A DNA stretch of 64,000 nt, taken from the NCBI GenBank assembly GCA_963790025.1, contig CAWBMP010000002.1, positions 608,001 through 672,000 on the forward strand. Reading direction: 5' to 3'. Under the pieces are notes generated by a model. That model did not search any database and was not told where the DNA came from. It worked only from the letters and a program-made list of their open reading frames with translations. The translations under genes were made by a program, and so were the position numbers. Shown in pieces: positions 1-64,000 of this stretch. The stretch's first letter is position 1. Each line of letters begins with the position of its first letter. Source of the stretch: Nitrospirota bacterium (lineage in GTDB: Bacteria; Nitrospirota; Thermodesulfovibrionia; Thermodesulfovibrionales; Dissulfurispiraceae).

Positions 1-745
1 TGGAATTCACTTCATACATCGGCCGGAACCTGTACAAAAGGCCTGCCAGGGCCGGGCAAGCTGCCAGATAACCTATCCTAAGTCCTGCCAATCCGGCTGT
101 CTTTGAAAATGTGCGCGTTATGATCAGGTTCTCATAAGTCGCCAGCAGGTCCATGGCAGTATAAGGACAAAAACCGTAATATGCCTCATCTATCAGAACA
201 GGTATGGCGAAAGAAGCTGCCTTGTCCAGTACCGCTTTCATCGCGTCGTTATTTATGTACGTCCCCGTTGGACTGTCGGGATTGGCTATTATTACGAGAG
301 CAACCTCTCCGGTGATCGAATCCATCAATTTGCCCATGTCCAGATTGAGGGTGTAGTCATAGCCGATTCTTATTTTTTCCACATTATAAAGACCCGCATA
401 TACGTCCACCATGGCAAAGGTCGGTTCCGCATATATGACCTTGTCCCCGGGATTCGTAAAAAGTTCAAAGGCCATCTTTATCGCAAAATCGGAACCCGCC
501 GTAACGACCAGGCTATCCTTATCCAAACCCAGGAAAGACGCAAGCTTGAGATAGAGAGGTTCCACCTCGGGATACGCAAGCACGTGCTCCTGACTGAGCT
601 TCTTCAACGTATTATCCCAGAATGCCTCGCTGAATCCTGCCAGTCTTTCATTCTTGTCGAGCCGCACCTTGTCATGCCGGGTCTCCATTGTCCCACGCAC
701 CCTCGACACTGCGTCCACCCATTTTTTGTAGTCGATTGCGTTCAC
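1..745 (-). CDS. PLP-dependent class I/II aminotransferase (histidinol-phosphate aminotransferase-like), truncated by window edge
   Basis: Not in ORF track; manual translation from GTG at 745 (GTGA overlap with upstream stop): MNAIDYKKW...RLDKNE...TAGSD...IANPDSPTG...LIDEAY...TRTFSKTAGLAGLRIGY (PLP lysine motif). Confidence 0.85.
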   Translation of the reverse strand, partial: MNAIDYKKWVDAVSRVRGTMETRHDKVRLDKNERLAGFSEAFWDNTLKKLSQEHVLAYPEVEPLYLKLASFLGLDKDSLVVTAGSDFAIKMAFELFTNPGDKVIYAEPTFAMVDVYAGLYNVEKIRIGYDYTLNLDMGKLMDSITGEVALVIIANPDSPTGTYINNDAMKAVLDKAASFAIPVLIDEAYYGFCPYTAMDLLATYENLIITRTFSKTAGLAGLRIGYLAACPALAGLLYRFRPMYEVNS

Positions 746-1752
746 TCCCCGGCACCGCCGGACAGTTTCTCCACTTCCATTTCCCTGTATGAGCATTGCC
801 TGCATGCCTGTATCTCATGAGACTTCCCGCCCTCGTGCAGCTTCCTCCGAAAATTCGCCTCAGCGCCCTTCCAGATGTCCTTTATCGAGCATTCCCCCGC
901 ATTACCAATTATCATGGATGCGAAGTCATCGATGCCGTGCATAAGGCACGGCAATATGGTGCCATCCCGGAGGATTGTCATCCGCTGCCAGAGGAAGGGG
1001 CATGCCCAGGCCGCTTCCTTGCCCGCAAAGCCGCAGCCCGCGCCCTCCTGCCTTGCGTCGAGGTACGACACCTCATCGGCATATTTTTTCCAGAAATTCA
1101 CATATTCCTTAAAACAGCCTTTCAGCTCTTCGAGCAAAACTGTTTGAATCCTGATTTGCGGAAAAGCGACTCCCCGGCTCTCCCTCATATGCCTGAGCCT
1201 GCCGACATTCTCGATGAGCCGCTCAAATTTCGCTCCCACCCTGAATTTCTCATAGACCTCTTTCCGGAACCCTTCTATGGAAATCGAGATCCTGTCCAGT
1301 CCGGCATCGATCAGCTTACCGAAAAGCTCCTCATTCAGAAGCACCGCATTAGTGTTGAAATAAACATCTATGATTCCTTTTCTCTTGGCGTAAGCGACCA
1401 TCCTGACCAGGTCGGGATGAAGGAGCGGTTCACCTCTCAAGCTGAGCTTGATCGCGTATAAATCATTGTCGGCGCCCTCGTCTATTATCTTCCTGAATAG
1501 ATCAAAGTCCATGAAGCCTCTCTTGTCCCTGCCCCACCTGTTATGCGTGGTAGCGCAGAAAGGACACCTGAGATTGCAGACCGAGGAGCTTTCTATATCG
1601 AGATGCAATGGGAATTCGCCGGCAATAAAACGCTCGGGGTTTTCGTTCCAGAGCGCCCTGTATTTCAGGAACCGCGTATCCGTCTTCTTGTCGAACACGG
1701 TCTCTTTCGTCGCAGTGTGAAAATTATTGTTCGCTTTGATAGTGACAGTCAT
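742..1752 (-). CDS. Radical SAM protein with C-terminal SPASM/twitch domain
   Basis: CNLRCPFC (CxxxCxxC), LSLRGEP, C-terminal CPFLW...LPC...IGNA...IW...CRQC; start moved to ATG 1752 (MTVTIK) to avoid overlap. Confidence 0.9.
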   Translation of the reverse strand: MTVTIKANNNFHTATKETVFDKKTDTRFLKYRALWNENPERFIAGEFPLHLDIESSSVCNLRCPFCATTHNRWGRDKRGFMDFDLFRKIIDEGADNDLYAIKLSLRGEPLLHPDLVRMVAYAKRKGIIDVYFNTNAVLLNEELFGKLIDAGLDRISISIEGFRKEVYEKFRVGAKFERLIENVGRLRHMRESRGVAFPQIRIQTVLLEELKGCFKEYVNFWKKYADEVSYLDARQEGAGCGFAGKEAAWACPFLWQRMTILRDGTILPCLMHGIDDFASMIIGNAGECSIKDIWKGAEANFRRKLHEGGKSHEIQACRQCSYREMEVEKLSGGAGE

Positions 1753-1774
1753 CGGGCAATTTCCTGTAACGCAA

Positions 1775-2515
1775 TTACAATTCCAGATTCTTTCTGAGCC
1801 AGAATTCGACACCCGGAATCTGCCATTCATAATCCACGTCGCATCCCCCCCACTGCTTCAAAGGATAGATGTTTCTGCCCATCCATTTCTGGGGAAGAAG
1901 CCCCTCTTCGAGGTGCGTGAGGCAGCGGGGCCGCACAATGGAGACCCCCATATCGGCAAACCAGACGTCGCCCTGAGAATCGCGGTCGCAATTCATCTTT
2001 CCGGGATCACCGAACGTCTCAAAGGGCACAAACGGATGAAGGAGTCCGTCCTCCCCGATCTTTCGGGCCCTGAGAGGGCTCCACATATTGTATCTGGAGA
2101 CCGTAACGGCGGAATCATAAACCGGATGTTTCCGTAGGACTCTTATGCCTTCGGAAATGGTTTCGGATGTTACAGTGGGAGCATTGCACATCAAAAGCAC
2201 GATAAGCTCGATTTCCTCTCCCTTTTCAGAAGAAAGCCTGTTCCTCGCCGTATCGTAAGCGTGGACATAAACGTGTTCGCCGAGCGCCCCGTCAGTGCAC
2301 AGTTCCGGGGGCCGCACAATGACCTCTACCTTGTGCCGCTGCGCGAGTTCCATAAGTCTCTCGTCATCGGTCGATATGTAGGTCCTGTCTATCTCAGGAC
2401 AATCGATGGCCGCCTTCATAGGATAATACGCAAGCGGCTGTCCTGCTACAAGATGCAGGTTTTTTCCGGGAAAACCTTTACTCCCCTTCCTGCCCATCAG
2501 GATCGCAACTATCAC
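1775..2515 (-). CDS. Cytidylyltransferase, NeuA/KdsB family (CMP-ulosonate synthetase-like)
   Basis: N-terminal GRKGSKGFPGKN, ISTDD, C-terminal DVDYEWQ. Confidence 0.8.
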   Translation of the reverse strand: MIVAILMGRKGSKGFPGKNLHLVAGQPLAYYPMKAAIDCPEIDRTYISTDDERLMELAQRHKVEVIVRPPELCTDGALGEHVYVHAYDTARNRLSSEKGEEIELIVLLMCNAPTVTSETISEGIRVLRKHPVYDSAVTVSRYNMWSPLRARKIGEDGLLHPFVPFETFGDPGKMNCDRDSQGDVWFADMGVSIVRPRCLTHLEEGLLPQKWMGRNIYPLKQWGGCDVDYEWQIPGVEFWLRKNLEL

Positions 2516-2554
2516 ATGACCTCCAGTATAGAAAAACGTACGCTCATTATTGCC

Positions 2555-3187
2555 TTACAATCCGCTGACCTTAAATCTCCACAGCGATAATTGCCTCATG
2601 GCATCCCTGAAGATACATTCCATGCCGAAATCGATCAGCACGTTCCTTTTAATGTCATAAGCGTCCGCGACAATACAATTTCGCTTTATAACATCCAAAT
2701 TATTTTTAAGAAACAGTTCCAGTACGACTGAGTCGAATGGATTAAACATGAATACGAATGTTTTAACATCGGCCAGCTTATAGTCCGCAGCATCATGGAG
2801 CAAAAATTTAATTCGCCCTTTCCCTCTGCCCCTGTAAGATTTCAGATTCTCCCTCGCAGAATCTATTAAATGCTCATCAAAGTCAAACCCTACGACTTCA
2901 TTGAAATATAAGGTATTGGCTGCATAAAAGCAGGCCTTCCCCTTTCCGCAGCCGATGTCGAGGAACATGCAGTTTTCAAAGCCTGATCTTCTGCCCGCAT
3001 TTATTATGGTCATTAAACTGCTTGACCACACCCTCTGATAAGCGCTGGCATTGTCCCGATATGAAGAAGTCGTTCTCAGGAACTCCTTGCTGATGAAGCC
3101 CTGCGTATTGATTCCGTACCGATAGTCAGACAGCCTGTCTTCGACCCCTGCCGCGAGCTGCCTGATCTTCTTGGCTATATTATTCAT
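2555..3187 (-). CDS. Class I SAM-dependent methyltransferase
   Basis: FLDIGCGKG motif I, GFDFD, FMFNPF. Confidence 0.8.
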   Translation of the reverse strand: MNNIAKKIRQLAAGVEDRLSDYRYGINTQGFISKEFLRTTSSYRDNASAYQRVWSSSLMTIINAGRRSGFENCMFLDIGCGKGKACFYAANTLYFNEVVGFDFDEHLIDSARENLKSYRGRGKGRIKFLLHDAADYKLADVKTFVFMFNPFDSVVLELFLKNNLDVIKRNCIVADAYDIKRNVLIDFGMECIFRDAMRQLSLWRFKVSGL

Positions 3188-3202
3188 CGTATATCTCTGC
3201 GC

Positions 3203-4366
3203 TTACAGGAAGAGTTCTTTGTTTTGTTTGAGGAATTCTTTTCCAATCCTGGCCGGAGAATGGTAGGGGGCATGATACACCTTGAAGATACTTCTGAACT
3301 TCTGCTGCAGGTAATTATCTTCTTCGGTATATCGATATCTGCCGTCAAGGACATCATCCATTTCTTTAACCAATTCGCTAATCTCTTCCGGTGTGTTTTT
3401 TATACACTCGAGTCCTTCCTTATCGAGTCTCTCCTGCGGCCAGCAGTCGACCCCGATATCGTTGTCAGCTATTTCTCTGAATGTCAGAATCCTTTTTCTT
3501 GCCTTGTCCCATAAATTATGCGGCAAATAAATATCATTGGCTCCGAAAGGCACGTTCAACAGGAAGAGAGAATGATTGACAGTGGCGGATGGTTTGTTGA
3601 ACAGATAGGATGTGAGGAAAAACCCGGAATCGGTGCCAATGAAAAATTTGCAATTCGCCATAAGCCAGATATCCATAAAATCCGTTCTGTGTTCGCCCGC
3701 ATAATCGACAATATGCCCGCCGCAAATCTCTTTGCTCACCGCATTCTGCCTTGATCCCATCCTCAAAGAGAAGACATCGGACTTTCCCAGATAACCGCAT
3801 GCCGACAAAAAACTTTCGAAAGGCACATTTCTCAGGGAGTCGTTCAACCCGGGATAAAACGCACTATCCCTGGCATGTAGGCAAACGAAATCGCCCGAGA
3901 CCCTCATTTTTTGCAGTTGGTCCATTCCCAACTTATGCTCATCTGCTGAGAAGTTGAGGAGAGTGTCAGTTCCATTCATTTCTTCAAAATCGAAATAATT
4001 TCCGGGCGCTTCTGCATATTCGTAATTCCTGTTTATCACGTAATCCAGATATCTCCTGCTGCCGCATATTTGTCTGTCAGTCGTCATATTATAGGGATTG
4101 ACCCTCAGCCGGTTTCGCATTTTTATTCTGTTGTAATATACGGAAACGAGTTTATTATGAAAGACCTCTGTCCATTCTATTTTCATCTCGTCAAATTTCC
4201 GCTTAATCAATTTACCTAAAGTCTCATTCGACCATTTGAACGAAATAACTGCAACAGGTTCGACGCCATTGGACCTCAAATATGGAACATAAAACAAAAG
4301 AACTTTTACACAATACGATTCAAGGCCTATTGCCCCTGTCTCCAATTTAAAATATACTTTCCGCAC
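3203..4366 (-). CDS. Putative glycosyltransferase, TIGR04372-like family
   Basis: VCLHARD, RMGS, DYA, DFMDIWLMANCKFFIGTDSG, NTPEEI pattern as recalled for this family. Confidence 0.65.
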   Translation of the reverse strand: MRKVYFKLETGAIGLESYCVKVLLFYVPYLRSNGVEPVAVISFKWSNETLGKLIKRKFDEMKIEWTEVFHNKLVSVYYNRIKMRNRLRVNPYNMTTDRQICGSRRYLDYVINRNYEYAEAPGNYFDFEEMNGTDTLLNFSADEHKLGMDQLQKMRVSGDFVCLHARDSAFYPGLNDSLRNVPFESFLSACGYLGKSDVFSLRMGSRQNAVSKEICGGHIVDYAGEHRTDFMDIWLMANCKFFIGTDSGFFLTSYLFNKPSATVNHSLFLLNVPFGANDIYLPHNLWDKARKRILTFREIADNDIGVDCWPQERLDKEGLECIKNTPEEISELVKEMDDVLDGRYRYTEEDNYLQQKFRSIFKVYHAPYHSPARIGKEFLKQNKELFL

Positions 4367-4387
4367 CCTGATCCTTATCGCGCAACT

Positions 4388-5365
4388 TTAACATGTGGCG
4401 GCATCCGGGAGAATCTCATATTCTCCTGACAACGTATATTCCGATCCTCCAACCCCTCTTTTGAAATGCGTTATCGTAGGATATTTGTCCTGATCTATTC
4501 CGCCCAAATCCAGGCACCTGAATCCACACGATTTAAAATGCAGGATTCCATGCCAGATCAGGAAATTGTGCGCATACAACTTCATACCGCTTATGCTGTT
4601 CCAGCCTATAAGATAATGGCACTTATCGAAAAAGCCGACGATAAGCACCGCCGCAATCCTCACGCCATCCTTGACCGCAAACAGGACCTTCATATGTGAA
4701 GGGTCCGTACAGGCCCCCTTAATTTGACGGATAAACGATTCGGAAAGCCCGGAGAACTGCTTTCTTTCTTGCATCAGCTCATACTGGTCGATGAAAAAAG
4801 ACAACCCATCTTCATCGCCTGAGATTTCAAGTGTCAGTCCCATACGTTCGGACCTGTTTAACTGATTGCGCCACTTCTGTAATAAATTTTTCCTCAACGT
4901 TTCCTTGTCCAGAATAAGATGGACGTTTATCGAGGTCCGCGGGGCCATGCCGGACGGTCTTAAACCAATTGCCGCCATTTTATTTGTCACGCTGTCATGT
5001 GCAAAAATATTCGGCGCTATCACCAAAGACATCTTCTTTTGTCCGACCCAATAATCTTTGATAATGGCTATGCTCTGGAAAGCGATTGTATCGTCCGTCT
5101 CCCAATCCTCGGATAAGACAACAGGCCCCCTGTTGATCCTTCCCACGTCACCTGATTCCAGCATCTTTTCAACAAGTATCTGAGAAACAGCGACAGGGCG
5201 TCCTCCCTGGAATATCCCTAATCTTACGATATTCAAATCTTCGGAACGTGCCTTGGCCTCGCCATATTCCCACGTCTGTGTGAGATTAACCATAATGCTT
5301 CTGGAAAGGAGCGAATCATACAACTCTTTGCTTTCTATCACTTCGATGTGAAGGTCTGTGGTCAT
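4388..5365 (-). CDS. FemAB/FemX-like GNAT-fold (aminoacyl)transferase
   Basis: QTWEYG, INRGP, KWRNQLNRSER, DLGG, HFKRGVGG. Confidence 0.75.
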   Translation of the reverse strand: MTTDLHIEVIESKELYDSLLSRSIMVNLTQTWEYGEAKARSEDLNIVRLGIFQGGRPVAVSQILVEKMLESGDVGRINRGPVVLSEDWETDDTIAFQSIAIIKDYWVGQKKMSLVIAPNIFAHDSVTNKMAAIGLRPSGMAPRTSINVHLILDKETLRKNLLQKWRNQLNRSERMGLTLEISGDEDGLSFFIDQYELMQERKQFSGLSESFIRQIKGACTDPSHMKVLFAVKDGVRIAAVLIVGFFDKCHYLIGWNSISGMKLYAHNFLIWHGILHFKSCGFRCLDLGGIDQDKYPTITHFKRGVGGSEYTLSGEYEILPDAATC

Positions 5366-6504
5366 CTTTTTGCGAAATTTCTCAGTACCTCAATCACCCT
5401 GTCGATGTTTTCCAAAGGCTGTTCGGGGCCGCAGGGCAATGTCATGCCATGCCTTTTGAATATTTCAGAGTTGGGAAAACGACCGTCACTTTCTATGTAC
5501 GGCGCGTCGTGCACATTGGGGAGAAAGGGACGTGTTTCGATGCCGTTAGACGCAAGATGCTCCATCAATCGGTCCCGCTTATCGCTCATGCCTTCCGCAT
5601 AAATAGGCAATTCGCCTTTATCGATTCTTACGGGGAGCATCCTGAAAAACGGCAGATCTTTGACCGCCTCCTCATATTTTTTGTAAATGACACGGAGATG
5701 AGCAGTTCTGGCTGGGACTCTCCTGAGCTGCTCCAGACCTATGGCAGCCATCATGTCAGTGCTCCTGAAATTGCATCCCAACCTGAAAAAGGTGGGCTTA
5801 AAATTGTTAACAAGACCATGGTTGCGAATAAGGACCAGACTGTCGTATATTTTTTTATCTCTGGTAACCAGGAATCCGCCTTGCCCTACAGTGATCAGCT
5901 TCGCAACACCCAGCGAGAAGCATCCAATGTCGGATTGAGTACCCAGAAATCCCGATGAGTTCGCTGAAAACATAGCCTGGGCAGCGTCTTCGATCACTTT
6001 CAAGCCATATTCTCCGGCTATCTTATTTATTTCATCCATATTGCAGCAGTGCCCATTCAGATGGACCGGCATAATGGCCCTGGTCCGCGAAGTTATCTTC
6101 TTTCGTATTTTCTCGACATTCATGACAGGAACATCCGCGTCGACATCGACAAGCACAACTTTTGCTCCAACCATAAGCGGCGCATGAGCAGTTGCAATCC
6201 ATGTCCTGTCAGGCACCAGCACTTCGTCGTCCCTTCCTATGTCAAGGGCCATGACAGCCAGAAGCAAAGCAATACTGCCGCTCGTAGTCATCACGGCGAA
6301 GGAGACGCCCAGTGCCTCTGCCAATTTTTTCTCGAATGACTCAACAACTGGTCCCTGGCTCAAATGCTCGTGAGCAATGGTATCGAGCAAGCTGTCGGTT
6401 TCCTCTTTGCCGACCGAGGTTCTCCACCACAACACCTTTTGCATATCGGACATCCTCTGTTTTTTCGGAGGATTGAGGGGTTTCCCGTCTTTAAGATCTT
6501 CCAT
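5362..6504 (-). CDS. DegT/DnrJ/EryC1/StrS family sugar aminotransferase
   Basis: TSGSIAL, PVHLNG, IEDAAQA, FSLGVAKLITVGQGG, RNHG. Confidence 0.9.
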   Translation of the reverse strand: MEDLKDGKPLNPPKKQRMSDMQKVLWWRTSVGKEETDSLLDTIAHEHLSQGPVVESFEKKLAEALGVSFAVMTTSGSIALLLAVMALDIGRDDEVLVPDRTWIATAHAPLMVGAKVVLVDVDADVPVMNVEKIRKKITSRTRAIMPVHLNGHCCNMDEINKIAGEYGLKVIEDAAQAMFSANSSGFLGTQSDIGCFSLGVAKLITVGQGGFLVTRDKKIYDSLVLIRNHGLVNNFKPTFFRLGCNFRSTDMMAAIGLEQLRRVPARTAHLRVIYKKYEEAVKDLPFFRMLPVRIDKGELPIYAEGMSDKRDRLMEHLASNGIETRPFLPNVHDAPYIESDGRFPNSEIFKRHGMTLPCGPEQPLENIDRVIEVLRNFAKR

Positions 6505-7754
6505 TATTTTCTGATAATTTCGAATTTAGGCCAGAATTTGATAAAGGCGCCGCCCTGTTCGAGGTACTGCTGATTTTTTTTCATTATGTTTTCAGCATAA
6601 AGCGGCGCAAGCACAACAACGTATTCAGGTTTACGCTCATAAATAGTGCGGGTAGGCAGTACCGGTATATGATAGCCAGGGCTGACCAGGTTATGACGAT
6701 AAGGGTCATCGTCGACAAAGAAGCTGATTAATTCACCAAGACCATAGTTATAAAGAAAAGTCGTGGCCCCGATGGAAGTGCCGAAACCGGCAACTGCCTT
6801 GCCTTTTTGGATCTCCGGGCCCAAGAGTTTCAGAAGGTTTCGTTTTGTCTGTTTGATAAATTCAGCAACACTGTCATGGCGACCAGGCCGGCCCATCTCC
6901 TTTTCTTCCTCAAGTGCAATTAACTGATTTACCGATTTTTCCATACGTCGAGGGCCACCGCGCTTCTGAACAAAACAGCGAATGGAACCGCCTTTGGCAG
7001 GGATACGTTTAACGTCGAATAGTTCCATGCCATAATTTTCACAGAATTTACTGAAGGTTTTGATATAGAAATAAGACAAATGCTCGTGGTTAAAGTTCTC
7101 TATAAGGTTATTCTCTATCACATCCAGATGGTAAAAAGTCTGCATAGAAAATACGCCTTTATCCTTTAATAAATGATGCACTCCCTTCAGAAAGTCTGCG
7201 GAATCATTGACATTCGCAAATATATGGTTGGCAATAAAATAATCGGCTTGTCCTTTCTCAGCGCGAATCTTCCTTGCCAATTCAAAATTAAAATAATCCT
7301 GGAGCGTCGGGATACCGCGTTCGTTCGCCTGCCTGACCAGATTCAGCGCCGGTTCTATGCAGAGGATTTCGGCGCCTTTATCTTTCATATATTTTGAAAA
7401 CAAGCCGTCATTGCTGCCAGCCTCGATCGAAAATACCGGACCGTCACTCTTAAATTCCCCCAGCAGATATTCGGCATATTCTTTATAAGCGTCGGACAGG
7501 ACCGGATTGGTTGCAGCGGGTCTCGATAAATAATTCTGATAAATAAGCCCCGGCTTGATATAACCGCTGTTCTGATAATGACCGCATTGCCTGCAGAGCA
7601 TTACATCCAAGGGATAGGTCCTGTTTGTCAAATCCTTCTGGTCCTCCGGCAAATAACGGTCACCAATCGGCAGCGAAGCCAGACTCAAGTCAAGCTCCAT
7701 GTCCTTGGAACCACACATGCGGCAATCCGTCCAGACAAAATAATCATCACTCAT
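6504..7754 (-). CDS. NDP-hexose C-methyltransferase family
   Basis: Zn-binding CRMC...CRQC, EAGSNDG, HEHLSYF, GGSIR, FVDDD...PG..IPV C-terminal domain. Confidence 0.85.
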   Translation of the reverse strand: MSDDYFVWTDCRMCGSKDMELDLSLASLPIGDRYLPEDQKDLTNRTYPLDVMLCRQCGHYQNSGYIKPGLIYQNYLSRPAATNPVLSDAYKEYAEYLLGEFKSDGPVFSIEAGSNDGLFSKYMKDKGAEILCIEPALNLVRQANERGIPTLQDYFNFELARKIRAEKGQADYFIANHIFANVNDSADFLKGVHHLLKDKGVFSMQTFYHLDVIENNLIENFNHEHLSYFYIKTFSKFCENYGMELFDVKRIPAKGGSIRCFVQKRGGPRRMEKSVNQLIALEEEKEMGRPGRHDSVAEFIKQTKRNLLKLLGPEIQKGKAVAGFGTSIGATTFLYNYGLGELISFFVDDDPYRHNLVSPGYHIPVLPTRTIYERKPEYVVVLAPLYAENIMKKNQQYLEQGGAFIKFWPKFEIIRK

Positions 7755-7804
7755 AGATATTCTCCTAAATTAATTTACCTATAGAATCAAAAAATTTATC
7801 TTCA

Positions 7805-9010
7805 TTAAAGCGCCAATCTGCTGCAATTAAAAATTGAATAAAACCTGCCTCCATTTCGCAGGAAATCACCGTTGGATTTGATAACTTTCTTCTCAATGAG
7901 AGGGTTAACGCCAGTCAAACATATGTCAATCTTCTTTTCAATCAAAGCGCTTGATGGCAGAATTGCGAGTTTGCTTCCAGGCATCAGGCATCTTTGCTTA
8001 TCCATGTCGTCATCCACAATAAATTCAATATAATGATGCAAATCATATATATTAATGAATTTAATTGCCAGATGGCTTGCTCCCAATAACGCGACCTTTT
8101 TTTTTTGCTTTCGATATTTTTCGAAAAGCTTATGGTAATACGCCTTATTCACAGGCACCGCTTCTGACAATTGTTCAAATCTCCGCCTTTCTGCTTTTCT
8201 GTCTTCATCTGTTAAAGAGTGACTATACCCCCCCCTTTTTTTTTGCAGGATCATTATCAACGAATTCTCAAGCGGGTATTTATAAGAGAGCTGTTTTACT
8301 GTCCGGCAATTGAAATGACCCCAAAAAACTGAAAATGTTTTTGGCGTGAAATAGACAACGTGCTCCTCCCATGCGACCATCACATCCCTTAAATCAAATG
8401 CCCTCTGCTCGTCGGGGACTTCAATGACCAGATAACCGTTATCATCAACAAGCTCGATCAATGCCTGCATAAAGCGCGCAGGCTTATGCGCGTGTTCAAG
8501 AATATGCCTTGCTATCAATATATTGCATCTCCCTCTGGAGGATACAATTGATCTCGCCATGTCAGGTGTAAGGCGATGCTGTATGCTTTCAACTCCGGCC
8601 CGGTTTGTCCGTCTGACTCCCAGATCGTCTCTCAGGTGAAGACGATAACTATCCGAAAATCCGAATTTATTGAGTCGTGCCAGGGTAGAGTCGTCCTTAT
8701 AACTGAGACCCAGTACTTTTGAGTCCGAACTGATGCCCTGCAACCCCTTAATGACCTCTACCAGACTGTCAAGATGCGCTTCGGGCTCGTTATATTTAAT
8801 CCAGGAATAAGGTGGTATTACCTGTGTATAAGAAACTGGATTATTGAGCTGTATCGTTGCACAGGACTCGCAAAAACCGAGCCGTAAAGGATAAAGCTTC
8901 TCCTTAACGGTTACATGCTGCAGAAATCTATTGGAAACAGGCTGCTCTCCTAAATCCAACATAAGGCTCAATTCTGATCTGCCGCAAACCCTGCAAACAG
9001 ACTTACTCAC
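7805..9010 (-). CDS. NDP-hexose C-methyltransferase-like protein with atypical SAM motif
   Basis: CRVC...CESC, RHILEH, IEVPD, EEHVVYF, IVDDD..KQ..LMPG; motif I reads GLSYKDDS. Confidence 0.75.
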   Translation of the reverse strand: MSKSVCRVCGRSELSLMLDLGEQPVSNRFLQHVTVKEKLYPLRLGFCESCATIQLNNPVSYTQVIPPYSWIKYNEPEAHLDSLVEVIKGLQGISSDSKVLGLSYKDDSTLARLNKFGFSDSYRLHLRDDLGVRRTNRAGVESIQHRLTPDMARSIVSSRGRCNILIARHILEHAHKPARFMQALIELVDDNGYLVIEVPDEQRAFDLRDVMVAWEEHVVYFTPKTFSVFWGHFNCRTVKQLSYKYPLENSLIMILQKKRGGYSHSLTDEDRKAERRRFEQLSEAVPVNKAYYHKLFEKYRKQKKKVALLGASHLAIKFINIYDLHHYIEFIVDDDMDKQRCLMPGSKLAILPSSALIEKKIDICLTGVNPLIEKKVIKSNGDFLRNGGRFYSIFNCSRLAL

Positions 9011-9549
9011 CGATCCATCCCTTTTTCGGCCCTGGCAAGAAACATCAAGATCGAATCCATATATTTCTCTTTCGCACCTTCATCGTTTTCCTCGGGTGCC
9101 CACGATGCATAAACAGTGTCTTCACTGTTGAAAGGGCCATTTGTAGTCTCATGAAAGATGACAAATCCCGACAAGACAACAACAGAATGGAAATAATCTT
9201 TTACAAGCCTGTAGTAAAATTGCCGACCGCTGGAATACTCACCCATGAACACCGTATCTACAATACTGCCGTAATCGTCAAACAGCGTTACTGCGAGATT
9301 CCCTTCTATGATATGGAAAGATTCGCTTTTATTTGTATGCTTGTGCGGCCGGATATAACTACCCTTGCCGAGGTATATCAACATCTCATGCAACCTGTCG
9401 CCGCTGTCCGGGTGTGTGCATAGTCGCGCCCTTTTTCTGGTAGTCTCCGATCCCTTTGCCTTCAAAAATTCAATGTCATGAATATCGACCGTTGTAAGCC
9501 TGTCCGTTGTATAAAAGACCTCGTCGTTAAACTTTCTGATGTTCAGCAT
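9007..9549 (-). CDS. WbuC-family cupin metalloprotein
   Basis: RKRARLCTH, LHEM, YIRPHKH..KSESFHIIEG, FHETTNGPF; start set at MLNIRK. Confidence 0.8.
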   Translation of the reverse strand: MLNIRKFNDEVFYTTDRLTTVDIHDIEFLKAKGSETTRKRARLCTHPDSGDRLHEMLIYLGKGSYIRPHKHTNKSESFHIIEGNLAVTLFDDYGSIVDTVFMGEYSSGRQFYYRLVKDYFHSVVVLSGFVIFHETTNGPFNSEDTVYASWAPEENDEGAKEKYMDSILMFLARAEKGMDR

Positions 9550-10444
9550 TCCGAATTTCCAGTCGCTTATCAGACAGAAATTGCTCAAGCAATTTCGTCT
9601 CTAACCTGATCTCATCTTCAGAAACATCTGATCCATGTTCAAATAAAAAAACAACAGAATCATTCAATTTTGAATTAATCAGCGGATAAAAATAAGATTC
9701 CTTCTTAATGCTTGAATGGCTCCTTTTATTATTATCATGAACATTGTCGCTGCCGTGTATGTGCACTTCGTGTATGTATTTCCCGAGTCTCACCAGGTCC
9801 GAAATATTGCCGCACTCAAACGCATGCCCCATGTCGAGAAGCAAGCCGGTATTGGGGAACTCCTGAAACAATTCCAGAAAATCATGCTGTCCGGCAGGAT
9901 AACTGTCTGCAAAAGTTGTATCCAGATTCTCCACCATCAGTGTAACATCCGAACGCACAGCCTTTTCAGAGGCGTACCGCATGAGATCCCTGAATTTCAG
10001 TATGCAATCATTTCTGTCCTTTGATTCGCCCATTTCAGGCTTATAAAAATTACCCCTTCCTCTAATCCCCAAACTGACTTCGTTTAAAACAGCCGGATGA
10101 ATACTGATATAGGTACTTTCAAGGAGTTCTGCAGCAGTAAACAGGTTGTCTACTATTACTTTATTGATGCCGCTCATCCCGTCTGCCGGATTAAACCATA
10201 TCCTGTCATTGTGCGGCGGAAATAAGGTATGAACAGTAAACTCAACGCGCCGGAAATCTCTCCTGATTTTCTTAAGAACATCCCAGATATTTTCTTCAAA
10301 AACATGTGCGGCCCCTATTTCCACCATATTAAATCCCAGCTCCGTGACCTTCCGGACCGACTCATAAACCGTGTAGCCCTGGGTCGCATAATATGTAGTG
10401 CTTAAGCCGATAATATTCTCATGGAGATCAAAGGGAGATTGCAT
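9527..10444 (-). CDS. Sugar phosphate isomerase/epimerase (xylose-isomerase-like TIM barrel)
   Basis: VEIG, SIHP, MVEN, LLDMGHA, EVHIHGSD metal ligands. Confidence 0.7.
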   Translation of the reverse strand: MQSPFDLHENIIGLSTTYYATQGYTVYESVRKVTELGFNMVEIGAAHVFEENIWDVLKKIRRDFRRVEFTVHTLFPPHNDRIWFNPADGMSGINKVIVDNLFTAAELLESTYISIHPAVLNEVSLGIRGRGNFYKPEMGESKDRNDCILKFRDLMRYASEKAVRSDVTLMVENLDTTFADSYPAGQHDFLELFQEFPNTGLLLDMGHAFECGNISDLVRLGKYIHEVHIHGSDNVHDNNKRSHSSIKKESYFYPLINSKLNDSVVFLFEHGSDVSEDEIRLETKLLEQFLSDKRLEIRNAEHQKV

Positions 10445-11473
10445 TTACATCCTGATTATGCACCGTGCGGCTTCACCTCTACGCATGGCGGCAATTGCGT
10501 CGTTAATTTCATCAAGGCTGAACCTGTGAGTTACCATTCCCTTGAAATCCAGATTTTTGACCCTCTGGAGATTGCTATATCTGGGGATATCGACAGATGG
10601 ATTGCTTTCCCCGCCATGTGAGCCCTTAATCACCTTATCAAAGTGGAGAGGAAGGGAATAAATGCTTATCCTTTCGCCCGCCCTGGGGACGCCGACCAGT
10701 ACGGTCCTCCCTGTCGGGGCCGTTATCTCGTATGCCAGGTCAATTACCTTAACTATTCCGGTGTTGTCGATCGCCGCATCAACGCCCTGTTTGCCGGCAA
10801 TTTTAAGGATTTCTTCCTTAACGTCAACTTTGGAAGAATTTATCAGATGGGTCGCGCCGAACCTTGCGGCCATCTCGAGTTTATGGTCATACAGATCGAT
10901 CGCTATTATGGGATAGGCAGATACAAGGGCCGCTCCCTGCACTTCATTGAGACCGACTCCCCCGATGCCGAAAATGGCAACCGATTCTCCGATTTTCAAT
11001 TTCACATTGTTGTTGATGACGCCGAAACCCGTTGTTATCGCGCAACCCATCAGGGCGGCAACCTCAAAATCCATATCATCGGGTATAGGGGTAATGCGAT
11101 TTTCGGATACAACTGCATATTCATTAAACGTGGTGACGTATCCGGCGTTTACAACTTTGTCACCCCATTTGTATTGCGGGACGCCTGATTCGATACCGAT
11201 ACCTTTTCGCCAGTGCATAACAACATGATCATCCTTCTTAACATGCTTCACACCGGGCCCGACATCCTGGACAATACCGCCTCCCTCGTGGCCGAGCAAA
11301 TGCGGCAGAAACTTGTCCGGCCCCTTCACACCGCCAATCTCTCCTATCTGTGAACCGCATATCCCGCTGCAGACAACTTTGACAAGCACTTGCCCGTACT
11401 GCAGCCCGTCAGGGACACCAACTTCGTCGATTATCAAAGGTTTGTTCTGCTCAACAAGTATTGCCGCCTTCAT
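10445..11473 (-). CDS. Zinc-binding (MDR) alcohol/polyol dehydrogenase
   Basis: GICGSQ, LGHEGGG, GCAITTG, GIGGVG; start set at MKAAIL. Confidence 0.9.
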   Translation of the reverse strand: MKAAILVEQNKPLIIDEVGVPDGLQYGQVLVKVVCSGICGSQIGEIGGVKGPDKFLPHLLGHEGGGIVQDVGPGVKHVKKDDHVVMHWRKGIGIESGVPQYKWGDKVVNAGYVTTFNEYAVVSENRITPIPDDMDFEVAALMGCAITTGFGVINNNVKLKIGESVAIFGIGGVGLNEVQGAALVSAYPIIAIDLYDHKLEMAARFGATHLINSSKVDVKEEILKIAGKQGVDAAIDNTGIVKVIDLAYEITAPTGRTVLVGVPRAGERISIYSLPLHFDKVIKGSHGGESNPSVDIPRYSNLQRVKNLDFKGMVTHRFSLDEINDAIAAMRRGEAARCIIRM

Positions 11474-11486
11474 CCCATGCCTTCCT

Positions 11487-12149
11487 TTACTCGAAATAAA
11501 TGAACGAGTGGTCCCCCTTGTAACCGGCAAGGTCAAAAAACCATTCCCACTCTTTTGGCGCAAAAAAACACTCACCGGTCAGCACCCAATACATCAGATT
11601 GACCTTTTCCTCTTCATTCCTGTACGACTCAACGACAGTATATTTGTTCTTCCGTCCGACCCGCTCCATCTCCTTCAGTGCGGAAACCACGTCATAGCAC
11701 GGCAGATTGTGAATAGTATTAAGGGAGATTACAAGGTCAAAACTGTTGTTTTCATAAGGCAATGAAGCGGCATTGCCGGTCATGAGAAACTGGCGGACTT
11801 CCTCTTTGGAATTGTTTATCGCGTATTCGGATATGTCCAAACCGGTTATTTCAACGCCAGGCACGACCTGGGTGAATTCATAGAGCAAAAAGCCTTTCCC
11901 GCAGCCCACATCAAGGATGCGGTCTCCCGACTTAATGCTATAATGGTCAGCCATTGCCTGGGCCACTTTCTTCCATCTGCCGTCATACTTATAGCCGCCG
12001 TATCCGAACTTCCGGTCGCCGTCCCAGTAATCGAAGTCATACTTCTTTGCACGCTTGATCGCCTCGGCTTTGGGAAATTCGTTCACCCTGCCCAGGTAAT
12101 CCCGCTTTGTGCTCTTATGATTAGCAGCCAGGAAATCAATATAAGCCAT
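11487..12149 (-). CDS. Class I SAM-dependent methyltransferase
   Basis: ILDVGCGKG, GLDIS, FDLVIS; N-terminal YWDGDRKFGYGGY. Confidence 0.85.
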   Translation of the reverse strand: MAYIDFLAANHKSTKRDYLGRVNEFPKAEAIKRAKKYDFDYWDGDRKFGYGGYKYDGRWKKVAQAMADHYSIKSGDRILDVGCGKGFLLYEFTQVVPGVEITGLDISEYAINNSKEEVRQFLMTGNAASLPYENNSFDLVISLNTIHNLPCYDVVSALKEMERVGRKNKYTVVESYRNEEEKVNLMYWVLTGECFFAPKEWEWFFDLAGYKGDHSFIYFE

Positions 12150-12152
12150 AAC

Positions 12153-13082
12153 TTATGCTCCTTTAATTAATGTATTTATCGTCGATACAACTTTTTCTGC
12201 TGTTATTCCATAAGATTGCATAATAAAATCCTGGGAACCATAGAGCGAGGGAAAAACATCGGGCAACGAGATCTTTGCAAACTTCTTTGGTTCTGCGAAG
12301 TTCGCCCCTGCTATAATGTCTGCGACCGCGCTTCCAAGCCCGCCGATTGCAGAGTGTTCTTCCACCGTCACAACGGCCTTCACCCTGCCCGATACGCCGA
12401 GTATTGCATCATTATCTAACGGTTTTACCGTATGGACATGCAGCACCCCTGTATCTATCCCGCTTTTTGTCAGGGTCTCAGCTGCTTCCAGTGCCAATTT
12501 AAGAACAATGCCCGTTGTAATAATGACCGCGTCGTTCCCGCAACGCATGGGGACCGCTTTTCCGATTACAAAAGAATTATCCGGCGAACTGACAACAGGT
12601 TCCCCCCCTTTGCCGAGACGTATATACATAGGACCTTCGTACTCCAGGGTCAGCGGCATCAGCCTTTTCATCTCCTCAGCATCGCAGGGGGCAACAATGG
12701 TCATATTGGGGATCGTCCGCATCAGCGCTATATCCTCAAAAGCGATATGTGTCGGTCCAAGCGGCGCATAAACCACCCCGCCTCCGCTGCCGATAATCCG
12801 GACCTTCAGTTTATGCATAGCCGCGTCAAGCAGCAACTGTTCATAACATCTGCGGGTCAAAAAGACGGCAATGGTATTTAAATAAGGTATCTTGCCATTC
12901 ATCGCAAGGCCGGACATCACTCCGATGATATTCGCTTCTGAAACTCCCTCCATAAAATAACGTTCTGGAAATTCCTTCTGAAAATCAGCCAGGGTCCCAG
13001 CTCCGATATCAGAACCGAAAAAAAGCACCCGCTTGTCCTTCCTGGCCAATCCATAAATTTCGTTAAGGCATGTTTTTCTCAT
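12153..13082 (-). CDS. Transketolase C-terminal (pyrimidine-binding) subunit
   Basis: FPERYFMEGVSEANIIG, LGPTH, YIRLGK, TVEEHSAIGGLGS. Confidence 0.9.
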   Translation of the reverse strand: MRKTCLNEIYGLARKDKRVLFFGSDIGAGTLADFQKEFPERYFMEGVSEANIIGVMSGLAMNGKIPYLNTIAVFLTRRCYEQLLLDAAMHKLKVRIIGSGGGVVYAPLGPTHIAFEDIALMRTIPNMTIVAPCDAEEMKRLMPLTLEYEGPMYIRLGKGGEPVVSSPDNSFVIGKAVPMRCGNDAVIITTGIVLKLALEAAETLTKSGIDTGVLHVHTVKPLDNDAILGVSGRVKAVVTVEEHSAIGGLGSAVADIIAGANFAEPKKFAKISLPDVFPSLYGSQDFIMQSYGITAEKVVSTINTLIKGA

Positions 13083-13900
13083 TTTGAAGATTCCAATCCC
13101 TCTTTTAAATCACGCAATTCATTGTCGGAGACTTTGGCTTTATGGTGCCAGGAAGCATTACCTTCAAGAAATCCTATACCTTTCCCCTTTATCGTATGGC
13201 ATATAATCACACTTGGCTTGCCGTTCTCAAAAGGAACGTCAAGCAATGCATTCCTGATCGCCTGCACATCATGCCCGTCAACTTCCTTTACTGCAAAGCC
13301 AAAACCAAGCCATTTCCCGGCAAAAGGTTCAAGATCCATCACATCGCATGTATTGCCGTAACATTGCATCTTATTGTAATCAACAATAACAACAAGGCGG
13401 TCGAGTTTATGTTTGGCAGCACATAAGGCAGCCTCCCAAACCGACCCTTCATTGCATTCACCGTCTCCTGTCAGCACATATGTTCTATAGTCATTACCAT
13501 CTATCTTCCCGTTTAAAGCAATGCCTATACCGATCGACAGCCCATGACCGAGAGAGCCGGTAGAGGCCTCGACCCCGGGTATTTTAAGATACTCGGGATG
13601 TCCGCCGAGCATAGCGCCGGGGCTGCAAAACCGGTAAAGCTCCTCCTCGGGGAAAAAGCCCTTATCAGCCAGGATGGTGTAAAGCGCAAGGCATCCGTGG
13701 CCTTTACTTAAAATAAAGCGGTCTCTGTCCGGCATCAATGGTTTGTCAGGTCGCACTTTAAGCACATCGTCATAAAGCACACGCAGAATCTCCATTATGG
13801 AAAATGCCGACAAGATATGACCCCTGCGTGCGTGCTCAATAATATTGAGTATTTGTCTCCTCAGCGTAATGGAACGACTATCCAGTTTATTGTTATGCAT
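13079..13900 (-). CDS. Transketolase N-terminal (TPP-binding) subunit
   Basis: RDRFILSKGH, STGSLGHGL, GDGECNEGSVWEA, TIKGKG. Confidence 0.92.
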   Translation of the reverse strand: MHNNKLDSRSITLRRQILNIIEHARRGHILSAFSIMEILRVLYDDVLKVRPDKPLMPDRDRFILSKGHGCLALYTILADKGFFPEEELYRFCSPGAMLGGHPEYLKIPGVEASTGSLGHGLSIGIGIALNGKIDGNDYRTYVLTGDGECNEGSVWEAALCAAKHKLDRLVVIVDYNKMQCYGNTCDVMDLEPFAGKWLGFGFAVKEVDGHDVQAIRNALLDVPFENGKPSVIICHTIKGKGIGFLEGNASWHHKAKVSDNELRDLKEGLESSK

Positions 13901-14982
13901 TACACACCCTGTTTCAGCAATGAAATGGGAAAAGTACGGTTCAGGAAATCCTCTGAAAACTCTGCAAGTTTATTTTTTGCCTTTTTCAGTTGAGCTGCAC
14001 AGGCCTCCTGACAGGACCCTTTTTCATACGCAGACCACACAAAGACATTAAGCATTATGAGACACCACTTGAGGGCCAAAAGAATGTATGCCAGAGGCAG
14101 GCGTTTCGAATAGAATTCATCGCGCCCGAGAAAGGCAGCAGTCTTCTCAAAAAAATAGTCCCTGTATTTGCGGGGCAACGGCACTTCAGGCTGCAGAAAA
14201 AAATCCGCAGCCAGTTTAGCAGGGTCGTCCCATCCGTAATATTCGAAATCTATAAAGACGAGGGACCCGTCGTCACGCTTGATAGCATTATGAAACCCGA
14301 AATCGGAAGGACTCAAAATCCTGTGCGCTTCAGGCAGTTCTCTATCGATGTCCATTTCAAAGCTGTTGCATTGTTCCTCTACAAACGTTTTCATTTCATC
14401 GAATACCGGCAGAAATTCCTTGTCCATAAAGCTTTGAAAACTTTTCGATAAAATGTGATCATGGCCCGGCAATCTCAATCTCTTTATACGATTTTCTATG
14501 CTCTTTATATAGTCCCGCAGTGAAAAGCAGGCTTCGGATGCATCGGGCTGCCTCCCGGATTCGCCGTCAGCGGCAATCGAGCAGAGTTTCTCGAGGAACA
14601 CAGCCGCCTGTTCTACGTCCGAAGATGATATTTCGCCCGGCTTCAGCTTACGACCCCGAATATAACCGTACAGGCCGATCCTGCTTTCGCTGTCCATAAA
14701 AACAGGTTCAGGGACAGAGCGGATTCCGTTGTCCCATAAAAAAACCAGTCCCGAATATTCGGTCCCTGCGCGGTCCCTCGTATCACCTTTCCTGGTGATA
14801 TATTTCTTGGCAAGATATTCCGTTCCGGAATCCGTGATGACATGGAATACGGAACTGTTGGCCCCGCCCCGGAACTGGTCGATCCTGACCAGCTTTTGAC
14901 CTGTTCTTTCAGAAAGCAGGCTTTCAAGTTTATCGGCAACTGCCGCAGCTTCAGGAGTTGAAAAAGTATTTTGTGATTTCAT
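13900..14982 (-). CDS. Aminoglycoside-phosphotransferase/choline-kinase-like phosphotransferase
   Basis: GGANSSVF, SPSDFGFHN, FIDFEYYGWDDP; start set at MKSQN. Confidence 0.75.
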   Translation of the reverse strand: MKSQNTFSTPEAAAVADKLESLLSERTGQKLVRIDQFRGGANSSVFHVITDSGTEYLAKKYITRKGDTRDRAGTEYSGLVFLWDNGIRSVPEPVFMDSESRIGLYGYIRGRKLKPGEISSSDVEQAAVFLEKLCSIAADGESGRQPDASEACFSLRDYIKSIENRIKRLRLPGHDHILSKSFQSFMDKEFLPVFDEMKTFVEEQCNSFEMDIDRELPEAHRILSPSDFGFHNAIKRDDGSLVFIDFEYYGWDDPAKLAADFFLQPEVPLPRKYRDYFFEKTAAFLGRDEFYSKRLPLAYILLALKWCLIMLNVFVWSAYEKGSCQEACAAQLKKAKNKLAEFSEDFLNRTFPISLLKQGV

Positions 14983-15568
14983 TCCAATCGTTAAAATGCC
15001 TGATCTGCCGAGGCATGTCTCTTTGGGGCCCCGACCCATAAAGGATCCTTTCGACCTGCTCCGGGAAACCGTCGTTTGTAAGAACTTCTATCAGGTCATC
15101 CACAAAGTGCGTACATTTCCGGTCAGCGATCTCTTTCAGCTTCTCGCCGAGGGTCCCGACAAATACGGCATCGGAACGCGACAAGCCAAGTTCAGTGAAA
15201 AACCCGTTCGCCTCAAGCCATCTGACCGCAGCTTCACGAAGGTTCAGCTTGGGACCCAGGGCAGGATATTCCGTCTTATGGCTTATAATGGAAATGCCTG
15301 TCGAGGTTTGCCTGCAAAGCTGCACAAATTCCCTGACCCCTTGCGCGGGCTGTGCGTCTTCGATATAATGCCCGTATACGAAGGCCTGAAGCTCAGTCCA
15401 CTTTTCTTCTCCGTGCGGAAGTTTTCTTATGGTATCGCGGATGATCTGTTTCTTCCTTTTAACGTCCCTGGAAACCAGGCCTGCGTCGAATGCATGCTTA
15501 TAAAAAACATCGTCATAGATGACCGTTGTATTATCGAAATCAATGCCTATATGAATGTTGCGGTTCAT
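14951..15568 (-). CDS. HAD-superfamily phosphatase
   Basis: IGIDFDNT motif I, ISHKT, HFVDD. Confidence 0.75.
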   Translation of the reverse strand: MNRNIHIGIDFDNTTVIYDDVFYKHAFDAGLVSRDVKRKKQIIRDTIRKLPHGEEKWTELQAFVYGHYIEDAQPAQGVREFVQLCRQTSTGISIISHKTEYPALGPKLNLREAAVRWLEANGFFTELGLSRSDAVFVGTLGEKLKEIADRKCTHFVDDLIEVLTNDGFPEQVERILYGSGPQRDMPRQIRHFNDWNEITKYFFNS

Positions 15569-15571
15569 GAT

Positions 15572-16573
15572 CTACGGTTGATGAATATACTCGTGGGGCA
15601 GATCTTCGATGTTATTCCATTCCCGTTCGATCCACTCGACTACCCCGGATATTCCCTCATCAAATGAAACGACGGGCTTCCATCCGAACTCGCTTCTCGC
15701 TTTGCCTGAATCTATGACATAGGCCTTATCTTGTCCCGGACGCTCCGCAACCTCACGGGTCGATTGTTCAAAGTCCCTGTTCATTTTGTCGCATATCATT
15801 TTAACGACGTCCCTCACCGATATTCCGGAATCCGGCGACAGGTGGTAAATGTCTCCCGGCTTCCCGTTTTCCATTACTGCCAATTCTCCTCTCGAAACGT
15901 CCCTGATATGTATGTATGACTTTATCGCCTTCCCGCCTCCATGCAGCCCGACAACCTTGTTTAATTTGCCGTATATGATGACACGGGGGATAATCTTGAA
16001 AAGCTGCTGATGGGCGCCGTACACATTCGTAGAGCGAATATACACCGCGGGCAGTCCATACTGCTTATGAAATGTATACAATGACAGATCTCCAGCCGCC
16101 TTTGAGGCCGCATATGGGGTGCTCGGATTCAGAGGAGCATCTTCCTTTACGACTCCCTCACATGTGCCGTAGACCTCGGGAGTCGATATATGCACGTACC
16201 GTTTTATGAATTTAAACCCGGACAGGTGCTTGAACAGCCTGGTAGCGGCCACGGAATTGGTCTGAAACCAATGTTCCGGATTTTCCCAGCTCGGAGCAAC
16301 TTCACTTTGGGCCGCAAAGTTAATTACGTAATCATGTTCAGCGGACCTGATAAGATCAGCGATCAGATCCATGTCTTTGTTCAGGTCCATCTGATAAAAC
16401 CTGAAATCCGCCCCGGCATGACGCTTATACGGCAGAAACAAGGCGTTTTTTTCACCTGACCTGCTGATACCAGTGACCGAGAACCTGCCTTCAGCCAAAA
16501 GCAGATCTATAAAATCGCTTCCCGAAAAAGAGTTGCTGCCGATAACCAGGACTTTCTGTCTTTTTTGTGTCAT
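15572..16573 (-). CDS. NDP-sugar 4,6-dehydratase/epimerase (extended SDR)
   Basis: GSNSFSG, NFAAQS, STPEVYG, YAASK, NVYG, YIHIRD. Confidence 0.88.
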   Translation of the reverse strand: MTQKRQKVLVIGSNSFSGSDFIDLLLAEGRFSVTGISRSGEKNALFLPYKRHAGADFRFYQMDLNKDMDLIADLIRSAEHDYVINFAAQSEVAPSWENPEHWFQTNSVAATRLFKHLSGFKFIKRYVHISTPEVYGTCEGVVKEDAPLNPSTPYAASKAAGDLSLYTFHKQYGLPAVYIRSTNVYGAHQQLFKIIPRVIIYGKLNKVVGLHGGGKAIKSYIHIRDVSRGELAVMENGKPGDIYHLSPDSGISVRDVVKMICDKMNRDFEQSTREVAERPGQDKAYVIDSGKARSEFGWKPVVSFDEGISGVVEWIEREWNNIEDLPHEYIHQP

Positions 16574-16625
16574 GTTTTCATTCCCTGAATAAATCTATGT
16601 CTATTTATCCTATCCATCATGCACG

Positions 16626-17771
16626 TTATCCCGCGTTTTCGAGTGCGGCATCCCCGCTTATTATCGCAGAATACCTTATCTTGCGATGTAAAAAATTGCC
16701 TTCAAAATAATAATAAGAAATTGATGCCAGCAATATGGTAAGACAAAAAACTGCGGGACAAATAAACAAATTGGACCTTAATCCCGCCAGTATGGCCACC
16801 TTGATCGTAACAATCACAGAAAGAAAGTGATACATATATAAACCATACGAGATCTTACCAAGGTATTTCATCATGGAATTTTCTAAAGATATTACATTGT
16901 TAGGATTTGCGACTAAATTGAGCACAATAACGGTAAATAAGCATGCGTAAAATTCATTATTCAGATTTTTGATAGGAAAATTAAAGCCGCCGGCGATACA
17001 TGTAACGAGCAACAATAGAGTCCCATAATAAAAGTATCCGTTAAACAGCCACCTTAGATACTTTTCATTATGCTCCTGCAATATCAACGCTGCTAATGCC
17101 CCCATTGCCATGCAATCAATGTTGAAAACCGACCAGAATTCTGTTAAAAACTTACCATAAGGCAATCTTCCTGCAAACAACCAGAGCATGAATTTGACTA
17201 ACAGATAAAAAGATAAAACTGATAACACAATCACATACTTATTGAACTTTGTCTTCAAGATATGCGGCCACATCAGATAAAACTGTTCCTCGGTGCCGAT
17301 CGACCACATTATGCCCGAATAAAAAGGGACGTGGCTTATTACACTAATGATGTTAGGCGAAAAAAACAGAAAAAAGGCGAGCTTGAGATATAAATGTCGC
17401 TGCATTATTGCTTTTTCGAAACCCGGAACAGTAAACAAACTCATATGAGGCACGACAAAAAAAGATAATATAACCATCAAAAAATATAGCGGCCATATCC
17501 TCAATATTCGCCTCATATAAAAACGCCAGACAGAAATGCGTCCTGTTTTTTGTTGCTCTTCCAGCAACAGAAAAGTAATTAGAAATCCGCTAATCACAAA
17601 AAACAACATCACCCCTAATTTACCTATCATCCCAAAAAACAATACACCATAATAATTGTTTATTCCGAAGATTCCTTTGCTTTGTTCGATATGATCAAAT
17701 ATAACCATCGCCGCGGCTATAAATCTCAGACCATTCAAATTCTTAAAATAAACAGAATTGACATCTCTCAT
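16626..17771 (-). CDS. Acyltransferase family 3 (OafA-like membrane O-acyltransferase)
   Basis: LNGLRFIA, GVMLFFVISGFLIT, RRILRIWPLY, WSIGTEEQFY, GKISYGLYMYH; multiple TM segments. Confidence 0.9.
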   Translation of the reverse strand: MRDVNSVYFKNLNGLRFIAAAMVIFDHIEQSKGIFGINNYYGVLFFGMIGKLGVMLFFVISGFLITFLLLEEQQKTGRISVWRFYMRRILRIWPLYFLMVILSFFVVPHMSLFTVPGFEKAIMQRHLYLKLAFFLFFSPNIISVISHVPFYSGIMWSIGTEEQFYLMWPHILKTKFNKYVIVLSVLSFYLLVKFMLWLFAGRLPYGKFLTEFWSVFNIDCMAMGALAALILQEHNEKYLRWLFNGYFYYGTLLLLVTCIAGGFNFPIKNLNNEFYACLFTVIVLNLVANPNNVISLENSMMKYLGKISYGLYMYHFLSVIVTIKVAILAGLRSNLFICPAVFCLTILLASISYYYFEGNFLHRKIRYSAIISGDAALENAG

Positions 17772-17837
17772 AATAACAGGCCATTCTTCTCGGTCACACA
17801 GAATTTTGGATGCTTTTTGCTCTTTGCTATTCGTGAG

Positions 17838-18905
17838 CTATATAAAATTGATGTGTTTTACTGACGGATTCTTAAGTTCCCAGAGAAACTCGTTTATCTG
17901 GTTAGGCCTGCAATTGGGCGGACATTTGGAGACATCGAGTTCACATTCCAGCCGTCGCTTGATCTCTCGCCTCTTTTCTCCCCTCCATATCTCTTCAAAA
18001 CTGTTTTTATAAATATTTCCGAATACGAATTGTTCGTCATCCCAGTACGGCAGACAACTTGCGATATCGCCGGCCGAATTCAATACGGAAATAAAAGATG
18101 TACCGAAGCAGCGGGCGTATCGTCGTTCGCCATAGTACTCAAAGGCATTCTTCCTTACTATCACTGAAAAGTTTTCGTCAGAGAGTTCCATGACGGCATC
18201 AAGGACATTTTCTATTTTTCCGAGGTCGAACTTTTCTCTCATTTTGTAAGCCTGTCGTACGCTCTGCTGGACAAACGGTTTAATAGCTAAATAGTCGATA
18301 CCGTTTTCTTTCAGGCTTTTGGCGGCGTTGACAAGGAAATCGATATTTTCGGGCAGTAAAACGTACTGCGCCCCAAGATCCAGATCAAGCCCTCTTTTGG
18401 CTTTAATCCCGGCAGCGCACCCGATGTTCCTGAGGACCTCCGCAAAAACCGATTCGCCCGTCTTGTGGATTTCAGCGTAATTCCTGCCGCTCCCCCCATT
18501 GAAACTGAAACGCATAAACGTCAGAGACGGAAGCATTTTCCCGGCAAGAGACTCTTTCAGGAACTGCCCGTTTGTGTACATGCCTGCATCGATGCCTTTT
18601 TCCTTAGTTCTAACTACAAATCTGTCTATATCATTATGGAGCAGCGGCTCACCCTCTCCCGCATATAACAGGCTCTTTACTCCCAGGCGCGACGCTACAT
18701 CGATGAACTTCAGGAAAATTTCAGTATCGAGTCTCCTGTTAGGGTGACCGATAAAATCATAAGCGCAAAAAACGCACCTGTGGTTGCAGACCCCTGAAGG
18801 GCTTATTTCCATGTATACGGGATAAACATCGCCCTTTTCAGCCCATTCATTTACTCTCGAAAGATGATAAATGAGTTTGTGGCTGTCGATCCTGTATTTA
18901 TCCAT
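17838..18905 (-). CDS. Radical SAM protein with SPASM/twitch domain
   Basis: CNHRCVFC, GEGEP, C-terminal C..C..FGNI..IW..CPPNC. Confidence 0.9.
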   Translation of the reverse strand: MDKYRIDSHKLIYHLSRVNEWAEKGDVYPVYMEISPSGVCNHRCVFCAYDFIGHPNRRLDTEIFLKFIDVASRLGVKSLLYAGEGEPLLHNDIDRFVVRTKEKGIDAGMYTNGQFLKESLAGKMLPSLTFMRFSFNGGSGRNYAEIHKTGESVFAEVLRNIGCAAGIKAKRGLDLDLGAQYVLLPENIDFLVNAAKSLKENGIDYLAIKPFVQQSVRQAYKMREKFDLGKIENVLDAVMELSDENFSVIVRKNAFEYYGERRYARCFGTSFISVLNSAGDIASCLPYWDDEQFVFGNIYKNSFEEIWRGEKRREIKRRLECELDVSKCPPNCRPNQINEFLWELKNPSVKHINFI

Positions 18906-19476
18906 TCTTTTTCATCTTTAAAACATCCAGTATGCAGTGGCAGATATAGTGATGGATCACTTCCACTGTGCCGTAAGAAGAGGACGGCACGTAAAAATTC
19001 ACGTCACCCATAAAGGAAAGCGGGTTGTCATTATCAAAACCAGACAACGTAATAACAGCACAGCCTTTCTCTCTCGCAATTTTTACGCCGAGCAAAATAT
19101 TGTCCGATCTGCCGGAACTGCTGATCGCAACAAGGATGTCCCCCTTGTCAGCGAACATCTCAATAGGCTTTTCAAATACGTGCTTGTATCCATAATCGTT
19201 TCCGAGACAGGTCAACTGCGGTCCGTCGTTAAATGAGACAGCCTTGATGCCCCCGTTCTTCCAGAAATCGACAGCCATATGGCTCGAGATGGCGGCGCTG
19301 CCCCCATTGCCTATGAATATGAGTTTATGGGCAGGATCGATGTTTGTGCCGATAAGAGAAATCGCCAGTTCCATGCCTTGCGCGTAACCTAATTCGACGC
19401 CGTCCACATCAGTGGCCCTGGCTTTGCTCAGACAGTTCATCATGTTATCGAAATAAATTTCAGCTAATGTTTTCAT
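18898..19476 (-). CDS. SIS-domain phosphosugar isomerase, GmhA-like
   Basis: IGNGGSAA, NDYGY..VF, ISSSGRSDN, TLSG; differs from canonical GmhA motifs. Confidence 0.8.
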   Translation of the reverse strand: MKTLAEIYFDNMMNCLSKARATDVDGVELGYAQGMELAISLIGTNIDPAHKLIFIGNGGSAAISSHMAVDFWKNGGIKAVSFNDGPQLTCLGNDYGYKHVFEKPIEMFADKGDILVAISSSGRSDNILLGVKIAREKGCAVITLSGFDNDNPLSFMGDVNFYVPSSSYGTVEVIHHYICHCILDVLKMKKNG

Positions 19477-19484
19477 TTGAGGTC

Positions 19485-21032
19485 CTACTTCAAGATAGTA
19501 TGTATGAATTCGAGCAATTCATATTTCTCAACAGGTTTCTTGTTCCCGACGATCTGCACTGCCAATGCCCCGGCTGCATTGCCGATGAATGAAAAGAGTT
19601 CAACGTGCATGCCAAAAGCAAAACAGGGAGCGGCAAAAGAGAAAAAGGCGTCTCCGGCCCCGATAATATCTATTACCCTGGAAGAAAAGGCAGGCGTATG
19701 ATTTACGCCGCCTTCCCTTGTAAAACACATGGAGCCTTCGCTGCCCAGGGTTATCATCAGATATTCAGCCTGAGTGGCCAGAAGAAGCTTTTCCCCCACG
19801 TCCCGTACCTCAGCATACTTTAATTGGGTCGCAAGCCGTGCCTCGGGGTCGTCAAGGCATATAAACGATACGTTGCTGTATTTTGTGACCAGGTTATACC
19901 CCGCGTTAGCGCCATTAGTCTGGGTATTTACTGCCACCTTTTTTGCCAGTTCCCCGATAGTTTTTATTATTCTGTCCGTAATAAGTCCATGACCGAAATC
20001 GGACACCAATACGAGGTCGAATCCAGCCACTATCGACTGCAAATAATCTATTATCCGCGATTCACAATCTGACGGGACAAAACTGTCGTTTATAAAATTC
20101 ACTTCGAATAACTTTTGCCTGTTGTAGTTGTTAAGATATCTTTTCTTTATGACAGTCGGCCCGTCATCCCTGTAAAACAGTTTGGTACGGACATTGGATT
20201 TAAGGTTCTCCAGGACAAAATCTTCCCTCGAATCCTCAGTTCCCAATACGGTAAGCAGTTCAACTTCATCACACAATCCCGCTATATGATTGGCAATGGC
20301 GAATGCGCCGCCTGCGAAAATATCATGGTTCAGGTATTTGTTCACTATAAGCTGCGATTTCGGCGATTTGCCCATTGTTGCACAGTAGTGGTACTCGTCT
20401 ATAATTCCGTCACCTATTATCAGGACCTTCAATTTCCTCAGCTCGTTAAGTGTCCGGTGTATATAGTCAAAGCTGTATTTCTTTACAAAATCGGCCAGAA
20501 AAAGCCTGGTTTCGTCGGGATATAATTCCAGGAAATTATTTATTATCTGCGAGGAGCTGAACGAAAAACCTTCCGTTTCATAAATTCTCCATTTTCCGAG
20601 ATAGATCTCTTTCTCCTCGCAAAAGATCTTTTCATGGATAACCTGGTCACGTTCTATATATGCCTTGCCTTTGGCGAAAATGTCAGGGACTATCTTACTC
20701 ACACACTCAAATGGAATATTGTCCTCTACCAGGCATACATAATCCACCTGCTCCAGCGAGGCCACATTTTCCGCCCGTAATTTCTCGGGGAAAATGGGCC
20801 TTCCAGGACCTCTGCGTACGTCTTTGTCTTTAATTATCGTGACGATAAGAACGTCTCCCTGTTTTCGGGCGGAATTGAGATGCGTTATTACGCCGGGGTG
20901 GATCAGATCGAATACCCCGTGGCTTTGAACGACAATCTTCCCTGCTGATTTCAATTTTTCGACCAAGGCGACCAATTTATCCAGTACCAGGACCTTTCTG
21001 TTGCCCGGCAGTTCCCTTATAGTTTCCTGCAC
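19485..21032 (-). CDS. Bifunctional nucleotidyltransferase + PfkB kinase (HldE/RfaE-like, nucleotidyltransferase domain first)
   Basis: HGVFDLIHPG, GPGRP, GDGIIDEY, SDFGHG, DIIGAGDAF. Confidence 0.85.
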   Translation of the reverse strand: MQETIRELPGNRKVLVLDKLVALVEKLKSAGKIVVQSHGVFDLIHPGVITHLNSARKQGDVLIVTIIKDKDVRRGPGRPIFPEKLRAENVASLEQVDYVCLVEDNIPFECVSKIVPDIFAKGKAYIERDQVIHEKIFCEEKEIYLGKWRIYETEGFSFSSSQIINNFLELYPDETRLFLADFVKKYSFDYIHRTLNELRKLKVLIIGDGIIDEYHYCATMGKSPKSQLIVNKYLNHDIFAGGAFAIANHIAGLCDEVELLTVLGTEDSREDFVLENLKSNVRTKLFYRDDGPTVIKKRYLNNYNRQKLFEVNFINDSFVPSDCESRIIDYLQSIVAGFDLVLVSDFGHGLITDRIIKTIGELAKKVAVNTQTNGANAGYNLVTKYSNVSFICLDDPEARLATQLKYAEVRDVGEKLLLATQAEYLMITLGSEGSMCFTREGGVNHTPAFSSRVIDIIGAGDAFFSFAAPCFAFGMHVELFSFIGNAAGALAVQIVGNKKPVEKYELLEFIHTILK

Positions 21033-21035
21033 TGT

Positions 21036-21521
21036 TCAGCTCTCTCTTTTCGAAAAATATTTGTTCAATAAATTGGTCGACGAAAACACGACCTCATGCG
21101 TAAATCTGATCTTCGCCCCGATCTCCTGCAGGACCCTGTATTCCTTCTGGATTTTGCCTGTTTTGTCATCGAGGGTTTCGAATTCCTGGCCTTTGACGTA
21201 TATATCGGGTCTCAAAAGCCGCAAGGTCTCTTCGGCAGTCGGCCATTTATTGACGGCGACAAAATCGACACATTCCAATGCGGCTATGGATTCGGTCCTG
21301 AGCACTTCGCCGAATGCCGGCCTGCCCGGTCCCTTGTCCACATAAATGTCCGGCGTCACGGTAACGACGAGAATATCACCCATCCTCTTTGCCGCCTGAA
21401 AATATTTTATATGCCCTGGATGCATGAGATCAAAACAGCCGTGGCAGTGCACCACTGTTTTGCCTTCGGCTTTCATGCCCGCTATTATACCGGACAATTC
21501 TTCGATCTCTCTTATTTTCAT
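21036..21521 (-). CDS. Stand-alone HldE domain II-like nucleotidyltransferase
   Basis: HGCFDLMHPGH (HxGH), KGPGRP, PDIYVKG, FSST. Confidence 0.85.
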   Translation of the reverse strand: MKIREIEELSGIIAGMKAEGKTVVHCHGCFDLMHPGHIKYFQAAKRMGDILVVTVTPDIYVDKGPGRPAFGEVLRTESIAALECVDFVAVNKWPTAEETLRLLRPDIYVKGQEFETLDDKTGKIQKEYRVLQEIGAKIRFTHEVVFSSTNLLNKYFSKRES

Positions 21522-22501
21522 CGCACCTGCTCTTCGCTGACGGCTTTTGTATCAGCTTTCTGAATCTGTCCCAATGCCGTCCAAAGTTCCGGAATAGTTT
21601 CGCGGTGCCTGCCTTTTATATAAAAACTCCTGCCTCCATCCGCAACTGTCCTGACAAGCATAGTCTTCCACGGCCTGAAATAATATGCGGGGCATCCCTT
21701 GTCCGGCTCCTTGCTGAAATCTTCGGGCAGGTCATGAAGGTCGCATACGAGAGCGGTAAAATGTTTTATGGGTTTGTTCCCCTGTCTGGCAACATTTCTC
21801 GCCATGCTCAGGGCCTTAAGAAAAACTTCAGGCGCCATTACCGCGCTGCCGAAGTTCATTACCACTCCTCCTTCGAGTTTTTCCATAATCCTGGCCAGAA
21901 TCAGGAAATCACGATACGAGGTGGCGCCTGTGGCAGCGCCATTACAATTCGGATGTTCATGTATTATATCGTATCCTATTCCGACATGCACAGTGGCGGG
22001 CACTTTGAGCCTGTGCGCAGCAGCCAGGAGGCTGACTTCCTTGTGAGGGAAATCGCCCTCGGATATTGCCCTGCCTACAGACTCTCCCATACCGAGACCT
22101 GACTCATAGGCATCGTAGATGATATCGTTTATGCGTCCGGTTTCGCTCCACAGACCGAACTGTCCTTCTTTTATATAGCGTGCAACGCTCTCGGTGGTCT
22201 GGCCGATCAGCGCAAATTCGAAATCGTGGATCATGACTGACCCATTCATGGACAGGCAGGAAATGTATCCCTGTTCAAGCAGATCGATAATATATCTCTG
22301 GACACCTGACCGAACTACGTGGCCCCCTATCATCAATATTACGGATTTGCGCTTCTCTTTAGCTTCCACAATATTCCGGGCGACCTCCAGGAACCGCCCA
22401 TACGATGGGACGCCTTCAATGGAGATTATGATGTCCTTTCTGAGATCATGAAGCCTCTCTTCAAGGGGTCTTATCTGCAAGACAGACCTGTCGAAAGGCA
22501 T
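21518..22501 (-). CDS. Uncharacterised deoxyhypusine-synthase-like (DHS fold) protein
   Basis: GGHVVRSG, NGSVMIHDFE, TVHVGIGYDIIH, NFGSAVMAPEVFLKAL; clear paralog at 56227-57165; start set at MPFDRS behind AGGA. Confidence 0.6.
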   Translation of the reverse strand: MPFDRSVLQIRPLEERLHDLRKDIIISIEGVPSYGRFLEVARNIVEAKEKRKSVILMIGGHVVRSGVQRYIIDLLEQGYISCLSMNGSVMIHDFEFALIGQTTESVARYIKEGQFGLWSETGRINDIIYDAYESGLGMGESVGRAISEGDFPHKEVSLLAAAHRLKVPATVHVGIGYDIIHEHPNCNGAATGATSYRDFLILARIMEKLEGGVVMNFGSAVMAPEVFLKALSMARNVARQGNKPIKHFTALVCDLHDLPEDFSKEPDKGCPAYYFRPWKTMLVRTVADGGRSFYIKGRHRETIPELWTALGQIQKADTKAVSEEQVR

Positions 22502-22530
22502 ATCTTCCTGTGACGCTCCCGGAACAGCCA

Positions 22531-24249
22531 TTACAGGCACACCTCCGTCTGCATCGATCTGATTTGTCCGCCGCCAATGCCGTATACGGTATCGCAGCCC
22601 TGGATAGTGCTCAACCTGTGGGCGACTATCAGGAGTGTTTTATCGACCGCGATATCGTAAATTTCCTGCATTATCCTGGCTTCTGTTTCGTAGTCGAGCG
22701 CTGAAGTCGCCTCATCCAGCACCAGGACTTCCGGATCGCCGTATAGCGCTCGTGCAATGCCTATTCTCTGCTTCTGGCCCTCGCTCAGCTTCACTCCCCC
22801 TTCTCCCACCTTAGTTTCCAATCCCTCTTTCGATGCGAGGAAATCGTATATATTGGCTTTCCGGAGTACTTCCACGATTTTGTGTTCATCGTAATCCCTT
22901 CCAAAAACCACGTTCTGGGCGACAGTATCTTCAAAGAGGTAGATCGATTGCGGAATATAGCCTATCTTTCTCTGCCAGTCTCTGATGTTGGCATCGGATA
23001 ACACCGTGTCATCAATGCGAATTTCGCCGCGCGAAGGCCTGTATACGCCCATAATCAGATCCAGAAGGGTCGATTTCCCGCTGCCGCTTTCCCCTATAAA
23101 AGCCATCCTCGCGCCCTTGGGAATTGTCACATTCAGGTCGGTCAGGACATTCTGCTTCTCGTCGCTGTATGAGAAGGCCGCATTTATAATCCCGATGCTT
23201 TTTTGAAAGTCTATCTTCAGGTCCTGCCCCCTGTCCGGTTTATGAAGGAGGTCTTCATGGATGACTTCCAGCGCCCTGGAAGTAAACAGGATATTATTGT
23301 AGCTGGACATCATCCGGCTTACGGAAGGCAGCATCCTGACAAGGGCCAGGACATATATGGTGATAAGCGGAATGAGCGCCACAATACTTCCCTGTTTATA
23401 AATTATATAAATCATGGCCGCGACTATTATGGAGAAACCGGTCATTTCCAGGACGCACCTTGGGACAGCGACGAGAGTTGAACTCAGAGTATTTGCCTCC
23501 GAATAACCGAGGCAAGCCTCCCTGAAGCTGTCAAATATATTCTTCTCATTGGACAATAATTTGATTACCTTGAAATTTCTGAATGCCTCATTCACTATCT
23601 TGAACAACCTGGTCTGATATTCATATCTGTTGTCACCGTATTTTTTCATGACTTTTGCGGTAGCCCGCGTCAGAAGACAGACTTTGGCAGCCAAGACCAA
23701 TGTGAGTGCCAGGGTCACCTTGAAATTCACAAATAATAAGAACGCGTAGATAAAACAAAAAGTGAAAACTTCCGAAAGAAAGAACAGGGAATGCTGTACA
23801 AGACCCGAGAGAGTCACGGTTTCACTGGTTACCTTCTCAGTAAGCGCAGACAAGTGTTTGCTGATAAAGTCGCGGTACGGCAGCGCAATATAATTGCTGA
23901 AAAGCCTCAATCCCAAATGCTGGAAGCGCACATAGGTATATTTGTTCAGAAGATAAGTGAAATAAAGATTCAGCACCGCCCTGAACAGATAAAACAGTAT
24001 AAGAGCTATGCCGAAGACCGTAATAAACTCGATATTACTCCTGAAACCTGTAAACTGGTAGATCGCACTATAATATTTGTTGCGTTCTATAAGTCCCGGA
24101 TCCGATGCCACGGAGATAAACGGCATGATCGCGGACACTCCAATCGTCTCTACCACGGACAGGAAAACAGACAGGAAAAGCAATACGACGATACCATGCT
24201 TCGCTTCTCCGCTTAATACCATATTCAGTTTTCTTAAATATGTGATCAT
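22531..24249 (-). CDS. ABC exporter, fused permease/ATPase (PglK/WlaB-like glycan flippase)
   Basis: N-terminal TM helices, Walker A GESGSGKS, signature LSEGQKQR, Walker B LVLDEATSALD, AHRLST. Confidence 0.85.
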   Translation of the reverse strand: MITYLRKLNMVLSGEAKHGIVVLLFLSVFLSVVETIGVSAIMPFISVASDPGLIERNKYYSAIYQFTGFRSNIEFITVFGIALILFYLFRAVLNLYFTYLLNKYTYVRFQHLGLRLFSNYIALPYRDFISKHLSALTEKVTSETVTLSGLVQHSLFFLSEVFTFCFIYAFLLFVNFKVTLALTLVLAAKVCLLTRATAKVMKKYGDNRYEYQTRLFKIVNEAFRNFKVIKLLSNEKNIFDSFREACLGYSEANTLSSTLVAVPRCVLEMTGFSIIVAAMIYIIYKQGSIVALIPLITIYVLALVRMLPSVSRMMSSYNNILFTSRALEVIHEDLLHKPDRGQDLKIDFQKSIGIINAAFSYSDEKQNVLTDLNVTIPKGARMAFIGESGSGKSTLLDLIMGVYRPSRGEIRIDDTVLSDANIRDWQRKIGYIPQSIYLFEDTVAQNVVFGRDYDEHKIVEVLRKANIYDFLASKEGLETKVGEGGVKLSEGQKQRIGIARALYGDPEVLVLDEATSALDYETEARIMQEIYDIAVDKTLLIVAHRLSTIQGCDTVYGIGGGQIRSMQTEVCL

Positions 24250-24265
24250 ACTAACTCGATATCGG

Positions 24266-26002
24266 CTATCGGCTGAATGCGGCAATCCACTCGTTTCTCC
24301 AATCCGGTGAGGTCAGGCAAAACCTGTTCATAAACTCCCGTCGTGCATTTTGGCGGTCGGGATGAGACCACCAACTCTCGACATCCATCCATACTTCATT
24401 GACTTTCTCCGCGGCACAACGCGCATTAGCATGCAAAATGCCCGCATCCTTCAATAATTTCAAATAATCGTCGGCACCGGGTCTCATTAAATAAACACTG
24501 TAGTCCCAGTAAAAAATACTTGGAACGTTAATAGCCAACGCCTCGAGAAAGGACGTATGCGGATGATCGATAACTGCCAACTGCACTTTTTGCAGCCATT
24601 TGAATAAAGCTTTTTCTTTTACAAGGCTTACGCCGGGACATATTTTTCTGATCAGTTTCTCCTCTTCCCACAAGTCGGCCATAGGATAAGGCCGGTACAG
24701 CACGTTTTCCTTTACTTTGTCTGCAGTCGTTTCAAAAAAAATGGTTTTTTCTTCGAAATAACATTTCATATCATCGGGCTGAATATGGGTTGAGAACCTG
24801 TGATGATAAATAGGCCTTCCAGTGCCGACAAAAAGGACCTTATTGAGTTTGGGGCAGTGGGAATCCTTCAACCTGGAAAGATGCGGACTGGGAAGAGGCT
24901 TTGTATTATTGCTTTGGCCGGTCCACCCCCATGTATAAAAAATATCTTTTTCCAAAGAAATTATTTCCGATGGGGTCGACAGAAATAATCCATAACCGCC
25001 TCCGTGCTGAAAATCTGCAAGTCTGACATCTCTTGACACAGCCTCTGCTGCAAGATATTTAAACTCCTCATTGAAATACCATCCGGTCGCAGACCCCATG
25101 ACAGCTAAGGGACCAATTTGTGGAAATCTCTTTGAAGTATTCTCTTTATATGCTTCATACCCTTCAATATTGCAAACAGGTAAGGCGTCGGGGATTATCT
25201 TGTAAAGCAGCGTCTGGAAATCATCTGACGCATTATCCAAACGGATGGATTGCCGAAGGGCCTGCGAATAATCGTCGACCTTTTTTTTGTCGATCGGCAT
25301 TAACTCGAAAAACCCGATACCGGCCAATCTCCTGTTCATTTTGAGCCTGATCTTGTCCAATGTAGTCAAATGATACATATCTGAAAGCACTGTCGTGCCT
25401 CCGGCCAAAAAATGATTCAGAAAATAATTTAAAATTCTCCTCTTCCATGGATACTTTCTTTGATAGCCTTTCAAGTCGACCGGACATCGTGTTTCAGTTA
25501 TCTTTTCCGGGCATAAATCATACGCGATCAAACTGAATAATTTAAGGTTGTAAAGGTCGTCGTGTATCTTATTATTGATAAAATTCGAGGTATCGCAGGA
25601 CACGGGCCTGCATTCCTCATACGGAAGCACATGGGTGACTAAATCCGGGTATAATTCAAGAGCATTTTCCATTCGCCTGTATCTCTCATAAAATACCCCT
25701 ATGAAATGCAGAAGCCATGGACCCAGGAGAACGCGCCAATATTTAACAGGAAAAGATACTTTATGGATACAATTCAACTTTTCCGCCAATTGAGGAAGCA
25801 TTTTTTCATAAATATGCTGACAGTAATCTGATGACGCTTTTATCTTTTCCGCCGGCTTGAATGGGGAGGAAATACGAATGTATTTTTTGTCCTTTAAAAT
25901 ATTCCTGTTTTTTGCATTCAAACACCAGGGGCCGAGAAGCAAAAGCTCCGACTCAAAATTCCAGATTTCCGAAATTCCTGTGGTAGCCAGATAATAACTC
26001 AT
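24266..26002 (-). CDS. Putative glycan transferase, LIC12162/TIGR04331-like family
   Basis: LLGPWC, YWRVLLGPWL, QHGGGYG, YTWGW, TSFLEAL, SWW pattern as recalled for this family. Confidence 0.65.
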   Translation of the reverse strand: MSYYLATTGISEIWNFESELLLLGPWCLNAKNRNILKDKKYIRISSPFKPAEKIKASSDYCQHIYEKMLPQLAEKLNCIHKVSFPVKYWRVLLGPWLLHFIGVFYERYRRMENALELYPDLVTHVLPYEECRPVSCDTSNFINNKIHDDLYNLKLFSLIAYDLCPEKITETRCPVDLKGYQRKYPWKRRILNYFLNHFLAGGTTVLSDMYHLTTLDKIRLKMNRRLAGIGFFELMPIDKKKVDDYSQALRQSIRLDNASDDFQTLLYKIIPDALPVCNIEGYEAYKENTSKRFPQIGPLAVMGSATGWYFNEEFKYLAAEAVSRDVRLADFQHGGGYGLFLSTPSEIISLEKDIFYTWGWTGQSNNTKPLPSPHLSRLKDSHCPKLNKVLFVGTGRPIYHHRFSTHIQPDDMKCYFEEKTIFFETTADKVKENVLYRPYPMADLWEEEKLIRKICPGVSLVKEKALFKWLQKVQLAVIDHPHTSFLEALAINVPSIFYWDYSVYLMRPGADDYLKLLKDAGILHANARCAAEKVNEVWMDVESWWSHPDRQNARREFMNRFCLTSPDWRNEWIAAFSR

Positions 26003-26056
26003 GGGACCATGCTTTTCAGTTTTGCGCCCGATCAGACCAATACTGCGAGTGCAACA

Positions 26057-26902
26057 TCAGTAATAACCATAACACTTGTATTTAAAATAGTCTTTCAATT
26101 TGTTTTCGAGTTCCTTGCTCATCAACTCATTATCGGTGTCCTGCTCTATATCGAGCACCTTAACTTTGCCGGCAACTGACGGAAAATAATTCGTCAAATA
26201 GGAAAAAAAGCTGCTTGCCCTTTTTTCTCCTAAACAGTTTTCCTTAATGCTCTCATTTATTCTTGTCGATAGCGCGTTTTTAATATACTGCAAATCAAAA
26301 TCCACTCCCAGGAAGCCGGACAACTGCCCAAAAAACTTATCTGTATCACTGAGCATATCTTCGTACCTGAGGATACAAACGTTGTTTTCTCCAAAAAGTT
26401 CCATGTATGTTTCAACAGTCTCACTGAAAAACAGATCGGGAAGATAAGCGGGTTTCCTTTTGTATAAGACAAAAGGAGTTCTAGTCCAATCCAGGTAATC
26501 CTCCAGATCCAGTGTAAAAAGTCCTTCCTGCACATTGTTCTTATAGAATGATTTTAAAATAGCGATCGGATCACGCAGAATAATGAGGATCCTTGCGTCC
26601 CTGCAAATTTCTCTTATCCTGGCCGCCTGGTTGAATGACACCCCCCCGAATCTTGTAAAAGCCTCTGATGATAAAAGATTCATCTTGTCGGGACTGGACA
26701 TTGACTCCACAATATTCCGGATATTATCTTTTTCCTTATTGAATGCATAATCATCCAGATAATGCCACTCGATCAGCCATTTCGGATAATCCTGCTCAGT
26801 TTTACCCAAATAATTTATATTTTTATTCCTGTTAAAAATGAGATTTTGCAACCAGGTTGTGGCTGTTTTACCAAAACCAATGTGGATGTAATATTGTGTC
26901 AT
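26057..26902 (-). CDS. PAPS-dependent sulfotransferase
   Basis: HIGFGKTATTWLQ (5'-PSB loop), SSEAF, ILRDP...S (3'-PB), LRYED; adjacent to cysC. Confidence 0.8.
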   Translation of the reverse strand: MTQYYIHIGFGKTATTWLQNLIFNRNKNINYLGKTEQDYPKWLIEWHYLDDYAFNKEKDNIRNIVESMSSPDKMNLLSSEAFTRFGGVSFNQAARIREICRDARILIILRDPIAILKSFYKNNVQEGLFTLDLEDYLDWTRTPFVLYKRKPAYLPDLFFSETVETYMELFGENNVCILRYEDMLSDTDKFFGQLSGFLGVDFDLQYIKNALSTRINESIKENCLGEKRASSFFSYLTNYFPSVAGKVKVLDIEQDTDNELMSKELENKLKDYFKYKCYGYY

Positions 26903-27507
26903 CTATTCCCTTTTGAAATAAGATTCCTATCGATCAGCAAGCCCAAAACTTTGTCTACACATTCTTCAACCTGCATTTTTTCCGTGTCTAAAACCAAATC
27001 GGGATTTTCAGGCTCTTCATAAGGAGCCGACACCCCGGTGAATTCTTTCAGTTCTCCTTTCCTTGCCATAAGATAATGTCCTTTCAAGTCCCTTAATTCA
27101 CACGCTCCAGCACTGCATTTGCAATAAATCTCTATAAAATCTCCGGGCGGCACTAAGGCACTGATCCTCTGACGATCAGCGCGAAACGGGGAAATAAATG
27201 CTGTAAGGGCAATTACTCCTGCCTCGATAAAAAGCTTGACCATCTCTCCTATTCTTCTGATATTTTCTCCACGGTCTTCTCTTGAAAAACCCAGATCAGA
27301 ACACAAGCCGTGCCGCACATTGTCTCCGTCGAATACAAATGTACGGCATTTCATCTCATGCAGTTTTTCTTCAAGGGTATGAGCAATGGTCGATTTCCCG
27401 GAACTTGGCAGGCCGGTAAACCACAATACAACAGCCTTGTGTCCATTCTGCAACTCCCTCCTCTGCCTCGTGACTGTTGCATTGTGCTGAATCAAATTCT
27501 TGTTCAT
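26899..27507 (-). CDS. cysC: Adenylyl-sulfate kinase
   Basis: WFTGLPSSGKST, DGDNVRHGL, ENIRR, FISP, FTGVSAPYEEP; start set at MNKNL. Confidence 0.95.
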   Translation of the reverse strand: MNKNLIQHNATVTRQRRELQNGHKAVVLWFTGLPSSGKSTIAHTLEEKLHEMKCRTFVFDGDNVRHGLCSDLGFSREDRGENIRRIGEMVKLFIEAGVIALTAFISPFRADRQRISALVPPGDFIEIYCKCSAGACELRDLKGHYLMARKGELKEFTGVSAPYEEPENPDLVLDTEKMQVEECVDKVLGLLIDRNLISKGNR

Positions 27508-27595
27508 ACCAGGCATAAATGTTGAAACCGTAGTTACCGCGGCCAATACATGCTTAAATCGAAAAACCTGTATATTTCGATGGGTCACAAAGCAT

Positions 27596-28603
27596 TCAAG
27601 ACCTCTTAATTTGATTAACCATATCCAGAGTATTATCAGCAATACGCTTAATTCCCATTCCGTCGATCAGTCTCTTGCCCGTTAGTGACTGTCTCTCGCG
27701 GACAGCACTGTCAAAAAAACCATTTACCAACGCACTGAATTTCGCAGTGTCCAGTCTTGTATTAAAGTGGACCACCTTCCCAAACCCTGACTCTTCGAGC
27801 CTGAAAGCAGTCTCTTCTTCAAACAGCTCGCCGCAGACCACTACAGCAGGAGTCCCGCAGCAGGCAAGCTCAAACAGGGTATTGCCGCCAGCGCAGACCG
27901 CCAAATCCGCCCATTGCATCCATTTGCACATAGCTTCCGTGTCCAGAGAGCGAAGAATGTTGAACTTCCCGCTTTTGCTTGACAAGACAGCATTCAATTC
28001 TTTGTCATGCTTAAAGGCAGGCCCTATTATCACTGCTATTTCAATCTCAGACTGGTATCCGGACAGGGAATCCAGTATCTGAGGGGTAAGACCATACGTG
28101 TCGCTGCCTCCAAGTGTAACAAGGATGCGGCCTATGGTTTCTCTTATTGCCTTGGACTCTTCGTGCGCAGCCTGAACAAGCGGATGGAGGGGTATATACC
28201 CAGGGTCACAGTAAGCACATTCGTCGTAATATAAAGGGTTTATCCTCAGGTCTGCAAGTCTTCTTGACGCCTCTCCCGTATCGTCTATTGTGACAAGACA
28301 CCTGCAGTGGCCCCTGATTATAGAAAGCTGTTCAAACGGGGTGTTAAGCTGATTAACTATGACTATATCAAATTGCCCTTTGTCCCAGGCGCTGTGCTCG
28401 GAGCCATGCGCAATGCCCTTCGTGGGAAAACCTGCTTTTTGCACTGCGCTTAGTGCTTCTTGATCATTGTCAACAATAAAACTCGGAGATAGCCCCCTTC
28501 TCCTCATCTCCTCTGCAATAGCTATGGAGCCTGTGACATCCCCCATACCCTGTTTATGGTTGCCTTTTGTCCTGAAGCAGATTGATTCCGGGCTACCTGC
28601 CAT
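27596..28603 (-). CDS. PseG/SpsG-like NDP-sugar hydrolase (GT-B fold)
   Basis: GMGDV, IDD, LVTLGGSD, ADLAVCAGGNTLFELACCGTP, IDGMG. Confidence 0.75.
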   Translation of the reverse strand: MAGSPESICFRTKGNHKQGMGDVTGSIAIAEEMRRRGLSPSFIVDNDQEALSAVQKAGFPTKGIAHGSEHSAWDKGQFDIVIVNQLNTPFEQLSIIRGHCRCLVTIDDTGEASRRLADLRINPLYYDECAYCDPGYIPLHPLVQAAHEESKAIRETIGRILVTLGGSDTYGLTPQILDSLSGYQSEIEIAVIIGPAFKHDKELNAVLSSKSGKFNILRSLDTEAMCKWMQWADLAVCAGGNTLFELACCGTPAVVVCGELFEEETAFRLEESGFGKVVHFNTRLDTAKFSALVNGFFDSAVRERQSLTGKRLIDGMGIKRIADNTLDMVNQIKRS

Positions 28604-29471
28604 CAGTGAATCTCTCTCTAAGAAAACTCTTGAGTATTATCTCACCATCCGTTCTTTCCCATTTCCAATACCCGAACATCGACTCAACTTCTCTTATCTG
28701 TCTCACCATTTCTCCCAGCTCGGACGGTTCCAGCGAAAGCACATGGTCAGTACCCATATACTCTTTCCCCTGCTCGAAATGTTCGATGGGAGTCTTTCTG
28801 TCAAGCGTTATATGTTTTTCTATCACCCTTGCCCCTGCAGCTACAGCAGCAACCGGCGCCAGCAAACCGTCAGTGTGATCAGAATAACCGATCTTAAGAT
28901 GGGGATATAGTGCCATGAGCATCTTCATCATATTCAGGCGTACGTCGAATGTCGACAAGGCCCTAAGCCCCCTCTCCTCCAGCAAAGGGCCTGTTGGATA
29001 TTCAGAAATACAGTGCATAAGACAGAGGTTTCGAACTCCGCAAAGGGCACCCACAGCCTCATTCACTTCATCCAGAGATGCCATACCTGTTGACATAAAG
29101 ACAGTCTCAAAACGGTCTTTGACAAACTGCACAAGCTCCTTGTCGGCCATCGTGCTGCTCGCAATCTTAATTGACTTTAATCCCGCATCCGAAAGCCATT
29201 TTGCTGTTTTTACATTTTCAGGTGTGAAAAGAATATCAATATCTGCTTTTCCGGCATATCTTATCAGGAGGTCTATTTTGTCAGGGTTAAGCGCCACTTT
29301 TCTGAACCAGTCTCTTTCAGGATCATCATCGGAAATATTCTCATGATCAAGAGTCTGGAACTTCACTATGTCACAACCGGCCCCTTTTGCTTCCGATATT
29401 AACCTCTTGGCCGTTTCTAAATCTCCGTTGAAGCATTCACCTATTTCAGCAATAATAATTACTCTATCCAT
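28593..29471 (-). CDS. NeuB/PseI/SpsE-family ulosonate synthase lacking C-terminal SAF domain
   Basis: IIAEIG, VKFQ, KIAS, STGM, HCISEYP, GYSDHT, IEKHITLD, DH..SLEP; only 292 aa. Confidence 0.88.
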   Translation of the reverse strand: MDRVIIIAEIGECFNGDLETAKRLISEAKGAGCDIVKFQTLDHENISDDDPERDWFRKVALNPDKIDLLIRYAGKADIDILFTPENVKTAKWLSDAGLKSIKIASSTMADKELVQFVKDRFETVFMSTGMASLDEVNEAVGALCGVRNLCLMHCISEYPTGPLLEERGLRALSTFDVRLNMMKMLMALYPHLKIGYSDHTDGLLAPVAAVAAGARVIEKHITLDRKTPIEHFEQGKEYMGTDHVLSLEPSELGEMVRQIREVESMFGYWKWERTDGEIILKSFLRERFTDGR

Positions 29472-29486
29472 AACTTATTCATCCCT

Positions 29487-30194
29487 CTAATTGAATACTT
29501 CTTCTAATACCGGTACGCCTATGCCGTTAATGATATCAAGGCTCTTACCGCCATAATTAAATAAAAGGTCTATAACCGACATACAAGGGATAAAGGGCTC
29601 ATGGATCTGTTTATAAACCGGATGATGGAATTCCTGCATCATAACTTCAATACCACTGCTTTCGAATTTATTAAGATCAAGATATTCCCTGCCGGATATA
29701 CCCGAAAGGTAAGTCTTCGCGCCGAGGGTTTTGCAGATGGAGAAAATCAGGTCGCTTCCCCTGCCTGTAACTTCTAATTCTGACGCCTTCATAAAGGTTG
29801 GCCGAATGCCCAGAAACCCGGCAAACAGTTGAATGAGCACCTCGTTCAGATCGCACAGCTTTTCCCAGTCTCCGCTTATCACATCGTCTATGCCCTGAAA
29901 ATAGGCGTCGAAGAATTTGGCTTTCTTGTAAGAATAGAAAATGGTGTCTCGCCATTTCCGCTTCCATCGCGCGTCTCGGGATATAGTCACGTCTTGAATC
30001 AGTGTCTCCAGAGTCCGCTTCACCGGCACGGTCAGCCATACCCATCCATCCGTGGTCCTTAACTTGTTCCTGTTCTGGAAATAGTTTTTTGAAAACTGCA
30101 CGTTATCCAGGAATACAAAAGTGTCTGCCTGAGCCATTTTATGGAAAAACCCGAGCCAGGGCATGTGTTCCGGCTGGTGAATCGTTATACGCAC
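29487..30194 (-). CDS. WbqC family protein
   Basis: IHQPEHMPWLGFF, FLDNVQF, NRNK, YLSG..GREY, SVIDLLFN. Confidence 0.9.
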   Translation of the reverse strand: MRITIHQPEHMPWLGFFHKMAQADTFVFLDNVQFSKNYFQNRNKLRTTDGWVWLTVPVKRTLETLIQDVTISRDARWKRKWRDTIFYSYKKAKFFDAYFQGIDDVISGDWEKLCDLNEVLIQLFAGFLGIRPTFMKASELEVTGRGSDLIFSICKTLGAKTYLSGISGREYLDLNKFESSGIEVMMQEFHHPVYKQIHEPFIPCMSVIDLLFNYGGKSLDIINGIGVPVLEEVFN

Positions 30195-30197
30195 GCC

Positions 30198-31253
30198 TCA
30201 GGCGCCTACTTTGTCCGGTCTGTTTATATACTTGTCCACCACGATCTCCCTGTCGCCAATGTGTTCCACAACTGGCTGGGTCTTCCTGGGCAAATAGCAA
30301 TGCTTACAAGGCCCGAGAGCGGCAACCCCCTTATGTTCACGATGCAGCTTTCGCGCCGCCGCCAGCTTCTCGCCGTGCCATATAGCGTGAAGGTTATCTT
30401 TATTGGCATCACCTGCAGGACAAAGACAGAATTCATCATTTGAACAGAGCAAGGCTATGCCGTCGGAACCAATGACCAGCCTCTGGTAAAGGACCGGGCA
30501 ATCGAAATCCTCTAAATAGACAATTTCATCGTCTGCGTGGAGATAGTCTACAAGTGGGTTGAAGGCAATATCGTCCACATAGGGTTTAAAAGCGTCTATG
30601 TATTCACGAGCATTATCTTTTACCGCAGGCCAGACGCTTTGTACCCTGATAACCGGTTTGACCGAGCCGAGCCGTTTTTTAATGCGGCTGTACTCTTTTA
30701 TCTTTTCGTAAGAGTCAGAGAACTTTGCGGGCTTCCGTATCCATTCGTAGGTATCTCCTAACCCGTCAAAAGAGATTGTGAGCCAGTCCAACCCGGCTTT
30801 CAACGCCTCTTCAAAAAGTTCCGGAGTAAGTGCAAGATTATTGGTAAGGGTTGATACCTCTTTAACGCCTTTCTCTTTGGCATAGCGTATCATGCGGATT
30901 ATGTCCCGGTGAATAAAAACCTCTCCACGCAGGCTGAGACGTATAGAGTACGCGCCATAAACCACGCTCTCGTCAATAATTTTCCTGAACAAATCAAAAT
31001 CCATGAAGCTCTTTTTTATTTTTTGGCGAAACTCGTCAGTGATGGTATAACACATCGGGCATTTCATATTGCACGCCGAGGATATCTCGACATCCACATG
31101 ATCCGGAAAGCGCGATACGTAACGCAATCTCGGGTAGTAATGCCAGCGGAAACGGTTCATCAAAAAGGCAAGAAGGTGTCCCCTGCCGCGGTGGTAGTCG
31201 AAACGGAGTTTCTCTATACGTGAAGGGATGATCTGGTCTTTATTGATCTTCAC
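30198..31253 (-). CDS. Radical SAM protein with SPASM/twitch domain (paralog of 742-1752)
   Basis: FPDHVDVEISSACNMKCPMC, MDFDLFRKIIDE, LSLRGE, CPVLYQR..C..IW..CKHC; start set at GTG 31253 (GTGA overlap). Confidence 0.88.
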   Translation of the reverse strand: MKINKDQIIPSRIEKLRFDYHRGRGHLLAFLMNRFRWHYYPRLRYVSRFPDHVDVEISSACNMKCPMCYTITDEFRQKIKKSFMDFDLFRKIIDESVVYGAYSIRLSLRGEVFIHRDIIRMIRYAKEKGVKEVSTLTNNLALTPELFEEALKAGLDWLTISFDGLGDTYEWIRKPAKFSDSYEKIKEYSRIKKRLGSVKPVIRVQSVWPAVKDNAREYIDAFKPYVDDIAFNPLVDYLHADDEIVYLEDFDCPVLYQRLVIGSDGIALLCSNDEFCLCPAGDANKDNLHAIWHGEKLAAARKLHREHKGVAALGPCKHCYLPRKTQPVVEHIGDREIVVDKYINRPDKVGA

Positions 31254-31906
31254 TTTTTTCGCCCGAGGTAATGCACGAGAGGTCTGCCGTTGTGGCTCCA
31301 GTCCCACTCTATGCACATATGGACCGGGCTGGTATATTTGAGCAGGTGTTCCTTCAGTTGCCCGGGCCCGTCGATAACGTCCTGCCCAATCCATGTGGAG
31401 GATTCAGGAAAAGACTGGGATACGTAGAGAAAGCCCCCTTCACCCGCCATGTCCACAGCATTGTTAAGAAAACCGTGAAGATCTTTGCAAACATACCACA
31501 GGACCTCCTTGACGACCACGAGATCAAACCATTCCCTTGCAAGTGGCCTCGAACGAAGGAGATTCCCCTCCGTGAAGCGGATGCCCGGGAAGCTGAGACC
31601 TGCCTGTTCGACGGCCGTTGCTGAAATATCGACACCGGTCACATCAGGCCGGCAGCCGCCAGGTCCGGCAAGTTCGTTCCGCAGGCGTTCCGAGAAGTAG
31701 CCAAGCCCACACCCGATCTCGCATACAGTGCGGTATTCAAATTGCTTCAGGACAGCGATGTCTATTTCCGAAAAGACGTAATAGGCGGTTTTGTCCTGGT
31801 GCCAGGGGATTTCGGAAGAATTCCTGTACATGTCGTCGAACCTGCAGACGCGTCTGCCGTCCTTGAACACATAATCGTGATAGTCACTTGAGTGATTCAT
31901 GTCCAT
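31250..31906 (-). CDS. Class I SAM-dependent methyltransferase
   Basis: EIGCGLG, GVDIS, FDLVV. Confidence 0.8.
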   Translation of the reverse strand: MDMNHSSDYHDYVFKDGRRVCRFDDMYRNSSEIPWHQDKTAYYVFSEIDIAVLKQFEYRTVCEIGCGLGYFSERLRNELAGPGGCRPDVTGVDISATAVEQAGLSFPGIRFTEGNLLRSRPLAREWFDLVVVKEVLWYVCKDLHGFLNNAVDMAGEGGFLYVSQSFPESSTWIGQDVIDGPGQLKEHLLKYTSPVHMCIEWDWSHNGRPLVHYLGRKK

Positions 31907-32520
31907 GGTCCCTTCTCCAACAGTATCTTTTCAGCAAGCCAGAAGTCGAACTCGTCATCTATCTCCACGTTCTCCCATCGGCTGATTATTTTCCTGCAAA
32001 TTTTTTCGCCGTATCGATCACCTTTCCTGATGAGGTCCGCCCTGATCACATACACATTGCCGTCATCGTAGAAGAAGCCGTCAATGTCCTGCCTGCGCAG
32101 ATCGTTCCTGCCATATTCGATGTATTTGCAGACGAAGCCTGTGGCAAGAGAGTCATAGCCTCCTTCCGAAAACTCCCTGATGCATTCGTCAATAAGCCCT
32201 GACCTCCTGACAGGCGAAGTCGCCTGGAGGAGGACCACCACATCGCACGGGATATTTTCCACAGCATGTTTAAGCACGTCCAGGGTATCTGCCTCATCAG
32301 TGGCAAGCTCTGCAGGACGTTCCAGGACCTGAGCGCCATATTCTCCGGATACTCCGGCGATTTCCTGGTCTTCCGTTGAAATTGCAAAGCGGTCGAGGAG
32401 CCCGGATTGCTTTGCCGCGCCGATGGTCCATGCAATAAGGGGCTTCCCGGCTATCAATTTAATATTTTTACGCGTTATCCCCTTGCTTCCACCGCGGGCA
32501 GGAGTGATGCCGAGTATCAT
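31897..32520 (-). CDS. CMP-N-acylneuraminate synthetase family (NeuA/PseF)
   Basis: PARGGSKGITRKN, KPLIAW, STED, LQATSP, EIDDEFDF. Confidence 0.9.
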   Translation of the reverse strand: MILGITPARGGSKGITRKNIKLIAGKPLIAWTIGAAKQSGLLDRFAISTEDQEIAGVSGEYGAQVLERPAELATDEADTLDVLKHAVENIPCDVVVLLQATSPVRRSGLIDECIREFSEGGYDSLATGFVCKYIEYGRNDLRRQDIDGFFYDDGNVYVIRADLIRKGDRYGEKICRKIISRWENVEIDDEFDFWLAEKILLEKGPWT

Positions 32521-32537
32521 CTAGTCAGCCCCATTTT

Positions 32538-33461
32538 TTACTTCCCCAATATAAACAAATGAAAGCCGCCTTCATCTTTGCTTTCATCGTCCATTTCATA
32601 AAGTGGATGAAGAAATTTAATAACCGTTTCTATCCATTCGGTCTTTATAGCCCTTCTGTCCTCGATGCTTAATCCATTGCACATCTTTATCAAAGGTGAT
32701 GATAGAGGTCTCATGCCGATGTCCCATATCTTCAGAGTTAAAGGAGACAGATAATAAGAGTGCTCCAGAACACTAAACCCTGCACTTTTAGCTAAAGCTG
32801 CAAAATCATTGTATGACATTGTCCAATGCATATCTTCTGTTCTGCCCCGATTAAGTAATCGCAGCAATTCGGAATTTGTCTCTTTCCAGCGATATGTAAC
32901 ACAGTAATCAATAAATTTATTATTGGGGATACATAAAATGGCTATTCCGCGTTTATTGAGAATTCTATAAACCTGCTGTAATGCCTTCAATGGATCAGCC
33001 AACCAGTACAGAATATTTGAAAAGATGGTTTTAAAAGTTTCATCTTCAAAAGGTAATTGACCATTTGCGTCAGACTTAATTAAATCATCATAGAAATTCA
33101 GAGCCTTTGCCTGAGCAATCAGGCTATCCTTATGGTCCAACCCGAAAGTGAAAGTATATTGTGGCTGTTCAATAACATATCCCTTCAAGTCAACGTGCTT
33201 GCATACGTTATAAATATCTTTATTATCCCAGAAACCGGTTGTATCCGTGTTAATATACCGATCATAGTCGACGGAGAATTCTCCACCTGCAGTTAGAAAG
33301 CTGGAAATACCATTCCCGCAACCCAAATCCAACGATGGAGAAGCAATTTCATATTTAGCAATCTTGGACGATGCTATTGCATTCCAAAGAGCTGACTCCG
33401 GTCTAAGCCAGTTAACATTAAGATGCGCCCTTATAAAGTTGTCAATTTTCTTTTCGAGCAT
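32538..33461 (-). CDS. Class I SAM-dependent methyltransferase
   Basis: SLDLGCGNG, LPFEDETF, FSN; start set at MLEKK. Confidence 0.75.
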   Translation of the reverse strand: MLEKKIDNFIRAHLNVNWLRPESALWNAIASSKIAKYEIASPSLDLGCGNGISSFLTAGGEFSVDYDRYINTDTTGFWDNKDIYNVCKHVDLKGYVIEQPQYTFTFGLDHKDSLIAQAKALNFYDDLIKSDANGQLPFEDETFKTIFSNILYWLADPLKALQQVYRILNKRGIAILCIPNNKFIDYCVTYRWKETNSELLRLLNRGRTEDMHWTMSYNDFAALAKSAGFSVLEHSYYLSPLTLKIWDIGMRPLSSPLIKMCNGLSIEDRRAIKTEWIETVIKFLHPLYEMDDESKDEGGFHLFILGK

Positions 33462-33484
33462 AATTGATTTCCTATGACTAAAAT

Positions 33485-34153
33485 TCAGATCCACTTCCCC
33501 CTCACTGACATAAATGCTTCCGCATATTTAAGACCTATCTCGGTGCCACGCTTCTGAGCGAGAATACCGATACCTTCCGGCGACCGGGGATGAGGATAAT
33601 TCCTGCTTTCTGTCTCATAACATCTTAATGCCCTCAGCTTTTTGTTCACAAAGGCTTTTATGTCCACATAATAATTGGGCATGAACACCGTATTCGGAGT
33701 AGGGAGAGATTGCTCTGTAGAAGAAGGAACCTCATACATAAATATATTGCTGACAAACAATGCTGCAGTAGGCCTCAAAACAACACGTGCTGCGTCAAAT
33801 ACCGCCCTGTGGTCCTGATTATTATCGCCAGAAAAAGGGATATATACTATACCCGGCTTTATTTTGGCAAAATAGTTTTCGACCGGGATTATGATGTCCT
33901 GAACTGCCACATCGAGTCTTTCATCGGGAAGATCCAGGAAAACAGCTTCATCGTAGCCCAGAATTCTCTTCGCTTTTAGCGCATGAGATTTTTCTATATC
34001 ATTAAGTTTGTTATCAAAATTGTGGTTGTATGCCCTGTGCGCCACAAATATAACGCTTACCTTGTCGCCCCCGGCTTTATGTTTTGCGATAACTCCACCA
34101 CATCCCAGCGCCTCGTCATCCATATGAGGGGCAATAATCAATATTTTTTTCAT
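33485..34153 (-). CDS. PIG-L/LmbE family deacetylase
   Basis: APHMDDEALGCGG, QDH, YEV.SSTE, HPRS, AEAF; start set at MKKILII. Confidence 0.88.
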   Translation of the reverse strand: MKKILIIAPHMDDEALGCGGVIAKHKAGGDKVSVIFVAHRAYNHNFDNKLNDIEKSHALKAKRILGYDEAVFLDLPDERLDVAVQDIIIPVENYFAKIKPGIVYIPFSGDNNQDHRAVFDAARVVLRPTAALFVSNIFMYEVPSSTEQSLPTPNTVFMPNYYVDIKAFVNKKLRALRCYETESRNYPHPRSPEGIGILAQKRGTEIGLKYAEAFMSVRGKWI

Positions 34154-35181
34154 CTCAAAAAAATCCCCCTTAATTCGTTGACTTCTTTTCCTGCATCTTC
34201 CCATCCGAAGTATATTGGCGGGCAGTGGTGATGTTCGGCAATCCACCTTGAATGAGGAAGATCGTAAGGGACATTTTCTATCTCAGGTCCAAAGTCAGCT
34301 TGATTGAATACCTTGCCGGTTTCTATTTTCAAATCATAATCAAAAACAATATACTTGTAATAACCTGATGTCATTCCTTCGGGAAAATTAACCCTGTTTT
34401 CAAAAATTTGATCGTATTTCTCAGCTAATTTCCTCTTCCATTCCAGAATAACCGGCAACCGTTCAAGCTGTATAAGGCCGAGTGCTGCCGTGACTTCATT
34501 CATCCGGAAATTAAAACCGTTTTGCAGCATATATGAAACATTGCCGTTCACAACTTTTTTACCGTAATTCCTGTAATACCTCAGCCATTCAAGAAAGCTC
34601 TCATCGTTTGAACAGACAACCCCGCCTTCTCCAAGGGGCATTGTCTTGGTGGCATAAAAAGAATAAGCTCCTGCCAATCCCCAAGATCCGGCCATCTTGC
34701 CGTTGAAGCGCCCGCCATGGGCATGCGCGCAATCTTCAATTAAGGCAATGTCCCTTTCTTTGCAGAAAGCTTCAATTTCGTCAATCTGAAAGGCAATATG
34801 GCCGCCTATATGGACAACAGCCACCGCCTTTGTATTCTTTGTCGCCTTTTTCTTCAAATCCTCAAAGCTAAGGCACAAATCCTCTCTATTGCAATCTGCA
34901 TATATTACCCGGCCTCCAGCTCGTTTCGCGGCAGCCGCCGTTGCCCAGAAGGTGTTCGCTGGGACAATTACATCCTTGTTCCGGACGCCTATATATTCAA
35001 ATATACTCAGCAGACCCGTGCCTCCGTTGGAGACAGCCAGACACGGAACATTTATGAGCCTGCTGAACCCCTCCTCGAAGCGTTTGACCATTTGCCCTTC
35101 GGAAAGAAAATTACTGTCGAATACATCATTCAGCAGTTGATAATATTTATTCCGGTATTCTTGTTCAAAAGGTATCTTCAT
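34150..35181 (-). CDS. DegT/DnrJ/EryC1/StrS family sugar aminotransferase
   Basis: VHIGG, IEDCAHAHG, SFYATKTMPLGEGG, RNYG; start set at MKIPF. Confidence 0.9.
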   Translation of the reverse strand: MKIPFEQEYRNKYYQLLNDVFDSNFLSEGQMVKRFEEGFSRLINVPCLAVSNGGTGLLSIFEYIGVRNKDVIVPANTFWATAAAAKRAGGRVIYADCNREDLCLSFEDLKKKATKNTKAVAVVHIGGHIAFQIDEIEAFCKERDIALIEDCAHAHGGRFNGKMAGSWGLAGAYSFYATKTMPLGEGGVVCSNDESFLEWLRYYRNYGKKVVNGNVSYMLQNGFNFRMNEVTAALGLIQLERLPVILEWKRKLAEKYDQIFENRVNFPEGMTSGYYKYIVFDYDLKIETGKVFNQADFGPEIENVPYDLPHSRWIAEHHHCPPIYFGWEDAGKEVNELRGIFLR

Positions 35182-35195
35182 ATAAAGCCCGGGGG

Positions 35196-36986
35196 TCAGA
35201 TAAAATTCTGTGTCTTCGTTTTGCCGAGCCGGTCGAAAAGCTCGTTGAATTTTGTGAGCCTGCAGCGTGGACAATATTTTTTGCAGAACTCGGCATCCAG
35301 CACCATCCCGGATTGTTCATTTCTCTTTGTCCCCAACCAGATATCCCTGAAGGATTCAGTGTTGATGTTTCCGATAGGTTCCATCCATTTGTGTATATTG
35401 AGCCGGCCGCACAAATATACGCTTCCGTCGGAAGCAATAACAGTGGTAAGGCTGTGCACCAAACATGGTCCGCCCGCATTCCCTTCAGTCACGTTCTGGG
35501 ACATCCCATCCGTGATGACCGAAAACCTGGAGCCTCTCTGATATCTACCCAGATACGAGAGGTCGACCTTGACGTCCAGCTCCGGATGATCGATAACAGG
35601 TCTGAACTGTATGTAGTTTACTCCAAAATCCCTGATCCTGAGAATGAGTGATTCGAGGTTCCCGATATTCTTCGAGGTGACCACATAGCCGACTCCGACA
35701 GTCGCCTTCGACGAACACAGGCGTTTTATATTGCTCATGACCCTCTCAAAGGTATCGCTGTTCTTCAGTAGCCGCTGTTCTTCAGGATTGGATGCGTCAA
35801 GACTGACACGGACCCATTCAAGTTTATCCGCAATGTGGCTTTTTATTTTAGTGCTGCCGTTGGTGATAAGACCGACTCCGAGACCGTTGTCACATGCAAG
35901 CGTGACGACATCGTCAAAATTCTTGTGAACTGTGGGTTCCCCTCCTCCTTCAATGACTATTCCACGTGTGCCTCCCTGCTGCAATTCGGGGAAAAGTCTC
36001 CTGAGGATACTAAAATCCATGTCCTTGTCCATGCGAGCCCTCAAATCCTTGTCGGAGCACCAAATACAGTTCAGATTGCAACGGTTTGTGAGCGAGAGTT
36101 CAACGCTTATAGGGTAGGTCAGATCAGGTTCGGAGTTATTATGTTTTTTCAAAGCTGCTATTTTTTCAGGGAACAAATATAGTTTTTCTAGGCCGACTTC
36201 CTGTACAGCGGCATCCTTGTTGCTCTCGGCCAGGACCGGGTTATTATCAAGCATCCCGATAATATTATCTGTATAGGGGCGTTCAAGATTTCTGAGGATA
36301 AAGTCTATAAGTTTCAAATCTTTTTCGGTGTCAAAACAGACCTTGTAATGCGGTCTTGGATTTGCATATAAGAATTTATGTGTGTTAAATTTCGTCTCGT
36401 TTTGATGAAAGTAAAGCATCCCTGCTTCGCGCTGTTCGGGAGTCAGTCTTTTCCTGTTGAGTTCCAACAGGAGATTTTTTTGCACGACATCGCATCCCGT
36501 CCCGTATATGGTCCCGGCGAAATACTCGTTGTAGCTGAATTCAAAACCGCCATCCAGATGGTTCCCTATCAAATCATTCGCCAGGAGTGGATCGAACAAA
36601 GGATAATTTCCGCTGATCTTCAATATGGTTTTCCCCTGAAAGTGTTGTACCGCACCGCATAATCTGGAGATCACATCAGATTCACTACCCCGGAAACTCT
36701 TTATATTTAACCTCTCAGCCTCCCTGACCAGTGGGTCATCATTAGGGTTGTCCGTAGAAGCGAGAATTATTTCCGACACATATTTCACCGCCCTAACTCT
36801 GGAGACTATGTGCTCTAAAACCGTTTTTCCGGCGATCTTAACCATGCTCTTGCCGGGGAATAAATTGGATTTATGCATAGCCTGAATAACTGCACACACT
36901 TTTTTTCTTGTCTTACCTGCCATATTCTTGCCTGTCAATTCCTCGACTGTCTCGATCTGTTCAGCGCCCATTTTTCCCATTTTCAA
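35196..36986 (-). CDS. Fusion: SpsF-like cytidylyltransferase + radical SAM/SPASM domain
   Basis: N-half IQA...FPGK, GSESDV, NYP, DTEKDL; C-half CNLNCIWC, GGGEP, C..C..GNI..IW..C..CPRC; start may be 36923. Confidence 0.85.
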   Translation of the reverse strand: MKMGKMGAEQIETVEELTGKNMAGKTRKKVCAVIQAMHKSNLFPGKSMVKIAGKTVLEHIVSRVRAVKYVSEIILASTDNPNDDPLVREAERLNIKSFRGSESDVISRLCGAVQHFQGKTILKISGNYPLFDPLLANDLIGNHLDGGFEFSYNEYFAGTIYGTGCDVVQKNLLLELNRKRLTPEQREAGMLYFHQNETKFNTHKFLYANPRPHYKVCFDTEKDLKLIDFILRNLERPYTDNIIGMLDNNPVLAESNKDAAVQEVGLEKLYLFPEKIAALKKHNNSEPDLTYPISVELSLTNRCNLNCIWCSDKDLRARMDKDMDFSILRRLFPELQQGGTRGIVIEGGGEPTVHKNFDDVVTLACDNGLGVGLITNGSTKIKSHIADKLEWVRVSLDASNPEEQRLLKNSDTFERVMSNIKRLCSSKATVGVGYVVTSKNIGNLESLILRIRDFGVNYIQFRPVIDHPELDVKVDLSYLGRYQRGSRFSVITDGMSQNVTEGNAGGPCLVHSLTTVIASDGSVYLCGRLNIHKWMEPIGNINTESFRDIWLGTKRNEQSGMVLDAEFCKKYCPRCRLTKFNELFDRLGKTKTQNFI

Positions 36987-37299
36987 TAATGTCTATATCG
37001 TTCTTTAATTCTTCTATCTCTTTCTTAAGCAAATCATATTCATTAATTTTCACTTTCAGAAACTCATATGTTAATTCCACTTTGCCTTTCATTCCCTTCG
37101 GGGTGAGAATATACATGTACGCCGATTTATTTCTTGAATTCTTGAACCTCATTGTCTTTATTAACCCTTTATTCAAAAGGGCGTTCAACACGTAGTTTAC
37201 CTTTCCCAGGCTTAGACCAAGCCTTCTTGAAAGGTCCCGCTGGGAGAGGTTAGCATTCTCGGATAATTCTTTCAGGAGTTTTAGCTGGTATTCGTCCAT
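36961..37299 (-). CDS. MarR-family EPS-associated transcriptional regulator (winged HTH)
   Basis: SQRDLSRRLGLSLGKVNY..L..KGLIK, Y.YILTPKG, heads the glycan operon. Confidence 0.88.
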   Translation of the reverse strand: MDEYQLKLLKELSENANLSQRDLSRRLGLSLGKVNYVLNALLNKGLIKTMRFKNSRNKSAYMYILTPKGMKGKVELTYEFLKVKINEYDLLKKEIEELKNDIDIIENGKNGR

Positions 37300-37426
37300 A
37301 ATAAATAGCGAAGGGCCAAAAAAAACTTAAAAGCTAAGAACAAAAAATGAAAAACCAAAAAATAAAACAGAAAGGCTCTTTTTTGTGCTTTTGTCTTTGA
37401 GCTACGGACTTGAAGTTAATTTAAGA

Positions 37427-37460
37427 CAGGCTACCGCCATTAGATGCTATGATAGCATCT
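37427..37460 (-). promoter_or_regulatory. ops element preceded by a palindrome (JUMPstart-like leader)
   Basis: Minus strand reads AGATGCTAT-C-ATAGCATCT-AAT-GGCGGTAGCCTG; ops consensus is GGCGGTAGnnTG. Confidence 0.75.
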
Positions 37461-37494
37461 CCGAATTTTGAATCATTTCATAGGGATTAAATGC

Positions 37495-37540
37495 GTTCAA
37501 CTAATGAACTAATATAACTGAAGGAGTAAAGTTAAGTCAA
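37495..37540 (-). promoter_or_regulatory. Sigma70-type promoter of the glycan operon with downstream GTTCA-N5-TGAAC palindrome
   Basis: TTGACT (37540-37535), 18 bp, TATATT (37516-37511); palindrome at 37495-37509 over the predicted start. Confidence 0.6.
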
Positions 37541-37749
37541 TGAAAAAAGGAAGAAAGACAAGGAAAATCAAGAGTTAAGAGCAAAAAAACTTAAGATTGC
37601 TTGTTTTATAGCTCCGGGCTTTAAGCTCTTAGCTGTTTTGAGACGTAAAAGGCGGGTCTATAATCAAAATCTGTCTGCCACTTTACTGAAATATTCCAAG
37701 GCGAGTGGTTTAAATTTAGACGTGGAAACTAACCTTTCCATAACATACC

Positions 37750-38100
37750 TCAATCGACTTCGAGCCCTAAGTGCAAATGGATAGCCCTCTCCAATTCCTT
37801 CAACCTTTCACGAGATATCGCCCCTGTATATTTAAATAGCCTTTTTTTATCTACCGTCCGTATTTGATTGGCCTTGGCTTTGCTATCGTTATTCAACCCG
37901 CCCTCCCGAGAGGAGATCAGTACCTCAAAGGGATATACTTTATCCACGTTTGAGGTGACAGGCACAACTGTTACAGTGTCAGCATGGGCATCATTGATGT
38001 CATTTGAAACAACTGTATCCGGTCTCGTTTTGCCTATCCTTGAGCCGAGAACCGGGTCAAGTCGTACCATATATATCCCACCTCTTTTGATTTTAGTCAA
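37750..38100 (-). CDS. MazF/PemK family endoribonuclease toxin, possibly attenuated
   Basis: RGGIYMVRLDP..GSRIGKTRP, VSND, VVPVTS, NQIRTVDKKRL; TTG start overlapping antitoxin stop. Confidence 0.8.
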   Translation of the reverse strand: MTKIKRGGIYMVRLDPVLGSRIGKTRPDTVVSNDINDAHADTVTVVPVTSNVDKVYPFEVLISSREGGLNNDSKAKANQIRTVDKKRLFKYTGAISRERLKELERAIHLHLGLEVD

Positions 38101-38295
38101 GACCTTCTCTTGCGGTAACGTCCCACTCCTCTATATTTCTCTCTTTCGAGTACCCTTCCGCCATCAATCGGTCACGCTCTCTTTTAAGGCGGTCCTTCAC
38201 AGATTTCCTGATGAATTCACTTCTATTGACCGTCATCCTGTCAATTTCTTTGACGAGATAATCCGGCTCACCATTATTTTACTTATCGTATACAT
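38093..38295 (-). pseudogene. Frameshifted ribbon-helix-helix antitoxin (CopG/NdoAI-like)
   Basis: MYTISKIMVS in one frame, PDYLVKEIDRMTVNRSEFIRKSVK...LMAEGY...EGLD* in another; shift near 38265; 203 bp. Confidence 0.7.
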
Positions 38296-38449
38296 GATTA
38301 ATATATAATATATTTATTGATTAATCGTCTATCTTTATATTATATAAAAAAACAACGAAAAATAGGCACTAAAAGACAAGAAGTGACTGGTAAGAAGTAA
38401 AAACAATAAAGCAATTTTTTATCTTATACCGCCTACAGCCTACTGGTTT

Positions 38450-39784
38450 TTACTGGTTTCTGCCGACTCCTATCTGGTAATATTCAAATCCGAGTTCGTG
38501 CATTTTTTGTCTGTTGTACTGGTTCCTGCCGTCGAAGATAATTTTATTCCTCAGACGTTTTGCAATTTCGTAGAAATCAGGGCTCCTGAATTCTTTCCAC
38601 TCCGTTATAAGCAACAGGGCATCAGCGCCGGAGAGTGCGTCATATTTGGAATTCACATATTCAATATTTTTAAAATCTTTAAAATAATAATTCTTTGCTA
38701 CCTCTATCGCTTTCGGATCATAGGCCCTCACGCCGGCCCCGAGCTTGGTCAGCTCATTTATTATTGTGGTGCTTGAGGCCTCCCTGGTATCGTCTGTTTC
38801 GGGTTTGAATGAAAGGCCCCATACCGCAAAAGTATAGCCGCTCAAGTCTTTACCGAATCTGCTTATGACCTTTTGCGCCAGCACTTTTTTCTGTCCCTCG
38901 TTAACTGCCTGCACTGCCCTGAGTAATTCCGGGGTATAACCGTTTTCCAGCGCAAGCCTTTCAAGCGCCCTGATATCCTTGGGGAAGCAACTGCCCCCAA
39001 AGCCGCAACCCGGATAAATAAAGCTGTATCCTATCCTGGAGTCGCTCCCTATGCCTACCCTTACTTTGTTGACGTCGGCACCGACCCGCTCGCAGATATT
39101 GGCGATCTCGTTCATAAATGATATCTTTGTAGCAAGCATTGCATTGGCGGCATACTTGGTCATCTCAGCGCTTCTGACGTCCATCGCAATAAGCCGTTCG
39201 TGGTTTTTAGTAAACGGTTCATAAAGCTCTTTTATCTTTTCAAGCGCTCTGGGACTATCTGCACCCACAATCACCCTGTCAGGCCGCATGAAGTCCTCAA
39301 TTGCTGCGCCTTCCTTCAGAAATTCGGGATTGGAGACAACATCGAAGGGAATTTGCGAATTGCGGGCCGTCAATTCCTCGTGGATAATCTCTCTCACTTT
39401 AGCAGCAGTGCCCACAGGAACAGTGGACTTGTCCACAATAACCATATAATGTGACATATTCCTGCCGATATCACGCGCAACCTGCAGTACATACTGGAGA
39501 TCGGCACTGCCGTTCTCGCCCGTTGGAGTCCCAACAGCTATGCAGCATATCTCACTGTTGTCCAGCGCTTCTTTTACGGAGGTCGTAAAGTGCAGTGTGC
39601 CAAGTTTGAAGTTTTCCAGCACCATGGCTTCCAGTCCCGGTTCGTAAATGGGGATAACGCCTTTCCTGAGATTTTCTATTTTAGCTTCATCCACGTCAAC
39701 ACAGATCACATTATTCCCCATCTGCGCCATACAGGTGCCTGTGACCAGTCCCACATAACCCGTGCCGATAATAGAAATCTTCAT
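38450..39784 (-). CDS. ugd: UDP-glucose/GDP-mannose 6-dehydrogenase
   Basis: [40 protein letters not shown]. Confidence 0.95.
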
Positions 39785-39802
39785 CAGTTACTCCTTAAAA
39801 AC

Positions 39803-40247
39803 CAGGTTAAGGTTAAGGTTAAGGCTAAGACAAAAACCCTTAGTCATTTTTTTGATTCCCGTAAAGTTAAGATTATTTTATTAATTTCTTTATAGATGCT
39901 ACATAAGTCATTTTCCATTTCGTTTACCTGTTTTGCATTAATATAGCCTACTCTTTTGCCATATTCCAAATGGCTTTGGGTCTCTGCTAAAGACCCTCTC
40001 GCCATATAATAAAAATTTATTTTGTCTAAGGTATGATTTCTTCCAAATGCTTCCGCAATATTCGCGGATACGCTAAGAGCAGAACGTCTCATTTGTGATG
40101 TAAATCCATAATCTTCATTACGGGGTAAATCTGCCGTAACTTTGTGTACCTTTTCAGCTATCTCCATCGCCTTTTGCCATATCGGCATCTCTTTAAAAGT
40201 TTTAAACATGCTGCAGTTAGCTAAACCTAAACCTTAGCCTTAACCTG
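39803..40247. mobile_element. Four-helix-bundle cassette 1 bounded by inverted 27-bp hexamer arrays
   Basis: Left CAGGTTAAGGTTAAGGTTAAGGCTAAG (39803-39829); reverse complement of right arm (40221-40247) CAGGTTAAGGCTAAGGTTTAGGTTTAG, 23/27 match; mobility inferred. Confidence 0.55.
39844..40209 (-). CDS. Four helix bundle protein (23S rRNA intervening-sequence protein / Avd-like)
   Basis: WQKA, LP..E.YG.TSQ.RRSA.S..ANIAE.FGR, F...ARGSL.E. Confidence 0.9.
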   Translation of the reverse strand: MFKTFKEMPIWQKAMEIAEKVHKVTADLPRNEDYGFTSQMRRSALSVSANIAEAFGRNHTLDKINFYYMARGSLAETQSHLEYGKRVGYINAKQVNEMENDLCSIYKEINKIILTLRESKK

Positions 40248-40254
40248 CTTTATC

Positions 40255-41676
40255 TTACCTTTCATATTTATCCTCAACTCTCACAATGTCGTCTTCTCCC
40301 ACGTATTCCCCATTCTGCACTTCAATAATTTCCAGATGGACTCTGCCGGGATTTTCAAGTCTGTGCATGGTTGATTTCGGTACATAAACCGATTCATTTT
40401 CATGTATAAGCATTTCTTTATCGCCTACCGTCACTTTGGCAGTGCCTTTTATCACAACCCAATGCTCCGATCGGTGGTAGTGCATCTGGTGGCTCAGTTT
40501 TTCATTCGGATTTACCACTATCCTCTTTATTTTGTAACGAGGGCCGTCCTCAAGAATGGTATAGCTGCCCCACGGCCTGTAGGTTGTGACATGCTCCTCC
40601 ACTTCAGTTCGTGAAGCCTCATGCAGTCTGTTAACGGCTTCTTTTACTTTCTGAGCCTCCCCTTTTCCAGCCACCAGTATGGCATCATCCGTTTCAACAA
40701 TGAGGCAATCCTTAAGCCCTATAGTGGTGATCTGGCGCTTGTTGCCGAGGATAAGCGTCCGCTTTGTGTCGATTGCAAGAACATCGCCCTGCTTCACGTT
40801 GTCGTCTTCATCCTTGTCGAGCACATCGTAGACCGAGTCCCAGGAGCCTATATCATTCCAATACAAGTCGAGAGGCATCACCACGACCTTGTCTGATTTT
40901 TCCATGACCGCATAATCTATTGAAATGTCGGGCATCTGTGCGAAGCCGGACAGCATGTCGTCGAATCCCTGAACCAGCAATCCCTGTATGTCCGGCGCAT
41001 GCCTGGCCATCTCCCCGATCATGGTTTTTATGCTGAAGGCAAACATCCCTGAATTCCAGTAATAGGAGCCGTCAACCAGATAGCTCCGGGCGGTTTCCAT
41101 GTCAGGCTTTTCCACAAATTTTTCGACCGTGTAACAGTCTGCCCCGTGATCCTTGCCTTCACCTTCGCTTTCGCGCCTACTGTTGGTGCCTATACCTATG
41201 CCTTTTCCTGCCTTTATATACCCGTATCCGGATTCGGGTCTGTCAGGCTTTACTCCGAAGGTCACAATATGGCCTTCGCGTGCTATTGTCTCGGCCAGCT
41301 TCATGTATTCTGCAAATTTGTCATCCGGTCGAATAACATGGTCCGAAGGACACATGAATATGACTTCTTCTTCACTGCAGCCGAGCTTTTCCAGGCAGTA
41401 TTTAACACCGAGCGCTGTTGCCGGAGCGGTATTTCTGCCCGCAGGTTCAAATATTAAATGTTTAATATCGGGGATATCGGCTTTCACATAGAACTTATAA
41501 TTCCCGTTAGTGACAATAACAACATCATCTTTAGTCATCACCTTCAGGAGCCTTTCAGCGGTCTGGCGCAGAAGCGATTTATCACCGGTTATCTTTAAGA
41601 ACTGTTTGGGATAGTTTCTTCTCGACAAGGGCCAAAGTCTTGTCCCGCCACCGCCGGCTAATATCAATGCCTTCAT
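40255..41676 (-). CDS. manC: Mannose-1-phosphate guanylyltransferase / mannose-6-phosphate isomerase
   Basis: LAGGGGTRLWPLSR..PKQF, GRNTAPA, FVEKP, WNSGMF, SIDYAVMEK, WNDIGSW, RPWG cupin. Confidence 0.95.
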   Translation of the reverse strand: MKALILAGGGGTRLWPLSRRNYPKQFLKITGDKSLLRQTAERLLKVMTKDDVVIVTNGNYKFYVKADIPDIKHLIFEPAGRNTAPATALGVKYCLEKLGCSEEEVIFMCPSDHVIRPDDKFAEYMKLAETIAREGHIVTFGVKPDRPESGYGYIKAGKGIGIGTNSRRESEGEGKDHGADCYTVEKFVEKPDMETARSYLVDGSYYWNSGMFAFSIKTMIGEMARHAPDIQGLLVQGFDDMLSGFAQMPDISIDYAVMEKSDKVVVMPLDLYWNDIGSWDSVYDVLDKDEDDNVKQGDVLAIDTKRTLILGNKRQITTIGLKDCLIVETDDAILVAGKGEAQKVKEAVNRLHEASRTEVEEHVTTYRPWGSYTILEDGPRYKIKRIVVNPNEKLSHQMHYHRSEHWVVIKGTAKVTVGDKEMLIHENESVYVPKSTMHRLENPGRVHLEIIEVQNGEYVGEDDIVRVEDKYER

Positions 41677-41688
41677 AAGACGACACCA

Positions 41689-42165
41689 CAGGCACAGGTA
41701 AAGGTAGAGGTATAGATCAACGCAAAGTTGTAAATCATCATTTCTTTGACCCCCTCAACGCCATCACAATTTTGTTCAAATTATTGTAAATATAAATCAA
41801 ATGCTTTTCTAATTCTTCTGCTTGTTGAGCATCAATATAACCAACTCTCTTGCCGTACTCTAAATGACTTTGAGTCTCTGTTAACGATCCTCTAGCTATG
41901 TAATAAAAGTTTATTTTGTCGGATGTATGATTTCTTCCAAATGCCTCTGCAATATTAGCTGATATGCTAACAGCAGACCTTCTTATTTGTGAAGTAAATC
42001 CGTAATCCTCTTTTCGAGGCAATACTTCAGTAAATTTATACACTGTTTCAGCAATCTCAATAGCGTCTTGCCAGATCGGCATTTCTTTGAAAGTTTTATA
42101 CACTTCCTTCTTTGCCTTTACTTTACCTCTACCTCTACCTCTACCTTTACCTTTACCTTTGCCTG
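41689..42165. mobile_element. Four-helix-bundle cassette 2 bounded by inverted hexamer arrays
   Basis: Left CAGGCA CAGGTA AAGGTA GAGGTA TAG (41689-41715); right arm reverse complement CAGGCA (AAGGTA)3 (GAGGTA)3 AAG (42165-42121); mobility inferred. Confidence 0.55.
41738..42103 (-). CDS. Four helix bundle protein, paralog of 39844-40209
   Basis: Same motifs; 90/121 identical residues by ungapped hand count. Confidence 0.9.
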   Translation of the reverse strand: MYKTFKEMPIWQDAIEIAETVYKFTEVLPRKEDYGFTSQIRRSAVSISANIAEAFGRNHTSDKINFYYIARGSLTETQSHLEYGKRVGYIDAQQAEELEKHLIYIYNNLNKIVMALRGSKK

Positions 42166-43575
42166 AGCCTTTGCCCTGTCCAGCTCATCTTCCAGAAATG
42201 CCTTGTATCCGGCAAGGCTCTCTTCGTCCTTTGCTTCGGCCCTCATAACGATAACAGGCTGAGTATTGCTCGTCCGTATGAGTCCCCATCCTTTTTCAAA
42301 TAACACCCTGATTCCGTCAATCAAATTGACATCGATAATCCTGTATGGCGCATTGCCGTTTTCTTTATGGGTAATGAGGTGGGATATCACATTGTCCACA
42401 ACCTCTTTCTTCCTGTCTTCAGCGCACTCATGTCTGATTTCAGGGGTGTATGACATACGGGGAACATCGGAAAGAAGCTCCTTTATGCCCTTCCCCCTTT
42501 TCTTCATGATCTCGACAAGCCTGAAAGTGGTGTATAGTGCGTCATCGTATCCGAAATAGTTGTGAGCGATAAAGATATGCCCGCTGAATTCTCCGGCAAG
42601 AAGAGCGCCCTCTTCCTTCATTTTTTGTTTTATGAGGGAGTGCCCGGTCTTCCACATAATGGGAACACCACCGTGTTTTTCTATTGCATCGAACATTACC
42701 TGAGAGCATTTTACGTCACCTATCACTTTGGCCCCGGAGTTTTTGCTCAATAGTTCCCTGCCCAGGATTATCATGAGCTGGTCTCCCCAAACAATGTTTC
42801 CCTCTCTGTCAACAACGCCGATCCTGTCAGAGTCTCCATCATATCCGACGCCGATATCCGCTCCCGACCGCTTCGTTTCCTGGATCAAATCCTGTAAGTA
42901 TTCGACTACTGTCGGATCAGGGTGGTGATTGGGAAATCTTCCGTCAGGCTCGCAGTAAAGCGGGACCACATCACATCCCATACCACTCAGAATTTCCGGT
43001 GCGACCATGCCGGCGGTGCCGTTTCCTGCATCCACAACTATTTTCACCTTCCTGAACCCTGAATCGTTAAGATATGCAAACTGTTTCAGCATAAATTCTT
43101 TATAGTCGCTTACTATATTGTATTTCTCTATCTGCCCCTCTACCTCTACTTTTATCTCTTCCTCTGCTTTTATTATCTCTTTCAGTCTTTGGATAGCGCT
43201 GCCGTGAATGGTATCTTTCCCCACACTGACCTTAAAGCCGTTATATTCAGGAGGGTTATGACTTCCTGTGACCATGATCCCGCCATCGAGGCCGAGATGA
43301 TAGAGTGAAAAATACTGAACAGGTGTCGGGCAGACCCCTATATCATATACATCGAGGCCCGAGGACACGATTCCTCTCATAAGCCCCGCAGCAAGCTCAT
43401 CGGAGCTTAGCCTCACATCTTTTCCAACACTTACACGTTTTGCCTGAGGTATACATGATTTTACCATTGAGCCAAACGCCTTCCCGATAAGCACTGCCAT
43501 ATCAGCGGTAAGGTCTTTACCTGCTATTCCCCTTATATCATATTCCCTGAAAATCGTATCTGATAACATAGTCAA
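42118..43575 (-). CDS. Phosphomannomutase/phosphoglucomutase (AlgC/ManB)
   Basis: FREYDIRG, TGSHNP, DGDSDR, GEFSGH, RTSNT; C-terminal AKVKVKVEVEVEVK comes from the repeat array. Confidence 0.95.
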   Translation of the reverse strand: MTMLSDTIFREYDIRGIAGKDLTADMAVLIGKAFGSMVKSCIPQAKRVSVGKDVRLSSDELAAGLMRGIVSSGLDVYDIGVCPTPVQYFSLYHLGLDGGIMVTGSHNPPEYNGFKVSVGKDTIHGSAIQRLKEIIKAEEEIKVEVEGQIEKYNIVSDYKEFMLKQFAYLNDSGFRKVKIVVDAGNGTAGMVAPEILSGMGCDVVPLYCEPDGRFPNHHPDPTVVEYLQDLIQETKRSGADIGVGYDGDSDRIGVVDREGNIVWGDQLMIILGRELLSKNSGAKVIGDVKCSQVMFDAIEKHGGVPIMWKTGHSLIKQKMKEEGALLAGEFSGHIFIAHNYFGYDDALYTTFRLVEIMKKRGKGIKELLSDVPRMSYTPEIRHECAEDRKKEVVDNVISHLITHKENGNAPYRIIDVNLIDGIRVLFEKGWGLIRTSNTQPVIVMRAEAKDEESLAGYKAFLEDELDRAKAQAKVKVKVEVEVEVK

Positions 43576-43580
43576 ATATA

Positions 43581-43752
43581 AACCACAGAGTACCCAGAGG
43601 AAAGCGACTTTTAGGTTAAAAAACCAACGTCAAAGCCGGGAGATCACTGAGAATAAACAAAACAACTTTAGCGGCCTTCTCTGTGTCCTCCGGAATCTCT
43701 TTGTGTTTTTGTTTTTAATAATATTAAGATTTTCTCTGTGTTCTCTGTGGTT
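43581..43752. repeat. Palindromic element with ~9-mer CACAGAG-type arms
   Basis: AACCACAGAG (43581-43590) / CTCTGTGGTT (43743-43752) with further CCAGAG, CTGAGA and CTCTGTG units inside. Confidence 0.7.
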
Positions 43753-43767
43753 AACTTTCATCTCCTT

Positions 43768-44739
43768 TTATAATTTAATGCCCTTGAGCCAGCTTAGATT
43801 GTTAAGATACCACTCAACGGTCTTTTTCAGCCCTTCATCGAGATCAGTTTCAGGTCTCCAGTTCAGCAGTCTTCCAGCCTTTGTGATATCGGCACTCGTT
43901 TCGGTCATGTCTGTTTTCAGAAAGGGCTTGTAATCAATAACCGCCTTTTTCCCCAGCAATTCTTCGAGCCTGCTGATCACGTAGTTCAGCGAGCGGGGAC
44001 TTTTTCCTCCACCCAGGTTGATGATTTCATACCCTGTCTCTTTGAGCCCCTTGATAGTGCCGGCCGCTATATCGTCAATATACGTAAAATCCCTGCTCTG
44101 CGTCCCATCACCGAACAGTTCCAGCGGCTTCCCTTCATCTATCCACTTGATAAACCGGAATATGCTCATATCAGGTCGTCCGGCAGGACCGTAAACCGTG
44201 AAATACCGCAGCACAGATATGTCGAGATCAAACAGATAATGATAGGTATAAGCCATGGCTTCGGCAGCCTTTTTAGATGCCGCATAGGGTGAAATAGGTG
44301 TATTGACCGGCAGGTCCTCGGTAAAAGGCATTTTTTGCCCGGCATAAAGGGAAGAGGTCGATGCATGCACCAGCTTTTTTACTTCATATTTACGCATCAG
44401 CTCAAGGAGGTTTAAGACTCCCTGAGCATTGGTGCTCATATAAACGTGCGGGTTCTTTATGCTGTAGCCCACACCGGCGCGGGCGGCAAGATTGATGACT
44501 CCATCGAATTTATTGTCCCTGAAAATGGGGTCCATTGCTGCAAGATTTTCAATATCAATGTGGTAAAAAGTAAACCCCTTGTCCTTTTTCAGTCCCTCCA
44601 GCCTGTGGGTCTTTAATGTGACGTCATAATAGTCATTCATATTGTCGACGCCTATGACATTATTGCCCTCCTCGAGCAATTTTTGAGAAGTCTTACTGCC
44701 TATAAATCCCGCAGCCCCAGTTACCAGAATCGTTGTCAT
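43768..44739 (-). CDS. NAD-dependent epimerase (UDP-glucuronate 4-epimerase-like)
   Basis: TGAAGFIG, DNMNDYY, LAARAGV, YAASKKA, RYFTVYGP.GRPDM, RDFTYIDD. Confidence 0.9.
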   Translation of the reverse strand: MTTILVTGAAGFIGSKTSQKLLEEGNNVIGVDNMNDYYDVTLKTHRLEGLKKDKGFTFYHIDIENLAAMDPIFRDNKFDGVINLAARAGVGYSIKNPHVYMSTNAQGVLNLLELMRKYEVKKLVHASTSSLYAGQKMPFTEDLPVNTPISPYAASKKAAEAMAYTYHYLFDLDISVLRYFTVYGPAGRPDMSIFRFIKWIDEGKPLELFGDGTQSRDFTYIDDIAAGTIKGLKETGYEIINLGGGKSPRSLNYVISRLEELLGKKAVIDYKPFLKTDMTETSADITKAGRLLNWRPETDLDEGLKKTVEWYLNNLSWLKGIKL

Positions 44740-44751
44740 TTTATTCTCCTA

Positions 44752-44788
44752 AAAGTGTCAAAGCGTCAGAGGGTCAAAGTATCAGAGC
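44752..44788. repeat. Tandem octamer array
   Basis: AAAGTGTC AAAGCGTC AGAGGGTC AAAGTATC AGAGC. Confidence 0.7.
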
Positions 44789-44837
44789 AAACTTAAAACC
44801 AATGAAAAATCTGACAGTTGTTATAATACCAGACCGC

Positions 44838-45329
44838 TTATTTCTTTTTCAGGAGTTCTTTTTCAATCTCAACACGCGCCTGGTACTCTATTGTACTGAG
44901 CAGCACTACAATACGGTCCTTGTCTTTCATCTCCCGCTCAAAGATCCCTATGAATCCTGTGAAAGGGCCCTCGGTTATCTCCACTTTATCACCGACTTTA
45001 ATATCCGGGCTTATGACAATAAGCCCCTCCTCATTCATTCGTGACTTGATAATACTGATTATGTCTTCGCTTACAGGCCAAGGGATCCCTTTATTCCCTA
45101 TAATGCCCCTTACGCCGCGCGCATATTTAATCAAGTGATACTGGCGGAACGGATCGAATTTAGCAAACAGATAGTTGGGGAAAAAAGGCCGGATAACGTG
45201 CTCATACTTACCGCGCACGAGCCTTTTCCTTCGCAGTTTCGGATTGAACACTTCAATCGAAGCACGGGCAAGGTTTTCTTCTGCTCTATCCTCCTGCTTC
45301 GGCTTTGTATAAATAGCATACCAGTTCAT
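44838..45329 (-). CDS. NusG paralog, RfaH/UpxY-type transcription antiterminator
   Basis: WYAIYTKP.QE, PFFPNYLF, ARGVRGIIG, KOW domain GDKVEITEGPFTG; heads a polysaccharide precursor operon. Confidence 0.85.
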   Translation of the reverse strand: MNWYAIYTKPKQEDRAEENLARASIEVFNPKLRRKRLVRGKYEHVIRPFFPNYLFAKFDPFRQYHLIKYARGVRGIIGNKGIPWPVSEDIISIIKSRMNEEGLIVISPDIKVGDKVEITEGPFTGFIGIFEREMKDKDRIVVLLSTIEYQARVEIEKELLKKK

Positions 45330-45444
45330 ATTATCGAGAATGTAGCCTTCAAGATTTTATTGTAACATATACCCCCTTTACAGGAAAGTAAGCAGTATTC
45401 TCGCTGCTTACTAAAAGGGCCTCTATTCCGTTATAATATAGCTT

Positions 45445-46983
45445 ATGTTATTCCCGGACTTTAATGAATTCAAGACATTGACCCGCCAGGGCAACCTGAT
45501 TCCCGTCTATAAGGAGATACTCGGGGACATCGAGACACCCGTGAGCGCATTTCTTAAGCTCGGGAAGAAGCCGTCCTTTCTTTTGGAGAGTGTTACGGGC
45601 GGCGAGAAATGGGCCCGATATTCATTCCTCGGCATCGATCCTGCCCTGACCCTCAGATGTACAGGCAAAAAGGTAACTATCCAGGAAAAGAAAAAAACTT
45701 CCCATTTAGAAACCGATGATCCGCTTTCCGTAATAAAGGACATCTTGTCACAGTTTACACCTGTCGAAACAGCCGGTCTGCCTCGGTTCTCCGGCGGTTT
45801 TGTCGGCTATATTGGATATGATGTGGTTAAGTTCTTTGAGCGGCTCGCCGATTCCCCGAAACCGACGTTGGACATGCCTGACATTTTTATGATGCTCACC
45901 GATACAATGCTGATATTCGATAACCTCCGGCAGACCGTCAAGGTCGTGTCAAACGTACATATAAAAGACGGGCAAAAGGCGAAGGACGAAAGGCTAAAGG
46001 AAGAAGATATTGAGAAGGCTTACCTGGACGCAGAAAAGCGGATAGATAAGATAATAAAGAAGTTAGAGGTTGGAGGCAAGAGGTTTGAGGCAAAAAGCAC
46101 AACCTCCAACCTCCAACCTCTAACCTCCAACTCCTCTTCTGTTGATTTCTCTTCCAACTTTACGAAAGAGGGCTTTATGGACGCTGTTGTTAAAGCCAAA
46201 GAATATATAATGGCAGGCGATATATTGCAGGTGGTCCTTTCACAGCGGTTTGAGACAGAGGCCCCTTTCAACCCGTTCGATCTCTACCGTGCTCTCAGGG
46301 TGATTAACCCTTCACCCTATATGTACTACCTCGATACCGGCGATGCGCAGCTTGTCGGCTCTTCACCTGAAATACTCGTCCGGCTGGAAGGCGAAAAAAT
46401 AACGCTCAGGCCCATTGCCGGGACGCGAAAAAGGGGTGACAACGAAGATGCCGACAAGGCGCTTGAGGAAGACCTCAAGAAAGATCCCAAAGAAATGGCG
46501 GAGCATATAATGCTTGTCGATCTGGGAAGGAACGATGTCGGGAGGGTTTCCGAAATAGGCTCGGTCAAAGTGACTGACGTGATGAATGTCGAACGCTACA
46601 GCCATGTGATGCACCTTGTCTCCAACGTTGAGGGGAGGCTCAAAAAAGGACTCGATGCCATTGATGTATTTAAAGCATGCTTTCCCGCCGGCACGGTAAG
46701 TGGTGCTGCAAAGGTAAGGGCCATGGAGATCATAGAGGAGCTGGAGCCTACAAAGCGCGGACCGTATGCCGGCTCGGTCGGGTATTTCAGCTATTCGGGC
46801 AATATGGACATGTGTATTACCATACGAACGCTGATTATAAAAAACGGTAAAATATTTGTTCAGGCGGGAGCAGGCATTGTGGCGGACTCTGCTCCTGAGA
46901 ACGAGTATACCGAGACAGTCAACAAGGCGATGGCGATGATGAAGACCGTGGAGTTTTTTGAAAAAAACTCAGGTAAAGGTTAA
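45445..46983 (+). CDS. trpE: Anthranilate synthase component I
   Basis: DIETP, FLLES, RYSF, QVVLSQ, NPSPYMYY, GSSPE, PIAGT, EHIMLVDLGRND, PAGTVSGA. Confidence 0.95.
   Translation: MLFPDFNEFKTLTRQGNLIPVYKEILGDIETPVSAFLKLGKKPSFLLESVTGGEKWARYSFLGIDPALTLRCTGKKVTIQEKKKTSHLETDDPLSVIKDILSQFTPVETAGLPRFSGGFVGYIGYDVVKFFERLADSPKPTLDMPDIFMMLTDTMLIFDNLRQTVKVVSNVHIKDGQKAKDERLKEEDIEKAYLDAEKRIDKIIKKLEVGGKRFEAKSTTSNLQPLTSNSSSVDFSSNFTKEGFMDAVVKAKEYIMAGDILQVVLSQRFETEAPFNPFDLYRALRVINPSPYMYYLDTGDAQLVGSSPEILVRLEGEKITLRPIAGTRKRGDNEDADKALEEDLKKDPKEMAEHIMLVDLGRNDVGRVSEIGSVKVTDVMNVERYSHVMHLVSNVEGRLKKGLDAIDVFKACFPAGTVSGAAKVRAMEIIEELEPTKRGPYAGSVGYFSYSGNMDMCITIRTLIIKNGKIFVQAGAGIVADSAPENEYTETVNKAMAMMKTVEFFEKNSGKG
46058..46134. 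repeat. Heptamer palindromic element inside trpE
   Basis: AGAAGTT AGAGGTT GGAGGCA AGAGGTT TGAGGCA ... AACCTCC AACCTCC AACCTCT AACCTCC AACTCC. Confidence 0.75.
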
Positions 46984-47079
46984 GGTATAGGTAAAGTTAA
47001 AAAAGGAAGTCCGAGGCAGAGGCAAAAATATAAAGAGATTTTTGGTTTTCCTCTTAACCTCAACCTTTACCTTTACCTG
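46970..47079. repeat. Gene-less hexamer inverted-array element between trpE and trpG
   Basis: CAGGTA AAGGTT AAGGTA TAGGTA AAG; right arm reverse complement CAGGTA AAGGTA AAGGTT GAGGTT AAG; contains the trpE stop. Confidence 0.75.
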
Positions 47080-47101
47080 CCTTTGTTCTAGTGAGGTTAA
47101 T

Positions 47102-47686
47102 ATGCTTTTAATGATAGACAATTACGATTCCTTTACGTACAACCTTGTGCAGTACCTGGGCGAACTGGGTGAAACGATCGAGGTCTTCAGGAATGACCGG
47201 ATCACGATTGAAGAGATCGAGAAAAAACAGCCTGAAAGGATTGTCATTTCTCCCGGGCCCTGTACACCTCTTGAGGCAGGTATATCCATAGAGACAATAA
47301 GGCACTTTACAGGAAAAATCCCTATACTCGGAGTGTGTCTCGGCCATCAGTCAATAGGCGCTGCCTACGGAGGAGATATCATAAGGGCACCCCTTCTCAT
47401 GCACGGCAAGACCTCCGTTATTTATCATGACGGAAAAACATTGTTCAAAGACCTGCCAAATCCCTTTGAAGCCACCCGTTACCATTCCCTTATAATCAAG
47501 AGAGAAACACTGCCCGAATGCCTTGAAATTACCGCCTGGACAAACGACGAAATCATTATGGGAGTGAGGCACAAGGAATTTCTTGTTGAAGGCGTCCAGT
47601 TCCATCCCGAATCTATACTTACGTCAACAGGCAAGGACATACTCAGGAATTTCATACGGCTTACGGCCCCTGGAGGCACGCAGTGA
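47102..47686 (+). CDS. trpG: Anthranilate synthase component II (glutamine amidotransferase)
   Basis: [37 protein letters not shown]. Confidence 0.95.
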
Positions 47687-48693
47687 TAAAGGAGGCGATT
47701 AGCCTCGTAATTCAGAATATCAGTCTGTCCGAGGCCGAGATGGCGGAATGCATGACCGAAATAATGGAAGGCAGGAGCACGGACTCCCAGATCGGAGCAT
47801 TTCTCACCGCCCTCAGAATAAAGGGTGAAACTATTGAAGAGATAACCGGCGCTGCCCGGGTAATGCGTGAGAAAGCCACGAAGATAACGGCCCCTGAAGG
47901 TGTTATCGATACCTGCGGCACAGGCGGGGACATGTCCAACACCTTCAATATCTCCACCGCGGCAGCAATCGTAGTGGCGGCATGTGGGGTGCCGGTGGCA
48001 AAACACGGCAACCGCTCTGTATCGAGCCAAACGGGGAGTGCCGACCTTTTGGAGGCATTGGGAGTAAAGGTGGACCTTCCTCCGGACAAAGTGGAACGAT
48101 GCCTCTTCGAGACAGACTTCGGCTTTCTCTTTGCACCTCTTTTCCACCCGGCAATGAAATTCGCCATAGGACCGCGGCGCGAAATCGGAATAAGGACCAT
48201 ATTCAATCTACTGGGCCCCCTTACCAATCCGGCAAATGCCAGGCGTCAGCTCACTGGAGTGTTTGCCGGCAGGTTGACCGAGCTTCTGGCTAAGGTGCTC
48301 GGCAATCTGGGCACCGTGGACGCGATGGTTGTACATGGAGAAGACGGCCTCGATGAGATCTCCATCTGCAGTGCTACAAAGGTGTCGCGGTATAGAAACA
48401 ATACCGTCGAGAATTTCTATATAAGGCCTGAAGATTACGGATTCAAGCTGGCGGATGCCGTTGATCTGACCGGAGGCAACAAGGAAGAAAATGCCCTCAT
48501 CACCAACTCCATCCTCAACGATATTGACGGCCCCCGGGGCGATATCGTGCTCCTGAACGCAGCCGCAGCCATTGTGGTGTCCGGGCACACCGATGATTTT
48601 ATTACTGCAAAGGAAATTGCCAAAGAAGCAATACGCAACGGGAAGGCCGCAAAAAAGCTGGAAGAAATCAAAAGAGTCACAAACTCTTTATAA
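47683..48693 (+). CDS. trpD: Anthranilate phosphoribosyltransferase
   Basis: [37 protein letters not shown]. Confidence 0.96.
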
Positions 48694-48694
48694 A

Positions 48695-48835
48695 ACCAGT
48701 AAGAAGTAAGCAGCAAAAAAAGGTGATAAAAGCGTCGTCATGCCAGCTTGCAATCCGCAGGCATGACAAAAAGTGCCTCTCAGTTTGTTCTGTCTACTGC
48801 TTACTGCCTACTTCCTTCTTTTTTACTGCTTACTC
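48695..48835. repeat. AGCAGTA-family heptamer palindrome with inner hairpin between convergent trpD and rmuC
   Basis: ACCAGTA AGAAGTA AGCAGCA ... TACTGCT TACTGCC TACTTCC; inner GTCATGCC (48737-48744) / GGCATGAC (48760-48767). Confidence 0.65.
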
Positions 48836-50281
48836 ACCTTCTTCCGTGAATTCCAGTGCTACGTGTTCTATGGTTTTTGCTGTCTGGCTTATTTCAGCGG
48901 GCGTGATTATTTCCTTGGGGCTCGAAACGCCGAGTTCTTTGAACTTTTTTATTGAAGGGATAAGGCGCGTTTCCACCGACCGGACACCCTCATTGTAAGA
49001 CTCTACCGCCTTGCGGATCGCAAGGCCTGTCTTTGCGTAATGCTCCAGCATGACAGAAAAGCGTTCGTACAAGTCCTTGCCCAGCTTGCTTATCTCCTGC
49101 GCGCTCCTGGTGAGTTGTTCCTGCTGCCAGCCGTAGGCAATGGCCTTCAGCAGGGCGATACAGGTGGTGGGGGTAGCCAGGATAACCTGCTTGGCGCTGC
49201 CGTCCTCGATGAGCTTATGGTCATACTCGATAGCAGCGCTGAAAAAGGATTCGCCGGGCAGATACATGACCACAATCTCGGGGGATTGGGCAAACTGGTC
49301 CCAGTACGCCTTTGAACTGAGCATATTCATATGGTTCCTGACACTGCTTACATAATTCGCTATCGCCTTCTTCCGTTCGTCTTCCGAAGCAGCCGATACC
49401 ACGCTCATGAAAGCGTCGACCGGGGCTTTTGCATCAATGACAATTTCCCTTCCGTTCGGAAGGCGCACAATCATGTCGGGCCTCAGTCGCCCCGAATCGG
49501 TTGAGACCGATTCCTGCTCGTAGAAATCACAATAGGCCGTCATGCCCGCAAGTTCCACAACCCTCCTCAACCCCAGCTCTCCCCATGAGCCGCTGACCTT
49601 GGGCCTTCTCAGCGCGGTAACCAGGCTGTTCGTTTCACGCTGCAGTTGCTCGTGCATCGTGGAAAGCGACCTTAGCTGCTCGGTCAGGCTGCCGAAGCTT
49701 CTGTGTCTGTTCTCTTCGATTTCCCTGAGCTGCTGCTCGTATCTTTTAAGCATTTCCTGAAGAGGCCTGATCGTGCCGTCCATTGCCGCCTGGTGCTCTC
49801 CGAGCTTTCCTTTTGTGTCTGCAACGATCTTATTGAGATTTTCCGAAGCGAGCCTGAGAAAATCCTCACTGCTGCTCTTCAGTGCCGCAGAGGAAAGCAC
49901 GCTGAAAGTATCGCTTATCTCTTTTTTCATTACCTCGATGAGCTCTTTCTGCTGTTCAAGGTTCCTGTGAGAATCTTCAAGCCGCTTGTGCGATTCCTCA
50001 AGACGTGTTACGGTCTCTATCCGCTGATGCCTTTCCGCATCGAACTCTGCCCTTAATTGGCCTGTCTCCTGGTCCTTCTGCTGGATCTGCTGCCGTAGTT
50101 CACCAACGATCGCCTCGGCGCTTTTTGCTCTTCCTTCAAGTGCTGCGATCTGGCCCGCATACGTGGAGTGAAGTTCGGCAATAAGCCGAGCGTGTTTGCC
50201 CTGGTAGCGTGCTTGAATAATAAACCAGGCAACCACAACGCCGGCGATCAGTCCAAGACCTAAGAGGACCCATTCACTCAC
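48830..50281 (-). CDS. rmuC: DNA recombination protein RmuC
   Basis: N-terminal TM, coiled coil, GSWGE..L, RPDMIVRLP, IDAK, ATPTT. Confidence 0.92.
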   Translation of the reverse strand: MSEWVLLGLGLIAGVVVAWFIIQARYQGKHARLIAELHSTYAGQIAALEGRAKSAEAIVGELRQQIQQKDQETGQLRAEFDAERHQRIETVTRLEESHKRLEDSHRNLEQQKELIEVMKKEISDTFSVLSSAALKSSSEDFLRLASENLNKIVADTKGKLGEHQAAMDGTIRPLQEMLKRYEQQLREIEENRHRSFGSLTEQLRSLSTMHEQLQRETNSLVTALRRPKVSGSWGELGLRRVVELAGMTAYCDFYEQESVSTDSGRLRPDMIVRLPNGREIVIDAKAPVDAFMSVVSAASEDERKKAIANYVSSVRNHMNMLSSKAYWDQFAQSPEIVVMYLPGESFFSAAIEYDHKLIEDGSAKQVILATPTTCIALLKAIAYGWQQEQLTRSAQEISKLGKDLYERFSVMLEHYAKTGLAIRKAVESYNEGVRSVETRLIPSIKKFKELGVSSPKEIITPAEISQTAKTIEHVALEFTEEGE

Positions 50282-50661
50282 GGCAGTTCTTCAACAAGGT
50301 AGTCTATTTCCGTGCGGACCAGCGCCAGTATGGCAGGATGGGGGACAATGAGATATTTCTTGTTTTCAAACTCTATTTCAACCGCGGCATCCTTAAGGAA
50401 GAGTGCGTAATCCCCCTCAGCGGCCTGCAGCGGAATATACTTTAAATCCTCCGGCCTCTTTTTCCACGGTTCCTCGATCATGTCATTAGGGCCATGCAGG
50501 GGATAGCCGGGTCCTGTCTTCACTACATAACCGCCCTGCACTTTTTCTTTCTCTTTGACCGTGGGAGGGAGATAGAGGCCTGAATTCGTTCTGTCAAGCC
50601 GGTCATCAACATCTATAAGCACCCTGTCGCCGATAATGATAAGATTCTTCTTCGCTTTCAT
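50278..50661 (-). CDS. GroES/Cpn10-family protein (no groEL adjacent)
   Basis: GDRVLI, TNSGLYLP, G.VV.TGPG, GD..LF, Y.I....ILA. Confidence 0.8.
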   Translation of the reverse strand: MKAKKNLIIIGDRVLIDVDDRLDRTNSGLYLPPTVKEKEKVQGGYVVKTGPGYPLHGPNDMIEEPWKKRPEDLKYIPLQAAEGDYALFLKDAAVEIEFENKKYLIVPHPAILALVRTEIDYLVEELP

Positions 50662-50691
50662 GACTATTATTATAGCGTGATCGTGGTGGGT

Positions 50692-51177
50692 TTAGGGGAC
50701 AGCAGGCTGAGGGGTTTGATCCAGTTCCCTCATATCCCCGACATTGGCAATCCCGCCGTCCTTTTTCAGATAGATTACCCGGCTTATCATCGCGTTTTGT
50801 ATCATCCTCCTGCACAAGAGGCACGGCTTGCCGTCTGCGAATGTGTTGTCTTCTTCAAAACCCGCTATGTAGATAACAGCTTCCTTCATCCTCTCAGGAG
50901 CGCCATTGACCAGGGCATTCTGTTCCGCGTGCACCGCCTCGCACAGTTCGTACCGCTCTCCTGCAGGCACATTGAGTTCCTTCCTCGTGCAGCTTCCCTT
51001 GTCAATACAATTTATAGAGCCGCGCGGGGCGCCATTGTAACCCGTGCTCACAATAACATTATCTTTTACAATTACGGCTCCGTATCTTCTGCGCAGACAG
51101 GTGGAGCGGGACGCGACAACCTTTGCAATCTCCAGGAAGTAGTCTTCCCACGAAGGTCTGTTAAATGTTACTGACAC
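50692..51177 (-). CDS. dCMP deaminase (ComEB-like)
   Basis: RPSWEDYF, RSTC, TGYNG, HAEQNA, PCLLC; start set at GTG 51177. Confidence 0.9.
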   Translation of the reverse strand: MSVTFNRPSWEDYFLEIAKVVASRSTCLRRRYGAVIVKDNVIVSTGYNGAPRGSINCIDKGSCTRKELNVPAGERYELCEAVHAEQNALVNGAPERMKEAVIYIAGFEEDNTFADGKPCLLCRRMIQNAMISRVIYLKKDGGIANVGDMRELDQTPQPAVP

Positions 51178-53417
51178 TTCGTAAATCCGCAGTTGCGGCA
51201 TATTGCGCAGCCGCCTTCATGCTCGACGGCACCGCCGCATTCAGGGCATGCTCCGATCAGCATGATTGCCTGATCTTTTGACTTGCCGTTGCCTTTGTCC
51301 CCGTCGCTCGCAGTATGATAGTATTTCTCCAGGGCCTTGGCAATGGCATCGGAACATGAAAGCACTTTGCCTCCCTCATTCCATGACGGCTGGTGGCATG
51401 AGATGCCTTTTAACTGCTGAACAATCTCCTGGGGCTCGACATTTGATCTCAGGGCCAGGGAAATAAGCCTTCCGATTGCCTCTGCCTGGCTTGACGCACA
51501 GCCGCCTGCCTTGCCGATATTAGTAAATACTTCAAAAGGTTTACCGTTCTCATCCTCGTTAATCGTTACGTAAAGGTTACCGCACCCAGTCTTGAGCAGC
51601 CGTGTGGCGCCTATGATGACCGCAGGCCGTTTTTTTGGGGTGACTTTTGCCGGGAGCTGCTGTTTTTGCTGCGCCTTGTCTTCGCCTTTTCCGGTAGAGA
51701 GCACCTGCTCTTCTCTGGAACCATCCCTATATACCGTTACGCCTTTACATCCCTTCTTATATGCCAGCATATAGACCTCTTCTACATCCTTTGGCGCAGC
51801 TGTATGAGGGAAGTTCACTGTTTTGGATACGGCGTTATCCACATATTTCTGGAATGCTGCCTGCATCTTTATATGATCTATTGGCGTTATATCGTGGGCC
51901 GTTACAAACACCTCCCGCATCTCCTGGGGGAATTCCTTGCAATGACTGATTGAGCCCGTTCCGGCAATTTTCTCTATAAGCTCCCTGCTCCATGATCCCA
52001 TCTCTTTGGCTTCTTTCTCAAAGTAAGGATTGACCTCTATCAGTTTTGTGCCTTCCATCACATTTCTTATGAACGATACAGCGAAGAGCGGCTCTATGCC
52101 CGAAGCGCAGCCGGCCAGAATGGACAGGCTGCCCGTCGGAGCGATCGTGGTAACAGTTCCATTTCTTACAAGCATTTCATCCCTGTAGATACTGTGCTCG
52201 TAGTTGGTAAATACCCCGCGGTCTTCAGCAAGAGCGCAGGAAGCTATTCTTCCCTCAGTCTGGATGAATCCCATTACTTCTTCGGCCAAATCTATCGCTC
52301 TTGCGGAGTTGTAGGGGATTCTCATCTGAATAAGCATATCCGCCCATCCCATGACACCGAGGCCTATTTTTCTGTTGGCTTTTGTCATTTCCTCAATCAT
52401 TTTTAGCGGATACTTGTTTACATCGATAACATTATCGAGAAAGTGCACGGCTTTCCAGGTTACGTCTTTTAACCTTGGCCAGTTTACAACATACCGCCCT
52501 TCGTCATTTCTTCTCACCATTTTCGAGAGGTTTATGGAGCCCAGGTTGCAGGATTCGTAAGGCATCAAAGGCTGCTCGCCGCAGGGATTGGTTGATTCGA
52601 TCTCTCCCAGCGCAGGGGTCGGGTTGGATGAGTTCATTCTGTCCAGAAAAACTATTCCAGGCTCACCGTTCTTCCAGGCCTGTCTGACTATGGCCTCAAA
52701 CACCGACCGCGCCTTTAAACTGGCAACGGGCTGTTTGCTCCTCGGATTGAGAAGCTCGTATTCCTTGTCTTCTTCGACCGCTTTCATAAAAAGCTCAGTA
52801 ATACCGACCGATATGTTGAAATTGTTGAGCCTGTAATTGGAGTCTTTGCAGTTGATAAATTCGAGAATATCAGGGTGGTCAATTCGCAGTATCCCCATAT
52901 TCGCGCCCCTTCTGGTCCCGCCCTGCTTTACCGCTTCCGTGGCATTATCAAACACCGTCATGAATGATATGGGCCCCGAGGATATGCCCTTGGTAGAGCC
53001 GACCACGTCTCCCTTGGGTCTCAGTTTAGAAAAGCTGAAGCCTGTACCTCCCCCTGATTTATGAATTATGGCGGCATACTTCACCGCATCGAATATGGAT
53101 TCCATGGAATCATCCACCGGCAGTACAAAACAGGCTGAAAGCTGGCCCAACCTCCTGCCGGCATTCATCAGAGTGGGACTGTTGGGAAGAAACATAAGAG
53201 AAGTTATAAACTCATAAAACTCCTCTTCAGTACGTTTTACCTCTATATCCGATTTCCCATAAAGGGCATCAGCTGCTGCGATATGGCTGGCGACCCTCCG
53301 GAACAATTCCTCGGGAGTTTCAATAACCTGGCCTTCCTCATTTCTCTTCAAATAGCGCTTTTCAAGGACAGTTATCGCATTAGCCGAAAGACTTAAAACC
53401 CTGCTTGCTTCCCCCAT
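51168..53417 (-). CDS. nrdJ: Class II (B12-dependent) ribonucleotide reductase with C-terminal TSCPD/Zn-ribbon
   Basis: PNSPTLMNAG, QLSACF, RRGANM, TNPCGE, TIAPTG, SKTVN, YRDGSR, CPEC...CRNC. Confidence 0.95.
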   Translation of the reverse strand: MGEASRVLSLSANAITVLEKRYLKRNEEGQVIETPEELFRRVASHIAAADALYGKSDIEVKRTEEEFYEFITSLMFLPNSPTLMNAGRRLGQLSACFVLPVDDSMESIFDAVKYAAIIHKSGGGTGFSFSKLRPKGDVVGSTKGISSGPISFMTVFDNATEAVKQGGTRRGANMGILRIDHPDILEFINCKDSNYRLNNFNISVGITELFMKAVEEDKEYELLNPRSKQPVASLKARSVFEAIVRQAWKNGEPGIVFLDRMNSSNPTPALGEIESTNPCGEQPLMPYESCNLGSINLSKMVRRNDEGRYVVNWPRLKDVTWKAVHFLDNVIDVNKYPLKMIEEMTKANRKIGLGVMGWADMLIQMRIPYNSARAIDLAEEVMGFIQTEGRIASCALAEDRGVFTNYEHSIYRDEMLVRNGTVTTIAPTGSLSILAGCASGIEPLFAVSFIRNVMEGTKLIEVNPYFEKEAKEMGSWSRELIEKIAGTGSISHCKEFPQEMREVFVTAHDITPIDHIKMQAAFQKYVDNAVSKTVNFPHTAAPKDVEEVYMLAYKKGCKGVTVYRDGSREEQVLSTGKGEDKAQQKQQLPAKVTPKKRPAVIIGATRLLKTGCGNLYVTINEDENGKPFEVFTNIGKAGGCASSQAEAIGRLISLALRSNVEPQEIVQQLKGISCHQPSWNEGGKVLSCSDAIAKALEKYYHTASDGDKGNGKSKDQAIMLIGACPECGGAVEHEGGCAICRNCGFTKCQ

Positions 53418-53442
53418 AAAATAATACCCCCCCCTGTCTCAT

Positions 53443-53497
53443 CTACTCTCTATAGTATAGCTTTAGACATTAAACCACAATATCTTGTGCGAGTCAA
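53443..53497 (-). promoter_or_regulatory. Tandem NrdR boxes and sigma70 promoter of nrdJ
   Basis: CCACAATATCTTGTGC (53475-53490) and weaker CTACTCTCTATAGTAT (53443-53458), 32 bp apart; -35 TTGACT (53497-53492), 17 bp, -10 TTTAAT (53474-53469). Confidence 0.75.
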
Positions 53498-53597
53498 GGG
53501 AAAAAATGATTATTTTATAATCTCTTGTTTTGAAACTTGTTTTGCTGTGAAGTACATGTGAACGGTTTGTTAATAACAGTAAGGGCATGGAGTTAGT

Positions 53598-53654
53598 GAA
53601 TTGGGTCAGTCTGAGAACCAGGTGGTCCGGAGCAAAAACAAACTGACCCAATTC
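53598..53654. repeat. 13-bp inverted repeat (REP-like)
   Basis: GAATTGGGTCAGT / ACTGACCCAATTC in the divergent nrdJ-tgt intergenic region. Confidence 0.6.
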
Positions 53655-53660
53655 CCTTGA

Positions 53661-54996
<1,336 letters not shown>

Positions 54997-55005
54997 ATTT
55001 TGTAC

Positions 55006-55088
55006 GCCGGTGTGGTGGAACGGCAGACGCGACGGACTCAAAATCCGTTGTCCTTCGGGACGTGAGAGTTCAAGTCTCTCCACCGGCA
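55006..55088 (+). tRNA. tRNA-Leu (anticodon CAA), CCA not encoded
   Basis: GCCGGTG/CACCGGC acceptor stem, ACGGA-CTCAAAA-TCCGT anticodon arm, long variable arm, GAGAGTTCAAGTCTC T-arm. Confidence 0.95.
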
Positions 55089-55267
55089 CTTTATCTCAGA
55101 ATTTTATATTCAGTCATCACCCCAGTTCATACCCATTGACTTCTTTCACTAAAGTCCATTAATTTATGAAATTGCGCAAGCATAAGACTGCCTGTGCGGA
55201 ATGCGGCCCTCCGCTTCCGCACAGACTTTTCCCTCCACGGTAAATCCCCCTTTACCCTGGAACCCCA

Positions 55268-55298
55268 GATGCCCTCCCTTCCCTCAAGGGAGGGCATC
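55268..55298. terminator. 13-bp hairpin between convergent tRNA-Leu and nth (terminator or REP-like)
   Basis: GATGCCCTCCCTT-CCCTC-AAGGGAGGGCATC; no clear U-tract. Confidence 0.45.
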
Positions 55299-55322
55299 AA
55301 CTTAGCATCTGTGCTCATGTCC

Positions 55323-56042
55323 CTATCTGCTGACACTCACGCCTATGCGCTCGCAATAATTGTATACGCTACAATGAGAGCAGAAGGGTGATATGGGCTT
55401 GCATATACCCTGACCAAATGCAACCAGTATACTGTTGATTGACTTCCAGTATTTTCTTGGCAGTTTCTCCCTTAGAGCATACTCTGTTTCCTCGGGTGTG
55501 TCGGTTTGGACATAGCCCAATCTGTTCGAGATCCTATGAACGTGAGTATCAACGCATATTCCATACTTGTTAAAGCCCAAGGTAACGACTAAATTAGCGG
55601 TTTTTCTGCCGACACCCTTTAATTTCAGTAGGTCATCGATATTATCCGGAACTTTCCCGTTGTATTGTCTTAAAATAGTTTCACTAATTGATTTTATCGT
55701 TTTTGCTTTGACTCGATAAAAACCGACAGGATATATGGCCTTTTGAATCTCGCCCACCTTCAATGAGGCCATATTTTCCGGGGTTGAAGCAATGGCAAAT
55801 AGTCTCTCAGATGCTTCGCCCGTAGTTTTATCCTGCGTCCTCAAACTGAGCACACAACTGATTAGAATCCGGAATGGGTCCCTCTGAATGGCCATTTTGT
55901 CGAGCCAGGGGACATTAAGAGTTTTTATTTGTTTTCTGAGGAGACGCATGACCTCATGAATATCGTCGTCCTTGAACCTTGCCTGCAACTTCTTCATTTG
56001 CCGCTTCCGGGGCCACGCTTCAGGCAACTCATCAACAGTCAT
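55323..56042 (-). CDS. nth: Endonuclease III
   Basis: LS.RTQD, L.GVGRKTAN, VDTHVHRISNRLG, C...P.C..C.....C. Confidence 0.93.
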   Translation of the reverse strand: MTVDELPEAWPRKRQMKKLQARFKDDDIHEVMRLLRKQIKTLNVPWLDKMAIQRDPFRILISCVLSLRTQDKTTGEASERLFAIASTPENMASLKVGEIQKAIYPVGFYRVKAKTIKSISETILRQYNGKVPDNIDDLLKLKGVGRKTANLVVTLGFNKYGICVDTHVHRISNRLGYVQTDTPEETEYALREKLPRKYWKSINSILVAFGQGICKPISPFCSHCSVYNYCERIGVSVSR

Positions 56043-56230
56043 TCGTCAATCGTAATGGCTTCCACCGGGCAGTTTTCCGCAGCGGCTTCGCAGCAACCTA
56101 CGAACTCGCAAGCCTCTTCGTCTATGACTTCCGATTTGGCGGTTATATCGTCGACGTGGAAGACTGCAGGACAAATCTCCTCGCAATTGCCGCAGCCAAT
56201 ACACTTTTCTTCATCAACAATCACTGTCAT
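56039..56230 (-). CDS. Small ferredoxin
   Basis: CIGCGNCEEICP ... CPVEAI, 63 aa acidic. Confidence 0.9.
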   Translation of the reverse strand: MTVIVDEEKCIGCGNCEEICPAVFHVDDITAKSEVIDEEACEFVGCCEAAAENCPVEAITIDE

Positions 56231-57165
56231 AGTTCCTCGATTATCATAGCAGCCAGCAGGGGAAACATTATCTCATGATGTCCTGTCAGCGCAAAACATT
56301 GTCCCTTCATCATAGTCGGCCTGCGCAACACATTTTCGCGGGGACGGTAATGCTGGACAAAATCCATATTTACCGTTGTGAATACCTCAACCTTGTTCCC
56401 AAGATTCCGTGCAGTTGCCAGTGCCTTGAGAAATACCTCCGGGAGCATTACAGCCGAACCGAGGTTAATATAAACGCCGCCTTCAAGGTCGGCGACAACC
56501 GAGCTAAACAGCCTGAAATCACGGAGGCTGCCCTCGCCAATGCTCGCACCGTCAGCCTCCGGATGCATATGAATAATGTCCGCGCCTACCGCAACATGGA
56601 CGGTCATGGGTATATCAAGCCTGAATCCTTCTCCGAAAATGCTCCTATCTTTAAAAGGAAACGATGAGTTCTCGATAAATGAGCCCATTGAGCGGCCTAT
56701 TCCCTCACCCTTTTTTACCCCTTCGGAGATTGCCTTGTTCACCATACCACCGGTTTCCTTGCCCATCCCGAAAGATCCGGTGCAAAGCTCCCTTCCAACG
56801 TCCTCCGAGGTTCGGCCGATGAAGGCAATCTCGAAATCGTGGATAATACAGGCGCCGTTTGCCGCTACAGCTGTAATAATACCACGCCTCATTAAATCGA
56901 TAATCAATAGCGAGAGGCCGACCTTTATGGGATGTGCGCCCATGCCCAGCACAACCGGCCTGCCGTTGCCGTAAGCCTGCAGCACTGCCTGCACTACAGC
57001 TTTTAGATCGCTTGCGGCCAAAAAGCCGGGAAGTCTGTCTGCGAAATCCCTGAATGAACCTTCCTTCTGATGAGGGAGGGCCGATTTCTCTACTGATACT
57101 TTGCTGTGCCGGTCTTTAATAGAATAGGTTTTTAAGCTGCATGGATCAGCCGGAGTATATTTCAT
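56227..57165 (-). CDS. Uncharacterised deoxyhypusine-synthase-like protein (paralog of 21518-22501)
   Basis: MGAHPIKVG, NGACIIHDFE, TVHVAVGADIIH.HP, NLGSAVMLPEVFLKAL, GHHEIM.P; start set at MKYTP. Confidence 0.65.
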   Translation of the reverse strand: MKYTPADPCSLKTYSIKDRHSKVSVEKSALPHQKEGSFRDFADRLPGFLAASDLKAVVQAVLQAYGNGRPVVLGMGAHPIKVGLSLLIIDLMRRGIITAVAANGACIIHDFEIAFIGRTSEDVGRELCTGSFGMGKETGGMVNKAISEGVKKGEGIGRSMGSFIENSSFPFKDRSIFGEGFRLDIPMTVHVAVGADIIHMHPEADGASIGEGSLRDFRLFSSVVADLEGGVYINLGSAVMLPEVFLKALATARNLGNKVEVFTTVNMDFVQHYRPRENVLRRPTMMKGQCFALTGHHEIMFPLLAAMIIEEL

Positions 57166-57271
57166 ATTGTAAGATTTTAGCATAACCATTGATTTTATGT
57201 TAAGATTTATGTTAAAAAAAAGGTTCTGGGAAACCAAAAACAAACGAGACCGTCACAAAGGAGGACATACA

Positions 57272-57559
57272 TTGCCACCCAAGTCAGCACCTAAAAAGAA
57301 TCTATCCGCCATAAAAAAAGCCCGCCAGGATGAAAAGAGGAAACTGCGCGGACAGTCTGTACGGGCGAGCGTAAAGACCCAAACCAAAAAAGTAGAGGCC
57401 CTGCTGTCCAGCAGCAACAAAGAAGAGCTTAACAAGACTTTGAAAGAAGCCATCCGCACTGTCAGCACTGCGGCATCGAAAGGAATAATTCATAAGAATA
57501 CCGCATCCAGAAAGATTTCAAAGCTTGCAAAAAAAGCACACGCAGCAATAAACCAGTAG
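57272..57559 (+). CDS. rpsT: 30S ribosomal protein S20
   Basis: SAIKKARQ, KGIIHKNTASRKISKL; AAAGGAGG SD before TTG 57272. Confidence 0.93.
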   Translation: MPPKSAPKKNLSAIKKARQDEKRKLRGQSVRASVKTQTKKVEALLSSSNKEELNKTLKEAIRTVSTAASKGIIHKNTASRKISKLAKKAHAAINQ

Positions 57560-57732
57560 GCAGCAAGAAGTAAGCAGTAAGCAGCAAAGTCTGAAAAAAC
57601 ACTGGATTCCCGCCTTCGCGGGAATTACCACACTTTTATAAATCTGTTTTTCTTTTGCTGCATACTGTTTGCTGCCTGCAGGCTGCTTGTTTTCTGTTTT
57701 CTGCTTGCTTCTTGCTGCCTACTGCCTGCTGG
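57552..57732. repeat. AGCAGTA-family heptamer palindrome with inner ATTCCC-N8-GGGAAT motif between convergent rpsT and holA
   Basis: ACCAGTA GGCAGCA AGAAGTA AGCAGTA AGCAGCA (57552-57586); TGCTGCC/TGCTTCT/TACTGCC units (57657-57732); inner motif 57606-57625. Confidence 0.7.
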
Positions 57733-58630
57733 TTTTCTTCAGCAGCTTAACAAGCAGATCTTCTATAACATACCTGTGGGACGTCTTTATCGCAATGTCG
57801 GCCTCATGCAGGAGTCTAATAGTGTCTGCGTGCCCCGTGGCGCCTTTTTCTGAAACGCCCGGCCGATAATCGGGCCCCTGCCGTCCATAATAATAATTCA
57901 GCGCTCCCAGTAGCATTTGCGGCTCCTGAACTTTAGTAACGCTTTCAAATATCCTGAATGCCTCCTTGGCATCTTTTTTCTTCAATGCGTCCAGCAGGTC
58001 AAAGGCATTATACTCGGCCCCGGAATAAATTATGCCCCTGAGGTCGGCAATATCAATTGTGCGGTCGCTGACAATACATGCAAGCTTCTCTATTTCAGCA
58101 GAAAGCATGCCGAGGTCTGTACCGGCCACGGCAATAAGATATTCCACTGCGCCGTCTGTGAGCCTCACCTTCTTCTGGCCCGCCTGCTCCTTTATCCACA
58201 CCGGGAGGTCCCTCTCTTGAATAGTAAGGGCAATTGTCTTCATGCTTCCGGCTGTCTTTGCATCAAAAAGCTTCGGTGCCGCACCAGCGTGGAGCATTAC
58301 CAAAAGCGCTGTACCGGCGGGATCAAGCAGGTAGTCATCGAGCTTTTGTATGTCCTTCCTGGCAAGTTTCTGGATGTTGTTGATAACAACTACCCTCCGC
58401 GCGGATATAAAAGGCAGGGTGTTAAGGATATCCAATATTTGTTCTACCGGAATCGTATCATCAGGCGACTTCATGTCGTACTCGTCGAAATTAAAACCGA
58501 CTGCGTCGCGACACTGCTCTTTTATTAAGGAGAGCGCCTCATAGAGCAAAAAATCCTCCGCGGAGTATAAGAGATATACCGGCGACGGCAGTCCCCTGGA
58601 AAGTTCCTGACGAAATTGCCTGATGCTCAT
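57719..58630 (-). CDS. holA: DNA polymerase III subunit delta
   Basis: PVYLLY..E.FL, TLPF...RRVVV, EIEKL, FDL.DAL; rpsT-holA-lptE synteny. Confidence 0.85.
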   Translation of the reverse strand: MSIRQFRQELSRGLPSPVYLLYSAEDFLLYEALSLIKEQCRDAVGFNFDEYDMKSPDDTIPVEQILDILNTLPFISARRVVVINNIQKLARKDIQKLDDYLLDPAGTALLVMLHAGAAPKLFDAKTAGSMKTIALTIQERDLPVWIKEQAGQKKVRLTDGAVEYLIAVAGTDLGMLSAEIEKLACIVSDRTIDIADLRGIIYSGAEYNAFDLLDALKKKDAKEAFRIFESVTKVQEPQMLLGALNYYYGRQGPDYRPGVSEKGATGHADTIRLLHEADIAIKTSHRYVIEDLLVKLLKKTSRQ

Positions 58631-58634
58631 TTAT

Positions 58635-59585
58635 TTATTTTGGACCACCGGGGATTTGCTTCATTTTGGCAAATACACCCGGATACGCTTCCTCAAGGAG
58701 CACCCGGTTGAGGCGCACCAGATTGAGGCCCTGCGGATTCTGCCTTATAAGCCGCTCTGTCTCATCGCTGAGCGTCAACGAGGCAAAACGCTTCTTATCA
58801 AAAATTTCCTTGTTCTGAATTAAAGTGTTCAGTTGAGTGACCAACGCGGCTTTGAGTGTTGTCGCGGAATAATCGAAAGGGTTATACGCGTCGATCTGGC
58901 GAAGAACATCCGGATTTAATTGTTCGCGTAAATATTGCGAGAGGGGGTCTTTGGCTTCCCTCAACTTGACAGTCAAGGCCCCCACATCCATGATTTCCTC
59001 GGGTTTAAAGAACAAATATGTAAAATTTTTCGGGGTATCGTAAATGATACGTTGCACCAATGACTGCGACAGATTTGACATGGCACTGACCTCCGCGAGT
59101 TCCTTTTGTGCCATAATGAACTCAATCCTTCCGGTAGCAGGGAAATAAGTGATAAAAGGGCTGTTCGCTACAAGTGGCATCACGTTGCCGGTTTCGGTAT
59201 CAACAAGTCTGAAACTGGCCAGCATCTCCACCTGATACTGTGTAGCTGTCAGGTTCACTTCGGTAGTAGGCAGCAGGTTGAAACGGAATATCTCACCATC
59301 TAACCTGTACCGGGCGGAGGGGCTTATCGAGAAGCCGTATTGGGAAAAGGTCTGCGCCAATGACAGGTGAAACTTGTCCTCCAGTTTGGGCTCAAGTGTC
59401 TTGTTCTGTATTTTGCCGACAGCAATAGTATCAAAGGGAAGGTTTGCCTTGGTTTGAATGCTATACCCGCAGCCATATAAAAGAAAAAGCAGAAGCAGGA
59501 AACAAGAAGTCAGAAGCGAAACCAAAAAGTTGAATAGTCGTTGTTTTGTCATTTTATCTCCAGATTGCCGCATATTCTTTCTCAA
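58635..59585 (-). CDS. LptE-like lipoprotein with extra C-terminal domain
   Basis: Lipobox LYGCGY, NKT.EP.LE, position upstream of holA; about 130 aa extension. Confidence 0.6.
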   Translation of the reverse strand: MRKNMRQSGDKMTKQRLFNFLVSLLTSCFLLLLFLLYGCGYSIQTKANLPFDTIAVGKIQNKTLEPKLEDKFHLSLAQTFSQYGFSISPSARYRLDGEIFRFNLLPTTEVNLTATQYQVEMLASFRLVDTETGNVMPLVANSPFITYFPATGRIEFIMAQKELAEVSAMSNLSQSLVQRIIYDTPKNFTYLFFKPEEIMDVGALTVKLREAKDPLSQYLREQLNPDVLRQIDAYNPFDYSATTLKAALVTQLNTLIQNKEIFDKKRFASLTLSDETERLIRQNPQGLNLVRLNRVLLEEAYPGVFAKMKQIPGGPK

Positions 59586-60296
59586 TTAGAATTTTATTCC
59601 CAGGTCAGGGAACATGGATGCCAGCTGACCAATCCTGTTGGTCAATAGCGTAATGCCGAATACTATCAATACCAGACCGCTGACAAGCGATATTACTTTC
59701 ATGTACTTGTAAATCTTTTTTGAATGGCTTAAAAACGCATTGATGGCAAGCGTCGAAAGAATAAAGGGAATGGCGAGCCCCAGCGAATAAACGGAAAGGA
59801 GTTTTAGCCCATATGAGGCGGACGCCTTCGAACTTGCATAGATCAAAATGGTCCCCAGAATAGGGCCTATGCAAGGGGTCCATCCTGCAGCAAAACTCAT
59901 TCCTATGATAAATGCTCCTGCATAACCCGCAGGGCCTTCATCGACATGGAACCGTTTTTCTCTCATTAGAAAGTCAAGTTTCAAAAAGCCGGTAATAAAG
60001 AGACCGAATATGATGGTGAGTATGCCGCCCCCGATCCTGAGATAATCCTGATATCTGAGGAAAAGGCTGCCAATAAATGATGAAGAGGCGCCGAGCGCAA
60101 TGAATATCGTCGAGAAACCCAGTATAAATGCCATTGTATTGCCCATAGTCCTCGACAGGCTGGGAGCTGATTTAAGTTCATCCAGCGAAAGACCGGTCAC
60201 AAACGAAACATATGCCGGGACAAGCGGCAACACACAGGGCGAAAGAAACGAAAGGAGACCTCCCAGAAAGGCCAGTGTAAAAGAGACATCTTTCAT
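59586..60296 (-). CDS. ccdA: Cytochrome c biogenesis protein CcdA
   Basis: SFLSPCVLPLVP, GWTPCIGPILG, YSLGLAIPF; start set at MKDVS. Confidence 0.92.
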   Translation of the reverse strand: MKDVSFTLAFLGGLLSFLSPCVLPLVPAYVSFVTGLSLDELKSAPSLSRTMGNTMAFILGFSTIFIALGASSSFIGSLFLRYQDYLRIGGGILTIIFGLFITGFLKLDFLMREKRFHVDEGPAGYAGAFIIGMSFAAGWTPCIGPILGTILIYASSKASASYGLKLLSVYSLGLAIPFILSTLAINAFLSHSKKIYKYMKVISLVSGLVLIVFGITLLTNRIGQLASMFPDLGIKF

Positions 60297-60772
60297 CGCG
60301 CGCATTCCTCCGCGTCTCCTTTGATTTTTTCTATTGCGTGGGGGATCACATCAAGGATCGTCTCGAGGTTCTCTTCGACTGCTTTTGGACTGCCGGGCAG
60401 GTTTATTATCAGTGTCCGTCCTTTCACTCCCGCAACAGCTCTCGATAGCATCGACCTGTTTGTCTTCACCATGCCCGCCATCCTCATCGCCTCGGCAATG
60501 CCGGGGACCTGCCGTTCGATCACATCGAGCGTTGCTTCGGGTGTAACATCCCTGGGAGAAAGGCCTGTGCCGCCGGTAGTGAAGATCAGGTCAACCTTCC
60601 CGGAATATTCCAGGAGCTTCTTTTTTATCAGCTCCCGTTCGTCGGGCAGCACATCATAATAACTCACCTTGCCTATATCTTTAATGATGTCTGCTATCAG
60701 GGGGCCGCTCCGGTCCGCCCGCTCCCCCCTGGAGCCTTTATCACTCAATGTAAGCACCGCAACGGTAATCAT
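60293..60772 (-). CDS. mog: Molybdopterin adenylyltransferase MogA/MoaB
   Basis: TLSD, DRSG, TTGGTG..PRDVTPEA, NLPGSP. Confidence 0.88.
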   Translation of the reverse strand: MITVAVLTLSDKGSRGERADRSGPLIADIIKDIGKVSYYDVLPDERELIKKKLLEYSGKVDLIFTTGGTGLSPRDVTPEATLDVIERQVPGIAEAMRMAGMVKTNRSMLSRAVAGVKGRTLIINLPGSPKAVEENLETILDVIPHAIEKIKGDAEECAR

Positions 60773-60795
60773 AACAACCGCTCACTCCTAAACAG

Positions 60796-60853
60796 ACGGT
60801 TTCGCAAAAAGTTCATAGGCAACGCGCTGCATATGGACTTTTTACGAGACCGT
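60796..60853. repeat. Imperfect 22-bp inverted repeat overlapping the MOSC stop codon
   Basis: ACGGTTTCGCAAAAAGTTCATA / TATGGACTTTTTACGAGACCGT. Confidence 0.65.
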
Positions 60854-61279
60854 TATTTTGTCTCCTTTTCTTATCTTGCCGCCCCTGATGATTTTTATAA
60901 ATATGCCTTCTTTTGGCATAACACAATCACCTGCCTGATAGTAAATTCCGCATCGAGTATGGCATTCTTTGCCGATTTGGCTCACCTCGCCGATGACCTC
61001 ACCGCCGATGGTTACCCTGGTCCCGACGGGTAGAGCGGGCAGATCAAGTCCCTGGGTAGTAATGTTCTCGGCAAAATCACCCGGTTGCACCTTGAGACCC
61101 ATTGCCTGCATTTTTTGTATGCTCTCAAGCGCGAGAAGACTCACCTGCCTGTGCCACTCCGACGATGCGTGTGCATCACCCTCGATACCGAAATTATCGC
61201 TGATACTGACTTCATCAACAGGTTTTTTTCTCACACCCTTTTTATCGCTTATATTTATGGAAATTACGCTGCCCTGCAT
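60842..61279 (-). CDS. MOSC domain protein
   Basis: GIEGDAH, HRQVSLL, PGDFAENIT, QIGKECH..C, CVMPKEGIF. Confidence 0.88.
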   Translation of the reverse strand: MQGSVISINISDKKGVRKKPVDEVSISDNFGIEGDAHASSEWHRQVSLLALESIQKMQAMGLKVQPGDFAENITTQGLDLPALPVGTRVTIGGEVIGEVSQIGKECHTRCGIYYQAGDCVMPKEGIFIKIIRGGKIRKGDKITVS

Positions 61280-61300
61280 ACATTCTAAAATAACATATTT

Positions 61301-62401
61301 TTAAACAATGATGCCGCCACCCAGCACAGTATCGCCGCCATAAAATACCGCACTCTGGCCCGGCGCCGGGGCCCACTGAGGCACGTCGCAGACAACTTCT
61401 GCCACAGCATCATCGACAACTGTGATAGTGGCGGGCTCATCTCTCATGGTAGATCTGACTTTTACAGTAGAGCGGAACGAGCAAGGAGGTTGGCGGTTAG
61501 AGGTTGGAGGCTGGACTCTAGCCTCAGACATCGTAAAGGGAGGCGCTAGCCAGTTAATGGCCTCAACTCTGAAGGCCCTTCTCATCGCTGCTTCTCTAGG
61601 CCCGATATAAATCGCATTCGTTGCGCTGTCTATTCCTGCTACATAAAGCGGCTTGCCGGCGGCAATACCCATTCTTTTTCTCTGGCCTATAGTATAGAGA
61701 TGTATGCCTTTGTGAGTTCCCAACGTTTTTCCTGTTTCAACATCGATGATAGGCCCTTCCGTTTTTTCAGCCAGGCCCTCCATGAATATGCAGTAGTTTC
61801 TGTCCCCGATGAAGCAAATTTCCTGGCTCTCCGGTCTTTCGGCAGCAGGAAAATTCAGAGTTCTCGCCGTTTCACGTACCTCCTCCTTTGTCCTCGTGCC
61901 GAGCGGCAACGTTAGCCTGGCCAATTCCTCCCGTCTCAAGACATAGAGCACATACGATTGGTCCTTTTTCGGATCAACAGCCTTTTTTAACTCGGGGAAG
62001 CGTGGAGTCTGGTCTACTCTCGCATAATGGCCTGTCGCAATATACGCTGCATCCTTTTGACCTGCAATCTTCATAAGATAGGGAAACTTTATGTGCCTGT
62101 TGCACAAAATGCATGGATTTGGAGTAATTCCCTTTTTATAGGACTCAATAAACGGCTCTATGACCCGCTCCAGGAATTCCTCTCTCAAATCAATTACCGT
62201 ATGTTTTACCCCGATATGTACTGCAGTGTTTCGTGCATTTTCGATGGATTCAATAGAGCAGCAGCCGGAAAAAGAGGCTTTCAGCCGCGCTTCATAAAGA
62301 ACAAAACTCACCCCTTCGACCTCATATCCCTGAGCTTTCAAAAGATGCGCTGTAACGGACGAGTCCACCCCGCCGCTCATACCGACTACCACTTTTTTCA
62401 T
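61301..62401 (-). CDS. mnmA: tRNA-specific 2-thiouridylase
   Basis: GMSGGVDSSV, TPNPCILCN, ATGHYA, KDQSY.L, ESQEICF, TIGQRK, PGQSAVFY. Confidence 0.96.
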   Translation of the reverse strand: MKKVVVGMSGGVDSSVTAHLLKAQGYEVEGVSFVLYEARLKASFSGCCSIESIENARNTAVHIGVKHTVIDLREEFLERVIEPFIESYKKGITPNPCILCNRHIKFPYLMKIAGQKDAAYIATGHYARVDQTPRFPELKKAVDPKKDQSYVLYVLRREELARLTLPLGTRTKEEVRETARTLNFPAAERPESQEICFIGDRNYCIFMEGLAEKTEGPIIDVETGKTLGTHKGIHLYTIGQRKRMGIAAGKPLYVAGIDSATNAIYIGPREAAMRRAFRVEAINWLAPPFTMSEARVQPPTSNRQPPCSFRSTVKVRSTMRDEPATITVVDDAVAEVVCDVPQWAPAPGQSAVFYGGDTVLGGGIIV

Positions 62402-62580
62402 CGGTTACATTACTCCGCTATGCCTGTATGCAGTGAATACATTGCCTGTCTTCTCATTATACCGCAGAAGTGGGCCGGGAGGTGACGGGATAGAGGCAGG
62501 AAATGACTAAACCGTTTTTACTTTTAAGGCTAAATATGTTACAGTTATTAACCACAATTTAAAAAGGAGAATCTCGAAGA

Positions 62581-63489
62581 ATGAGGAAAATATTAATACT
62601 GCTTATGGCACTTTTATGTGTTGGTGCCTGTTCAAAAGGCGGAGGCTTACAGGGCAATTACTTAGTAAAGATTGATGGTACGACCCTCACCAAGGAAGAT
62701 GTGCAGGCCGAAATGAATGCACTGCCTGAAATGGCAAAAGAATTCTTTCAGGGGCCTGAAGGTACCGCACGGTTTGTCGACGAACTGACTAAAAAAGAAA
62801 TGCTGTATCTCGAAGCCAAGAAAAAAGGCCTCGATAAGAATAAGGACTTTGAAAGAAAAGTGGAAGATTTCAGGAAGATTACCCTGATTAACGAACTGCT
62901 CGAAAAAGAAATAGAGGCATCGTCAAAGATCAGCGAGAAGGACGCCCAGGACTTTTACAATAGCCATAAAGATGATTTTATGATGCACAATCAAATCAAG
63001 CTGAGCCAGATAGTGGTTCAAAATGAAGCCGATGCAAAAAAAGCTTATGAACAACTCAAGAATGGCGCGGACTTCGCAAAAGTGGCTTCCACAATGTCGA
63101 CTGATAAAAAGTCTGCGAAGTCAGGAGGCGACATGGGTTCCTTTAAGAAAGGGGAGCTTACCCCTGAAATCGACCAGGTGGCCTTCAGATTGAAGAAGGG
63201 AGAAGTCAGCATGCCGGTAAGCTTAAAGGACGGCATTCATATTTTTAAAGTAACCGATGTAAAGGGACCGATTGTTGAATACGATAAGGTCAAGGGAATG
63301 ATCATGCAGCGTCTTACAGCCGAAAAGCAGAAAAGCAGCTTTGATAACTATATAGAGGGCCTCAAAAAGACTTACAAGGTTGAAATTAACAAGGACGAAC
63401 TTGCAAAGATGACTGCCGCACCGAAGGCGGCGCCAGCACCTCAAACGCCGCCTGTTACACAACCGGCACCCGCACCGGAGAAAAAATAA
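62581..63489 (+). CDS. PpiC/parvulin-type peptidyl-prolyl isomerase lipoprotein (PrsA/SurA-like)
   Basis: Lipobox VGAC, GADFAKVA..S.D..SA.SGGDMG, G.VS.PV...G.HI; Pro/Ala tail; upstream TTTACT-17-TACAGT and AAAGGAG. Confidence 0.88.
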   Translation: MRKILILLMALLCVGACSKGGGLQGNYLVKIDGTTLTKEDVQAEMNALPEMAKEFFQGPEGTARFVDELTKKEMLYLEAKKKGLDKNKDFERKVEDFRKITLINELLEKEIEASSKISEKDAQDFYNSHKDDFMMHNQIKLSQIVVQNEADAKKAYEQLKNGADFAKVASTMSTDKKSAKSGGDMGSFKKGELTPEIDQVAFRLKKGEVSMPVSLKDGIHIFKVTDVKGPIVEYDKVKGMIMQRLTAEKQKSSFDNYIEGLKKTYKVEINKDELAKMTAAPKAAPAPQTPPVTQPAPAPEKK

Positions 63490-63497
63490 TTATAAAG

Positions 63498-63553
63498 CTC
63501 ATAGTTCATAGCTCATAAACAGCATTCAACTGCCAAGAGCTATGAACTATGAG
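63498..63553. repeat. Heptamer (YTCATAG) palindrome downstream of ppiC
   Basis: CTCATAGTTCATAGCTC (63498-63514) / GAGCTATGAACTATGAG (63537-63553), perfect 17 bp. Confidence 0.75.
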
Positions 63554-63633
63554 ACAGATTTTGCACTTCAACTAATTCATCACCGTCCCCTCTCCCTCAC
63601 ATTCCCAAAGTTATTTGAATAAATGGGACGGTT

Positions 63634-64000
63634 CTATTTTTCCTCATTTCTCTCCTTCTTTGGCCGCCCTTTCCTCCGTATCATTTCTTCAAGCGTAAAT
63701 CTCTTCTGCAGCATCGCCACGAAAGCCTCGTTCCCATACACTGCTTTCCGCTCCATCTCGCCTTTCATAGCTTCTTTTTCGGTAAGCATTCCCTTCACAA
63801 ATTCCCTGTATTTTATCCTCCGCTCCGCCTCGCTCTCCGACAATTACTCATATATTACGTGCTCATCTACTAACAAGTCCTCTCTCCCATGGCCATATGC
63901 CCGGTAGCTGCTCCACCGATACTCCTTCGGATCATCTACCATTTGCGCCCTTACCGGATTAAGCTCCACATAGCTTCCACAGGCAAGCAGATAATTATCT
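63634..64000 (-). pseudogene. 3' part of a REP-associated tyrosine transposase (RAYT / Y1 HUH) with in-frame stop
   Basis: Manual translation DNYLLACGSYVELNPVRAQMVDDPKEYRWSSYR...HVIYE*LSESEAERR...RKGRPKK; TAA at 63844-63846. Confidence 0.75.

Follow-up and report, generated by a model that had tools for sequence, protein, structure and literature searches.

Proteins of the TIGR02436/PF05635 family were first met inside rRNA. For example, Coxiella burnetii has an intervening sequence (IVS), described as a stem that is cleaved by RNase III and carries the ORF S23p, with heptamers ahead of it, and the available passages of that work add that the S23p protein went undetected in vivo in Coxiella and that one strain has a large deletion in the IVS ORF (PMC4990558). 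In the part of the source at hand, insertions termed 23S_rRNA_IVP are also reported from CPR rRNA genes (PMC11270868). Other described elements are short repeats, such as GGGAATC of Xanthomonas and Nostoc (PMC4692102) and TAACTGA of Beggiatoaceae (PMC4679880), both known here from excerpts. REPIN-RAYT systems, according to the available sections, combine a rare gene, RAYT, which encodes an HUH tyrosine transposase and is fixed at one locus, with many non-autonomous, extragenic inverted-repeat hairpins built from REP palindromes (bioRxiv 10.1101/2021.07.10.451892). Finally, the available text on Avd of DGR systems presents it as a pentameric barrel of positive charge, whose roles are to carry RNA and to activate a reverse transcriptase (RT) (bioRxiv 10.1101/2023.10.23.563531). 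In a search covering the main texts of mostly open papers, no publication was found that links TIGR02436/PF05635 genes with repeat arms at sites other than rRNA.

The window, i.e., the whole stretch of 64,000 nucleotides analysed here, comes from a Nitrospirota genome (G000) of 3.45 Mb and 98.8% completeness. According to profile matches, it contains an operon of the order epimerase-pmm-manC-ugd, into which two four-helix-bundle genes are set (Table 1). The first-pass annotation had described them as AT-rich paralogues placed between pmm and manC and between manC and ugd, and this holds: 90 of their 121 residues are identical, their GC contents are 0.344 and 0.347 (vs 0.466-0.477 in pmm, manC, and ugd), and the adjoining genes encode a phosphomannomutase-like protein, ManC (TIGR01479), and UDP-glucose dehydrogenase. 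Both proteins score far above the family cut-offs (121 and 120 bits vs 24 for TIGR02436; 123 and 122 bits vs 33.8 for PF05635), and their closest named homologues are found in Nitrospirota genomes.

Table 1. Cassette genes, repeat arms, and further hairpins in the window (positions are those of the window).
Feature	Position	Strand	Remarks
Four-helix-bundle gene 1 (TIGR02436/PF05635)	39844..40209	-	121 aa, pI 9.2
Four-helix-bundle gene 2	41738..42103	-	GTG start, 121 aa, pI 8.8
Cassette 1 downstream arm	39799..39829		Hexamer array, pyrimidine-rich on mRNA strand; 18 nt to ugd start
Cassette 1 upstream arm	40221..40251		Purine-rich on mRNA strand; 7 nt past manC stop
Cassette 2 downstream arm	41687..41728		12 nt to manC start
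Cassette 2 upstream arm	42120..42177		Translated as C-terminal tail of pmm
Gene-less decayed hairpin, octamer-like arm family	43576..43767		Between epimerase gene and pmm
Empty hexamer hairpin, trpE-trpG junction	46970..47079
Empty hexamer hairpin	54842..54996		Directly ahead of tRNA gene (55006-55088)
Empty heptamer hairpin, another arm family	57554..57731

Each cassette is a unit of purine-rich arm, gene, and complementary arm. The arms are inverted and 84% complementary over 31 nt in cassette 1, and 89% complementary over 27 nt in cassette 2 (41689-41715/42139-42165, extendable to 41687-41728/42120-42161). The motif CAGG, reported earlier for the outer edge, lies at or near it in all four window arms. 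The hexamer arrays are real, but the proposed unit NAGGTW has to be widened to NAGGYW, as AGGC units also occur. Likewise, cassette 2 is bracketed by arms as had been stated, but its upstream arm (42121-42177) lies within the reading frame of pmm and encodes its tail. The suggested pairing of the arms, which would loop out the ORF, agrees with the predicted folds of the mRNA strand (z = -3.9 and -5.5), none of 100 shuffles being equally stable.

The search for such arms across the genome, which the first-pass annotation had put forward as a check, returned 156 NAGGYN arrays; three simulations with an order-4 Markov model gave 9, 12, and 10. These arrays form 51 plus/minus pairs at distances of 700 nt or less (50 once a nested double count is removed), while minus/plus neighbours number 4. 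Only two of the pairs enclose a gene; in the other 48, which are empty hairpins, a short AT-rich spacer separates the arms, i.e., about 24 gene-less hairpins for each filled one, a feature that had been overlooked. By profile search, G000 holds just two PF05635 genes, the window ones, both of the hexamer type. By the calls of a crude ORF finder, 32 of the 50 pairs fall between co-directional genes, nine between convergent and three between divergent genes, and six within ORFs, two of these six being in reality 23S copies; 44 are intergenic or overlap gene ends. Periodic arrays of any kind number 317 in G000 (164 of period 7, 80 of period 6, and 36 of period 8), and many of them stand in inverted pairs. 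Most arms contain four or five units (72 of 102, degenerate units included), a number compatible with, though no demonstration of, a pentamer in which each subunit takes one unit.

One hexamer pair occurs twice and in identical form (C2:711157-711243 and C4:1569985-1570071), in both 23S rRNA genes of G000, which had also been overlooked. In the cmscan alignment, a loop of 6 nt near positions 283-288 of RF02541 has given way to 109 nt, and an almost perfect hairpin is predicted (z -13.2). When the same loop was inspected in 30 loci, repeat arms scoring at least 12 were found in five of them, with 6-mers in G000 and G002, 7-mers in G186 and G212, and 8-mers in G200; six loci have a short hairpin, in 18 the stems are extended and periodicity is weak or lacking, and one was mis-anchored. 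A filled cassette, i.e., one with an ORF of the family, was found at this site in none of the 30. As in rRNA IVSs, a gene of the same protein family, low in GC, lies within a long terminal-inverted-repeat stem (here by predicted folds), and its presence among relatives is sporadic; an empty copy is, moreover, found here in a 23S loop. The differences concern location and number: both window cassettes lie in an mRNA operon, the only sister copy within rRNA being the empty one of the two 23S genes; domain I, near model position 285, is where this 23S copy lies, as opposed to helices 9, 25, or 45; and dozens of empty copies are present per genome. The statement that the family is encoded in 23S IVSs is correct for a minority of its members, as none of the 109 homologue loci examined is within rRNA. 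Moreover, the Coxiella ORF is described, in the available passages, as decaying, whereas the ORF here is under purifying selection (dN/dS of 0.07 between the window copies, and of 0.06-0.17 in the 20 unsaturated of 28 pairs).

Arms are also enriched around family members elsewhere, as had been expected. In a set of 80 homologue loci, reduced to 77 by the removal of three with short flanks, inverted arms (score of at least 26) flank 51 of the 77 homologues and none of 427 shifted controls, and periodicity is seen on both sides in 46 of the 77 vs one of the 427; direct-orientation arms also score in ten homologues. Among 96 loci, the gene upstream has the same orientation in 95 and the gene downstream in 87, compared with a background of about 69-70% in G000, obtained with a different ORF caller. 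A FastTree tree of 95 intact proteins, including those from 29 more distant family members of relatives (13 broken or short proteins and three without a hit were omitted, and nine rows carry no arm label), separates two sides. The first gathers 65 hexamer, three heptamer, and seven unlabelled rows from more than ten phyla, and the second 12 heptamer, four octamer, two nonamer, and two unlabelled rows. Repeats are thus clade-specific: hexamer arms account for 65 of the 68 labelled rows in one protein clade and for none of the 18 outside it, with 8 changes on the tree vs 25.7 after shuffling. The unity of the hexamer group is by construction, because its members were sampled by similarity to the query, which does not apply to arm type. 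Across 201 genomes of the class, some of which may also have contributed homologue loci, empty hexamer hairpins occur in eight of the 11 genomes with a hexamer-clade gene, from five families, vs 25 of the 190 without. With a threshold of at least seven overlapping hairpin matches, chosen afterwards and applied to kin that are not independent, these figures become 8/8 hairpin-positive gene-bearing genomes and 3/190. In the opposite direction, three of the 11 gene-bearing genomes show no empty hairpin by pattern, and G178, G214, and G025 have 8-27 hairpin matches while no hexamer-clade gene was found in them.

Chance or an assembly artefact was rejected as a source of the pattern, given the enrichment in the genome and at homologues and the contigs of run X1, which match pieces of the locus without differences, although this run may itself be the source sample. 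No joint that removes a cassette from DNA was found in run X1. A contig of run X3 (depth 2.5) joins 39830 to 40224 with 17 other letters; this run contains next to none of the locus words, and the contig most likely represents the empty hairpin of another organism.

The arms might also arise in place, through slippage and fold-back repair at AT-rich junctions, where they would serve as terminators or stabilisers without any unit moving. They are indeed degenerate tandem arrays of variable length, and both arms of one element share their unit subtype (rho 0.62), as local homogenisation predicts. Such an origin leaves unexplained that members of a single protein clade, spread over more than ten phyla, are surrounded by the same hexamer, that the purine-rich arm comes first in 32 of 32 adjacent 7/8-mer pairs, and that loops retain pieces of the gene, e.g., the heptamer pair at C2:471150-471330 of G000, with a remnant of about 23 residues from the 5' part of a four-helix-bundle gene (E 0.0025). 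Genome-wide, spacers gave only short, chance-level matches to the gene. No intrinsic terminator was called at the four window arms by a scan that admits loops of 3-8 nt only. We consider an origin in place highly improbable.

Concerning mobility enzymes, the reported absence of an adjacent transposase or RT is borne out, PF05635 being the sole ORF of the cassettes. PF00078 RT was not found anywhere in G000 or in G002, the two hairpin-richest close genomes, although it is present in 16 of 41 relatives. The GxxExxY/PD-(D/E)XK helper PF13366, which is linked to such repeats, had no match in G000. Elements of the MITE or REPIN kind could instead be moved by an unlinked transposase of the Y1/RAYT type, with the four-helix-bundle gene as passenger cargo. 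Their geometry is indeed REPIN-like (about 100 bp, inverted ends, a variable spacer, and an extragenic position, as far as the excerpts of bioRxiv 10.1101/2021.07.10.451892 describe REPINs), G000 has 11 Y1 matches, and the outer end is conserved, an A-run followed by (C/A)AGG being common and an A-run followed by CAGG occurring in 57 of 100 ends. Yet, Y1 was not found in G001, which is hairpin-rich (and 88% complete), and, in keeping with the lack of target-site duplication noted earlier, flanking repeats across the 51 pairs show no excess (2.76 nt vs 2.70 nt in shuffled partners), in a comparison that would miss an eroded duplication or one of 2-3 nt. Spacers are mutually unrelated, those of empty pairs sharing at most AT-rich matches of 11-16 nt, and near-identical dispersed copies, as expected of an IS or MITE, are absent. 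Besides, passenger cargo would not be expected to be one gene family in most loci, under purifying selection and with clade-specific arms. The system resembles REPIN-RAYT in combining a rare gene with many empty hairpins, and differs in that the flanked gene is PF05635, has no match to a catalytic family, changes site, and crosses phyla, and in that the arms are tandem arrays, in place of the REP palindromes described for REPINs in the available sections. Movement by an unlinked transposase is, on this evidence, quite unlikely.

The comparison of orthologous junctions, in relatives of which those of the same genus are about 80% identical in DNA, revealed the filled, empty, and absent states that had been proposed as a test. 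The pmm-manC junction is filled in G000 and in G003 (contig C8), where the homologue is 71% identical to gene 2. It holds an empty hexamer hairpin in G001, G002, G004, and G006, the loop keeping the first codons of the gene in the first three and, in G006, sequence that in G003 is found past the gene stop; empty hairpins are, in these cases, decayed cassettes. The junction is bare in G009, in a second G003 copy, and in all eight loci of other genera that show it. The manC-ugd junction is filled in G000, carries an empty hexamer hairpin in G003, an empty heptamer hairpin in G004 and G006, and an empty octamer-like hairpin in G002, and lacks any in G009. Further along the window, the trpE-trpG junction has a heptamer hairpin in G002 and an octamer one in G004, with none in G003, G006, or G009, while the decayed hairpin ahead of pmm has a similar counterpart in G001 and is absent in G002, G003, G004, G006, and G009. 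Scoring covered three regions picked for their element richness in G000, with 41 junctions scorable in at least four of six genomes. Seventeen of them carry a firm hairpin in some genome, and 15 of these are also bare in another. Sites are gained, lost, and replaced. Where the comparison is clearest, the insert precisely separates the stop codon from the Shine-Dalgarno (SD) sequence; exact insertion ends are otherwise blurred, because the compared genomes are just about 80% alike. With a dS of about 2.2, the two genes of the window are paralogues of old standing and thus provide no instance of a recent jump.

These data also bear on a host regulatory network, in which the protein would be a domesticated RNA-binding regulator and the hairpins its evolved sites, which would tune how neighbouring cistrons are coupled in translation, how stable the mRNA is, or how it is processed between them; the arms of its own gene would serve in autoregulation. 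MacGregor proposed a regulator role for the TAACTGA repeats (PMC4679880, in the excerpt available). The strict stop-to-RBS position is in line with such a role, co-directional hairpins starting at a median of 4 nt past the stop codon, which also agrees with the earlier placement of the elements at gene 3' ends, and ending 12.5 nt ahead of the next start; the purifying selection on the protein and the numerous sites in ribosomal-protein and other core operons point the same way. However, among the 17 junctions with a hairpin, only one has it in every genome scored, at least two unit lengths are found at seven of them, the gene itself is found at differing junctions among relatives, and one copy lies within 23S rRNA. 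Furthermore, the 7- and 8-mer arrays of G000, whose number is well above one hundred, would face two PF05635 genes that are both of the hexamer type. A regulatory network is, therefore, an unlikely reading. The idea that the hexamer arm targets the SD sequence by pairing was dropped, because unrelated 7- and 8-mer arms occupy the same places. GGGAATC and TAACTGA repeats are likewise intergenic, with co-oriented neighbours, near stop and start codons (PMC4692102, PMC4679880), and Xanthomonas has 70-75 convergent inverted pairs of GGGAATC (PMC4692102). In contrast to the hairpins described here, the passages available mention no link of these repeats to a four-helix-bundle gene and interpret them as quadruplex or regulator sites (PMC4692102, PMC4679880), and those of Xanthomonas are reported as mostly conserved between two species (PMC4692102).

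The predicted protein structure is a four-helix bundle (pLDDT 95), whose closest fold match is Xcc0516 (2GSC; Z 19.0, rmsd 1.2, 113 aligned residues), followed by BT_0352 (Z 15.9) and Avd (4DWL, 8UB7; Z 14.8-14.9), with unrelated helical bundles at 12.6 or below. The claimed relationship to Avd is, therefore, upheld at the level of predicted fold; sequence identity is 12-13%, and the Avd profile gives 26.7 and 22.7 bits, far under its cut-off of 80. Unlike a DGR, the locus has no RT, template repeat, or variable repeat. No HEPN-type nuclease-like fold appears among the top 50 structural matches. The invariant residues include Q39, S46, N50, E53, R57, and E76. Judging from the homologue structures 2GSC and 2RLD, with five chains each, and from a title naming a pentamer that is cited by PMC10053308 (seen as a reference entry), the window proteins are probably pentameric.

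With hairpins scattered through the genome and its relatives, 23S included, the whole looks like a mobile element without a known mobility enzyme. The reading that we hold probable is a family of small, selfish, transposase-less mobile hairpin cassettes, and rRNA IVSs are best read as the subset of this family that lands in rRNA. A cassette would land in transcribed DNA where a hairpin is tolerated, i.e., the gap between stop codon and SD sequence or the loop of a stable-RNA helix; this site pattern is what the genome displays, and landing itself is suggested by presence and absence among relatives. Having no promoter of its own, the cassette would be read in the sense direction from the host operon, and it is indeed co-oriented with its neighbours. 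Co-orientation and position could, nevertheless, also result from selection after random insertion. A further point against this reading is that the arms lack unit-by-unit matching, at 0.517 vs 0.512 after shuffling in fixed register, with a weak signal in the best register (0.643 vs 0.613, p 0.03). The basic, probably pentameric, Avd-like protein would then recognise the repeat unit of its own arms, at about four to five units per arm. That it does so is probable from the coupling of clade and motif and from the homologue structures, although this coupling would also follow if gene and arms were simply inherited together. Once transcribed, the arms would pair as the folds predict, looping out the ORF, and RNase III, whose gene is present in G000, could cut the stem, as in rRNA IVSs, which this enzyme excises without ligation; each neighbouring cistron would keep its stop codon and RBS after this cut, so the insert would be nearly neutral.

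The protein-bound cassette would next gain copies at new sites with the help of a borrowed enzyme that acts in trans. Given the mobile-cassette model, an RNA intermediate with a borrowed RT is the favoured route, though at somewhat less than even chances. A single-strand DNA hairpin handled by an HUH/Y1 enzyme is more doubtful, and host recombination or repair is doubtful to the same degree. A simple retro route is disfavoured by the lack of PF00078 in G000 and G002, and a simple HUH route by the lack of a Y1 match in G001 and of recent identical copies. Internal deletion of the gene, of which the intermediates described above are direct witnesses, turns the cassette into an empty hairpin, which would later be lost or swapped for one of another arm family. 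Overall, the family behaves as an IVS freed from rRNA or as a transposase-less REPIN system, and departs in a defining feature from each of IS/MITE, REPIN-RAYT, and DGR.

Three open items are thereby joined, namely, the function of the very common TIGR02436/PF05635 family, the origin and spread of rRNA IVSs, and the hexa- and heptamer repeat pairs between genes. As one genome combines cassettes in an mRNA operon with a 23S hairpin, and relatives show filled, empty, and absent states, the idea of a mobile cassette is directly testable. If the protein recognises and mobilises its arms, with each clade binding its own repeat, this would be a categorically new mobile element without a known mobility enzyme and would also provide a set of orthogonal protein-repeat pairs. 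A wider version, which we advance tentatively and with the balance leaning against it, is that such mobile elements form a class widespread among bacteria, with a single gene for an Avd-like ring. Each subunit of this ring would read one unit of the element's own arms, in a 6-, 7-, or 8-mer proper to each clade. The ring would hand the RNA of the element to an enzyme borrowed to insert it at transcribed sites; rRNA IVSs would be landing products, as would the excess of repeat pairs of 6-8 nt in bacterial genomes, and Avd of DGRs a domesticated offshoot.

Short-period repeat arms also occur within coding sequence (see the table for positions). In the window, a heptamer hairpin within trpE keeps the reading frame, and the DNA alignment to the same-genus relatives G003 and G009 is interrupted here. 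A lone hexamer-like arm within manC likewise keeps the reading frame; the manC of same-genus orthologues is about 10 codons shorter. Elsewhere in the genome, hexamer arrays within a long ORF appear to be translated. Between heptamer arms on contig C2, a four-helix-bundle gene is reduced to its 5' end only, and this element is a deletion intermediate.

Palindromic intergenic elements of another type, devoid of short-period repeats, are found at some hairpin-bearing junctions, namely the rfaH-epimerase junction of G004 (locus L104) and a locus of G006 (L162). Y1 (HUH) transposase-like matches occur at 11 places in the genome.

Features in the genome under study, G000 (C2 and C4, contigs; L150 and L151, fetched loci)
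Feature	Position	Strand	Context
Empty hexamer hairpin, 23S copy 1	C2:711157-711243 (L150)		Domain I loop of 23S rRNA gene
Empty hexamer hairpin, 23S copy 2	C4:1569985-1570071 (L151)		Domain I loop of 23S rRNA gene
Decayed hexamer hairpin	C2:711710-711790 (L150 5711-5790)		rRNA spacer
Heptamer element	C2:471150-471330		Truncated gene
Hexamer arrays	C4:90717-90867		ORF 89470-91260
Y1 (HUH) transposase-like tandem pair	C2:671964-672302 + 673191-673529		Right edge of window
RfaH/NusG-paralogue antiterminator	window 44838-45329	-	First gene of sugar operon
MazF-like toxin gene	window 37750-38100	-	Downstream of ugd
MarR-type EPS regulator	window 36961-37299	-	Downstream of ugd
Heptamer hairpin	window 46060-46135		trpE
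Hexamer-like arm	window 41148-41210		manC

In one rRNA operon, a decayed hexamer hairpin separates the two tRNA genes of the spacer; the spacer of the other operon carries no tRNAs. Both 23S rRNA genes contain a gene-less hexamer hairpin, seated in a domain I loop that we take to be helix 15. Other genomes of the class present 6-, 7- or 8-mer arms, or none, in this same loop, which is a candidate site for intervening sequences other than helices 9, 25, and 45.
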